Shown in pieces: positions 1 through 64,000 of a stretch of DNA of 64,000 nucleotides. Positions within the stretch are counted from its first letter, which is position 1, and each line of letters starts with the position of its first letter. Where the stretch lies: contig NW_027266319.1 in NCBI RefSeq assembly GCF_022045235.1, positions 2,914,001 through 2,978,000 of the forward strand, given 5' to 3'. This DNA comes from Haliotis cracherodii. Its lineage: Eukaryota. Made by a program: the position numbers and the translations under genes. The notes beneath the pieces were generated by a model, which saw only the letters and a list, made by a program, of their open reading frames with translations, made no database searches and was not told the origin of the DNA.

Positions 1-322
1 GACATTAAACCTTATTTCACCTCTCCTCGCCTATTGCGACGAAGGACCTAACTGTTTGTTCATGGTACATTACCTAAGCTGGTGTGTGGACGCGGCAACT
101 GTGTCTTGTAAGTCGCTTGGAAAGGTTTAAAAGTCCTTGGATCGACGAAAATGAGTGAGTGAGTGAGTGACGGAGGGATGCATCAATGTTCAGTCCACAT
201 TGAGATTCGAACCTTGATCACCGATGATACTAATTCCCCGTGATTAATTACTATACATATATGTGAATTCTCATTTTTACTACAATTGATACGGAGTCGT
301 AAAATCAATGTCTGGATGTAAC

Positions 323-478
323 GAGTGTGTGAATATGAATTTACGCCGCTTTTAGCAATATTTAAGCAATATCACAGTGGAGGACACCACACATCGGCTT
401 CGTACATGGTGCCCATGCGTGGAAGGAGGTCTCGCCTTCAACACGACGAGTGAATGACGCTTCAACCACTGGGCGGTT
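323..478 (-). mobile_element. tRNA-Asp-derived SINE (family A), diverged copy
   Basis: Reverse complement of the family A tail (gatattgct..aatattgctaaaagcggcgtaaa) and a decayed head, compared with 45651-45821. Confidence 0.8.
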
Positions 479-1049
479 ACAAAAATATTCATAGTATGGG
501 TCACAATACATGCAGAAAACACGATAGAAATCGACAAAGATGGTATGTTTCTAGTTTCAGGGACAACAGAGGGCTTCGGATTTGGCGCTTTTCTATCTCC
601 GACTGTGATGTCATATATTGCGGTCACGTGGAGCGGTTTGACGTCACAACAGTAACGCGTGGAACGAAACATTGCAATAAAATAGACAACCATTTCAATA
701 ATCGTATGAAATCTGTCCATTGTACGAGTCGCCAAACCGGAAGATGGCAGGCAACAACTCCATCTTCTCCCTAGACATTGCAAGATATGATTTTACCCGA
801 GCACATGAAGTATGATTACGGCAAGCGTTTAGCCCTTGTTGATGGTAGTTGGCCGCGTGAACAAATGGACATTGGCATTGATGACAACATATCTTTGTTG
901 AAAACATTTCAGGGCGTTTCGTTGGTCCATGTATTCCTTCATAGTAGTTTACTACCTTGTTTTGTCCGCAAATAGCTGCAAACTTCCTCATGTGACGTTG
1001 AGAGATTAAAAACACATTAAAAACGACAAAAAATTATTTCCATGACGAT

Positions 1050-2400
1050 ACCGACTATAGTACAGGCATCTGTATTGCATCAGACATCACTTGTGTCACT
1101 GATGCGTCATTTTTTTAAATGTCCTCCATATGTCTTAACCTTGATCAAACAACTTGTGAGCACGAGGTGTATGACTCTTGTTGCAAGGTGCTTGGAAGGA
1201 GCCTCTCGGTTGTCCCTCAAACGTCGTGTAATGTAGACACTCAAGGCTGGAGCAGCTGGTATATTGCTCGACATTAAGGGAAAGTTGACTTTTGGAAAGT
1301 TAAAGTCATCCCTCATGTCATACTGTAATGTCGATAATTTTAGTCACTCTGAATATAAATGAACAGATTTCTGGTTCAGGTGGGTAAATAAGTGGCTACT
1401 TGACCATTATTGAATTATAAATTTATTAGATCCATGATATACCGGAAGGTTGGCGAAATTTCCAAATTGGTTTGATTTTGCCAACCTGAGCTGAAATTCC
1501 GATACGTATGCTTCAGGAACAGATCAGCTAGAAGGGGAGCACAATGGAGGCCCATCGGGATGCCCGCTTCTTGCCTAAATGCGTTACCCCCATATTTTAC
1601 ATATCTTTCAATTTCACCTAAATGTTATCAATTCTTCATTTCACAAATTTTCTCAGTAAACTTCAGATGCCATTTGCTTTCATTTTGGACAATTTCTTCT
1701 GTAATTATGAAGATAGAGATGTGATAATGGCCACCACGTTAAGCAACAAATGTCCTATGGATCAAGGAATGAAGCTTTTCCTTAATTGTGTCCTGCTGAA
1801 GGTGAATAAAGTTGAAAATCAATTTTTTTGAAATAATTGAACGTGTATTCTGTTATTGTAAACATTCAAACAAGTTGTTTGAGTTTTGAGAATCCACATG
1901 ATATTAATTCCATTTGTCGCAAATACTGTCTGTGAAATAACGAAGGAAGTCCTTCCTTGATCGTATTACGGATTATGGTTAATCTTGGAGATAGAGATTA
2001 ACTGGAACATTTGATGGATCCAGCAATGTATCTTTCTTTGTAGGGAATTTATGGAGTTTTGGAATCCAATCCCAAAGAGGAATGAACATGTCTTCAGGCC
2101 TAAGAGTCAAGTCAAAAGTTGATAGTACTGATGCGTGACTTCTTTGAGAGACATTTAGACGTTGGAGTACTAAGTAAGGATAAGAAACTAGTATATTAAT
2201 GAACAACTTCTTTATTACAATTAGGAGCGACATTTTGGTGTAGGTTCTAACAACGTTATCAAGCAAGTGATGGACAGAGTATGGTTGACAAGTATACATC
2301 CAGGATAGGAGGCAGTGTTTATACAGTTAAGTAGGTTTCTTTTGGCAGATGTCTTCCTCAGTTAACATACTGGCCTTCTACTAGTGTGTTGTAGCATCAT
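1050..2400 (-). mobile_element. Penelope-like element reverse transcriptase remnant, interrupted by a pLTR insertion
   Basis: Minus-strand motifs WIPKLHKFP/YIAGSIKCS, RQEAGIPMGLHCAPLLADLF, FRYIMDL (decayed YIDD), RDDFNFPKVNFPLMSSNIPAAPALSVYI and KLFDQG, with frameshifts and stops. Confidence 0.85.
2148..2335 (-). mobile_element. Penelope-type pLTR fragment with a degenerate hammerhead-like motif
   Basis: Reverse complement matches 17046-17192 plus the arm at 16930-17020: ttgataa-cgttgt..acacc-aaaatgtc followed by aataaa. Confidence 0.7.
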
Positions 2401-3094
2401 ACGCCACTTATGCCACGTTCTTTCATGGGTTCTCAGTACCAATTTGACATTGTTTATATTTCAGAATAATGGACATTTAGGCATTTGGTTAGTCACGTGT
2501 GTAATTTAACACCAGTCCCTCAGCTTTAAGCACCCACGACATAATGAAGCTTGATTTAAACTGTGAATCATGTCTGAAGACTATGGTCTATCACTGCGTG
2601 TGAAAAGAATTCACTGCAACCAGTTATAGCGATGGACAAATGCCTTTCATCATTCTTAAAAGGGTAAATATACTCAAACTGACCTCAAACTTGGCTTACT
2701 AGCAATCTGAAAGGCAGGCACAGGATATTAATGAGAAGTTGTCCAGCTACAACTACCACTCTCATATAAAAGATCAATAATCTAGACAGTGTGAAACCGA
2801 CCACCATCACTTCATGCCGTATTGGTTTTGTTAAATGTCACAGAATATATTCATTACACAAAGGTTGTACATTGATACAAATCCCCAAATAGCATAAAAT
2901 TAAGCTAACGTACAAACGTACGCCGGTATGAATTAATAATGTTGTTTTCACGATGAAAAACACTTAGTTTTCGACTTGTCACGATTGCACCAGATGACAT
3001 CAATAGTAAAGACACAAACATCGAACTTTATACCGTGTGTTGAATATAATTTATATTATAGCGACGATGGCCAGGAACGCCTTCGGAGCATGAT

Positions 3095-3255
3095 TTGATT
3101 AGCCTTCTGGTTAAAGCGTTCACTTGTCACACCGAAAACCTGGGTTCGATTCCACACATGTGTGCAATGTGGAAGTCCATTTCTAGTTTTCCCCGCAATG
3201 ATATTGCTAAACTATTGCTGAAGGCAGCGTAAAACCACACTCACTCACTCATTTA
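3095..3255 (+). mobile_element. tRNA-Asp-derived SINE (family A)
   Basis: tagcc..tggttaaagcgttcacttgtcacaccgaa..gggttcgattcc head with an (actc)n tail. Confidence 0.85.
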
Positions 3256-3268
3256 CTCATTTGAAACA

Positions 3269-3430
3269 GGGGCGGTCGGGTAGCCTAGCGGTTATAGCGT
3301 TTGCTCGTCAGGCCGAAGTCCCGGGTTCGATTCCGTACATGGGTACAATATGTGAAGCCCATTTTCTGGTGTCCCCCGCCGTGGATATGGCTTAAAGCGG
3401 CATAAAACCAAAAACCATACTCACTCACTC
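3269..3430 (+). mobile_element. tRNA-Asp-derived SINE (family A) with TSD
   Basis: A box, B box gggttcgattcc and (actc)n tail. TSD atttgaaaca at 3259-3268 and 3431-3440. Confidence 0.92.
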
Positions 3431-3989
3431 ATTTGAAACACCACGCTGCATTTTAGGTTCAAACCCAAGTTAATACGGCTAACAAGTATACAAGCTCTAC
3501 AGAAAGTATTTGCGTATATACCCTCCAGTCCCGTTAACCAGATAGCATTCTGAGCGGGATAAACGGCAACCACAGAACTTCCTGTCCGATAGAGCTGTCA
3601 TAGCGACTGATTTACGACTACCATTGTCTGAAGTACATTTAACTCCAAGGCTAATTACCCTGTAGCCATGACATGTATATGTCTCCATAACTAAATTGTC
3701 ATTTATTTAGAAGACGCAAATCCCTGTTGTTAATCCTCTCCTGCATTTCATTGTAGATTGACTGTCAGCCAACCTGGGCTACTATATCACTTCCCATTAA
3801 TTACTGTTATTTATATTATGACATTTCTAGCCTTAAGTGATCATATGAGCGGCGTCGGGTCATCACCCCATCAGTCTCATGTCCAGAGCAACGTCATTGT
3901 CTCTTCCTCTGTCCATTGTTGTTCATTACTATACTCTTCAAAAAGAGAAACGCAAAGCCAGATTTGTGTGAGGTCGGAAAATACATTTG

Positions 3990-4340
3990 TACGAGGAACC
4001 GTACAAGGTATTGAGCTAATTTTTGCTGGCCGATTAATCTTATGTGTAGTCGATCCACTAACTGGAAGAACCAGGTTTGAGCCAGTAGGGATGACGAATG
4101 AAGAGTCTCCTGTTTGCGAAGACACCAGCCGACTGCCATGTTGTCTGTGGATATGGCGAGCACTGAAGCAGGGACAACCACGGGACAGACACGCCCAGGA
4201 TGAGTGCTTCGAGTTCCAAGTTCTTTATGTGCCACCAGAGCTGATAGTTTGACAACCCGGAAGGAGTCTGATCGTTGGTGCGGACACGGCGGGGATGAAC
4301 GCAATGGACGGCGGCGGGGAGGAGAGGCACAGCTCCATGA
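3990..4340 (-). mobile_element. DIRS-like retroelement RNase H fragment
   Basis: WHIKNLELEALILG, then after a frameshift VLAISTDNMAVGWCLRKQETLHSSSLL..LHIRL. This matches the DIRS RNase H pattern HINxLELxA..L...TDN..V..INKQG..S..L. Confidence 0.65.
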
Positions 4341-4509
4341 CTGATGATTACGGCGTTGTTGGGGATAACAGCACCTCAGTATCGTAGTAGCATTAAGGTA
4401 GTAATGCAGGATAAGATAAAAAATATTCTTATATTTAACAAAGCACTAACAAGTACTGACTGATCAGGTCATAATATAATTGTGATAGACAACGACTAAA
4501 CATGATTCA

Positions 4510-4805
4510 ATTAGGATAGGATAGGATAAGTTTTATTCCATACTGAAAGGCCTCAGGCCCATAGTACAATTCTGATTTCGGGAGTGGTTACAGATCCGTT
4601 TAACAGGTCATATTCTAGTTAACATAGCATGATAAATGAACATTGATAGATTTTTTAGAGTATCTTTATCAGTTGTTGACATGATCGTTGTAAATCTTTG
4701 TATAGTGGGATGTACATGATTCAATTGTGTGGGCCCTGCTAGACATTTGGTACAGAACCTCTGTCTACAGTCTTCACTTGAAACGCTGTAAAAGGATGAC
4801 GTCAC
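4510..4805 (-). mobile_element. CR1/L2-group LINE 3' end
   Basis: RFCTKC...FTTIMSTTDKDTLKNLSMFIYHAM C-terminus, followed by gggcctgaggcc, aataaa and a (tatcc)n tail. Confidence 0.7.
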
Positions 4806-5899
4806 ATAATTTTACGAACAAATTAAATCAGGGGACGAAGAGGGGTCTCGTTTCTTACTTCAGACACTCATCTCCATCTGTCTGTCGGGATTATTTTGGA
4901 AATACTGGAAACAAATATTTTGTAATAACATTCCTTTTTAAAACCAGTTTGAAAATGATAATATTATAATTACTCGGCACTACAGCTTGGAAAATGCTAG
5001 ACATTGGAATCAGATCGTTTATTTACACAAAAACTATTGAATATGTGCGGCCCTTCTGGAACAATTTTGAAAGGCTGCAAAAAAACTAAAAACTTGGGCG
5101 TTTCATGGGATGAAAACACGGTGATATGTCAAAATACGTCTTTAACAGACTCCCGGATATAATACCTGGAAAGGATAGTTATAAACAGACTTTAGTTTTT
5201 TTATTGCTTTTATGAATTTAAGTATGGTTTCATATTAATTAACGCGCCTGGTATTCTTTGCAAATTGAAAGTGAATCATGCTATATGTTAATACACACGC
5301 TTTGAAATTACCCTCTTCTTTGAGTAGCCACAGTTTCATTTTATTGCGCTTGGCGACATTAACTAAATCAAGACAAGAACGTTACAAAAGCGGATTATAT
5401 CACACGCGCTAATTAATTGTTTAAAATGCGTTAGAAAGTAGTTTCCCTTGAAGGACAAAGCCACATAATCGTAGGATCTTCTGAGTGTATTTTGACAACA
5501 TGTCTTCTTTGTAATTAATTAAGAGGCAAAACGAAGCAGCGCGCTTGGCATACTGGTTATAAATAAAACTGGATCACTAATCGAATCACTATCATCAAAG
5601 TCTACAGGTAGTACAAACTAACACCTGATATAAAGGGGTATAAATAAGCTATTAACATTCAAATTTGTGTCAATGCACGGTTCATGAAAGAGTACCGTTA
5701 TACGCAAATTGTCCAAAATTAGCCAAACAATTCATACGTTGACAGTGTTAAATTTATCCTCTGTGTTATAACATATGGGCCCTAACGAGGTATTATAGCT
5801 AACAAATAACCATCTCTTTCTTCAGTGTCACTTGAGCATGTGGGAAAGTTTGCTTTCTGGGCCAAACATCTCTCTGGCAAATCTAATTCCCCAATCTGT

Positions 5900-6710
5900 C
5901 ACTCACGGCCAGATATTGTTTTCTTTATGTGTGCTTCTCCTGGCTTCACTTAAGTAGCTCTGTTAGCGGCACAAACTCAATGAAGATCACACAATATGGG
6001 ATCTAATTGTGTCGTGGATCATAATAACCGGGGGTCAGAAAGTCCCAATTACTGAACCAGATGAAAAGCGTGAAGCGTCGACTGTATGTAAGACGCGGGC
6101 ATTGATTGCACTGAACAGTGAGACTCTCGCAGACGCTTGCTTCGTATTGGTGGATTCACAACCAGCCTGTCCACGGCGCTATTGGCGTTTGTTATAGGTT
6201 GCTCTTGTAGAGTTTGGATTTCTGAAACGTCCTGTAATGTGGATGAGGATGGGGATGTAAGAGTAGTTTTACGCATATTCACACAAGGATCAATGCATCT
6301 TGGTCTTGACTTGTGGTTTCCGATGAATCACCAACTAGCACGTGAGTATATCATCTCTGTTGTCTTTGCGTGTACCCATGGTTCGTTCCGAGGGATCTAT
6401 TTTGAGAATTTGTAACATACCTAGTAATAACATTGTAGATGTGTATATCTCCTGACCAACTATGCATCTGTTAAATCAGAAATGATCCTATTGCTTATAA
6501 TGCGCCTTGACAGTGTTTGCATCACATTCGCATCTGTGAAGGCTTCAGTTGTTCATTTAGAAATGTCGGCATATCCATACTGACAGAAGCGTTTCAGTCG
6601 CCACTACTCTACTGAGGAACTCCGTTAATCGTGACGGTACCGTTCCCAGTTAATCACCAGGGTAATAATCTCAGATGGACGAATCAAGGTGCTTAAATGT
6701 ATAAATTCAT
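5900..6710 (-). pseudogene. Candidate ZP-domain gene remnant (copy C)
   Basis: Peptides WRLKRFCQYG...IVGQEIY, donor gtatgt at 6420, acceptor tttcag at 6222 (phase 1/1), then PITNANSAVDRLVVNP..YIQSTLHAFHLV..C..C. Several stops. Confidence 0.45.
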
Positions 6711-6935
6711 GGAATAACGTTCGTGCTACGAGGTATTACCGAGTATCTGTCGTGGTATAATTAATTCTATAAATACAAAATCTTGATATGGGGCTTTTAT
6801 TTTTAATTCATGAAGACGAGGGGTGTTATTTATCATTGCGTGCTGATTTCATGGCAGATTTCATGTGAAACCATGAAACAAGAGCAAGGTCGAGTGGTTG
6901 CAACTCTCCAGTCAATAGGTAACTCCAAAACAATA

Positions 6936-7205
6936 GGGGGCACGGGTGGCCCAATCTTTAAAGGCAGTGGATGTTCAAAATTGCGTCCCTTGGACATGCC
7001 AGAACCCTAGGGTAGTGGGTTTGAATTCCGGTTATCCCCGATTATGTTTCTAGATTTGCCGATTCCATACCCGTGCTCGTGGGCTTCAACAAAGTGGTAA
7101 ACGTCGTCCAAGACTGAGTCATTTCGGGCTTACCTCCCGCGTTAAGCTGATACGTTATGATGTAGAAAACTGTTAAAAGCGTTGTTAAACCAAACTCACT
7201 CACTC
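6936..7205 (+). mobile_element. tRNA-Leu-like SINE (family B)
   Basis: Matches the copies at 15114, 51297 and 54076, and carries the shared tail with (actc)n. Confidence 0.85.
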
Positions 7206-10200
7206 ATAGAAAACGTAAGAAACAGTCTTCCTCGTCGGTGTGCACAGCTGAGTCTGACACGAATACATGGGACACCCCAGAACGCACAGTCCCACAAGTC
7301 ACGATGAGCGCTGGCGCAACAGGTAGCAGTGTAAAGCAGTCACTAGACACTCTGAATGACTCTTCACTTGAATATAGCCTACTCCAACAGTACAAACTAA
7401 CGATAATCAAGTATTTCCAGATGTCTTTAATTCTCAGATCCTGGCAACCCTATACACAATGAACAGCAAGCTCTCAAAACTAGACTCCATCGAAGTCTCA
7501 ATTGCGAACATGAACCCTAAATTCCATCTGGATCTGAAAGTAAAAAAACCTGAAGGAAAAAGTAAACAGCCAAGAAGAAGGCTTAAACTTTGTGAGCTCC
7601 TGTTTTTTATAAATGGAGAGAATGTAAAGTTGATATGGAAAAAGACATTAAGACATTTAAAGATTCAGCTTGGCTCACACACCATTTATTAACATCAGCA
7701 AGAGAACACACGCCTTAAGGAAGCTCTAATCGATTTGAAATGCCATTCAAACCGAGACAACCCGATCTTCAATAAAATACCAGAGAAAGAAACCCAAGGC
7801 ATTCGCAGAATTTATAAAATTCTCAGGAACTTTACACCGTCAGAATTACAAATGGTCTGGACCGCAATTAAATTCAAACGTGTTCTTCGCATTAGCCACC
7901 AGCTAACCCATGAGACCGTCCCGACCACTCGCCATGATAGCCAGTTTCAAGTACTAGTATTCATCTGAGATAGATGCAGTGGGACGATCAGGGAGGAATC
8001 TGAGAGATAAGCCCTTCAGTATTCAGGAGTAGTTCACGCAGGAGGTAAACTCCTATAGGCGGGGGTACTCATGCCACTGCTCAAGGCGGCTGGTCGCGGT
8101 ATAAAAGGACATCATCAGCGTTGTCATATACCCGTGTGCGAAATACGCTACAGTCGGAAAGCGCACGTTAAATCTTCTATATCAGTCAGTCAGTCAGTTG
8201 TCATATTCTATATAAACAATAATCTCCAAAAAGTCGCCCCTCCCGCCATATAGAGCCAAACCTGTTTGAATTAGCCACAGGGACCCCTTCACAGATGCGA
8301 GGGTGGACAGGAGTCTACATTAGATTTAGGTAGGACAGAAACACTAACACTGTTTACTGAGGTAATTGTATTTGGTAAAGCAAGTGAGTCTAAATATGAC
8401 ATTTGCAGTATAATGACATGCATCTAGAATCTACCACAGGTAATAACACCAAATATACTCAGGTAAACATCCCATGTTATTCCCTAGTAAACACAAATGT
8501 TGTTCATATTGTTTCTGATATCAGCATTGCGGGTGTTTCTATGACTGATAAACCTAAAGATGCGGAAGTGAACCTGTCATGTTATCCCACATGATGTGGA
8601 TGTTGTAAAGATATTTGAAATTCATGATGTTATCGCAGATAGGGCTGACAGTGATGCTGAGGTAAGTGCTTTATGTACACTCAATGTAAATACGGATGCC
8701 GATGGCGATGATGATTATACTGTTGATGATGTGATGATGATGATGATGATGATAATGATGGTAATCACTGTGCTGATAATGACCAAAATAATAGTCTTAG
8801 TTTCTTAAGTTTAAATTACGTTGCGTCAGAAAGCGCCTTGACTATAAGGAATGTATTGATCTAATAGCTAAAAGAGACATAATTGGATTTCAAAAAACAA
8901 AAACAAGTATTTGGATAAGATATGATATACCCGGATATACTCTTTTTTCAGAATAGGGAGGGCACTGCTCGGCGTGCAGTAGGTATAGGTGTAGCATGTA
9001 CAAGTGAATATAGAGATAGAAAATATTGTATGTCCGTAACTGAAGAAACATGCGATTACATTCTTTGGAATAGTATGTAAAGCTCTATTTCATTTTGATC
9101 AGGATCTTTACTTATATCCCACCCGAAGGATCAAAGGATATTACAAAAGATACATTTTATGAAAATGAGCAATCCATAATTAATATGTCAAAAAGTGAGT
9201 ATCTCACTTTAATTAGGACTTTAATGTCTAGACAAATAACCTAGGACGAATATATAATTGAAGAATTTGATTAGGATATTGATGAAATGAGATAAGAATT
9301 TCATCCTGAATCTGTACTCGATGAACTTGGGTTGCCACGCGTGAGAGCAATACAGGACAAACGAGAATAAATAACTTTGGCATTAAACTTATTGAAATCT
9401 GTAAAAAATTAAATTTGTTTATGGGTAATGGCAGGCTAGGAAAATATAAAATGATAGGTAAAACAACATGTGAAGATAAAAGTGTTGTCGATTATGTTAT
9501 TGTGTTACAAATGTGCCTTCCGCTCTTTTCTGATTTTAATGGAGTCAACTCATCATTTTGGATGATCCTCACTAAAAGTGAGAAAGAAAATAATTCGAAA
9601 ACCCGTGATATTAATTCCTTTTTATAAAACCTTAAATGAAAAATGGATGATTCTGAATTACCATAATAATGTGCAACTGCAGCTTTGTTCTATGATTGTA
9701 ACATTTTAAACGATGATGTAACACCTGAAGAAATTATAAAAGCTGCAAAGGAACTTAAAATGAAAAAAAGGTTTCCGGGCTAGGTTTTGTCGAGAATGAT
9801 CCTAGCATAGATAGCAATGGAGTACTAGCCCCACTATATTCTGATTTTTCAATCTTTTGCTCTTATTTAGTGTAATCCCTGAAACGTGGCAGACAAGGAA
9901 TGATAAAACTATCTTCAAAAATAAAGACGATCCATTTGATCCAAATTCGTATAGACCTTTTACGATATTGAGCTGTTTGGGAAAACCTTTTACCAGTATC
10001 CTAAATGAACGATTGACGGAATTTCTAAATTGACGGATGCCAATGATATGCTTACTACAGCGCAGTCGGGATGCAGGAAACGGTTTCAAACTGCGGAAAA
10101 GATACTCGTTATCCACCCATTAATGGTTATTTAAATATTAAAAAAACAATTTACTGCATAGATTTTACAAAGGCATTTGATACTGTCTTAAGAGTAGGAC

Positions 10201-10365
10201 GGTGGTCGAAAATGAAAAATACTGGGACTGAAGGCCGATTTCTAACGTTAGTTTCAATATGTACAGTGATATTACATCAATGGTATAATCAAATAATACA
10301 GAATCGGCGTATTTTCCTTGTCAATCACGGGTCAGGCAGGGCGAAAACATATCACCACTACTGTG
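7206..10365 (+). mobile_element. Degraded CR1/L2-group LINE (ORF1 plus 5' part of ORF2)
   Basis: ORF1-like coiled coil and LIDLKCHSNRDNPIF..IPE. Endonuclease end NNFGIKLIEICK..NGRL..SVVDY. RT motifs DPNSYRPFTILSCLGKPFTSILNERL, IDFTKAFDTV and GVRQGENISP. Many frameshifts. Confidence 0.85.
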
Positions 10366-10604
10366 TAATGTTAAGTATTACGCTTTGGAGGTACTGCCGT
10401 TGTACTGCCGTTGTACTGCCGTTGTGTTAAAACAATTTCTACCGTCGCCTGCCCTTGGCAAATTTTTCGCCGATGTTCTGACGATGTACTACCGTTCTTA
10501 GCGATGTGATACCGTTGCGCTGCCGTACTAGTACCGATCACCGAAAATCGCCAAATCTGTGCTCCGGTATATCTCCTGCGACCAAAATCGGCTTGGTGTG
10601 AAGG

Positions 10605-11168
10605 TCTGTAAGGCCTAATTCCTTGAGCCCCAAGTGGCCTGGACACTGTCTGTCGACTTACCATATGCCCTAAGACTTTCGTCGCTGATGACGTCACTGT
10701 CATGAATAGATTTCAGAGATGCAAAGGACGCAAGTACCGGCCTTCATTGGACGTAGTTACCCTGGGTCTGCCTGTTCTTGGTCTTTCTGATGTCTGCCCG
10801 GTCTGTCTGTAAAATGGCATCAGGAACAAGGGAGAAACCAAAAGTTCTCGCAATGTGGGCATGTGGACTCCCATCTGTATCATACCCAGGGCCCTTCGCG
10901 TTGTTCGGGTGTCAGTAGCGGCATTTCTGTCGTGGTGTCTGACACGGCATCCGTATCATCTATATACCCTTATTGCCATGGTAGTTTCGGCTGCCCAAGC
11001 GGCACAGGGTTTTCACTTTTTCGTATTTTCTACGACAAAACATGTCGTGGGTGTGTATCCCTTTCTGTATATAGCATTGTTGTGTTTGGACGATGTGTTT
11101 TGCATTGATTTAGTTCGAGCTTGTCTTTGCAATTTCAAGTGGTAAAGTTTCTTTAAGCTGTCAGTTTA
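10605..11168 (-). mobile_element. Tc1-like transposon 5' part (terminal region and HTH region of transposase)
   Basis: ATG at 10924, MPLLTPEQRE..LGMIQMG, RPRTGRPRVTT, VSRQTVSR.L...GIRPYRP. Confidence 0.75.
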
Positions 11169-11257
11169 TGTTCTTATCCAAGGACCGCAGACCGTAGGCC
11201 CGTTCCTCAAAGCGCTAATATTATTGTAATATCGCTGTGTGTACCATGACTTGGGAC

Positions 11258-11527
11258 ACGTGAAGATCCGGGGTAGAAAATGTCTTTAGTAGCCCATGCT
11301 TGACGCAAAAGGCAACTATGCTTGTCGTAAGAGGCGACTAACGGGATCAGGTGGTCAGGCTCGCTGACTTGGTTGATGGATGTCATCGTATTCCAATTGC
11401 GTAGATCGATGCTCATGATGTCAATCACTGGATTGTCTATTCCAGACACGATTGTTTACAGACCGCTGCATATAGCTGGACTATTATGGAATATTGCTGA
11501 GCGCCGCGTTAAACAACACGACAAAAC
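11258..11527 (+). mobile_element. Family C short element (no tRNA head, structured 5' end, shared SINE tail)
   Basis: High identity to 27192-27458. Confidence 0.85.
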
Positions 11528-11929
11528 ATACCATGGCGTGGAGCACATTTACGCCTCGTCTAACTGATAGCTGAGTGACTGAACAGTTCATAATTACGCA
11601 ACATGAGGACTCTCCCATCTAAGGCCTGTTATCACTTATAAGACAGTAGTTTTTGTGTATATCTAAAGAACAGCTCAAAATCCACTTCTACAGCTCTAGC
11701 TCTACACCGGGGGGCATGCTTACAGCCCATGAAACATGATTACATCGGTTAACGGTTCATTGGGCTTACAGATGGTATTCCCAACTCCTTTGGGAACATT
11801 CTACCAAAGTTTGCTTCGAGTTACGTGGTCTATATTTATATTACTCTCTCATTTACAGGGTTTGTGTGAACTAATGCGTGTGAAGAGACTTTATTGAAAT
11901 GTCACTACCCAAACCAGAGATATGATGTG

Positions 11930-12570
11930 TCAGCGTGGGATCGTTTAGCTCACACTCATTTTGACAAATTAAGACACAAGTTGAGAAACTTGCATGGCCA
12001 TCTCCAATAAAAACACGTTTCAGTGCATAATCATTACAGTGTTTTGTTCGTTGTTTGACGCCGAATTTAGCAATATTCCAAGATTCTACTTAAGCTTCAG
12101 GTATATCGATGATCTGATATCGTTCAGTAACCATCAAGTAGCTAATTCCCTTCCACTGATTTACCACCTGAACTAGAAATAAAGGAGACCCGTGAGGCCG
12201 TCTCATCTGTGTCATATTTAGATCTATGCATAAAGATTCACAGTGACAAAACACTCGCCACAAGACTGCATGGCAAGAGGGATGTCTTCAACTTTCCAAA
12301 AGACAGCTTCCCCTTCATGTCGAGCAATATTCCCGCAGCTCCAGCCCTTGGTGTCTACATTTCACAACTTTTGAGGTACAATCTAACAATGTCTTTCTAC
12401 CAAGACTTCAAAGAGCGCTATACAACTCAGAAGTTGTTTGATCAATGTTACAACATTCGAGGTCTCAGTTAAGCTTTCAAAAAAGATTATAGTAGACATG
12501 TGGAGGACATTTCCAAATTTGACGCGTCGTGGACAAAAATTATGTCCCATTCAATTCCCTATTTTGATTT
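11930..12570 (+). mobile_element. Penelope-like RT C-terminal remnant
   Basis: LSFRYIDDLISF, SYLDL, LHGKRDVFNFP..FPFMSSNIPAAPALGVYISQLLRY and KLFDQCY. Confidence 0.88.
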
Positions 12571-12671
12571 GTACCTCATGTTCCTGAGTGTTTTCAGGTG
12601 AACAATTTGACTTGCCTTTGCAAGTATTTGACTGGTGCCACCTGTGACTGAATGCCAAGAGGGATGACTGT

Positions 12672-12832
12672 ATAAGTTTCCCTTTATGTCGAGCACTATT
12701 CAAGCAGCTCCAGCATTTGGTGTTTACATTTCACAACCCTTGAGGTACAGTCGAGCAGGCCTTTTCTTCCAAGATTTCAAAGAGCGTCATACAACTTCAG
12801 AAGATGTTTGATCAAGGTTACAACATACGAGA
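12672..12832 (+). repeat. Second diverged copy of the PLE RT segment 12305-12460
   Basis: ttcccctttatgtcgagcactatt...tttgatcaaggttacaacat repeats the upstream segment. Confidence 0.8.
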
Positions 12833-13819
12833 CACATCTACTCTGTCTTAAAATGCAAAGGTCAGAACAATTACATCAGTATCAACTGTTCGAATCATAA
12901 TCCTATCACGACCCTGTCTGGTAGTATTTGACATGTTCAACAATAGTCTCGGTCAGCTTATTTATTTGAACAAGGATGCAAATCATTGATACAAGTTTAC
13001 CCTTTCTGAACAGAACCTGTTAGAGGTAAGTGCTAGTTTGTTTGTCCCCACATTCTAAAGAAATAACTTGTTCAGCTAAGAACTTAAAAAGGCCTGTCTT
13101 ATTCTCGTCAATTCTCAAATGCCTCTCGTACGCTGGAATATTGCTAAAAGTGTCGTAACTTTAACTCACTCACTCACTAACTACACGTGTGCAGTAAGGG
13201 AATTCCATTACGTATATAGGTCACGTGGGACTGTAGGTCTTCCTGTTTTTCGTTTTCGTTCGATGGCTTCATTTAAAACTTGATTAAACATTCCGTGTGC
13301 AACAGTTACATATGCCATGAGCGGTTTCTCAAAATGTCATGTTGTTTTTGTCAAAATGTAATGTTATGTCACGAAACAAACATGGAATATGCTGTAGTTC
13401 ATGGGTAAGATTTGTGTTATGAGCGAGTGATGGATTTACACCACAGTTCCGTTTCTCACACGGCGTGTTAGGTTGACGTAGTGGGAAGCCTGACGTGATG
13501 CAGGTCTTAGTGGCTTACCACTTGGTGAATCCCACGGGCATGGCACTGATAAACCTTGAAGAAACATTGAGGCGCATTTCGAAGTTGAAGTACTAAGTAA
13601 GGCTTAGATATATGGATGAACAACTAAGGGGAGGGACTCGGGTTTTTTGTTGTCCAATTGTTTTTCTTCATTGTTTAAGGCTCAGACCTTTTTCTTCCGA
13701 AAAGAGTTCCTAAGAATTTATTTACGTCACAACCCAAGGAGAGAATGTTTCTCACGGCTCTCTGGAACATAAGTGATCACATGTAGATGATTTTAAAACA
13801 GGACAATGAAAATATACAA

Positions 13820-14060
13820 CGTCTGGCCTTGGCCAGCACAATCCTCCGACTTGTTACCTATAGAACACTTGTGGGATCACCTTGACCGACAAATTACGGC
13901 ACGAGCAGGTCGCCCTTATAACAAGGATCAGTCAGCACAGGCCCCCGAGAAGATTGGCGTCGAATCTCATTTCCTGTGATCCAGACGTCTTACATATTCT
14001 ACACGTTGTCGGACTGGGGCGGGCATTGATGGTCGTGGTGGGTATACACGATATTGACTG
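13820..14060 (+). mobile_element. Tc1-like transposase C-terminal fragment
   Basis: WPAQSSDLLPIEHLWDHLDR and terminal GGYTRY*. Confidence 0.8.
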
Positions 14061-14267
14061 ACAAGTGTGACACTGAAGGATTAAATGAAGTTTAATGTGC
14101 TGATTTCAGACGGACAGACGGACAGATATATTCAGTATAAAGGTCAGATGCCCATCATACAGTCATTTAATATAATTTAGAGACGCATGATTATTATGAT
14201 TTACATTTTGTGGCGACTTAAGAACACGGTTGTACAAGTTAATTGACAGGTTCACTTTCCTTAATTG

Positions 14268-14690
14268 CTGTGCATTTATAATGCGCCAGATTCCATTCAC
14301 CAAGGGCTACACTATTATTACACCGGTCAATGCATCAGTGAGCACTCAATTTTCATTCTCAGCTCCCTGGGGAGTATATATCCCAAGCTGTCTGTGAGGC
14401 GCTAGAAGGTTAAGGTACAGAAGGTACACCGGGTACCCACTCACTGCTGGGTGAACAGAGGCACATTTCGAACGAAGTCACTTGCCTAAGGAGACACCAC
14501 ATGTGGTACATGTGCTTCAGTGTGGGGCAGGACCAAAGCCCTAGAAACTCCCAGGAGTCAAGCTGCTGAACGTGGTCACCCATCCAACTACTCTCCGAGA
14601 CCGACGTTGCTTAACTTCACTTAACGTGATATTGCTGGAATATTGCTAAAAGCGGCGTAAAACCTCACTTCGATCATTGTGGCCGAGTAA
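14268..14690 (-). mobile_element. 5S rRNA-headed SINE with a Deu/Nin-like core (family E), containing a family A tail fragment at ~14626-14669
   Basis: Minus strand gaagttaagcaacgtcgg..gtagttggatgggtgacc (5S internal control region), then ccttaggcaag..ctctgttcacccagcagt..gggtacc and ctccccagggagctgag. Confidence 0.7.
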
Positions 14691-15113
14691 CACAAACATG
14701 TTAATCAACTCCATTGAGTAAATCCACATGCAATGCTACCCTAAGATCATTGACAGGGAGCAAAGGATGATTTGACATAAAAGCTGCTTGAGTGATTGGA
14801 CAAAAGCACGTCTCTCCTGCCCCAGCATTAAGGTAGTTATATATGTGGCCACATTAAAAATCGAGAAAATATCTAAGGCTAAATATCCTCTCATGATCTT
14901 TCAGTATCAGCAATCTGATTACGCTCTAAATACCCTGCATGACCAGAATCGCGTGCTAAATGCAATCCAATTCATTGGCAGGGGAATCTGAAAAAAAAAC
15001 CAACAGAGCTATTAAAGTTATGGTTGTACACTGAACACCATTGTAAGGACGATATCCTTAGAGAAAATTAGACATAATACCTCTTACCATTGTTGCAAGT
15101 TTCTCGAGCAATA

Positions 15114-15342
15114 GGGGCCACGGGTGGCTCAGTCATCTAAGACGCCGCAATTTGCTGTGCAGAGTTGCGCCCCTTGGGCACCCCAGAAACCTGTGATTGT
15201 GGGTTCGAATCTCGGTTTCTAGGTTTGTGAGCACCATAGTGGTGAACGTCTAAGATCTGCATCACTTCGGGCTCTCCTCCCACATGAAGCTCATACACCG
15301 TGATACTGTTCAAAGCGGCGTTAAACCCAACTCACTCACTCA
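15114..15342 (+). mobile_element. tRNA-Leu-like SINE (family B)
   Basis: ggtggctcagtcatctaagacgcc head, B box gggttcgaatc and shared tail. Confidence 0.85.
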
Positions 15343-16277
15343 TTACTCTTGTGTACGGTCCCGTTTGGTTAACTCGGTTTGTGTTGTGATTACTGCCGGT
15401 TTAGATTTGAAGTATGTTTAGAAGAATGTTACTATGTTCAACCCAAACATCGTGAATATATCATACAGTCGTATCCATGTTAAATCACTCTCATTTCTTT
15501 TTACAAAATCCAATTCTTTTAGAGAAACCAAAAATGGCGCTCTCCTTCAATCAAAAACAAACTAACCCTTATAATTCCCCGCCTTCAGGGCGGGAAAGAA
15601 TAGAAACCATGACCAATGGTTTGCTATAAGAATGCATACTGTAGGTCAAGGTTCCCCGCCTGCCTCCGTGACAGACATTGCTCCCCCCGATCTCTGTCCG
15701 CCACAAACTCAAAATATTAAAAAATATCCTCATGATTATTTAGGTATTTCGTATGCACACATACTACGATACATGTGTGAGGCAAGGTTAAAGTTTCTCT
15801 TAACAGTTTGTATACATATTTCCAAAGATTATTCATGCCTATGTAATGGTCTACCTCCGATCATAGCCCGCGACAAACAAAAACGTTTTAAGCGTATTAA
15901 TTTACATTTAGGTTTGTTTAAAAAACATTCCACATTCCATTATACATATATGAGGCAAAGATAAAGATCTTTGCAAATTTTTGTTTACGTCTTTTAAACG
16001 GAAACTCCTCCCCATTAATTTTCTTAAGACAGATAAGTGTTTGGCTTGGCCATGTTTCTATGTCAAAGAGTACTGTTTTGCTCACGAAATGCTCTTTATT
16101 GATGACGATGGCCATCTTGAGGGCAAGACTAATTTTTTAGGCTGAAATCCTTTTCAAAAGCAGACGGAGGCTGAAATTATGAACACAAAATTATGAGCTG
16201 TGTTTATTTACAACAGCACGTTGGATTCTGCTTTAGCTTAGATTTCTTATAATTATGGAAATGTTTTTCGTTGCTCC

Positions 16278-16352
16278 TACAGTGAACTACGTTTATAACG
16301 AACACGCTTATAACGAACTGACCGATATAACGAACTTATTTTTCAGTCCCGG
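16278..16352 (+). mobile_element. Possible pogo/Tigger-type MITE terminus
   Basis: TA-CAGTGAA start followed by repeated tataacgaac subterminal motifs. Confidence 0.4.
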
Positions 16353-17104
16353 CCATTGCTGTACCGACCTGCTCTGTGGCCACGGGGCTATATGAAACAA
16401 TGTCCATGACAAGATCCCCCCTCCATTTTACTTTGACGAGAACTGAAAAAAACCATACACTGCCCTAGCAATGATGTAGCTTCTGGTAGCGAGACGTCTT
16501 ACAGTGATCACTCCTCTGGGCAGTGGGTACTTTTAGTCCATACATCACGGTAATGCTAGAAGAATCTAAATAAATGACTTGTCAGTGTTTTTACACTGGT
16601 CATGTTTTAACATTGTCTTAAAACATATGGATCTTTTTTTCTTCGAGCTCATATTGATGAATCAGCATTTTATATATCACCAGGATCCACTGCATCCTGT
16701 TATCGTCCCAACCTAGACCTTCAACAGCTTATATTTCAGCAACTGTTTTGATGAATTGTGTGATAGGCATTACCTAGAAGTTGACGGATGACAAAATAGA
16801 CACAATTTATGGATAACAACCTCTTTAACAATGTAAAGACGACGTTTCGGTATAGATCCTTATGCCGTTGCCAAGCAAGACTGAAAAAGGAACATTGTAT
16901 AGAATATATACATTAACGTCTTTGATAGGCATTTAGAAGTTGGAGTACTAAGTAAGGATAAGAATTTATGAATGAACAACTTCTTTATTACAATTAAGAG
17001 CGACGTTTCAGTGTAGATCTACTCCAGTATAACAATATCTACTCTACTGTATAAACATTGCCTCCTACTTGTATCTATACTTGCCAACCACACTCTGTAT
17101 ATCA

Positions 17105-17148
17105 CTTGCTTGATAACGGTGTTAGAACCCACACCGAAACGTCGCTCT
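17105..17148 (+). ncRNA. Minimal type I hammerhead-like motif (U3-A8 variant)
   Basis: UUGAUAA-c-GGUGU(uagaaccc)ACACC-GAAA-CGUC, followed by aataaa. Confidence 0.6.
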
Positions 17149-17382
17149 TAATCGTAATAAAGAACTTGTTCATCCATAAATTCTTATCCTTAGTGAGACT
17201 ATATACATGTATGGTAGGTGGAGGATTAACAGTAACAACAATTGCATACATGATTATTATCCTTCTGTTGTCATTACTTACTCATGTTATCCCACTCATA
17301 TATGCAAGTGTTGTTACTGTTAATCCTCTACTGTTAATCCTCCACCTACCATACATATGCTGTACAATGTTCATTATTCAGT

Positions 17383-17425
17383 CTTGCTTGACAACGGCAT
17401 AAGGATCTATACCGAAACGTCGCTT
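17383..17425 (+). ncRNA. Minimal type I hammerhead-like motif (U3-A8 variant)
   Basis: UUGACAA-c-GGcAUA(aggauc)UAUaCC-GAAA-CGUC, followed by attaaa. Confidence 0.55.
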
Positions 17426-17532
17426 TTTACAACATTAAAGACGTTGCTGTCCATAAATTGTGCCTACTTTGTCAACTGTTTTGATATCGACGACTGTTTG
17501 GTCATATCAAATGTTTAAGTGTATATTTTCTT

Positions 17533-18591
17533 TTGCTCGGCAGTTTAGTGAACACATTAAAACATTTCACTTTCAAAAGACCCGATTTTCTAGTATATGG
17601 TGAATTAGGTAGACATCCATTAACGATTCAGATAAAAATAAGAATGATATCTTTTTGGAGCAAACTAATTGTATCGCCTAATAAACTATCTAGCCGCATC
17701 TATCTGCTAATTCATAAAATCACAATGACTAGCAATACTGCATTTCCATGGCTCACCTCAATTAAAAATATTTTATATGAAACTGGTTTGAATTTTGTCT
17801 TTGATACTAACTCTTTTCCAAATCTCTCTTGGCTTAAAACAAACGTTAAACAAACCATAATAGGCAAGTTCTATCAAAGCTGGAATGTCAAGGCTTGTTC
17901 TTCATCTAAAGGCAAATATTATACAATGCTAAAAGACAAACCACAGTTTGGTGAGTATCTATTATCTCTCCCATTGAAACAAGCAATCTGGACTCTTAAA
18001 CTGAGAACATCAAATCATAGACTACCAATTGAGAAAGGCAGATGGTTTAACACACAGAGTACTGAGAGAACTTGCACTTTATGTAACGACCAAATAGGAG
18101 ATGAATTTCACTTTCTATTAGTATGTCCAAGACTAAATGACCTTCGAAAACAATACCTTCCGGCATACTATACTAAATATCCCTCCACTCTAAAATACAA
18201 TCAATTAATGAAATGTTCATACAAACCCATTCTAGTAAAACTGGCTCAGTTCTGTAAAAAAGGTTTAACATTATTTATATAATTAAATATCATAGGATCG
18301 TCGATCTATGGCTGGAAAATTGCCCTTGCGACGTTAAAATTTGTGAATTTCACTCAACAATATAATATATGTGTATTTTTTATGTGTTCACGTGTGTAGT
18401 TATGCAGATCTTACATGTATTATAGAAATGCATTATTGGGTGCATGTATGTATTCATGTATGTATATATTATTAGATATTATTGTCGGTGTGGTTGTGTA
18501 TATATTCAACCTCATGTATGTTCTGTAATCACTCTGTGTGATTTTCTTACGAGCAATGAACTTCTGTTCTGTTCTGTTCTGTTCTGTTCTG
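17533..18591 (+). mobile_element. 5'-truncated CR1/L2-group LINE with an open ORF2 C-terminus (17533-18282)
   Basis: VYGELGRHPL, RTSNHRLPIEKGRW and zinc motif CTLC..IGDEFHFLLVC. The 3' UTR ends in aatgaa plus (gttct)n. Confidence 0.9.
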
Positions 18592-19190
18592 AAAACGTAA
18601 ACCACATAAAACACGCGAGGCTCCATTGAAAACACACCTCGCACTTGGCGTGGGAGAAGAGTGACTCCACGTGATCTTCGTGAACGTTTTATGTTGGGTG
18701 AACCAGAAGTCCACATTCATAAGATATTACTGCACGATTAAGTGAAACTTGACACATACCTGTTGCGTACAGAACGACAAGGTGTAGACTTTATGAAAAT
18801 AAATTTAAGAAAAAAAAGAAAGAAATTGTGACTACAATGTGAAACATCGCGCCGCACGGACTTTAGTACAGCGAGCGAGACTGTAATTTGATTCCTCGAG
18901 TAGAGTTGTCTTTTCTGATGAATGGTTATTATTGGAGCAAAGAATCCCGTGCATGTTTGGAGACAACCTGGCGAAGAGTAACTTCCCTTGTCAGAGTCAG
19001 TTTGTTTTGAAAATTGTTGGTCCAAACTTAAAAAAAACCAAGCTTCAGAGACGTCGGAAAAACAAAGGAAGTGCAGTTGAACTGTAGCTAAAGATTCAAG
19101 ACATCTGGGGACATGTCCTTTAAGATTACATTACAAATAGCTAGAGGGCAATTCCAAGAATTGTGTTGAAACTATCGAGGAAGAAGGGCC

Positions 19191-19342
19191 AAATAAGATT
19201 TGAACGTCAGTTTGGATGGGTTCATTGAAGTGTGAACGATTTAAAAGCGCTGGTTCAACTCTGCTTGAGGTGGTTTGCACGGTTTGACCAGCGCTTATAA
19301 ACACTTCAATGAACCCATTCAAACTGACGTTCAATTCTTATT
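19191..19342. repeat. Near-perfect foldback (about 150 bp hairpin)
   Basis: ttgaacgtcagtttggatgggttcattgaagtgt pairs with acacttcaatgaacccattcaaactgacgttcaa. Inner aagcgctggt pairs with accagcgctt. Confidence 0.85.
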
Positions 19343-20984
19343 ATTTCATACTTTGTAGTTTATTGGTCTCGCTGAATATCGTAACAATGGTAACTTAAAT
19401 TTGAAGTTCTCTGGTTTCGCTGAAGAACAATGCAACACTGTTATTTTGTGGGTATTTGTCGGCTCTCGGTCACAGAGTTTCCCCACTCATACTGAGTTAC
19501 GCAATGTAAAATAGTTCTATAAATATATACCATATTGACAAACGATATTTGGTATTAATCAAATCTTAAAAATAGGAAAACAGGAAAGTGAACAAAAACA
19601 TAAATATGACTCGATGGACCGAGGCGAGGTCACATAAGATTGTAAAGAGGTGCATTTCGAGTCGAACGGGAGCATGAGGATGAAATTTATACTTACTGCT
19701 GTTGAAAATGACGTTTATGGAACAGTTATGGAAAATACCCCGACGCATGAACCCTCCCATGGCATTAGCAAATTGGGAATATCACCGACTTATGAATGTG
19801 TTTGGATAATCGCAAACCAATTTGGACGATGTGGAATGGACTGGTGGGGATTGAACGGAGTGCTCTGAAACATGTGTGTTATGCGTCAGGGTATTTGGAG
19901 TTTGGGATTTGTCACGTGTGCTGTAATACTTTACTTGGCTGGTGTTTCTTGTCACCTGAGATGGACCTACTGTATGACCCGATGCCAGCTTCATTTCTGT
20001 GCCCCGTCATTCATCACGTGCCGCCGCTTCGCGGCCTAGAATGCACGGAGAATTTTATGGTCGGCCAACTCAGAAATCGGAAAAGTAATTCCGTCTACTG
20101 ATATTTTCTCGTCTACGATGACCAATCGGTAAAACAGGTAGGCAAGTCTTTTTGTTTTTTGTTTTTGTTTTAAAACAATTTAAGTTACTTGACCAGGAGC
20201 AGCCGCTTTGGTCCGTGTCAACGGCCACATCTGAGCAGGGTACAACATTGTTTTCATTGGTGCTAGATTCCTGTCATTTCCGAAAGCAAAGCATCAAAGT
20301 CAATATCACTCAATAAATCAATTTCGTTCACCTCAGTCATTTTACAGAATTCATTTTCATATTTGCGTTATATAGTTTTGAAAGATAGCCATTCCATATC
20401 CAAATCACCTGAAGGACAATCCATTTTGTTTCATCTAGCAGCTAGACGACATTAAACACCAGAAACAAAGCATTTATTTATTTTTGAATCAGATGAAATG
20501 TTACAAAACAAGGCAAAAATGCTAAATTAATTATATTGCTGATAAATGCAAGGATTAATAAGGAAACTAGAAATACGAGTTGATTGTAAACACCGATCGA
20601 GAATTCAGGGAAAACCTCGGAAAATAGTCTCGGCAAAAGTTCATACGATCAATTTCACAAAATAATTGTTCACATCGTATGAACTCCAAATATTAGATCA
20701 CGTAACTACCAGTTCAGCCAACCAGCATGAAAGAAACAGTGTAAACTTTAAAGTATGAAATTATATAACCAAATACCGAGGTAAGAAATACCATATTTAT
20801 TACTCAAACTCATTTTAAATTTCGCGCTTTTCCACACGCCGATGACGTTAGCAGCCATGTTGGCACGTAAAAATATAAAGCAGTCATAATGATTTTGTGC
20901 CACACAAACCAGAGGTTGATACTATGAGCCACGTCCCACTCATTCGGAGTACGATGTTATACAATCAACAAGCCATTATTGAAA

Positions 20985-22035
20985 GCCACGTCCTCGTCCG
21001 AAATGGTGTCTGGACGTATTGAACGTCAAGTCCTCGACCACAAGGGTGTGTGGACACGTATTGAACGTCAAGTCCTCGACCACAAGGGTGTCTGGACGTA
21101 TTGAACGTCAAGTCCTGGACGTCAAGAAATCCTCCACAAGGGTGTGTGGACACGTATTAAACGTCACGTCCTCGTCCACAAGGGCGCGTGGACACGTATT
21201 GAACGTCACGTCCTCGTCCACAAGGGCGTGTGGACACGTATTGAACGTCACGTCCTCGTTCACAAGGGTATGTGGGCACGTATTGAACGTCACGTCCTCG
21301 TTCACAAGGGCGCGTGGACACGTATTGAACGCCACGTCCTCGTCCACAAGGATGTGTGGACATGTATTGAACGTCACGTCTTCGTCCACAAAGGTGTGTG
21401 GACACGCATTGAACGTCACGTCCTCGTCCACAAGGGTGTTAGGACACGTATTGAACATCAAGTCCTCGACCACAAGGGTGTCTGGACGTATTGAACGTCA
21501 AGTCATGGACGTCAAGAACTCCTCCACAAGGGCGCGTGGACACGTATTGAACGTCACGTCCTCGTCCACAAGGGTGTGTGGACACGTATTGAACGTCACG
21601 TCCTCGTTCACAAGGGTATGTGGACACGTATTGAACGTCACGTCCTCGTTCACAAGGGCGTGTGGACACGTATTGAACGCCACGTCCTCGTCCACAAGGA
21701 TGTGTGGACACGTATTGAACGTCACGTCCTCGTCCACAAGGGTGTGTGGACACGTATTGAACGTCACGTCCTCGTCCACAAATGCGTGTGGACACGTTTT
21801 GAACGTCACGTCCTCGTCCACAAGGGTGTGTGGACACGTTTTGAACGTCACGTCCTCGTCCACAAGGGTATGTGGACACGTTTTGAACGTCACGTCCTCG
21901 CCCACAAGGGTGTGTGGACACGTATTGAACGTCACGTCCTCGTCCACAAGGGTGTGTGGACACGTATCGAACATCACGTCCTCGTCACGTCATCGTCCTC
22001 AAGGGTGTGTGGACACGTATAGTACGTCCCGTCCT
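20985..22035. repeat. 42-bp minisatellite with an internal hairpin in each unit
   Basis: Unit ttgaacgtcacgtcctcGTCCACAagggtgTGTGGACacgta, about 24 copies. Confidence 0.95.
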
Positions 22036-22149
22036 CTGGGAACTAAATTTATTTTAAAAAGTTTTAATAAAAAAATAGGCAAAGTGTCTAAGGTAGCAAC
22101 GAGGTAGCCCAATTGTTAGTGCACGAATGAATGATTCATTGAATGAATG

Positions 22150-22292
22150 ATTGAGTATTTTATTACGCCGCATATATCCACATTGCAACATCGGCGGGAG
22201 TACCACAATGAGTCTCATATATTGTACCCACGTTTGGAATCGGACCTGAGCGAGTGAGTACTTTAACCACAAGACTACCCCATCGCCCCTCG
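22150..22292 (-). mobile_element. Family A SINE, diverged
   Basis: ttacgccgc tail and ctttaaccac..ctacccc..cgcccc head on the reverse complement. Confidence 0.7.
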
Positions 22293-22574
22293 CCACACAA
22301 CGTTCTATTTACATCAGAGAGCGAATTGTGAAGTCTGATTATGTTATAAGCATAAGGACTCTGCCTCTGCTTCGTCACTGCTGTTTCGCGCTGTTTCCAC
22401 GCGTAGGCGAATATTGCGGCATTGACAGTCGTGTCTTTCTTCCAGGCTTGACGGAAATAGCCAAATGTGAGATTGTGGCATTTACTATACTGTGTTAGTA
22501 ACAATGAAAACATGCCTGAGTCTCAATCTAATTGTTTGAGGAAAACTGCCACTTGTAAGATTTAAGTGATGTAT

Positions 22575-23035
22575 GAGAGGCCTATAGTCATTGCCTCTTG
22601 AAATAGAATCACGAAATATCGCGATGAATAATTCACGAAGATAGCTGCATGTGTGCTAAAACTTAAAAAGTGACCACAAACCATTCTACCGATAAGGAAG
22701 GTTACTTGTGGTAAAACTGCAAAGTGCGCTGAGCAAGAATGATTGAGATTTGATCAAGGGTTTACAATCAGGGTAACACACGGCAGCAGGTGACCGCGAG
22801 CTGTTATGTTTTTTGCAGTGAACTTTGCCAATAGCGCTGTAAATACTATATGTGCACGCCTTTTTTTATCTAAGTTAGTGCTGGCAATTTCTGTCATTAC
22901 TGTAAGTAATATTTTTTATCGGCGGAATGGTTTGTTTTCACTTTAATGGTATCAGCAACCATGTAGCTATCTGCGTTAATTAATCATCGCGAGAGTTCGT
23001 TATTGTGTTTGAAGTGGCGAGGACCATAGGCGAAC
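22575..23035. mobile_element. MITE-like element with about 140-bp imperfect terminal inverted repeats
   Basis: 22575-22720 aligns with the reverse complement of 22890-23035 (tcgcgatga.taatt.acg.agatagct.cat; acaaaccattc..ccgataa). Confidence 0.7.
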
Positions 23036-23039
23036 TCCG

Positions 23040-24050
23040 TGGCAGTGCGGAATGAGAGAACTAGGCGACAGTGCTGTATGAGAGAACTAGACAGCAGTGC
23101 TGTATGAGACGGCAGTGCTGTATGAGAGAACTAGACAGCAGTGCTGTATGAGACGGCAGTGCTGTATGAGAGAACTAGACGGCAGTGCTGTATGAGAGAA
23201 CTAGACGGCAGTGCTGTATGAGAGAACTTGGCGGCAGTGCTGTATGAGAGAACTAGACGGCAGTGCTGTATCAGAAAAAAACTTGACGGCAGTCTTGTAT
23301 AAGAGGACTAGGCGGCAGTGCTGTATGAGAGAACTAGACGGCAGTGCTGTATGAGAGAACTAGACGACAGTGCTGTGTGAGAGAACTAGGCGGTAGTGCT
23401 GTATGAGAGAACTAGGCGGCAGTGCTGTATGAGAGAACTAGACGACAGTGCTGTATGAGAGAACTAGACGACAGTGCTGTATGAGAGAACTTGGCAGTAG
23501 TGCTATATGAGAGAACTAGACGGCAGTGCTGTATGAGAGAACTAGGCGGCAGTGCTGTATGAGAGAACTAGGTGGCAGTGCTTTATGAGAGAACTAGACG
23601 GCAGTGCTGTATGAGAGAACTTGGCGGCAGTGCTTTATGAGAGAACTAGACGGCAGTGCTGTATGAGAGAACTTGGCGGCAGTGCTGTATGAGAGAACTA
23701 GACGACAGTGCTGTATGAGAGAACTTGGCGGCAGTGCTGTATGAGAGAACTAGGCGGCAGTGCTGTATGAGAGAACTTGGCGGCAGTGCTATATGAGAGA
23801 ACTAGACGGCAGTGCTGTATGAGAGAACTTGGCGGCCGTGCTGTATGAGAGAACTAGATGGCAGTGCTTTATGAGAGAACTAGACGGCAGTGCTGTATGA
23901 GAGAACTTGGCGGCAGTGCTTTATGAGAGAACTAGACGGCAGTGCTGTATGAGAGAACTTGGCGGCAGTGCTTTATGAGAGAACTAGACGACAGTGCTGT
24001 ATGAGAGAACTAGGTGGCAGTGCTGTATGAGAGAACTAGACGGCAGTGGT
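23040..24050. repeat. 26-bp minisatellite
   Basis: Unit ggcagtgctgtatgagagaactagac, about 38 copies. Confidence 0.95.
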
Positions 24051-24879
24051 CTATGCGAGGACCAGGCGAGTGCGTTCTATGGGAGGAATGATATCACTGC
24101 ACGACTGGAGAAACCAGTTGTGTGGTTAGGAAGGCAATAATACTGTCAGCAGAGAGACGGCATGTCACTAAATAGGGGGAATTGAGGATAGCTTTTGATG
24201 AGTTGAGATCACATTGAGATAGATCTTCTGGCGTGAATGCGTTCGCTGTAATACAGTAAGTCAGTTTCTTCACAGCGTCCCAGCTTGATTAGGGAGCAAA
24301 GCCTGCAGTGATCTTGGTTCCAGACGTTTACTGTTTTGGTGAAAATCTGACGAACAAAAAAATCTTGCAGAATTTATACTAAAGAAAGATACATATGACA
24401 AACCAATACTTATAAACAAGGCTATTCCAACCCGCGACTATCGGATACTGGCACGACTAAGGGACGCAACTCTGTACGGGGCAGTGCCACCTCATGGTAA
24501 GAGAGGATAATTGTAAATGTTATCATCTGATGAAAGTAGTGCAAATAAAGTCTGATAGTGAATAGAAAACGACGGTAGAACCAATGCCTGACATACAGTA
24601 TAATTCAATTTCCACTTGCGGATGCACTGACATTTCACAAATATACAGAAACTACATCGAAACTTCGCGAGTCCATTATGGTCTTCATCGAACATCATAT
24701 GGCAGGCATTACCGAGGATAATTACCATTTCCCAATGTCTCATAAACGTAGTTTGAAATTTGACCGTAACCATCATTAAGTAGGTTGTTACTGTACAGAT
24801 GGGGAAGCAATTACAATGAACCCATTTTATGCGAATTTACTGTACCATTGGATTCTTAGTTTAAACTTGCACTGATTAA

Positions 24880-25682
24880 GGTTAGTATGCGAGGCTTAAA
24901 AAGATCTTTTAATTTAGCGTGTTCAAGAAATACTACTGCTATTTTGAGTTTCTCGGGCAGGCACCCACACAGAGCATATACTGAACAATAAAGGAGAGTA
25001 TGCTCTTTCAAACATTCATTTCGTTTCAGTATGGATTTGGAGTGGTATGGTTGTGTCAGGATTAAACAGATTATTTGATGGTCTTTGACAAGAATGGTAA
25101 AATGCTATTGAACTATCTTCCAAATGTTATTCATATGGACATTGCAAAATTAATGCTTAATGTTGAAATGTACCTTTCCTATGACATTCCAGTATTTTAT
25201 TAACATGTCATAGGAAGGTTAAGAGGCAATAACTTCAGATTGGCTGTGGAATCACGAGGGCAATGTAATACTGACTTAGGTTATAGGTTATTACAGTATT
25301 GTCATTCACATAACATGTCATGTGTGGAGGGTGAGTTCCAGGTTCTAATGGTCTGAAAATATTATCAATCTGTACTGCGAGAATGTCTTCCATGTTATAT
25401 TACATCAACCCTTTCACCGGCAGCTTGTATTACATTTATGTCTTGTGTAAACACTACCATGTTCCTGTGTCTTGGGTGAAGTTCAACAAGTAGGAAATTC
25501 ATCCTTGCTTTTGTAACTGCCACTGTATTACTGTAAACGTTATAATATTGCTGAAAGTTTGAAAATATTGTGCCTGCTGCTTTTGTACCAAAATGTCCGG
25601 GCAATTATTTTAGGCCGCTGGCCCTATTACTGGTAAATCTGTCTGTCTGTCTCTCTGTGCGTCCGTCTGTCTGTCTGTTTGT
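24880..25682 (+). mobile_element. Degraded CR1/L2-group LINE 3' end
   Basis: YGFGVVWLCQ, RGNNFRLAVE, VEGEFQVLMV, ggccgctggcc and a (tgtc)n tail. Confidence 0.7.
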
Positions 25683-25894
25683 CCAAAGAAGTAGGAGACA
25701 CTAGGAAATAACAGATTGTTACTGACATACAAGGAGCTATCGAGTGACGGCAGTGGATAGATAAGTAAAATAAGAACTAGGTGTAACATGACAATCAACA
25801 GAACATGTTGGCCGTGTATTGTAAGGGTGCAATGGTAAGCGCGGCATGGTCCGAACGTACGGGTGGCGTCATGTCCCAGGCGTGCTCTATAGTT

Positions 25895-26160
25895 TTTTTT
25901 GTTTTGTTTTTTGTTTAAGGCCATACTCAGCAATATTCCAGCTATATGACGGCAGTCTGTAAATAATCGAGTTGGGACCAGACAATCCAGTGTCTGACAT
26001 CATGAACATCAATCCACGCAATTGGAATACAATAACATGTATCAACCAAGTCAGCGAGCCTGACCACCCGGTCCCGTTAGTCGCCTTTCACAACAAGCAT
26101 TGTCGCCTTTTACGGCAAGAATGGGTTTCTGAAGACCTATTCTACCCCGGATCTTCACAG
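25895..26160 (-). mobile_element. Family C element
   Basis: Reverse complement of 27192-27458. Confidence 0.85.
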
Positions 26161-26777
26161 GTCTGTCCACAGACCAATGGTTAGGAGACATGGTCATTGC
26201 ACGCTGGTCTGCTGGTGGTGGTGGTCAGTTATGATGGGCATGACCTGTTATTTGGCCTCACGGACCACGTTATAAACCTGGGAGGCTGTGTTTCACATCG
26301 CAACGACTGGGCATAGAATGCGATAACACCTGCTAGGAAAACCTTCACGTGTTAAGAAAAATGCCGTTCTGAACTACTGAATGCAATGACTGTATATGCT
26401 ACGTAGAATTGCCACAGAATTTCATTTCTATTTTGCCGTTAATGTTTTATATTTACATTAAACTCGACTATTAAGTGAGTGAGTGAAATTAATGTTAAGT
26501 CCTGTCCCGTCACGCCAACTATCAAGGAACCATCAATTATCTTTGTGAAGCTGAAATTGAGATGAATACAGGCTGCTAGAGCTAAAACAGAGAGGAGAAT
26601 GAAACGGGATGGCTGTTGTATAAGATAACAGTTCCTGGGGTCTTTGAGACAGGCAGGTTGAGGCACAGGCAGAACACTACAGTAGCCAGGGCTCGCCGTC
26701 CTGTAGAATGGCCCGTCTTGACCCCACGGCATCACCGCCCGGTTTGCCTTCAGTGACCACGTCAGCATCTCAGATAA

Positions 26778-27050
26778 GTGAGGTGTGGTGAAATGGGGTT
26801 TAACGTCGCGTTCAAGTTTATTGCACTTATATAGCGACATGCGTGTTGCTGCTTGTAATGCCGTTTTTATAGTGCTAGCCCACTGAGATACCATGCTGCA
26901 ATTCAGACACAGTATACTGACACCAAGCCGACCAGTCCTTGTTTTAGCCCCTAAATGCCGAGCGCCAGGCAGGGTAACAACAAGTACCATCTTTTAACGA
27001 TGTTTGATATGACGCGGCCGGGAAAGAACACCCAACCTTCCGCTCTCTGG
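26778..27050 (-). mobile_element. Meta-domain SINE (family D), 5'-truncated
   Basis: Matches 40507-40857. Confidence 0.85.
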
Positions 27051-27191
27051 AACATATCTGACAGACCAGCTAGTAGTGAAGTAAAGTTTCACTGACAGCA
27101 GAGATGCGATCTGAATGTTGGTGATAGTCGGCTCAGCATGTGTATGAGGTCACGGTTCAGATCGAAATAAATATGGTTAAAATAGTGAAGT

Positions 27192-27458
27192 ACCGTGAAG
27201 ATCCGGGGTAGAATAGGTCTTCAGCAACCCATGCTTGCCGTAAAAGACGACTATGCTTGTCATAAGAGGCGACTAACGGGATCGGGTGGTCAGGCTCGCT
27301 GACTTGTTTGATGCATGTCACTGTATCCCAATTGCGTGGGTCGTTGCTCATGATGTCAATCACTGGATTGCCTGGTCCCGACTCGATTATTTACAGACCG
27401 CCGTCATATAGCTGGAATATTGCTGAGTGCGGCGTTAAACAACAAACAAACAAACAAA
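27192..27458 (+). mobile_element. Family C element with TSD
   Basis: ccgtgaagatccggggtagaatagg..., (caaa)n tail, flanking direct repeat aaaatagtgaag. Confidence 0.9.
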
Positions 27459-27610
27459 ATAGTGAAGCAACCTGTATTCTAATCAGCATATATGCAACTT
27501 CAGACAGTGATGTTGTTGCTTGTGTGTTGTGTAACGACGCAATCGTCAATGTTCCAGTTCCAGCAACATACATGACGACGGCCTGTAACCAATCGCGACA
27601 GACAATCCAG

Positions 27611-28000
27611 ACCCGTGAAGATTCAGGGGTAGAATAGGCCTTCAGCAACCCTTGCTTGCCGTAAAAGGTGACTAACGGGATCGGGTGGTCAGGCTCGCTG
27701 ACTTGGTTGATGCATGTCATCGATCCCAATTGCGTGGATCGATGCTCATAATTTTAATCACTGGATTGTTTGGTCCAGACTCGATTATTTACAGACCGCC
27801 GTCATATAGCTGGAATATTGCTGAGTGGGGCGTTAAACAACAAACCAACCAACCAACCAGACAATCCAGTGATTGACAGACAACTATCCACACAGTCGGT
27901 ATACGATGGCCATTTATTGGTCAAGTACCACCTGATCAATTTACTCGCTCTTTAGACAAGCATAGGTTGCTGGAGACCAATTCTAACCCGGAATCTTCAC
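27611..28000. mobile_element. Family C element (+, 27611-27857) joined tail-to-tail to a degenerate inverted copy
   Basis: Single-hairpin variant of the head. 27858-28000 matches the reverse complement of the body and head. Confidence 0.8.
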
Positions 28001-28614
28001 CTGCTGTTGTCATGTGCATGTACACATGCATGTATCCGATATTCTACATCCGTACTCTATTTCCCTGTACACTATCCAAGCTGATACGACAAGAAGATGA
28101 TCCATCACGGGAAGAAGACGCGGAGCTTACGTTGGCGAGAACGACTGTGGCCACTCTCTATAATAGTGCACAATGTCAAGGTCACGGACACAAAGCATTA
28201 TGATGTATATTGAGAAGTTGCATGATCTTGTCAATGAAATCCAAAAAATCCAAATGTATATGGAACGATATCAAAAATAGGTTTGATCCAAAAATATTTT
28301 GATTCTAAAATGAGAACAAAATAAATGATACAGTGTTTGTTTTTTATGTAATTGAACTGTTCTTAAATTTCACAATGGCTTTTTAACCGCCACTCATTCC
28401 TGCAGCAGTTTGTAATACGTCATCTGTGCCTGGGTATTTTCTTTTGCAAAAAATGGTTCAATGAACAGATATTTGATACTTATAGCAAGGGGAGAGTATG
28501 TCCCTCCTCTCGGAACAAAATAGATCTGAATAAATAGTACATAATTCATTTTGACATTAGCGCTTTCTAAATCCGGTCTTCGTGCAGTGGAATAACGGTA
28601 CATGTCACTCCACA

Positions 28615-29492
28615 GCTGGTGTTAAGCATTAATTACAGTGTAAAGTCAGCGTAAAGTCAGTGTTAAGTCAGCGTAAAGTCAGTGTTAAGTCAGTGTTCAG
28701 TCAGTGTAAAGTCAGTGTTAAGTCAGTGTTCAGTCAGTGTAAAGTCAGTGTAAAGTCAGTGTTAAGTCAGCGTAAAGTCAGTGTTCAGTCAGCGTAAAGT
28801 CAGTGTAAAGTCAGTGTTCAGTCAGCGTAAAGTCAGTGTTAAGTCAGTGTAAAGTCAGTGTTAAGTTAGTGTAAAGTCAGTGTTAAGTTAGTGTAAAGTC
28901 AGTGTTAAGTCAGCGTAAAGTCAGTGTTAAGTCAGTGTTCAGTCAGTGTAAAGTCAGTGTAAAGTCAGTGTTAAGTCAGCGTAAAGTCAGTGTTAAGTCA
29001 GTGTAAAGTCAGTGTTAAGTTAGTGTAAAGTCAGTGTTAAGTTAGTGTAAAGTCAGTGTTAAGTCAGCGTAAAGTCAGTGTTCAGTCAGCGTAAAGTCAG
29101 TGTAAAGTCAGTGTTCAGTCAGCGTAAAGTCAGTGTTAAGTCAGTGTAAAGTCAGTGTTAAGTTAGTGTAAAGTCAGTGTTAAGTTAGTGTAAAGTCAGT
29201 GTTAAGTCAGCGTAAAGTCAGTGTTAAGTCAGTGTTCAGTCAGTGTAAAGTCAGTGTAAAGTCAGTGTTAAGTCAGCGTAAAGTCAGTGTAAAGTCAGTG
29301 TTCAGTCAGTGTAAAGTCAGTGTTCAGTCAGCGTAAAGTCAGTGTTAAGTCAGTGTAAAGTCAGTGTTAAGTTAGTGTAAAGTCAGTGTTAAGTTAGTGT
29401 AAAGTCAGTGTAAAGTCAGTGTAAAGTCAGTGTTAAGTTAGTGTAAAGTCAGTGTTAAGTCAGTGTAAAGTCAGTGTTAAGTCAGTGTAAAG
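28615..29492. repeat. 11-bp minisatellite with higher-order variant blocks
   Basis: Units aaagtcagtgt, taagtcagtgt and tcagtcagcgt. Confidence 0.95.
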
Positions 29493-30079
29493 CTAGGGCA
29501 CTACATGTTATATCCTGCGGTGGTGGGGATGGGGTATTAAGTCATGCATACATGTACGCTCTTATTCGGTTTAATATTGAGACCTTTCAAGGATGTAACA
29601 ATTCACGTAAGACATGTTGCAGAATTTGGACTGAATGGCTGAGTGAGTATTGTTTTACGCCGCTTTTAGCAATATCACCAGAAATGGGCTATAGTATTGT
29701 CCGGCATTAGGCAACAAACAAACAAACACGTACATTGTGCATGAAACTTGTGTGAGTAACGGGTACTACCGGTTGAGCAGAGCACGCTTACCCTTGTCAG
29801 TCATCCATTCACATAATTGCCATCACTTTTATGCCGTTTGTGCTTCGAACCATAACTAATATCTCTTGAATATGAGTAATCCCTGCCCTGTCCTCCATTT
29901 TGAGAAACTTCACCAGGATATAATAACGTTGTGCGACATCAGACATCGTTTGCTGGAAGAGCCTGTAAGACATAGCTGTTTAGTGATGTCGTTGCCTAGT
30001 GTCAGGAACATTGTGGATGTTGATGAATGATTTTAATTTGTTTGATTGAAGCTGAGTCGTTTAATCGCTTACATTTGTC

Positions 30080-30236
30080 TGAGTGAGTATTACACCGCTT
30101 TTAGCAATATTCCAACAATATCACGACGAGGGACACTAGAAATGGGCTTCACATATTGTACAAATGTAGGGAATTAAAATTGGGTCTTCGGCGTAACGAG
30201 CGAACGCTTTAACCACTAGGCTACCCCACCGCCCCG
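30080..30236 (-). mobile_element. Family A SINE
   Basis: Reverse complement of the family A consensus. Confidence 0.88.
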
Positions 30237-30704
30237 GGAGAATTTTGAGACGCGTGAAAATGTGAAACGCTACATGATTCAGTGCTCTGGGCATAATAAC
30301 ATAAAACAGAATCTCAGAAGTGATGTGCTTGAAGCTGATGATTCAGTTTTTTAGCTACAGTTTTTGGCCCGATATCATGTATGGCTCCGTGCCTCTTAAT
30401 CTGGAAATAACCATGCAATCCCGATAGGCCCGGAATGACTTAAACAGATTTAGTTCTATGATTTGAAATCATATTAACGCTCTATCATGTCGATTTACAC
30501 CTTTTTATTGAACGAGTATTTCATGTTTCAGAAATGAAAGTGTCTGCTTTAGCTGTTAACTCGTATATATATTCCAATCATTGCTTTATATATATGATGT
30601 GATGATGGGAAAGAGAAAAGAAAAGAATAACGTCTGCTTCATGATGTGGGCTAAAACCTAAAGCAGATGAAGCAGATGTAATGATATGTTCTCACACCAC
30701 AAGG

Positions 30705-31360
30705 TGGGATGAATGTACAAACATAACAATATAATGACAAAGCCAATGGGATTGGATAATGTACAGAGATAACAATATAATGACAAAGCCAACGATGTTG
30801 GATGAATGTACAAAGATTACAATATAATGACAAAGCCAATGAGATTAGATGAATGTACAAACATAACAATATAATGACAAAGCCAATGGGATTGGATAAA
30901 GTACAAACATAACAATATAATGACAAAGCCAATGGGATTGGATGAATGTACAAACATAACAATATAATGACAAAGCCAATGGGATTGGATAAAGTACAAA
31001 CATAACAATATAATGACAAAGCCAATGGGATTGGATGAATGTACAAAGATTACAATATAATGACAAAGCCAATGAGATTAGATGAATGTACAAACATAAC
31101 AATATAATGACAAAGCCAATGGGATTGGATAAAGTACAAACATAACAATATAATGACAAAGCCAATGATGTTGGATGAATGTACAAAGATTACAATATAA
31201 TGACAAAGCCAATGAGATTAGATGAATGTACAAAGATTACAATATAATGACAAAGCCAGTGAGATTTGATGAATGTACAAACATAACAATATAATGACAA
31301 AGCCAATCAGATTGGATGAATGTACAAACATAACAATATAATGACAAAGCCAATGGGATT
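30705..31360. repeat. 46-47-bp minisatellite
   Basis: Unit gatgaatgtacaaacataacaatataatgacaaagccaatgggattg, about 14 copies. Confidence 0.95.
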
Positions 31361-33810
31361 AACAGGAGATGATTCAGTTACGTACAGGTCTAGTGACGAC
31401 AAGGTGCCGACACAAGCCATCATGTTCGGATAGAGATTTGTTTCTTATCATGCATTTGGTTCAATCTGAAGTTAAAAGAACAAGCATTTGCAAACTAACA
31501 CAATTGTTTCTGTCTTCTTCCTTTGATAGACTACAATTGCATATTTTTTTATTCAGATGGTAATAGATAAAAAGTTGAGGTATAGTGAGGAACAAAAGAA
31601 ACTATACCCCTCAGTTGTTAATCATGTTTGAGCGATATTGTGTGCAAAGCATGATCCGACCTGGCTCTTCGTCAGCACTCAGAGAATACGTTCTACATCT
31701 TCTCTCTGAAAATCAATAAAGGCGCTTTTTTAGGGCACAAATTTACATTTTAAACATGGAAGGCGTCATGTGGTTGCAAATTCAGTTTTACTTCAGTCAT
31801 CATTGAACCAATTTCGTTTTTCACAAAATTACCCAGCCACAGATTACTTTTTATAAACTGTTGCAGGAATCAGTGATGGTTAAATGGACATAATCAAATT
31901 TAACAACAGTTCTTCCAATTTTCAATGAAATAAAAACAAACTGGGTATACTTTCTTTTGCTCCTCCGTGTATTTACTCAAATAAAAGCTGATATCAGCAG
32001 TGACATTTCATGTCACAGTGGTGACATTTTGACAGTAGTGAAAGTTAAACGCATTTTCCGTAATGGGCAAATCACTCAAATCTGTTGGTTCCGGAAATAG
32101 GGAAGGAGGCTCGTTAATTCTACTTCGATTCAAGTGATTCTGCCGTCCTCAACCATGTTATCTTGATATGACATTTCTCTATAATTCTGCATTATGACCC
32201 ACAGTTGGATCCGGCTTTCGTGTGTTTTTGCGCAAAAACTATTTCAATACTTTTATTTAAAACTTCATTAATCTTAATTGGTTTGATATGTTTCCAAGTG
32301 CAGTACACCGAAATACTTCGAGTTTGTCTGTTCAATATATTCAGGAAACATTCGGCGTATCCCCTCTCATCAATAGACCCTCCAGGAAGGACCCTTAATC
32401 TCCAGCGCTATCTATAAATGTCAATTAACACCTCCTTGCGTCGCCAGATCTTACGTATGTACATATATACACGTGGGTCAATGCCCTTGCCTCAAGTACA
32501 AAACTTGCCTCAATGTACAAAACCTGACTGACATGGTTAGTCAGGGAGACGGGGCAGATCACCGACTTGTGGAAGCGACAGAGCGCGTCTTCGCACCCGG
32601 AAACATTGGCCACTCGGTCCCAGTGTGCGTTCTGTCCCGTTATTTTCAACCTGTACCATATCGACCTGCAGCAATAAATATACATGGCTGCTGTCGTAAA
32701 CTTCACCCCTGACTTTTGTCTTCTGTCCCCACCCTAAGCTACCATCCGAGGGCGAAATTTAGGCTCTTGGACACGTACACAAAATGCACGTTGAGAATGG
32801 CCAGGGTATTTCAGACTCAGGGTCAACCGCAACAATAGCGTGACGTCGTTATTATTGTTCAATGAAATGAAACTTTACACTTGTATACATATCTATTCAA
32901 TACAAAATACATGAAGGGCAAAATGCATCGGCGAGTGCACCCAGTTATGATGGCCCAGCGACTGATTAAAGAATGCACGAACACGTGACAGTCATGTGGG
33001 GCACAAGAGCCAGTGGGGGAATGAGAATCTCGCCCGAGTGTCTTTGATATCAAATATAGTAAATTATGGTTATAACGAACTCAAAGGGACCTCTAATTGT
33101 GATGCAATTTCATTGCAACGATATCTCCAATGTAGACATCGCTCGATCTCACCCAAGCGATATCTCCTGTGGGAGCCAGTTTTGGATGATAAGGTACAGT
33201 CTTGTACCGGGTATGTCTACCACCCGATCACAGACTTGGAACGTCTACCCATAGACGCACTCAGATCCTGATAGTGTTCTGTGGAATGATGTCACTCCCT
33301 CTGGAGTGTCTGTGGCTCCCTGGAGGTGAGTGGGCTTGGTGATGTCACTCGGTGGGACCCGTCCATCAAGGATATTGTCCTACAGCTACTTTTACGTTTT
33401 AACGTTTAAAAATGTTCATACAGATTTACATGAATTATAAGCACAAGGAAAAATAAGGTTATGAATTAAAACATTAAAGTAAAACCTTATCGTCAAGCAC
33501 TGTTAGCGCACTGACGTCACACTAAAAGTTCCTTTTAGGTAGTTAAGTGTCACAGCTTGGCCTGTTCGTGTTATGTGACGTTGTCCGTCATGTGTAATTC
33601 ATATCAGCTTTCGGAACAGCAGCGTATTTAGACAGTTGTAATGATTTTCGGAGCTTTTGGAAAGCAATATGAAAGCTAGTCATAGCCAGTGATAGAGATA
33701 ATGGTATGCCGTGGGAAGTCGAGGAAAATGGGATTTTCGGACAGAGGTGATGTTCTCAATAAGTGGAAAGACGATTATGGCTTCTTATGTGTATAGAATA
33801 CCTACCCGGG

Positions 33811-33947
33811 CATGGGCGGATACAGCTTTTTTGAAAGGGTGGGGGTGGGGGGTTGGTGGTGGTGGTGGTGGGGGATGCACAATTAGGATCTATTTATTGT
33901 CTTTGGTGGTAATTTATACAGAAATAAGGATGTTTTTCCACATAAAA

Positions 33948-33983
<36 letters not shown>

Positions 33984-34007
33984 TCCCCCCCTCTGTATCC
34001 GCCCATG
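33811..34007. mobile_element. G-rich MITE with 15-bp TIRs
   Basis: catgggcggatacag at 33811-33825 and ctgtatccgcccatg at 33993-34007, with internal poly-G. Confidence 0.75.
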
Positions 34008-34009
34008 CC

Positions 34010-35900
34010 GAGGTTTGGTGATAGCCATCTACGGAAAGTATGCCATGAGTCTGAAAACAATCTAGTGACACAAGATTTGACTTCAGGTTCAACTGACCTT
34101 GATCATCCAAATTCCAGGGCTGAGGTTGAATGTGCGATTGCACGTGCTAATCGGGGGAAGGCTGCAGGACATGACCTACTTCCAGTGGAGTCCCTAAAGA
34201 ATGCGAGTTGCACTGACATTCTGTTCAGATTGTTTTCCCACTGTTTCGAAAACGATGTTTGCCCTGATATTTGGCGCACTAGTATTATTATTCGAATTTA
34301 GAAGGCAGATACTGATCCCTGTGGCCCCCTGGGTTATCAGGGTATTTCACTCTGTCAGTACCATGTCAGATTTGTTCAGATAGACTAATACTCGACCTAA
34401 TAGATGACTGGACATTAGTTATGTATCAGGTGATGAACAAAATGGTTTCCGTTCTAGGCGCAACACACAAGAGCCCATATATAGTCTATATTTGGTTGTA
34501 AACAATAGGAACATGTCTACTTATGTTTGTTACATTGATGCCATAAAATCATTCGATTGGGTTAACCGTCGCTGTCTGTGGTATACACTATTGAAACTTG
34601 GTGTTAATGGTAAATGTCTCTATGCTGAGCAGTCCATGTACGACAATACTTGGTCATGCGTTCGTGTAAATAATTGTAACACCGGTTAGTTCCCTGTGAC
34701 GCCAGGAGTGCGCCAGGGGTGTGTGCTGTCACCAACGCTCTTTTCAGTTTTCATAAATGGTTTTGCTGAAGAAATCAATTTCCTAGATTCTGGTATTCAT
34801 CTGGGCGGCTCCATGTTGAGTATATTACTGTATGAGGACGACGTCGCGCTTATTGCGCCCGATGAGAATTCGTTGCAGTGCATGTTGGATTGCCTAGCTC
34901 GCTGGTCCTCGCAGTGTCGACTCTCAGTAAATGTTAAGAAAACTAAAATTGTACACCACCGTCCTCAGTCTGCTGTTACAAGATCCGGATTTAATTTCAC
35001 ATTTGGTTGTGATCACACTGACATTATTCATGCTTATAAATATTTAGGTATTTGGTTGCAAAGAGCATCTTGACTCGAACTTTACAGCATCAGAAATAGC
35101 TACATCTGAGAGGAGCACTCGGAGTCCTGATATGCAAGTCTAAATTAGCTGATGGTATGGCTTTTAATGTTTGAAATGATTAATGTAACACTCTGTGTGA
35201 AAACCTAGACCAGCCAGTCTTATCTTATGGCTCTGGTATTCGGAGAACGAGACAGTTTAGTTGCATTAACTCTGTTCAAAACACAGCTGCAAGAGTTTTT
35301 CTCTGTGTTGGTAAAAACCCCTCCCAATTTAACAGTTAGAGGTGAGATGGGTTGTCTTCTTTAATTAAAAAGGGATTCGAAATGTTACGGTTTCCCTTCT
35401 GTCGATGAAAACAGGACTCTATTTCTAGACGGTCTGTACACGTTTTCAAATCCTGGAACAACCTTAACTCTGTTGTTTCATTGTTGAATACGCTTCAGTG
35501 ACCTGGCCCTGATTTGTACAGTATGTCTGGTTTAGATGTTCATTGTGCGAAAGCCTGGTTCGACTCTCTTGACTATACTGATTGGTTAACGGGTCTATGG
35601 AATGACAGGGGTGAACATCCATACTTACTGACTGTTTAAAGATATTGTGCCTGTAGAACCGTATGTTAGTACAATCATGAATAGGTCACAACGCTGTATT
35701 TTAAGCAAATTCCGCTGTGGTATTCCCCCCTTAGAAGACGAGGTTGGTTGGCTTGATTCAAAGAATTCGTTACCCTTTGTAACACAAATACTGTTGAGGA
35801 TGAAACTTGTTTTTTAACTCTGTAACATCTGTGCCAACATATGATTTTAACTTTCAATTTTAATAATGTTTCTATTGGCCAGTAATTTTATATATGCTTC
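34010..35900 (+). mobile_element. Degraded CR1/L2-group LINE ORF2 (RT and C-terminus)
   Basis: GKAAGHD, DEQNGFRS, YIDAIKSFDWVNR, GVRQGCVLSPTLFSVFIN, LYEDD (decayed YADD) and YKYLGI. Confidence 0.9.
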
Positions 35901-36049
35901 CAATAACGAAACTCATGTATTTACAGATACGTGACACCTTAAACTATTTTTCTTCTTCTTCTTCTACCTGCATGTTAAGTCTATGATATGTACGCAGATG
36001 AATAATAATGAAACTTCCCCCCGCCCTATGTTTTCTCATAATAGGCACG

Positions 36050-36305
36050 TTCCGAGGTAGAAGATGTCTTCAGCAACCCATGCTTGCCGTAAAAGGCGAC
36101 TATGCTTGTCGTAAAAGGCGACTAACGGGATCGGGTGGTCAGGCTCGCTGACTTGGTTGAAGCATGTCATCGTATCCCAATTGCGTGGATCGATGCTCAT
36201 GGTATTAATCACTGGATTGTCTGGTCCAGACTCGAATATTTACAGACCGCCGTCATACAGCTGGAATATTGCTGTGTGCGGCGTGAAACAAACAACAAAA
36301 ACAAA
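36050..36305 (+). mobile_element. Family C element
   Basis: High identity to 27192-27458. Confidence 0.88.
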
Positions 36306-36748
36306 CATTAAACGACAAGGCTAATCCCATACTTCCCTGAGGGTTTATACAGAGCTCAAGTATGAAACCTTAAAGAAACGTAACAGACTGTGTCAGTAAC
36401 GCTCTATGGAATCTTTTACGGCAAATGTCAAAGACTGATTATTCTCTGGCACTGACAGTTTGAATTTATGTTTCCACTAGATGCTATCGGGTTCTCATTT
36501 ACACCTTGTGAAACACGTGCCACTTTCGTACAAAGTCACTTGCCTGAGGAAATATCAGGAAGCTTTACAACTGTACTGTACTTCACCCATTGACATTGCT
36601 TGTTTGGTGTGTGCACTCCGCACATGGCAACGTTACACATCGTCAATATGGAGTCAAAGTTCTCTTCTCCTGTTTACACCGAGAACAATCTATTTCTCCG
36701 TCCATGTTTCGGGAAAAACATATTTGGACGTTAGCATCATTCGCACTG

Positions 36749-36791
36749 GGGGCCGTAAATGCCACAATATTCGTCGACATGAGAACCCCCC

Positions 36792-36822
<31 letters not shown>

Positions 36823-36975
36823 GTGGGGTAGCCTATAGCTAGTAGCTAGTAGTCTTCACGCCGAAAACCCGGGTTCGATTCCCCGCATGGGTACATTCCG
36901 TGAAGCCCATTTCTGGTGTCCCCCGCCGTGATAGTGCTAGAATATTAATAAAATCGGCGTAAAACAAAACTACAC
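36749..36975 (+). mobile_element. Family A SINE with extra 5' sequence (poly-C and (ca)n), flanked by a 12-bp TSD
   Basis: TSD tcattcgcactg at 36737-36748 and 36976-36987. Confidence 0.85.
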
Positions 36976-37847
36976 TCATTCGCACTGTTTGCATCGTTGA
37001 CATCTCGAGGCATGGAAGTGTACAAACGAGAGGCTTCCCAATCTGGTTAATACACGAACCTGAACAAATAGCGACACAATCCAAGCAGGCAACAAGCTTA
37101 ACTGAACACATATTGAAAGCCGCATCTATCTAAATAATATAAATGATTTTGAATTTGCATGCCTCTAGCATTGTTGAGATCAATAACACATCCAAAAATA
37201 AAAAGGAAAAGATCTAAGAATGGAAATATTAGAAAGACGTCTGGCTCAGAGATCCCATGTGATTGTAATCGATGTTTCCTCTTCTCGGCCTATGTTATTT
37301 TTACTGAACAATTCTATTTTTTTTGGGTGTGAATTACATTCCTGATGTCCCTCGTCGTGATTTTGCGGGAACATTGCTAAAGGTCGTACTCTATTTTTTG
37401 CCATGACAACTAAACAAATTTAAACCCTAGATCATAAAAACGGATTATGGTCGGCGACAAGACATTTCGCTAGCCAGGTTTGCTGCCTGCTCCACCATGC
37501 AAGGACAATGTCCTGAAAAAATAATCTAGGAACCGATTTTGAACATTAGCATTATTAGCTATATAGAGAGCATCAGGGAATATTAACCATGTGAAGCGGC
37601 TACTTCAACTGTAGCTATCCATTGTCACTCTTCCTGAACGGAAATTTAGTTTTTTTACAACAACAACAACAAACAACAATAACAGTTGTATTTATACCGC
37701 GCTGAATTTAATACAATATGTGTATGCTCAAATATACAACGCTATACTTAAATATTCAGACAAAGCTAATGCAGATTAAAGGCAATAGTATCTTCTGGCT
37801 CATCTAATCTTTGTTTAATTACTGGTCAGAAAACTTTAGTATTATCG

Positions 37848-38086
37848 NNNNNNNNNNNNNNNNNNNNNNNNNNNNNNNNNNNNNNNNNNNNNNNNNNNNN
37901 NNNNNNNNNNNNNNNNNNNNNNNNNNNNNNNNNNNNNNNNNNNNNNNNNNNNNNNNNNNNNNNNNNNNNNNNNNNNNNNNNNNNNNNNNNNNNNNNNNNN
38001 NNNNNNNNNNNNNNNNNNNNNNNNNNNNNNNNNNNNNNNNNNNNNNNNNNNNNNNNNNNNNNNNNNNNNNNNNNNNNNNNNNNNNN
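37848..38086. other. Assembly gap
   Basis: Run of N. Confidence 1.
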
Positions 38087-38489
38087 CACATATTTTTGAG
38101 TTATTCAAGTTTTTGAGCACGATCATTGTGTATATTCACAGTTATTGTCTTTGCCCTATTTCTTAAACTACAAAACTACAAAAACAGTACCTTTAGTGTG
38201 ATGATTGATGACACATGCCTCCCACGTAGCCTGATGTGAGTAGAAAGCCCGAGGTGATACAGGTTTTAGATGTTCACCAATTAGTGAAACCCACGAGCAA
38301 GGGGATCGCTATAGTACTGAAATGTGTGGAATTAATAACTATTATCGTACATTAAAATGGTGTAATATTTTGGCAGAATCATTACATCGTTCATTTGGGT
38401 GCATAACAGCAAATATATTTTCTGTAAGAGTTAACATGTTGAGTTTCAACAAATAACATGTGTAGGAAATTTATCATTGTATCCAGAGT

Positions 38490-38632
38490 ATGTGAGTGGC
38501 GACTTACGCCGCGTTAAACAATATTCTGTAGTGTCAGTGGACTCCAGAAAGGGCTTCACGCATGCGGGAAATCGAACCCGGGTTTTCGGCGTGTTGAGCG
38601 AAGGCTTTAACCACCAGGCTACCCCACTGCCC
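38490..38632 (-). mobile_element. Family A SINE
   Basis: ggaaatcgaacccgggttttcggcgtg..taaccac.aggctacccc. Confidence 0.8.
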
Positions 38633-39365
38633 AGAACAAGACCATGGCGTAGATCGTCCTCAGTATATGTTGATCTGGAATACTTGTATTAATAAAATAT
38701 ATCAGAGGAAGAAAACGAATACCTCATAGCACGTTTGCAAATTTAACACTGCACTCAGACGATAGGAGAATACTTGTCACTGTAAACTGACATTATGCAA
38801 ACAGACACATTTTTTGCTTTAATGGTTTTATTAAAAGGGCACGTCATAAGACGAAGCAATGCAAACAGGCGGTCGACAGCCAGTTAAGATTATTCAAAAT
38901 AGGTCGCACGGTTCTCGAGGTCATCTGGATGTTTGAAACATACATGTAGATGAAATAATAGGAAAGTGCAGAGTTGCAAGTGCCAGAAACCCATGACCAT
39001 GGGTTCGAATCCCAGTTAGCCGTGATTATGTTTCTAGGGTATACAGCAACATATATACCCGTGGACCATCTTCCTGAGGCAAGGGAGTTCACGGACTATA
39101 GAAGTCCAGTTTCCATCCTTGCCTATCTAGGCTGGTATTATGGACTTATATTTTGGATGGCACGACCATGCATAGTCCAATGAAAATCGCGTAACAAAAT
39201 CAGCATCTGGTTCGTAAACTGCCGTGCAGATTTCGGTCGATTGCAGGATTTGCAAAGCATGTGTACCGTTAACAAATATTTTGCAAATATTTTCATATTT
39301 TTAATCAAGTTGCTCCCGTGATTTGATGCACTTCGGGAAGAAAGAACCATTTTATTTCAGTAATT

Positions 39366-40365
39366 ATGTGAAGGATATGGTCCGAAAATTCACGATTATT
39401 TTTGTACGTGGGGCGAGTTCGAGGCCGTTAGGCCGAAAACTTGCCCCACCTGCAAATATAATCGTGACTTTGAGGACCATATCTAACTTAAAACAGAGTC
39501 CCATTCAAAATACATGTTAAACTAATGTCCACCCAATATGCACGTGCATATATAATGGAGGGTCGTTCGTGTTTATGCTGAATAGATAGGAACAGCGCGC
39601 ATGAACGCGCTACAGTTCGAGCAAGGAGGCATCGTCTAATAAAAGCGCGGAAAAGCACGTGCGATTTCTCATTTAGCTTTCATTTGTCTTTGTACGTGAT
39701 GAACATGGGAGATTCCGATTCCGACTCCGATGTTCATTTCACTACACAAAGTCATTTTACGAGCTCGTACCGGGAAGAATTTAACTCAGATTTTGATAGA
39801 CTTATTTATACTGATATTGAAACATTTGACGTGGCTGTACAAGATTTTGATGTGGGTATCTTGGAACCAGATGAGTTCTCTCCAAATGATACAGATTTGG
39901 TGAAAAACTCTCTCAACAAGTAGAAGCAAGTATTCGCCAGGCCATACACATTCCCGTTATTGCTCATACTATTCATGACGCAGATAGTATTTTTCCGGGA
40001 ATAACACAGGTCCTATTCCTAACCGTTTTAGCAATCCTGTGTCAGAGCATGATCTTCTAAGTCTTTGTAATTCGGCTTTTTCTCAAAACACAGATAACAA
40101 GAGAAGGACGGCCCTTAACATCTTCTAAGCCTGGGTTAAGGAAAGACAATCACATGGGTTACGTAATGACGTCGTGTTAAACCCCGACATTATTGCTCTT
40201 TCGCATCGTGAAACAGATCTCAATAAAACAATCCTGCGTTTCTTGGTGGAAGTACGAAACCAAAAGGGTGAAGAATATCGGGGAAATACGTTATATGAAC
40301 TGATTGCGTCATTGCAATACCATCTCCGAAGACATGATATCGAGATTCAACGTCAATTCTCGCAG
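39366..40365 (+). mobile_element. Crypton-like (DUF3504/tyrosine recombinase) element fragment with an upstream palindrome
   Basis: RFSNPVSE..SQNT..ALNIF*AW..R..LNKTILRFLVEVRNQKGEEYRGNTLYELIASLQYHLR, and a 120-bp palindrome at 39366-39486. Confidence 0.65.
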
Positions 40366-40506
40366 TAACTGAAACAACTACAGCCGAGAGTGCAGCACAA
40401 AAATCCATGAAACTAGTATTACCAGATGGGGCAACTTTGTCGTTGTCTTTCTGAAATAAATTTAATTTCTTATGTGTCTCCGTTTCATTTACCTCAGAGG
40501 ACAGTA

Positions 40507-40857
40507 GAGGTGAGGTGAAATGGGGTTTAACGTCGCGTCCAAGAGTATTGCACTTATATGGCGACGTGCATGCACGTGTGTGTGTGTGTGGCTGCTTGTA
40601 CTAGTCCGGAATGATGCCGATTTATAGTGCTAGCACACTGAGATACGATGCCGCAGTTTAACACGAATACCCCACTCAGACACAGTCTACTGACTCCGAG
40701 CCGACCAGTCCTTGTTTTAGCCCTTTAATGCCGAGCGCTAGAAAGGGTAACAACAAGTACCATCTTTTAGCGTCTTTTGGTATGACGCGGCCGGGCATCG
40801 AACCCCGGACCTTCCGCTCTCCGGGCGGACGCTCTACCAGTAGACCACGGAGGCGGT
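40507..40857 (-). mobile_element. Meta-domain SINE (family D), full length
   Basis: tRNA-like head, gtcataccaaaagac..aaaagatggtac..cggcattaaagg core, and an imperfect TSD ctcagag(g/a)acag. Confidence 0.88.
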
Positions 40858-41499
40858 CTCAGAGAACAGAAATCACGTAGTTTTATAGTGTTAACACAAA
40901 TACAGGACGGTTCGTGTATTTGGGTTTAACGCCCTTTTCACAAACAGAATTTCAGTTATATCACGGCGGCATGTTCATTGCAAAACCACTGTGGTTATGT
41001 GATGCAGGGTAACGTGCGAACGTCTAGTGGTATATGCAAATCAATGGTGAGCGAAGTTGCTTAACTGATTGGACCACCGCCGTGGTTTAGTGGTGGAGCG
41101 TCCGCCCGGAGAGCGGAAGATTGAACGATGTTATTTCCTCCCGAACGCATATTCACGATATTGTCGGAATCGTACACTAGACAATAGGGTTTTCGTAGGA
41201 TTATGTCAATGTTTTTGTCGTTTTTGTTGATACACAACACTTTTGTTTTATCGTTGTGAGTGAGTAATTGTTGTTTAACGCCGAATCAGAAATCTTGCAG
41301 CTATTAGCAATGGGTCTGTGATGTCACATGTGATGCGTTCATGATCGTCGATGTACACAACATACCTGATGTCCGTTTGTGTCGGACCAATCTATAATTG
41401 CTTGAAGATAAGTGATTCTTCATATATTAATCAACATGTATGATATTCATGTTTCTTTTGGCGGTGAGTATATAGAAGAAATAGACGGTCCTGTGGCGC

Positions 41500-44400
41500 A
41501 TGCGTGAGTTTGAACAGGGTGGACGTGATTTTCTTAGCTCCCACCTTGGGGATCCTTCTTCCCAACACAGAGCTACAACAGGACTGTCTGTACAACCAGA
41601 CACAGCGACAAGAAGCATGAAATGTATTAACATTAGCAATAAGTGTTTCTCGATGTGCCTACGACTTCTGATCTGTCTGAGTTTGCTTCTTGTAGCAGCT
41701 AGTTGTGTCGAGACGAACCTAGGCCCACCTAAGTCCGGCACCGCACACAATACTCGAAATCAGTCAACTTTGTCTGATCGATACAGATGTCGGCAGCGGA
41801 AAATGAAAACAGCAACTGGATGGCGATTTTAAAAGACATTATATCTAACACCACGGACATAAACAATAACTTTGAGAGACTAGATGACAAGGTCACAAAA
41901 AGGCGTCTGATTTTCACGAGCAGCTAGCCTCGCCTCAACACGAAAATAATCAACTGAGACTTTCTCTTTCTAGTTTGGAAGAAAAAACACGAGGATATAG
42001 AGTGTCGCGAGTGGCGAAACAACTTAATATTCCATGGAATATTTGGGGAGAGGGGCGAAACATGGGATCAGTCCGAGTCAAACGTGAGAGATTTTCTGTG
42101 CCACGAGTTACACATGGACAAGGCAAATTGATATTGTTATTATTCGCGCTCACCGTTTTGTGAGTCATTTGTGAGACGGTCCGATGTATTCTCACACTTC
42201 TTGTCCGGTTTTCGTGCGCTATACTGCGTCCGTCCAAGACGTCTCACCAGAAAATTCACCAGTTAATGAGAATATAGATAGTGATGGACTTACTCGACAA
42301 CTATTTGAACATCATTGTTGGGGAACACCCACGCGAGCATATATTTCTTGCTGGGGATCTTAATGCAAGGACATCATCTGGTAAATAGAGACAACCCCCA
42401 GTATTCTGTCAAAGGAAGGTGGAAGCAGTTGGATGAATTATGGGTGGTATAATGGTGCTAAAGAAACCTTCTTGCACAAGCTTGAGTGTATATTAGTAGA
42501 GCACATTATGAATATATCTTCCAGCGAGTTACTAATAATTGTAATACAGCAGTATCTCGTATAGCCCGTTATCATCCAGAAGCTGCATAACACACCAAAA
42601 AAGTATATGGTTTAAATTTCTGATTTCAGGAGAAATCAGCAGCCTCCCTGGTGGGATGATGAACTGGAATTAATTAAACAGGACAAATACAAAGCCCTAA
42701 GAGCTCACAGAGATCGTTGGGACGACGTTTCACTTTTTAGTCACTTAAGATCAATGTTTAAAAATGCTTTTAGTAGAAAGAAAACTTATTTCTTGAAGCA
42801 CAGAGAGAAAAACTGATAGCTGCAAGAGACAACCCAAAGTTGTTCTGGAAACTGCTCAAGGATAGTAAACAATTTAATGCAGTGACTCAATCAATCTGGA
42901 CGAACCATTTTACGTCTCTTCTTTCCAGGCAGGATCTTGCACAGTATAGCAGTATGTACCATATCCCTGACAAGAATGATCTAACAATTAACATTCCTAT
43001 CCTAACACAAGTAATGTCAAGTCACATAAACCAGCTTCGGAATAATACATCCCCTGGGACTGACGGTATTGCTGCTGAGTTTCGTAAGCCTTCAGAAAAA
43101 CAAATTACACCAATTTTAGTTATTATATCTTACAAAATCTTTGAGAGTGGTAACTTTCCAGATGTTTTGAGAAAAAGAATCATCTGTACTTTGTTCAAGT
43201 CTGGTGATATGAATGATGCCAACAATTATAGAGGTATATCACTCATTGATACCATATGCAGAGTATTTACATCTATTCTTAATGCTAGACTACAGTGGTG
43301 GTGTGATGATAATCATTGATGAATCTCAAGCTGAAGTTAGACTCAACTATTCCACGACATATAATTTCATTACAGGCCATTATCCAAAAAATATGCCTGT
43401 AAAAGGAAAGGAGGGGTTTACTGGCAGTGTTTATTTGTAGATTTCTCAAAAGCGATAATGAGTTTGATAATGTTGATCACAGAGGTTGGCTGATGTTGGT
43501 GTTCGTGGAATGTTTTTGTCTATTATTACATCAATATATAATAAACTGTGTGCCAATATACTTTAAGTGTAATATAGATACTCGTCAAGGATGCATCCTC
43601 AGCCGACAGAAACTGTGTCGTTTTATAGATATTTGAGTATTGTGTTCACGCCCAAACTTGTTTGGACTAAGGCATTAAATACTCTTGCTGCACAGAGTAA
43701 CAAGGCCATTATGACATTATATAGATATCAAAAAAAAGTTGGATATATACACTGTCAAGATTTATTCAAGATATTTGATGCTGTGATTGTGCTTATTGTC
43801 TGTTGCAGTGCAGAAGTATGGGACATCTCATATTGTAAAATTATTGAAGATGTACAGAACAAAATGTGCAAATGGTTTCTAAATACAGGTAAAACAACAA
43901 ACAATGCTATGGGTTTAGGAGAGTGCGATAGAACCCCTTTCCAACTTGTGTATACCACAAGGGCCATATTGGTGCAGGCTACTGCGTTTGCACGAGCACA
44001 GACTGCATCGCAAATGTTATTTAATGCTCAAATCACTGGACCATTCTGGGCTACTCACATTAAGAATATTTTGTTTAAATTAGGATTTGGATATGTATGG
44101 TTAACACAAGATGTTGGCAATGTGATGACATTTAATCATCTGTTTAAACAAATATTTTTATTTGGTAACCTTCAACAATCATGGTGTAGTTCTATCAATA
44201 GTATATCTGATACCTTTTATTATACACATTTTAAATCCATGTTAAATGTAGAAAAATATCTAACACTCCCTATGCCAGTAGACCTTAGACTCGTTTCAGA
44301 TGTAGCAGGTTTAAACTTGCAGTTGATTTGGGGAGATAGACAAATGTCCCATACACTGAACGATTATGTAAATATTGTATAGAAAATGGTAGATCTTTTA

Positions 44401-44693
44401 TTGAAGATGAATTTCATGTTTTGCTTGTATGTGAACGTTATTCAGCCTTAAGAAGTATGTATGGTAAACAGTATACCAAGTCTCGAACTGTAACAGCTTT
44501 AACTGAAATCATTTCATCAGAAAACTTTGATGTTGTATATAACACATGTTCATATTTATACTTGTTTATAAATTCCAACGGCTAAGAGAAACATTAATCG
44601 ATTACTTCATTGGCATGCATAGTTCATGCAATCAAACATTGTCTGTATTATGGGCCTATGGCCTTTCTACTGAATAAACTGTCTGTCTGTCTG
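41500..44693 (+). mobile_element. Near full-length degraded CR1/L2-group LINE with a 2A-like motif at the ORF1 N-terminus
   Basis: CVETNLGP, coiled-coil ORF1, HIFLAGDLNART (APE), PWWD, NYRGISL, RQGCILS and IEDEFHVLLVC, ending in aataaa plus a (ctgt)n tail. Confidence 0.88.
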
Positions 44694-44959
44694 ACGGTCC
44701 CGTATGAATCTTGCAATGAAAAATGGTACGCATAAATAAAATTTATAAAGACTATAATCTATTTTTTGGCTTTTTCAAAATAATTTATCGGCCAAGAAAT
44801 GCTGCTGCCATTTGCGTACATGTTCCAAATTAAGATATGGGTCAAATGAGGGATTCTACTGGTATAAATAATTTGTTTATCGCCATGCTTCGGGTTCGTG
44901 TATCGGCCTCACTGTTGTTGGTACTGTAGTGTCTTTCATACGCTAGGAGTCAATGGACT

Positions 44960-45095
44960 AACGGACCGAGGCTTATTCTTCCGGACATACGGACCGAGAC
45001 ATATGCTTGCCGCGATACAGAACGAGACATATTCTTGCGGACATACATACCGAGACATATTCTTCCGGATATAAGGACCGAGAGCCTATCAAGTT
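44960..45095. repeat. Short degenerate tandem repeat of about 28 bp
   Basis: accgagacatattcttccggacatac repeated 4-5 times. Confidence 0.7.
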
Positions 45096-45344
45096 TACCG
45101 CCCCAGACATATTGTACGAGGTATCCCGTAAATACGGAAACAGAAACACAGATCGATTTGCTTCTTCTCGTCTACTTGTCCTGTCCTCCAAATTGAGAAA
45201 AGAGTGTACCAGGATTTATAACGTTGTGCAACATCAGACATGACGTTGCTGGAAGTGATGTCGTTGCCTAGGGTCAGGAACATTGCGGATTTTGATAAAT
45301 GATTTTAATTTGTAAGATTTATGCTGAGTCGCTTGACCACATTC

Positions 45345-45495
45345 GTATTGTTTTACGCCGCTTTTGGCAATATCCCAGCAATATCACGGCGCGGGACACC
45401 AGGAATGGGCTTCACACATTGTACCAATGACGGGAATCGACACTGGTCTTCGGCGTGACGAGGGTACGCTTTGACCTCTAGGCCACCCCACCGAC
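45345..45495 (-). mobile_element. Family A SINE
   Basis: Reverse complement of the consensus. Confidence 0.85.
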
Positions 45496-45650
45496 CTACG
45501 TTTGATTGAACTGATGATATTGTTCTTTCGTGAGGACGCTTTCATTCGCCAATCATGAACGCAATCTCCTTGAAATCAGAACTTAGTTCCGGCTATCGCT
45601 GAACACAGATATTTTTTTTCTGAACACAGATTAGATGATAACCAATTACG

Positions 45651-45821
45651 GGGGCAGTCGGGTAGCCTAGTGGTTAAAGTGTTCGCTTGTCACGCCGAAG
45701 ACCCGGATTCGATTCCCGACATGGGTACAATGTGTGAAGCCCATTTCTGGTGTGCCCCGCCGTAATATTGCTGGAATATTGTTAAAAGCGGCGTATAACC
45801 ATACTCACTCACTCACTCACT
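45651..45821 (+). mobile_element. Family A SINE, near consensus, with TSD
   Basis: TSD ccaattacg at 45642-45650 and 45822-45830. The head resembles tRNA-Asp(GTC). Confidence 0.93.
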
Positions 45822-45824
45822 CCA

Positions 45825-46263
45825 ATTACGGGTAACTTCAGAACGAGCTTTGACTGACCAATGAAATAACCAACGTCGATATTAGCCAATCAGAAGCGCC
45901 TTTTCCAGCAATACGGCACTAGTTTATTAAAACTGTCGACTTCCAGACTACGCTTAAAAAATATTATGACAAAGTCTCGATTTAAAAATTTAAAAAATGA
46001 ACATAAGATCATTCTGGAATGGCAGTACTTCCCACGGGCTATGCAAAGTCTCTTTCCTTCAAATGTTTTTCCCCCACTGAAGCGGGCGATAGATGACGAT
46101 GTTGAAGTAATCTGTGCACAGTCCGTAACTGTCGTTCGCAATACGTCGTGTTAACCTATTCGAGGTTGCATGATTAGAAAACACATTCCAACTATCACTC
46201 TCTGATTTGGTTAGCGACGCTCTGATTGGTCGGGTTAAAGGTCGTCCTAACGTGACCCGTAAT
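45825..46263. mobile_element. MITE-like element with imperfect TIRs of about 60 bp
   Basis: attacgggtaacttcagaacgagctttgac..ccaat aligns with the reverse complement of attggtcgggttaaaggtcgtcctaacgtgacccgtaat. Confidence 0.6.
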
Positions 46264-46869
46264 GGGAAGTCCTCAGAACTTGCTTAACAGCAGCGGGGAC
46301 AAAGATCTGAATTTTATCAACGGCAATTGCTGTTTGTGCCGGTGTAGATCTCGGCGAGTTAGCGCGGGCATTGCCATTATATCCTATCCGTCCAGTTGGT
46401 TCAGGAGGACTTCATGTGACAGCCTCGCGCCTTGATGGGTTGTTGTTCCGCCGAGTTGAGTTAATTCATGACATCTGTCCGCTGGGGCCGTACACGATGG
46501 ATTTTCTGACTTGGTTAAGCTGAGAAGACAAACACTTTAACATCTTCTAGTCGCTCCTGACGAGATTAACAGAGCTGTCCCAAAGACGTATTTTTATTTC
46601 TGTGTTGTGCCGTGTTGACATGGTAAAGCCAGAAAGGTTGTTTTTTTCTGCCCAAATCTAACTTCCTCGCCTGTGGTGATGAGAACAAAATATACATTTC
46701 CGAAACACAAACCAAAATCAAATTTGACTGTTCACTGTCAAAATATAATGTTTAGATGATTTAGGTTGGAGATGTTGTGTAACGATGTGATTTAAGTTTG
46801 GATTGGCCATTAAACAGGTTAGTAACCGGATTCGCTATTTGCATTTCTAATTGATCGCCATTTAAGGGG

Positions 46870-47850
46870 AGCATGGCACGTCTAATGGACAATGGCTAAG
46901 GGTCGCATGGTCTGGCTAATGTACGCATGGCACGGCTAATGGACAATGGCTAAGGGTCGCATGATCTGGCTAATGTACGCATGGCACGGCTAATTCGCGC
47001 AAGACACGGCTAAGTCACGCATGGTGTGGCTTATGTACGCATGGAACGGCTTGGCGACGCATGATGTGGCTAAGGGACGCATGGTGTGTCTAATGTAAGC
47101 ATGAAACGGCTACGGGACGCATGATGTGGCTAAGGGACGCATAGTGTGGCTGTGGGGCGCATGGTGTGGCTGTGGGACGCATGATGTGGCTAACGGATGC
47201 ATGGTGTGGCTAAGGGACGCATGCTGTGGCTAATGTATGCATTGAGCGGCTATGGGACGCATGGTGTGGCTTATGTAAGCATGGAACGGCTAAGGGACGC
47301 ATGATGTGGCTAAGGGACGCATGGTGTGGCTTATGTAAGCATGGAACGGCTAAGGGACGCATGGTGTGGCTTATGTAAGCATGGAACGGCTAAGGGACGC
47401 ATGGTGTGGCTAAGGGACGCATGGTGTGGCTTATGTAAGTATGGAACGGCTAAGGGACGCATGGAACGGCTAAGGGACGCATGGTGTGGCTAAGGGACGC
47501 ATGGTGTGGCTTATGTAAGCATGGAACGGCTAAGGGACGCATGATGTGGCTAAGGGACGCATGGTGTGGCTTATGTAAGTATGGAACGGCTAAGGGACGC
47601 ATGATCTGGCTAAGGGACGCATGGTGTGGCTTATGTAAGCATGGAACGGCTAAGGGACGCATGATGTGGCTAAGGGACGCATGGTGTGGCTTATGTAAGC
47701 ATGGAACGGCTAAGGGACGCATGATGTGGCTAAGGGACGCATGGTGTGGCTTATGTAAGTATGGAACGGCTAAGGGACGCATGATGTGGCTAAGGGACGC
47801 ATGGTGTGGCTTATGTACGCATGGCACGGCTTAGGGACGCATGGATAAGG
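46870..47850. repeat. 20-bp minisatellite that develops into a 60-bp higher-order repeat
   Basis: atggaacggctaagggacgc-atgatgtggctaagggacgc-atggtgtggcttatgtaagc. Confidence 0.95.
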
Positions 47851-47937
47851 GACGGTATTGTTCAGTGGGACTAAACACACTGACATAATATGTATGAATG
47901 ACTGTGTGTGCACACGGATAATACACGTACTCTTACA

Positions 47938-48062
47938 AGTGAGTGAGTGAGTGAGTGAGTGAGTGAGTGAGTGAGTGAGTGAGTGAGTGAGTGAGTGAGA
48001 GTTCGGTTTTATGCACTTTTTAGCAATATTCCAGTATGCCCGGTTCCACACACTGTACCCAT
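47938..48062 (-). repeat. (gagt)n microsatellite, the expanded tail of a partial family A SINE
   Basis: About 15 units adjoining ttttagcaatattccag. Confidence 0.85.
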
Positions 48063-48793
48063 GGGGGTTGGGGTGGGAGGGGGAACTCTCGGACACGGGC
48101 TCCCGGCTTTAAGTAAACAAGGCTCCCTCGCCGCAACAATACTTGTAAAACGTCACTCGTACATTGTTTGGGCGATCATGACAGAACATTTCAAGGGACA
48201 CTACTCCTCATGGCACAAATAATAAGCGAATATAAAACACGTCTATTGCTATTTTAAGTGGTTTGCAACATGCACACCTGTTATTATCACTTATGATTGA
48301 GATTCATAAAGACTTGCTTATGATAGAGATTCATAAAGGCTTGCTTATGCTTGAGATTCATAAAGGCTTGTTTATGATAGAACCGGAATCTTACAATGGG
48401 CTCTGGTCTTACCAGAGTTTTTGTTATGATTTTGTCCCTTTGCATTAATGATGGTAGCACATGACACCGGAACTAGCGGACGTTCCCCATCCCCAGCTAC
48501 CCGCTGTTCGTACGAGACGACTAGATGGAGAGCTTTTCCTGCGTAGTTACTTGTAGGTTTAATTCTATATTAGTATTAGAATTCTAGAAGCAATGGTAAT
48601 GCTTTGCTGGCGGACGAACCTGGTGGTGTTATAACAGTTGAGAGTCCTTGAAAAAGTATTTTTCTGGAACCCATTATCATACGGTTGGAAAAAATCGAAA
48701 TATTGCACAAAGCGGATTTCTGAGACGTGAAATGACTGATTCAACCAGCAACGGTGAAAGGTGTGTGTGTCTTTATGTGTGTTTGCGTGCGTT

Positions 48794-48841
<48 letters not shown>

Positions 48842-49014
48842 TGTGTGTGTAGTGTGTATGTGGTGTGTGTGAGTATGTCAGCCGATAGTCAAATTTAATT
48901 TTTCTCTGGCGTTTTCGCTCTATATTTGCAGAATACGTGCCATGCTTCTTCGGTGTCGTAGATCATTGCTCATGTCTTGAGTTACTGGTGTGCCTCGTCG
49001 TCTCCGTTGTTACA

Positions 49015-49205
49015 GATTCGGGGTAGAATAGGTCTTCAGCAACCCGTGCTTGTTGTAAATGGCGACTATGCTTGTCGTAAAAGGCGACTAACGGGATTGG
49101 GTGGTCAGGCTCGCTGACTTAGTTGATGCATGTCATCGATCCCAATTACGTGGATCGATGCTCATGATGTCAATCACTGGATTGTCTGGACCAGACTCGA
49201 TTATT
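49015..49205 (+). mobile_element. Family C element, 3'-truncated
   Basis: Matches 27200-27390. Confidence 0.85.
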
Positions 49206-49671
49206 GGCAAATTGCCCACATCAATGGATTGGGATAGTTTGATTGTCTTTGGGGAAAATGTTAACCTTATCAAATGTTGGTTTTTCGAGAAACGCTTTAT
49301 CAAGTTTACCCTGCTGACATGTGCAATACAGGAAAACCGTAGTGATGTTTTTATGTCACGTGATATTTTAGTTCTTGCAGCCTGTCAGTGTGATTATCTT
49401 TGCAGGGGTATCTATCCATTCTGGACCTTCCGAACTCTTTTGAAGACCCATGTTCTGTGAAACCTCATTAATCTGGACGGTACAGTCCCCTGTAAAACTC
49501 GTCCGGATTTCTGGAATAACAGTCAGAAATAGAAATAAGTTTGTAAAATTATCTGACTTAGTGAATTTTACTGTCCGCTCAGACACTAACATGTTATTAG
49601 GCCTTACAAATCAATTTGTATATTTGTTATTTGGTGGCTTATCGTCACTCATTGAAAAGATAAAGAAGTAA

Positions 49672-50392
49672 TCAGATCTACTTTCATTGTCAGCTTCCTG
49701 TATGAGACAACTATTATTAGGCATACACCAACAACCTATTAATGAATCCTGGGTGGGGTTCAAACATGCCACCTTCTGATCTGCTGTCCGTCACGCTACC
49801 ACCTGTGCTACGGAGACTTTTGTCTGCACAAGTGTCACTTTCCCTAGTCGCCATTACTTGGTTTATTTGTACAGTTTTTATGTTAATATTGAACCAAGCC
49901 TTTGAAAGGCATTTAGAAGTGATACAAATAAGGGAGATAATTTATGGATGTCGGCTTCTTTATTTATGTGTTCCTCATAATATAGAAGATGACATCTAAA
50001 ATTCTCTTCCTTAATATTGTACCAAGTTCGTTGTATGTCCGGGTGGCATTTGTTTTTAAGTGCCCGTGAATCTGATTTGAACATCTAAGTTTTGATAGAT
50101 ATATTACACATCTCATCCATTAATTGACTTATAGCCTGATGAAATGCACTTTACTAAACATGTTTAACAGCGGTTTAATTCTAAACATGTTTACAGGTGT
50201 GAATATTCTAAACATGCTTGGATCACGAGGAGGTTGTCTTTAGATGGCTTTTAGGCTATGAGGTCACCGTGATAGCTCATTTCATCGGCGTAGATCATTA
50301 ACACGTTTAGATAGAATATTTACTGGATAGAACTCACCAATTGTGTTTACCGTTTAGGATTTGAAAACATTCCTGAACATGTGTTTACAGTG
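49672..50392. mobile_element. Repeat copy 1 with an internal tRNA-like sequence (minus strand) and a CACTGTAAAC terminus
   Basis: Homologous to 52160-52924. Confidence 0.6.
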
Positions 50393-51296
50393 TGGTTTAA
50401 GTAGTGAATTATCCTAATTTAATAAGTTATATGTACTAATCTTCAGTATCTTCGTGCAATTTAGGGCAGCATAGTAAATTCGCTGTTTACTAACCTTCTG
50501 GCCGCTGTTACTAATTAAATTGGTAGAATTCACTAGGTTTTTTTCTCAGTGTGCCGTTATAAGTGAATTAGTACGGATTAAACAATTTCTGGAATAATGA
50601 ATCATTGATACGCAGTAATGTGCGGACTTTCTTTACAGTAAATGTCCGGAAATCTGGGTTTCCGGATCAACAGGGTTCGCAATAACGAGGTAATCCCATA
50701 TAGGGTTTCCTGTTTGTTTCCGTGAACAAATGACAACCACAATCCCAGAGACTCTTCCCGCCCCCGTCATTACCCAGAACTTACATCAGTGACAGTCACC
50801 GTGAGGTTAATGCACTGATACGTCATTAAATAAAATATTAAAAACTCAAGGACGAGAGAACTTATTAAATGAGATAATACATGGTGTTGCGCAGATAACT
50901 CGGAGAACTCCCCCATAAGACAGATGCGTGAAACATGTACGAAGAAACAACAACTTCATCGTAAATCCTCTTACCGTTTTGACCTCATCAATACATGTCA
51001 GGTGACTGATCCTAATGATGAGAAATCACCGGTTTTTGCCCTGACTGGGTACATATGAAATATGATACATACATATAAGTGGGTATGGAGGGCTAGTTTA
51101 TCAGTATTTCAGTAACATGACCTGGCTTGATGTGGGAGGAAACCAAAAAGCATGCAGTTCTTAAATGTTTATTGCAGTGGATGAATAAAGGAAATCGATA
51201 TGGTGCCTACATACCCAGTTACATCACTGCGGCGAATCTATCACAGGTTTGCTATAATTATCTGTTATTTATTATTTTTACTAGTTCTAGTTCTAG

Positions 51297-51580
51297 TGAG
51301 TTGGGTTTAACGCCGCTTTTAACAGTATTCCAGTAATATCGCGGCGTGTCAGCTTAATGTGGGAGGAAAGCCCGAAGCGATGCAGGGAAGTGATGCAGGT
51401 CTCAGACGTTTACCACTTCGGTGAAACCCACGAGCACGGGTATGGTGCTGACAAACCTAGAAACATAATTGGGGCGAACAGGGATTCGAACCCACAATCA
51501 TAGGTTTCTGGCGTGCCCAAGGGACGCAACTCTGCACAGAGAATCGCGGCGCCTTAGACGACTGGGCCACCCGTGCCCCC
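51297..51580 (-). mobile_element. tRNA-Leu-like SINE (family B), young copy
   Basis: Nearly identical to 54090-54358. Confidence 0.92.
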
Positions 51581-51924
51581 TTATTATTTGTAAGATTATT
51601 GCCACACATATTGAATATTGTAGAAACCGGAACTCTGCACGTGGTAATCTACAATTAAGCATGTCATGATCAGTATTCCAAAGTTCCTTCCCCGGGGGTG
51701 CGGAAATCAAATAAGCTGTATCCCCATTAAATCCTAAAACAACAAACATATAAAAAACGCCCCCTTTTAAAATGACCTGTTTCATATATTTAGACCCTAG
51801 CTGTTCAACTCGTTTAGCTGTTGAACACATTCCTTAACATGTTTAGGCCCAAAATGCGTCACAATTATGGGACAAGGAATGCCTTTAGGTTTGTGCTAGG
51901 ATCTTAACACATTTTGTTGTGTGT

Positions 51925-52105
51925 AGGTCGCAAGAAAGGTCGTAAGAGGCGTGTTTAATGTATCACGTCGTCAGGCTCGATGACTTGGTTGATGACGTGA
52001 CCAGGTTGTGGATCGTTGCTCACAATATCAATCACTGGATCCTGATCCGAATATTTACAGCCGCCGCCATATAGCTCGATTCTTGCGACGTAAAACAACA
52101 TACAC
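51925..52105 (+). mobile_element. Degenerate family C element
   Basis: gtcgtaagaggcg..tcaggctcg.tgacttggttga..aatcactggat. Confidence 0.7.
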
Positions 52106-52159
52106 ACATATGTGTGTTTCAAATAAACTAAAATAAAAAACGTTGAGGGTCGATCGTAG

Positions 52160-52924
52160 CAATCAGATATACTTTCACCGTCAGCTTGCTCTATGACAGA
52201 AATACTAACAACGCATTGAGGAAAACATATATTTTTTAAACCTCGGCGGGATGCGAATCTGCAATCACTTGCTTTGTAGTCCTTTACGCTACCACCTGTG
52301 CTACAAAGACTGTTCTCACAATTTTCCCTAGTCGCCCAAAACCGAGTTTGGTTAAGTTGTACATTTTATGTTGATATTGTACCAAGTTCGGTGTAAGTCC
52401 TGGTGGTATATACAATGCTCGTGAATCTGATTTGCACATCTACTTTCAATATATATGATACGTCTTATCCATATTTGACTTATTGCCTAATGCTATACAG
52501 TTTATAGAAACGTTTACACATGTTCAAATTGTAAAAATGTTTAAAATCTAAAAATAATTTGTGGGGGATGTTGTGTCTAGGTGGTTTTCAGGCTGTGAGG
52601 CGATAGCTCATTTCAGGTGTTGAGTAAGTGAGTATGGTTTTACGCCGCTTTTAGCAATATTCTAGCAATATCACGGCGGGGGACACCAGAAATGGGCTTC
52701 ACACATTGTACCCATGTCGGGAATCGAACCCGGGTCTTCGGCGTGACGAGCGAACGCTTTAACCACTAGGATACCCGACCGCCCCTTCAGGTGTTGAGAC
52801 CTGTATACATTTAGAAAGAACACACCAGATGTGTTTTCCTTTTAGGATTTAAACACAATCCTCATCCTGTTTACACCTGAACACGCTTGTCTGTGTTTAA
52901 ATTGTAAAAATATTGTTTACAGTG
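52160..52924. mobile_element. Repeat copy 2 (homologous to 49672-50392), interrupted by a family A SINE
   Basis: Shared cgctaccacctgtgcta, tgtaccaagttcg, cgtgaatctgatttg and gtttacagtg. Confidence 0.6.
52625..52785 (-). mobile_element. Family A SINE, consensus-like, with a 13-bp TSD
   Basis: TSD ttcaggtgttgag at 52612-52624 and 52786-52798. Confidence 0.95.
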
Positions 52925-53567
52925 TACTTATGATCATTGTTGGTTGGAATTCATATTCCAAGAAAGGACAAGCAGCGCCTAGTACGGCCAAGGGAGTCTG
53001 TACTGTGTTAAGCGAACTGTGGCTCCTTATACACCTATACTGCTATCCACCTACACTGATTTAAATGTTAGTTTGATTATAAGCTGTTATATTTAATTGA
53101 TATTGACCTTCGCTGTAAAATGATCCGCTGCTACAAACACCCATACACTCTGTAGTGTTAATGTGGAAATGTACTCCCTCAGATCAAAGATGATAACTAA
53201 ATATAGATGTAAATGTTGAGTGCTGTATATCTGTCTACCACGTACCCCACACAGACTCATCTCAGGGGGTGGAATCTGTTACTCAGGTTAAAACAGTCAA
53301 CAGCTTCCAGAACAAGTGGAAACATATTCTCACGATCACGTTCAATGTCAAGGCAGCGATGTTATTGTGCCACCACGGTGATGTCGCTGTCGGTGGAGGC
53401 GCAGGTATTGATCGCCAGTGAGGATGCACAGGATGTACGCGCGGCATACAGCGCGTCACACCTGGACCTATACCAGACGTATAGAAGTGGAGCATAAGAC
53501 CTGTCTTGGAGTGGGCGCCCGTTATTTGACATAACTTATCAGATACAGCTGCAAGCAAAACGCCGAG

Positions 53568-53692
53568 CTGAGGTGAGGTGAGGCGAGGTGAAATGAATGT
53601 GGTTAAACGTAGCGTTTATTGCACTTATATCGCGACGTGCATGCACTTGTGTTTGTGTTTGTTTGTTTGTGCGCGTGTGCATGTGTGTGTGC

Positions 53693-53728
<36 letters not shown>

Positions 53729-53985
53729 CTGCTTGTACTAGTCCGGACTATTGCCGATTTTACAGTGCTACCCCACTGAGATGCAACGCCGCAGTTTAAC
53801 ATGAATACCCCACTCAGACACAGTATACTGACTCCGAGCCGACCAGTCCTTGTTTCAGCCCTTTAATGCCGAGCGCCAGACAGGGTAACAACAAGAACCA
53901 TCTTTTAACGTCTTTTGGTATGGATCGAACCCCGGACCTTCCGCTCTCCGGGCGGACGCTCTACCAGTAGACCACGGAAGCAGTC
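53568..53985 (-). mobile_element. Meta-domain SINE (family D) with an expanded internal (gt)n
   Basis: Matches 40507-40857. Confidence 0.88.
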
Positions 53986-54075
53986 CCCAACATATGAGTG
54001 TACTAGTGTACACATATATTCCATATGTCATAACATCTGACTTAAAAGTGTAACAAAGTACTACAGTACATTATA

Positions 54076-54358
54076 TGTGTGTGTGTGTGAGTTTGGTTTA
54101 ACGCCGCTTTTAACAGTATTCCAGTTATATCGCGGCGTGTCAGCTTAATGTGGGAGGAAAGCCCGAAGTGATGCAGGTTTCAGACGTTTACCACTTCGGT
54201 GAAACCCACGAGCACGGGTATGGTACTGACAAACCTAGAAACATAATCGGGGCGAACCGGGATTCGAACCCACAATCATAGGTTTCTGGCGTGCCCAAGG
54301 GACGCAACTCTGCACAGCGAATCGCGGCGCCTTAGACGACTGGGCCACCCGTGCCCCC
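54076..54358 (-). mobile_element. tRNA-Leu-like SINE (family B) with a 12-bp TSD
   Basis: TSD cagtacattata at 54064-54075 and 54359-54370. Confidence 0.95.
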
Positions 54359-56139
54359 CAGTACATTATAAGTTACAGCAGCAGCACGAGGGGTACAAGG
54401 GGTTTTATGCTCCCCGCATTTGGTTTTATACCAGAACCCGGAGGCGAGTGGTATAAAACCTAACAATCTTTTCGATTGATAGATTAGCTTGACTTTCACT
54501 GACTTGGAAAAAGCGTGCGACTGTTAGAAGCGGGGTATAAGTTATTTATGCTGTCTCTGAGAAATTCACGTGCAGCCTGTATTGCTCGTGGAGGGGTATA
54601 AAGTATTTATTCCCCCGCTGAGAAATTTATTACCATTCAAGGCGGGTTACACAGTATTTTATCAAGATCACGTGGACCAATCAGATCTCGTCATTATGAC
54701 ATGGAGGTAAAATGATAAAATGTATATAAAACTCCTCTATGTGTGACCGTGTTGGGATATTCCACCATGATATTAATAATTATATGTTATAACGACCCAT
54801 TATGTGACTCTTATTGGTATTTAAGGACTTTCAATCAAAATATTAAGTAAATTAATGTACTGACTCTCCATTATTAACATAGTGCAAGTGTATTAACGTC
54901 TGTTAAAAAACGAAGCGACAATATATTTATCAATAATACTATTAGTAACTCTGGCATACTTGTAGTTTACGTCGCTTCAAAGCCACATCACGGCTTGGTA
55001 AAGCAAGAGTGAGACCCTTGCATTGCATCCATGTTGGGAATCAAACCAGATCTACGGCATAACTAGCCAACGCTGTAACCACTTGGCCACCCCACCGCGA
55101 CCTTATAACGTAGTGTAGCAATGCTATTTGTAGAGGTAACAATCATGGTGGATGGATCCACGTTTATTAAGTTAGTGAGTGTTTAAATGTTAACCCGCTT
55201 CAGGAATATTCTATTCGGGGACACCGAGAATGGGTTTGACTCATGTTGCTAATAAAGGAGCGACTTGGTGAGCCATCACTTCATCCACTGAGGTAACCCC
55301 TGTTCTACGTTGAGACTGAAGTGAAGTCGTTACGCACGTCACTACACGTAATTCCCCATAGCAATATAGTTAAATTACTGCCATTACTTTAGTTCTCGCA
55401 GTAGTTTAACCAAATTTTGCCAACATGAGTACACGTTTTTAACTTCCATTGTTCTCTGCGCACATTGTCACACCAACGACACATGAGGTACAACTCTTCT
55501 CCATTGTCTGTTTCACCATCAATGACAGGACAGGAGAACATTGACGAAGCGCAGTCCAACCTACTGTAGTTATTTTATGTGATCTATATGTAATTTTATT
55601 AAATAGAAGTGAGATTCACACATTCTCCACATGGGTACAAGTCCCCCGCCGCGATATATGTATATGTTATTGACAACGATGTTTGACACCGTTCACTAAT
55701 TCCCTCGAAACAATTACACCATAAAATACAAATTAAATGCAGATCCTCTTTCTACATCACTGAAAAGGATGAGAAAAACGGACAGAAATAATTATCCGTT
55801 TGAAACATATTAATCTTCGACCCGAGGCGACACATTAGGTCTTAGATTTCCTGTGTATGTCTTCTGTTCCAGTGTTTCAGAGTCGCTGTTGTCTATCCAG
55901 TAGAGAGAACATTGCTTTTGTTTTCATGTTCCCTAAAAACACAATCAATAAACGATTCTGATTCATAAAATAGAGCGACAAAACCATTTCTATACTCAAA
56001 AGAAATCCCCAAAGGGCTTCCTGCCTCACCCGTTGCTCCCGCCACAAACACATGAAAAGGCAAGTCAATTGTTCACCGTTACTTCCCTTCTCTTCCACAG
56101 ACCTAAAATAATTATAACGATAAGATCGCTTTGTTCATT

Positions 56140-58000
56140 GGTACAAGGTGGGTAAATAAGTTGGAAGGAACTGCTGGAATTTTGCTCGACATAAAGGGAA
56201 AGTTGACTACTGAAAAAATGAAATCATCCCTCTTGTCATACAGTCTTGTGGAGATTGTTTGTCGCTCTGAATCTTAGTGCATATATTTAAATATGAAACA
56301 GATGACACATTCTCAATGGTCTCCTTTATTTCTTGTTCAAATTGAAAGGCATTGTCTATTTGACAATAATTGAACGAAATGAGATCATGGACATACGAGG
56401 GCTGGTCAAAAAGTTCTAAGCTTGGCAAACTTTCAACTATGGGCCATAACAAAGTGAACTAGTCAATGTAGTACAATGTTTGAGTAGATCATTGCAAGTG
56501 TATTTGGTCTGTTGAGGCCGTTTGTATATATGTGACAGCCAGTTGAAAGTGATAGGAGTCCAAATGGACACAGAAATGGAAAAGAACGAGTACCACTGTT
56601 AAATTTTGGGCAGCTATGTTTAAGGCTGGGAGAACACGCCTTGATGATGACCACCCTAGGAATCAATGAAGATTCAACCAAGGAGAGAGAAAAAACGTAT
56701 AGTCTCAGATAGGCATATTACCATTGCTGAAGTTGAAGAAGACACAGATCTAAGCCATGGATTCACTGAAACTATTATTCATGAACATTTACAGATGAAT
56801 AACTGCTCGTTGGATGCCAAAGTTTCTAAATTCTGATCATAAGGAACAAGGAACCGACATGGCCAAAAATTTTTTAGAGTTAATTGAGGAGGATTTCGTC
56901 ATATTCAAAACGAGATTAGTGACGGGTGATGAAACACGTGTCTACCACTCTGATCCCGAGTCAAAACGTCAATTAATTGAATGGTACTATTACATCCAGG
57001 TACCAAAGAAATTCAAGTCTTCAAGATCTATTTAGAAAGTAATGGCCACTGTATTATGGGATGCAAAGTGTGTGATCCTTGTTGATTACTTAGAAAGTCA
57101 AAAGACGATTTCGAGTGCCTACTATACTGATTAACTGCTGGAGTTATATTTTTTCATGACAATGCCTCTTCTCGCACCACTCGACTTGCGAAAACCTGCT
57201 GCTACAATGTGGATTGAAGAGCTTCCTCAACCTCCATACTCGCCAGACCTGGCACCAAGTTATTTCCACCTAAACTGAAAGAACACCTTCCTGAAAAGCG
57301 CTGTGACAGTCTTTCTGACTGGAATTGTATAGCATACTATCGATATGAGAAGTGTATATAAAAGATTATATTGAAATATATAATTAAAAACACTTTCACG
57401 ACTGTTGGTTTTGTTTGTTAGGTTTAGAACATTTTGATCAGCCCTCGTACCGAAAGCTTGAATTATACTTCTTGGCCAAATTCCCTTGATTTGATTTTGG
57501 TAACCCGAGCAGAAAGTGGAGTGAGCACAGATGAAACCTTGTGGGTGCCTCATGCTTGCCTAAACGTTCTCTTCCCACATTTCACATTGAGGAAGTCCAG
57601 TTGCACATATTGTTTTCTCAGTGAACTTTGCTTTCATTTTTGACAAATTGTTCTTAGCCTTGAAGATAGATATTTATATTTAGATGTGCTCTATGCCCCA
57701 TGGATCAATGAATGACGTGTCATGGGTGACTGGTTCACAAAGTTGAAAAATAAAATGTTTTTGACACTGAACTTGGTTCTATTCTACGATGGCAGAAATT
57801 CAAGCAGATCCTTTGCGTTTTCGAGAATCCTCACGATATTAATTCCGTTTGTCTGAAATACTTCCTGTGAATATTATTGAAGAGACAAAATCCTTTCCAT
57901 AACCATAATAATTATCTGCTGAAAGTAGAGTCTATTGTACGATCCTAAGCATGTGTTTATGAAAGAAAGTACTTCCTTGATTGTAATAAGGAGTAAAGTT
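56140..58000 (-). mobile_element. Penelope-like RT remnant, interrupted by mariner
   Basis: Homologous to 1250-2000. SFRY|VHDLISFN, SYLNI and NFPFMSSKIPA motifs. Confidence 0.8.
56396..57447 (+). mobile_element. Mariner transposon, complete termini, defective transposase
   Basis: TIR cgagggctggtcaaaaagttctaa / ttagaacattttgatcagccctcg with a TA TSD. Motifs LVTGDETRV, HDNA and PPYSPDLAPS. Confidence 0.93.
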
Positions 58001-60082
58001 AACCGAACAGGGTAGTACATTTACTCAAACCAGCAATATCTATCTCTTCGTACGAATTTTTATGAAATTTGAAAATTGGGCAATACCCCACAATACTGAC
58101 GGAGAATTTTCAGCATTGCAAAATTAGGATCTTGGTGCGTATTTGTGGAAGCTTATATCAATACACTCATAAACCCCCGCAAAGAGTCTACATCAGCTAA
58201 ATATAATTCTATGAAATGTTTAGTCAGTGATATTATGATGTGCACTGTACATCAGCTGAGTTGGACCCCATCAGAAGATACCCTACATATATCACAGTGA
58301 AAGGTAATAGACAACGAGGCTCCCACGCGAAACGTGTCATTTGACATTGACCGTGATGATGGTGATTGTCATCGATACGACTTGAGAGCGAGAATCCACG
58401 TGGCTGTGAGGAGATCACGTTTTGAATCACACGTGGCTTCGGTTAACTGTCAACAGACACTACGTCACAAAGAGCTGTGACTTAATGATACCAATGTATG
58501 CAGCTGACGTGATGTGTGCAGTGTGTCCGAAATAAGTTTGTTAATGAGAATCATTCACATTTCAGATATATCTTGGTCGCTCGTATTACCAAATGTGGAA
58601 TATGGAAAGAGATTCGTTTCATTACGTTGTTCAACAACGAATTGGACATCATGTGTCGAGTATGTTCACAAAATATAACCACAAAAGTATTTAGCTTGAA
58701 TTCGGTGTCTACTCAGTGTGCCGTAAAAAGTATTCAACAACGTGGTATTTAAATGCACACGACATACTACAAAACAAGTAGTTTTCCTACGTTATTAGAA
58801 AGCTGACGTTTGTTTTGTTTTATATTCTCATATTAAGACGTGCATTTCTGCTAATTCTAGGCTGACATATTACAGGAACAATGTTGACTTTTATGACACA
58901 GGTTTCACTAGTTGTAAACTCTCAAAAGACAATTATGATTTGATTTCCGAAAATGCATAATAATTATTAATATATTGATCATTGGGTAAAATGAACATCG
59001 ACGTGGCTTAGATTTGGCTGAAGTCACGCGAATCCCACGCGATCATTACCCACCAAGGATACACTGTCCATTCCATGTTATGTTGAAGTTATAGGTCATT
59101 TTAAGGAGAAGTGTAACTAGACACTCGTTACAGCAAAATACTGCCTACTTAGACATACAGCCTGAAATTGAATGAATAAAAATGAATTTTCAGATATCAA
59201 ATTATTTACATTTAGCATTTACTGATTTTGTAGAAAATAAACACGATATGTTATTTTTGAAATACATCTGCTGCGTTCAAATGCTGCTTACAGGAAACAG
59301 GAGCGTTCAATTATTGACCCTTAATGCCACCCCAGACATTTCATAGTATACAATCAAAAGAATTTAATGAATATGACGCGTCGTGTGTTAACATGAGTGA
59401 GTGAGTATGATTTTACGGCGCTTTTAGCAATATTCCAGCAACATCACTGCTCACTGCTCAGCTGACACAGGATTGTCAGGTCCAGCCTCCATTGTTTACC
59501 GGTCACCGTCGTATGGCTAAAGTGAGTGAGTGAGTGAGTATGGTTTTACTCTGCTTTTAGCAATATTCCAGCAATATCACGGCGTGCGGGAGATTGCTGA
59601 GTCAGGCATTATAAATTGAACAAGGAAACAGACACGTACATTTTTCATGAGAATTGTGTGAGTGACGGGTACTACCGGAAGGGCAGGGAATGCTTATCCT
59701 GTCGCGAATATCTGTCATCATTCCCTTTCAGTCATCCATTCACATAATTGTCATCACTCTTAGGCCGTTCGTCCCATTGAATCTAATTCAGCAGATAATC
59801 CAGATTGATTATTTTCTGGCGTTGACGTATGACTTTACATATTCGTCATAATAATCCTTTATGAGTATCTAAATAACAGCGACCAAATTCAAGAATCTCT
59901 ATTTGCAAGTGATTCGTTAATACATGCTCATGGTATTGTCGGAATCGGCTCTGTTTTTAGCAGAAATTTCTTATGATTTGAAATGGTATGTCGCTTTTAA
60001 TTACAATAAGAAAATAGCTGTAGAAATCAAAGATTCTATAAACAGACGAAATTTTGGAACAATTACTAGAACCATCAAGACC

Positions 60083-60315
60083 AGTTGTTCAACGCCGCAT
60101 TCAGCCATATTCCAGATATATGACGGCGGTCTGTACCAGACAATCAAGAGATTGATATCATTAGCATTTATCTAATTGGTATACAATGGCATGCACCTAC
60201 CAAGTGAGCGAGCCTTACCACCTGATCGCGTTAGTCGCCTCTTACGATGAGCAAAGTCGCCTCTTACGATAAGCATAGTCGCCTCTTACGATAAGCATAG
60301 TAGCCTCTTACGACA
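60083..60315 (-). mobile_element. Family C element with the 23-bp head unit amplified 3-4 times
   Basis: Repeated tagtcgcctcttacgataagca. Confidence 0.8.
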
Positions 60316-61652
60316 GGTCCATAATATAAGCACATATACTGCAATAGGTATTGCTACTTCAGAGACTTCCTTGATAGATAAGCCCGTTAGAAACCCAGTA
60401 TGTTATGTGTCTTTGTAAGTCTATATTGACTCTCACGTGAGTGAACATTTCACTGACTTCCCATGTACTTGCCGGAATCGTACACCAAACTCTTGCAAAC
60501 ATTTCTTATGATTATGGAAAGGGTTTTGACGCTTGTATTTAAATGTCCGTCTTTCCCTTCTCTCCATGTTGAATATTGGCATTGTACTCTTTGTGCACTG
60601 ATCTCTCAGAAGGGTCAGTCTGTTGACCGATGCTGTCATCGATTGGGGACAATCGTTACCATGGTCCCGAGAGCTGCCAAACCCAATTGAATACCCTATC
60701 AAACCTGAAGTTATGGTCTGGTACTATGTATCGATGCATACAATTGATTCCAGAACACCTGGTCACCCTCTGCAGTGTCTGCTAAAGATTATACCACTCA
60801 AAGACAGAATTGTTTTTGAAAACTAATTACAAGTAACTAATGACACTAGTCCGTCCCTGATCTGATTTCAGATGTAAAACTTTCCCGTGACAATACCTTA
60901 CGGGTTTTTAACATTTGTCTGTTACTTAGACTTTATTGACGAGAAACTTCAAAAGAAGAGTCCAGGGAAAGGGAGACGGCATCATTAGGGACGAGTAAAC
61001 ACCGTGATTTATTGTTCTCCCTTTTTGCCATTATAGCAATTTGGATCAAAGCCAACATGACTGAATTCGATGGACCGACGTGAGTCACACACAGCCGTAC
61101 CTCGCCTACATATTAGTACCTCCGTCACCGGAGGCGGGAGATGGTCTTTGGTAGCTGGATACAAGCTGGTATTGAACTTGAACCTCACCGCCCACTGTCC
61201 GCCTCGTATACACACTGTGTGTGTATTAATATCTCGCAGTCAGTTGTTTGACATTCACATTCACGACTTCACGAGGAAATCTTACATTTCAGACATCGCC
61301 TAGGTAAGATGTATCCTTACAGAACCATAGGTGAGTTTGCCACTTGTGATATATGTTGTGATGTTACGAAGCTAGTGATATGTGACTGTGTTTATGTATG
61401 ATAAAGGTGTACATGTATATAATTTCATTTCGAGGACAATGCTAATTTGTTTAGATTGTATCGTGAACATTTTTACCAGGTAAGTTGTTTTGTGTTTGTT
61501 GAAATACAATGTTGTCGGTCTTTTGTTCCGGTTTTGGGATAGTTCCAGTCGGTCTGGAAATGGAGCGAACGAATGGTCCTGAAGCCAGTCCAAACAGCAT
61601 AGTGGCTTTAAGCCTGGGCAAGTGCCTACGGCACAACATGATTCCTTTCTTT

Positions 61653-64000
61653 CTACTCCGTAAAACTGTTAAACTGAACCTGTAGCTATAACACACCATT
61701 ATGTCTTTTTGTTACTCCGTAGAACTGATAAACTGAACCTGTAGCTATAACACACCATAATGTATTTTTGTTACTCTGTAAAACTGTTAAACTGAACCTG
61801 TAACTATAACACACCATAATGTCTTTTTGTTACTCCGTAGAACTGATAAACTGAACCTGCAGCTATAACACACCATAAAGTCTTTCTGTTACTCTGTAAA
61901 ACTGATAAACTGAACCTGTAGCTATAACACACCATAATGTCTTTTTGTTACTCCGTAGAACTGTTAAACTGAACCTTGTTACTCTGTAAAACTGTTAAAC
62001 TGAACCTGTAGCTATAACACACAATAATGTCTTTTTGTTACTCCGTAGAACTGATAAACTGAACCTGTAGCTATAACACACCATAATGTCTTTTTGGTAC
62101 TCCGTAGAACTGATAAATTGAACCTGCAGCTATAACACACCATAAAGTCTTTTTGTTACTCCGTAGAACTGATGAACTGAACCTGTAGCTATAACACACC
62201 ATAATGTCTTTTTGTTACTCTGTAAAACTGTTAAACTGAACCTGTAGCTATAACACACCATAATGTCTTTTTGTTACTCTGTAAAACTGATAAGCTGAAC
62301 CTGTAGCTATAACACACCATGATGTCTTTTTGTTACTCCGTAGAACTGTTAAACTGAACCTGTAGCTATAACACACCATAAAGTCTTTTTGTTACTCCGT
62401 AGAACTGATAAACTGAACCTGTAGCTATAACACACCATAATGTCTTTTTGTTACTCTGTTAAACTGTTAAACTGAACCTGTAGCTATAACACACCATAAT
62501 GTCTTTTTGTTACTCTGTAAAACTGATAAACTGAACCTGTAGCTATAACACACCATAATGTCTTTTTGTTACTCTGTAAAACTGATAAGCTGAACCTGTA
62601 GCTATAACACACCATTATGTCTTTTTGTTACTCTGTAGAACTGATAAAATGAACCTGTAGCTATAACACACCATTATGTCTTTTTGTTACTCTGTAAAAC
62701 TGATAAGCTGAACCTGTAGCTATAACACACCATAACGTCTTTTTGTTACTCCGTAGAACTGATAAACTGAACCTGTAGCTATAACACACCATGATGTCTT
62801 TTTGTTACTCCGTAGAACTGATAAACTGAACCTGCAGCTATAACACACCATGATGTCTTTTTGTTACTCCGTAGAACTCATAAACTGAACCTGTAGCTAT
62901 AACACACCATAATGTCTTTTTGTTACTCTGTTAAACTGTTAAACTGAACCTGTAGCTATAACACAACATAATGTCTTTTTGTTACTCCGTAGAACTCATA
63001 AACTGAACCTGTAGCTATAACACACCATGATGTCTTTTTGTTACTCCGTAGAACTCATAAACTGAACCTGCAGCTATAACACACCATAAAGTCTTTTTGT
63101 TACTCTGTAAAACTGATAAACTGAACCTGTAGCTATAACACACCATGATGTCTTTTTGTTACTCTGTAAAACTGATAAGCTGAACCTGTAGCTATAACAC
63201 ACCATAAAGTCTTTTTGTTACTCTGTTAAACTGTTAAACTGAACCTGTAGCTATAACACACCATAATGTCTTTTTGTTACTCCGTAGAACTGATAAACTG
63301 AACCTGTAGCTATAACACACCATAATGTCTTTTTGTTACTCTGTAAAACTGATAAACTGAACCTGCAGCTATAACACACCATAATGTCTTTTTGTTACTC
63401 TGTAGAACTGATAAACTGAACCTGTAGCTATAACACGCCATAAAGTCTTTTTGTTACTCTGTAAAACTGATAAGTTGAACCTGTAGCTATAACACACCAT
63501 AATGTCTTTTTGTTACTCCGTAGAACTGTTAAACTGAACCTGTAGCTATAACACACCATAATGTCTTTTTGTTACTCCGTAGAACTGATGAACTGAACCT
63601 GTAGCTATAACACACCATAATGTCTTTTTGTTACTCTGTAAAACTGTTAAACTGAACCTGTAGCTATAACACACCATAATGTATTTTTGTTACTCCGTAG
63701 AACTGATAAACTGAACCTGCAGCTATAACACACCATTATGTCTTTTTGTTACTCTGTAAAACTGATAAGCTGAACCTGTAGCTATAACACACCATAATGT
63801 CTTTTTGTTACTCTGTAAAACTGATAAACTGAACCTGTAGCTATAACACACCATAATGTCTTTTTGTTACTCCGTAGAACTCATAAACTGAACCTGTAGC
63901 TATAACACACCATAATGTCTTTTTGTTACTCCGTAGAACTCATAAACAGAACCTGTAGCTATAACACACCATGATGTTTTTTTGTTACTCTGTAAAACTG
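61653..64000. repeat. 59-bp satellite running off the window end
   Basis: Unit ttactccgtagaactgataaactgaacctgtagctataacacaccataatgtctttttg, about 40 copies. Confidence 0.97.

Follow-up and report, generated by a model that had tools for sequence, protein, structure and literature searches.

The window, which is the whole 64,000-nt stretch of Haliotis cracherodii DNA analysed here, holds a dispersed repeat of 248-267 bp with TSDs and a (CAAA/CCAA)n tail, a repeat that an earlier sequence-only reading of this DNA had noticed. BLAST and a covariance model found nine copies or fragments of the repeat in the window (Table 1), and the head of the element is kept in four of them (11255+, 26163-, 27191+ and 27610+). 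The sequence-only reading had flagged 27192..27857 and counted at least eight copies. The repeat is real, and the flagged interval contains two separate copies, 27191-27455 and 27610-27857, each with a 12-nt TSD. Eight of the nine coordinates then listed are copies; what lies at 27858 is just the 3' TSD belonging to the copy at 27610. Pfam yielded no credible gene among seven ORFs of the window. A repetitive frame of 374 codons (20983-22107), open in several frames and with spurious Pfam hits only, is likely a minisatellite.

Table 1. Repeat copies in the window, with the parts of the copy at 27610
Feature	Position	Strand
Full-length SINE copy, single core; P4 with a C-A mismatch	27610..27857	+
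5' TSD of the 27610 copy, ending in a G that is also the element's first base	27599..27610	+
3' TSD of the 27610 copy	27858..27869	+
Domain 1 of the 27610 copy, predicted H-type pseudoknot	27612..27644	+
S1 in the 27610 copy	27612-27615 pairing about 27625-27628	+
S2 in the 27610 copy	27616-27623 pairing 27637-27644	+
Conserved AGAAU linker in the 27610 copy	27631-27635	+
Domain 2 of the 27610 copy	27645..27679	+
GCA junction of the 27610 copy; possible 3-bp pairing to UGC at 27653-27655	27645-27647	+
P3 in the 27610 copy	27649-27651 pairing 27677-27679	+
Conserved 23-nt core of the 27610 copy, including hairpin P4	27653-27675	+
Element body of the 27610 copy; single B-box-like 9-mer without an A box	27680..27795	+
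3' stem-loop, then (CAAA/CCAA)n tail, of the 27610 copy	27796..27857	+
Full-length SINE copy, doubled core; TSD 27179-27190 / 27456-27467	27191..27455	+
Full-length SINE copy, doubled core	11255..11522	+
Full-length SINE copy, doubled core	25893..26163	-
Older fragment, head only	27931..28007	-
5'-truncated SINE copy, doubled core	36050..36307	+
SINE copy truncated at both ends	49014..49205	+
Degenerate SINE copy, about 71% identity	51939..52108	+
5'-truncated SINE copy, four tandem core units	60084..60314	-

The repeat is a non-autonomous retroposon, likely of a kind already known, the LP-SINE. LP-SINEs have been known from gastropod and bivalve molluscs since Matetovici et al. 2016, and those described in the relevant part of that paper include 255-bp families of Haliotis (PMC4758252). 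The same passages describe a head of about 70 bp that is common to Nimb-17_LMi, I-3_DR and RTE-9_CPB and can stand in for the tRNA head of a SINE; the head is presumed there to be a promoter, the promoter-ribozyme Pr77 is cited as a parallel, and these passages offer no structure (PMC4758252). The elements of the window are likewise short, TSD-flanked and closed by terminal tandem repeats. They share their head with Nimb-type (L080, L084, L106-L125) and RTE-type (L038, L054, L068) ORFs, and Pan_3 as given in PMC4758252 carries the same linker and core. Before the tail, the window copies read AATATT, compared with AATATA or ACTAAA in the LP-SINEs described there (PMC4758252).

A SINE derived from tRNA, 5S or 7SL was considered and rejected, since no A- and B-box-bearing head derived from a Pol III RNA was found in the element. 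An Rfam scan found no match to tRNA, 5S or 7SL in the element, which bears out the absence of a Pol III head noticed in the sequence-only reading; the same scan detected a tRNA head in a different SINE, at 45656. That tRNA-derived SINE (45656-45820) has a 3' stem-loop of the same kind, together with a Nimb-like (CTCA)n tail, and further tRNA-SINE tails lie at 12043-12080, 14625-14663, 41268-41304, 52637-52679, 54082-54137 and 59543-59584. The 3' stem-loop of the head-bearing SINE resembles that of Nimb-type LINEs and that of the tRNA-SINE. The exact LINE partner of the head-bearing SINE was not found: two Nimb protein searches led to a single HDV-headed group whose members, as far as examined, end in (CTCA)n rather than (CAAA/CCAA)n, and a search of this genome for an RTE-type partner gave only 12 weak matches, with the module in none of the loci fetched. 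The tRNA-derived SINE at 45656 is a better match to this Nimb group than the head-bearing SINE is.

Fold and 5' ends of the head

The first ~80 bases of the SINE are predicted to form an RNA structure in which an H-type pseudoknot precedes a closed, conserved core. The order of the predicted parts is S1, S2, an optional hairpin and an AGAAU linker, followed by P3, which closes the conserved core with its hairpin P4. Scans for the exact core returned 44 stretches from metagenomes, 9 from the prokaryote collection and 9 from viruses. Of 68 module instances, two were without upstream sequence and the remainder made up 37 families, four of which, having no AGAAU-like linker, were left out, so that 33 families were tested. 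In an alignment-free test, the 5' strand of each family was compared with its own or another family's 3' strand. S2 and P3 covary over the 33 families, with none of 20,000 permutations reaching the observed score for either helix. Covariation, which had been named as a check on the fold, was thus found for these two helices.

A MAFFT alignment of 28 sequences gave a similar picture for S2, although this alignment, made of 26 of the 33 families picked for a clear fold and two more, leans towards the fold. In it, S2 is 85% paired with two-sided changes in seven of eight pairs; S1 is 71% paired with a two-sided change in two of four pairs, a modest covariation; P3 is 69% paired; and P4 is invariant. 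The covariation score was 0.399, compared with 0.172 for shuffled and at most 0.183 for slid alignments. Since the core served as the search pattern, its invariance is in part a product of the selection.

The sequence-only reading had also drawn a pseudoknotted head. It was right that the head is structured and pseudoknotted, and its stem UGAAGAU/GUCUUCA has covariation support, but the register of the knot was wrong. The long-range CCCGU/ACGGG helix is unsupported (4138 of 20,000 permutations reach the observed score; 53% of cells paired in the 28-sequence alignment), as is the GGGU/ACCC pairing (9010 of 20,000 permutations; 52-60% of cells). The pairings with support instead join CCCG to the CGGG that immediately follows the first strand of the stem, and ACCC to the G-run after the core. 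The hairpin GUCG/CGAC, drawn in the same reading, is invariant and hence offers no covariation for or against it. A third short helix, GYA/UGC, is possible and would give a second pseudoknot; it is complementary in 26 of the 33 families and shows no covariation (6284 of 20,000 permutations), its variation being one-sided (U-G/C-G).

The module matched no Rfam family, either in a scan of 341 nt at E up to 10 or in six virus tails at E up to 5. Several ribozyme classes were considered and set aside. For an HDV-like ribozyme there was no Rfam match to the module, as against E=0.002 for the ribozyme of the Nimb-type LINEs described below, and P3, L3, P1.1 and the catalytic C in J4/2 are absent from the module's strand order. 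Hammerhead, twister, pistol, hatchet and twister-sister also gave no Rfam match, and mapping HDV, circularly permuted HDV, twister and pistol onto the module by hand produced partial likenesses, none complete. The scan agrees with the sequence-only reading, in which the head fitted no HDV, hammerhead or pistol descriptor.

A first look at the whole genome gave at least 3043 candidates for the head and at least 1684 for the 3' half of the SINE. Among 30 copies picked through the 3' half alone, 16 start exactly at the GA before CCCG, another six extend to the first stem but have different letters ahead of it, and eight are truncated. The observation that full-length copies start at nearly the same base therefore extends genome-wide, with sharp 5' ends (16/30 exact, 22/30 near); in another count, the G two bases ahead of CCCG was the start in 24 of 30. 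In other module families, G stands at the first S1 pair in all ten copies of one, and other letters stand there in two more. The 5' end tracks the structure rather than a fixed base.

The core (22-23 nt) is tandemly doubled in 20 of the 30 sampled SINE copies, including the 27191 copy, a feature absent from the sequence-only reading. P4 is intact in the 3' unit of 16 of these 20 copies and in the 5' unit of one, counts that come from descendants of few source copies and not from independent events. Three small-RNA runs of a related organism contained 3, 18 and 1 reads on the SINE, with no pile-up at its start, and 0, 155 and 2 reads on the 5' end of Nimb-type LINEs, nearly all antisense. In one run, 127 antisense reads of about 31 nt, which is piRNA size, share one start over the Nimb module (L109:1409-1439); these may be copies of one molecule.

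The module in LINEs and RNA viruses

The sequence-only reading mentioned a similar motif at the 5' ends of some non-LTR elements, and the same module does occur at the 5' ends of RTE-type and Nimb-type LINEs, from which the SINE has borrowed its head. In the Nimb-type LINEs of this genome it lies directly behind a 57-nt HDV-like ribozyme (for example L109:1346-1402), which has an Rfam E of 0.002, below the gathering score, and all canonical parts by eye. The Nimb set consisted of 20 LINEs taken whole (L106-L125) and 60 loci found through the module plus downstream UTR or ORF1 (L165-L194, L198-L227). Of 69 distinct module-bearing Nimb places, 67 start at G1 of the ribozyme, two start inside the ribozyme, and none starts at the module. 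The group is young and abundant, with intact ORFs (APE, RT, RNase H). Its matches cluster on few contigs, and some copies are apparently inserted into or beside other Nimb copies (L107, L113, L117, L118, L122, 3' flanks). Other module-bearing families in this genome may have been missed by these searches.

Among 15 Nimb elements the module is 94-95% identical, as are the next 180 nt, compared with about 60% at the start of ORF1; over the first 300 nt, pairwise identity is 0.89-0.99, against 0.52-0.64 in the ORF1 start. This conservation reflects either strong constraint or exchange of 5' ends between lineages, and the 180 nt behind the module may hold more structure. One HDV-bearing Nimb subfamily differs from others by a compensatory double change in S2. 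At two to three positions the core of the Nimb module departs from the cores of all other families, and the module of these HDV-bearing elements may be partly relaxed.

Elsewhere, the module stands ahead of RTE-type single ORFs (L038, L054, L068), of Nimb-type ORFs (L080, L084) and of a 981-aa RT frame without an APE hit in Pfam (L053), where it directly follows an (AAT)n run; the N-terminus of that frame is, we presume from its look, R4/Dong-like. Two diverged, intact modules lie in tandem before the RTE-type ORF of L038. In L069, a 74-nt module monomer forms three and a half repeats inside a longer tandem unit. Several contigs that bear the module and LINE ORFs come from bacterial genome records (L077, L078, L080-L084) and are likely host DNA in those assemblies. 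Core-only matches in L130/L134 and L085 were treated as chance.

Six distinct contigs of RNA-virus-like character also contain the module, always on the coding strand and past the last long ORF. Pfam identified RdRP_4, RdRP_3, A21 capsid, VNN capsid and S-domain capsid in these contigs, one of which had no hit. The tails that bear the module are 137-280 nt long as assembled, and that of L126 has tandem modules. In two viruses, no more than about 12 nt separate the stop codon from the start of the module. In L133 and L249 the module ends 30 nt and 17 nt, respectively, from the contig end; L249, which was outside the training set of the covariance model, scores 40.9 bits. With a looser pattern, the fold is present in eight of 15 viral hits, namely seven contigs of the six viruses (L132 being counted by its near identity to L127) and one DNA virus of 212 kb; the seven hits without the fold were treated as chance. 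In the 212-kb contig (L074:2959-3033) the module, with a weak P3, lies between two ORFs and 150 nt before the next one, and was probably picked up from a host element.

Candidate functions of the module

The covariation of S2 and P3, the two-sided changes in S2 and the occurrence in RNA viruses indicate that the module acts as RNA. This bears on the published suggestion that the head works chiefly as DNA, as an internal Pol II promoter, with the fold secondary, which we consider highly unlikely. The position of the head and its swapping between elements speak for a promoter (as far as described in PMC4758252), and so does Pr77, a single 77-nt stretch that is both promoter and RNA device in the account consulted (PMC3383444). 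The compensatory stem changes and the RNA-virus-like tails require a function in RNA, however, and none of the 69 Nimb copies starts at the module. Tandem head repeats, which are typical of LINE promoters, were counted in favour of a promoter.

The sequence-only reading proposed a self-cleaving or promoter RNA that defines the 5' end. Definition of the 5' end by the module is likely, but self-cleavage and a +1 promoter are disfavoured by the Nimb starts, the tandem modules and the viral 3' tails. A self-cleaving class not yet described, cutting just 5' of S1, is accordingly an unlikely explanation. It would fit the location, the 5' end of retrotransposons, where HDV, twister and hammerhead ribozymes also occur, as well as the sharp G start of the SINE and the highly conserved core. 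The 74-nt tandem monomer array would suit a ribozyme too, and the UTRs of linear RNA viruses, mostly 5' and exceptionally 3', also hold ribozymes according to the portion consulted of PMC13725137. No Nimb copy starts at the module despite its intact fold, however, and where two intact modules stand one behind the other ahead of an RTE-type ORF, cleavage by the second would remove the first. The six viruses all have the module in their 3' tails, the first bases vary between families, and a 341-nt scan gave no Rfam ribozyme match where a like scan detects the HDV-like ribozyme of the Nimbs. If the module were a ribozyme or +1 promoter, the Nimb and tandem copies would have to be dead. The core substitutions in HDV-bearing Nimbs could mean such inactivation, and since the Nimb core may be relaxed, the argument from Nimbs against self-cleavage or a +1 promoter is weakened.

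Alternatively, the module might bind a conserved host factor and promote cap-independent translation or recruit ribosomes, acting as a 3' enhancer in viruses, allowing uncapped translation of LINEs, and keeping the SINE near the ribosomes that make LINE protein. This is somewhat unlikely as the main explanation. The module lies right behind an HDV-like ribozyme, whose product is uncapped, and in the view put forward in the part consulted of PMC3383444, LINE RNA that lacks a cap should depend on an element of this sort. Further support comes from the near-terminal position in some virus tails, from the loop sequence that is invariant across unrelated elements, and from the module 150 nt before an ORF in the 212-kb DNA-virus contig. 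A translation element alone leaves unexplained why SINEs start at the module's first bases. It equally leaves unexplained the tRNA head's replacement: because the head swaps for a tRNA head in a SINE, at least in the elements described in PMC4758252, it must give rise to a discrete RNA, something not expected of a pure translation element.

Our tentative preference, which we hold to be possible and stop short of calling probable, is that the head is an xrRNA-like roadblock to 5'-to-3' exoribonucleases. The SINE would be transcribed from host promoters, and a 5'-to-3' exonuclease would trim the read-through transcript as far as the first base pair of the module and stall there, at the base of S1. 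Trimming would leave a unit-length, protected SINE RNA with neither a Pol III head nor a ribozyme, which a Nimb-type reverse transcriptase could copy by reading the 3' stem-loop. The conserved core may have a second job, that of binding some host factor, such as one needed for cap-independent translation in LINEs and viruses; its strongly conserved loop bases fit factor binding or catalysis equally well. A translation element and a roadblock are compatible, and both can hold.

We favour the roadblock because it fits the exact 5' ends of SINEs and LINEs that bear the module alone, the retention of the module behind a ribozyme, the tandem heads and the starts of viral 3' tails. As in xrRNAs defined by function, a pseudoknot adjoins the presumed protected 5' end. 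Tandem xrRNAs occur in flaviviruses. 5'-hydroxyl ends are not attacked by Xrn1, and a roadblock would leave no trace in Nimbs because the ribozyme has already made such an end. Where the module lies near the contig end (L133, L249), the protected RNA would be hardly longer than the module itself, which fits a 3'-terminal translation or replication element too. There is a slight chance that some other explanation applies altogether.

More broadly, and with greater reserve, the module could be a new nuclease-resistant fold that has been swapped among RNA viruses and several retrotransposon clades, with host exonucleases carving retroposons that have neither promoter nor ribozyme out of host transcripts. 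If correct, the roadblock would add a third way in which a retroelement can obtain its 5' end, of interest for non-LTR elements without a known promoter or ribozyme, and would place an xrRNA in very many copies in animal genomes; a 2021 review, in the part consulted, regards xrRNAs among cellular RNAs as yet to be discovered (PMC8374639). Even if it is a ribozyme or a translation element, the module matches no Rfam family. A compact, covarying module that recurs in RTE-type, Nimb-type and other LINEs, in SINEs and in unrelated RNA viruses must have some portable RNA function, and the HDV-plus-module LINE is a natural built-in control within this genome.

Comparison with known RNA systems

A search of the literature other than subscription journals and repeat-database reports turned up no account of the fold, of its spread to RNA viruses or of the HDV-plus-module LINE; for a ribozyme together with Nimb, only PMC4758252 was found. 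Plant RNA viruses have 3' cap-independent translation enhancers and upstream pseudoknot domains that, like the module, combine a place in the 3' UTR with conserved loops and pseudoknots. The Rfam scan of the six virus tails gave no sequence or Rfam match to such enhancers, and we know of no 3' cap-independent translation enhancer at retrotransposon 5' ends.

Further parallels are found among the class 3 xrRNAs of plant viruses (ST9a, dianthovirus, polerovirus), in which, as far as described in the sections consulted, a hairpin loop pairs with a downstream strand (PMC12397905, PMC8374639). These xrRNAs stop Xrn1 at the base of P1 (PMC12397905), and the usual place of xrRNAs is the start of the viral 3' UTR (PMC8374639). 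The module likewise stands at the start of viral 3' tails, and its protected RNA is predicted to end at the base of the first stem. In contrast to class 3 as described in those sections, the module has no P2, J1/2 bulge or T-loop-like L2B, is followed by an extra conserved domain, and is found in retrotransposons, with a resistance that is putative. The structures of class 1 (a three-way junction) and class 3 (P1, J1/2, P2, L2B, PK) were both considered for the module and rejected, and neither gave an Rfam match.

HDV-like ribozymes at LINE 5' ends (R2, and Pr77 of L1Tc/NARTc) are also mobile 5' modules in unrelated LINEs and their short derivatives, in the account consulted (PMC3383444). The strand order of S1 and S2 is that of HDV P1 and P2. 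The knot differs from HDV in the missing parts listed above, and in Nimbs a true HDV-like ribozyme lies upstream of it.

The published elements most like the SINE itself are the LP-SINEs Hdi_LP and Hmi_LP, which at about 255 bp, compared with 248-267 bp here, also have TSDs, a short tandem tail and no Pol III head in their description (PMC4758252). Beyond what is described there for LP-SINEs, the elements analysed here add a covarying pseudoknot, an occurrence in RNA viruses, LINEs that carry an HDV-like ribozyme plus the module, and a doubled core.
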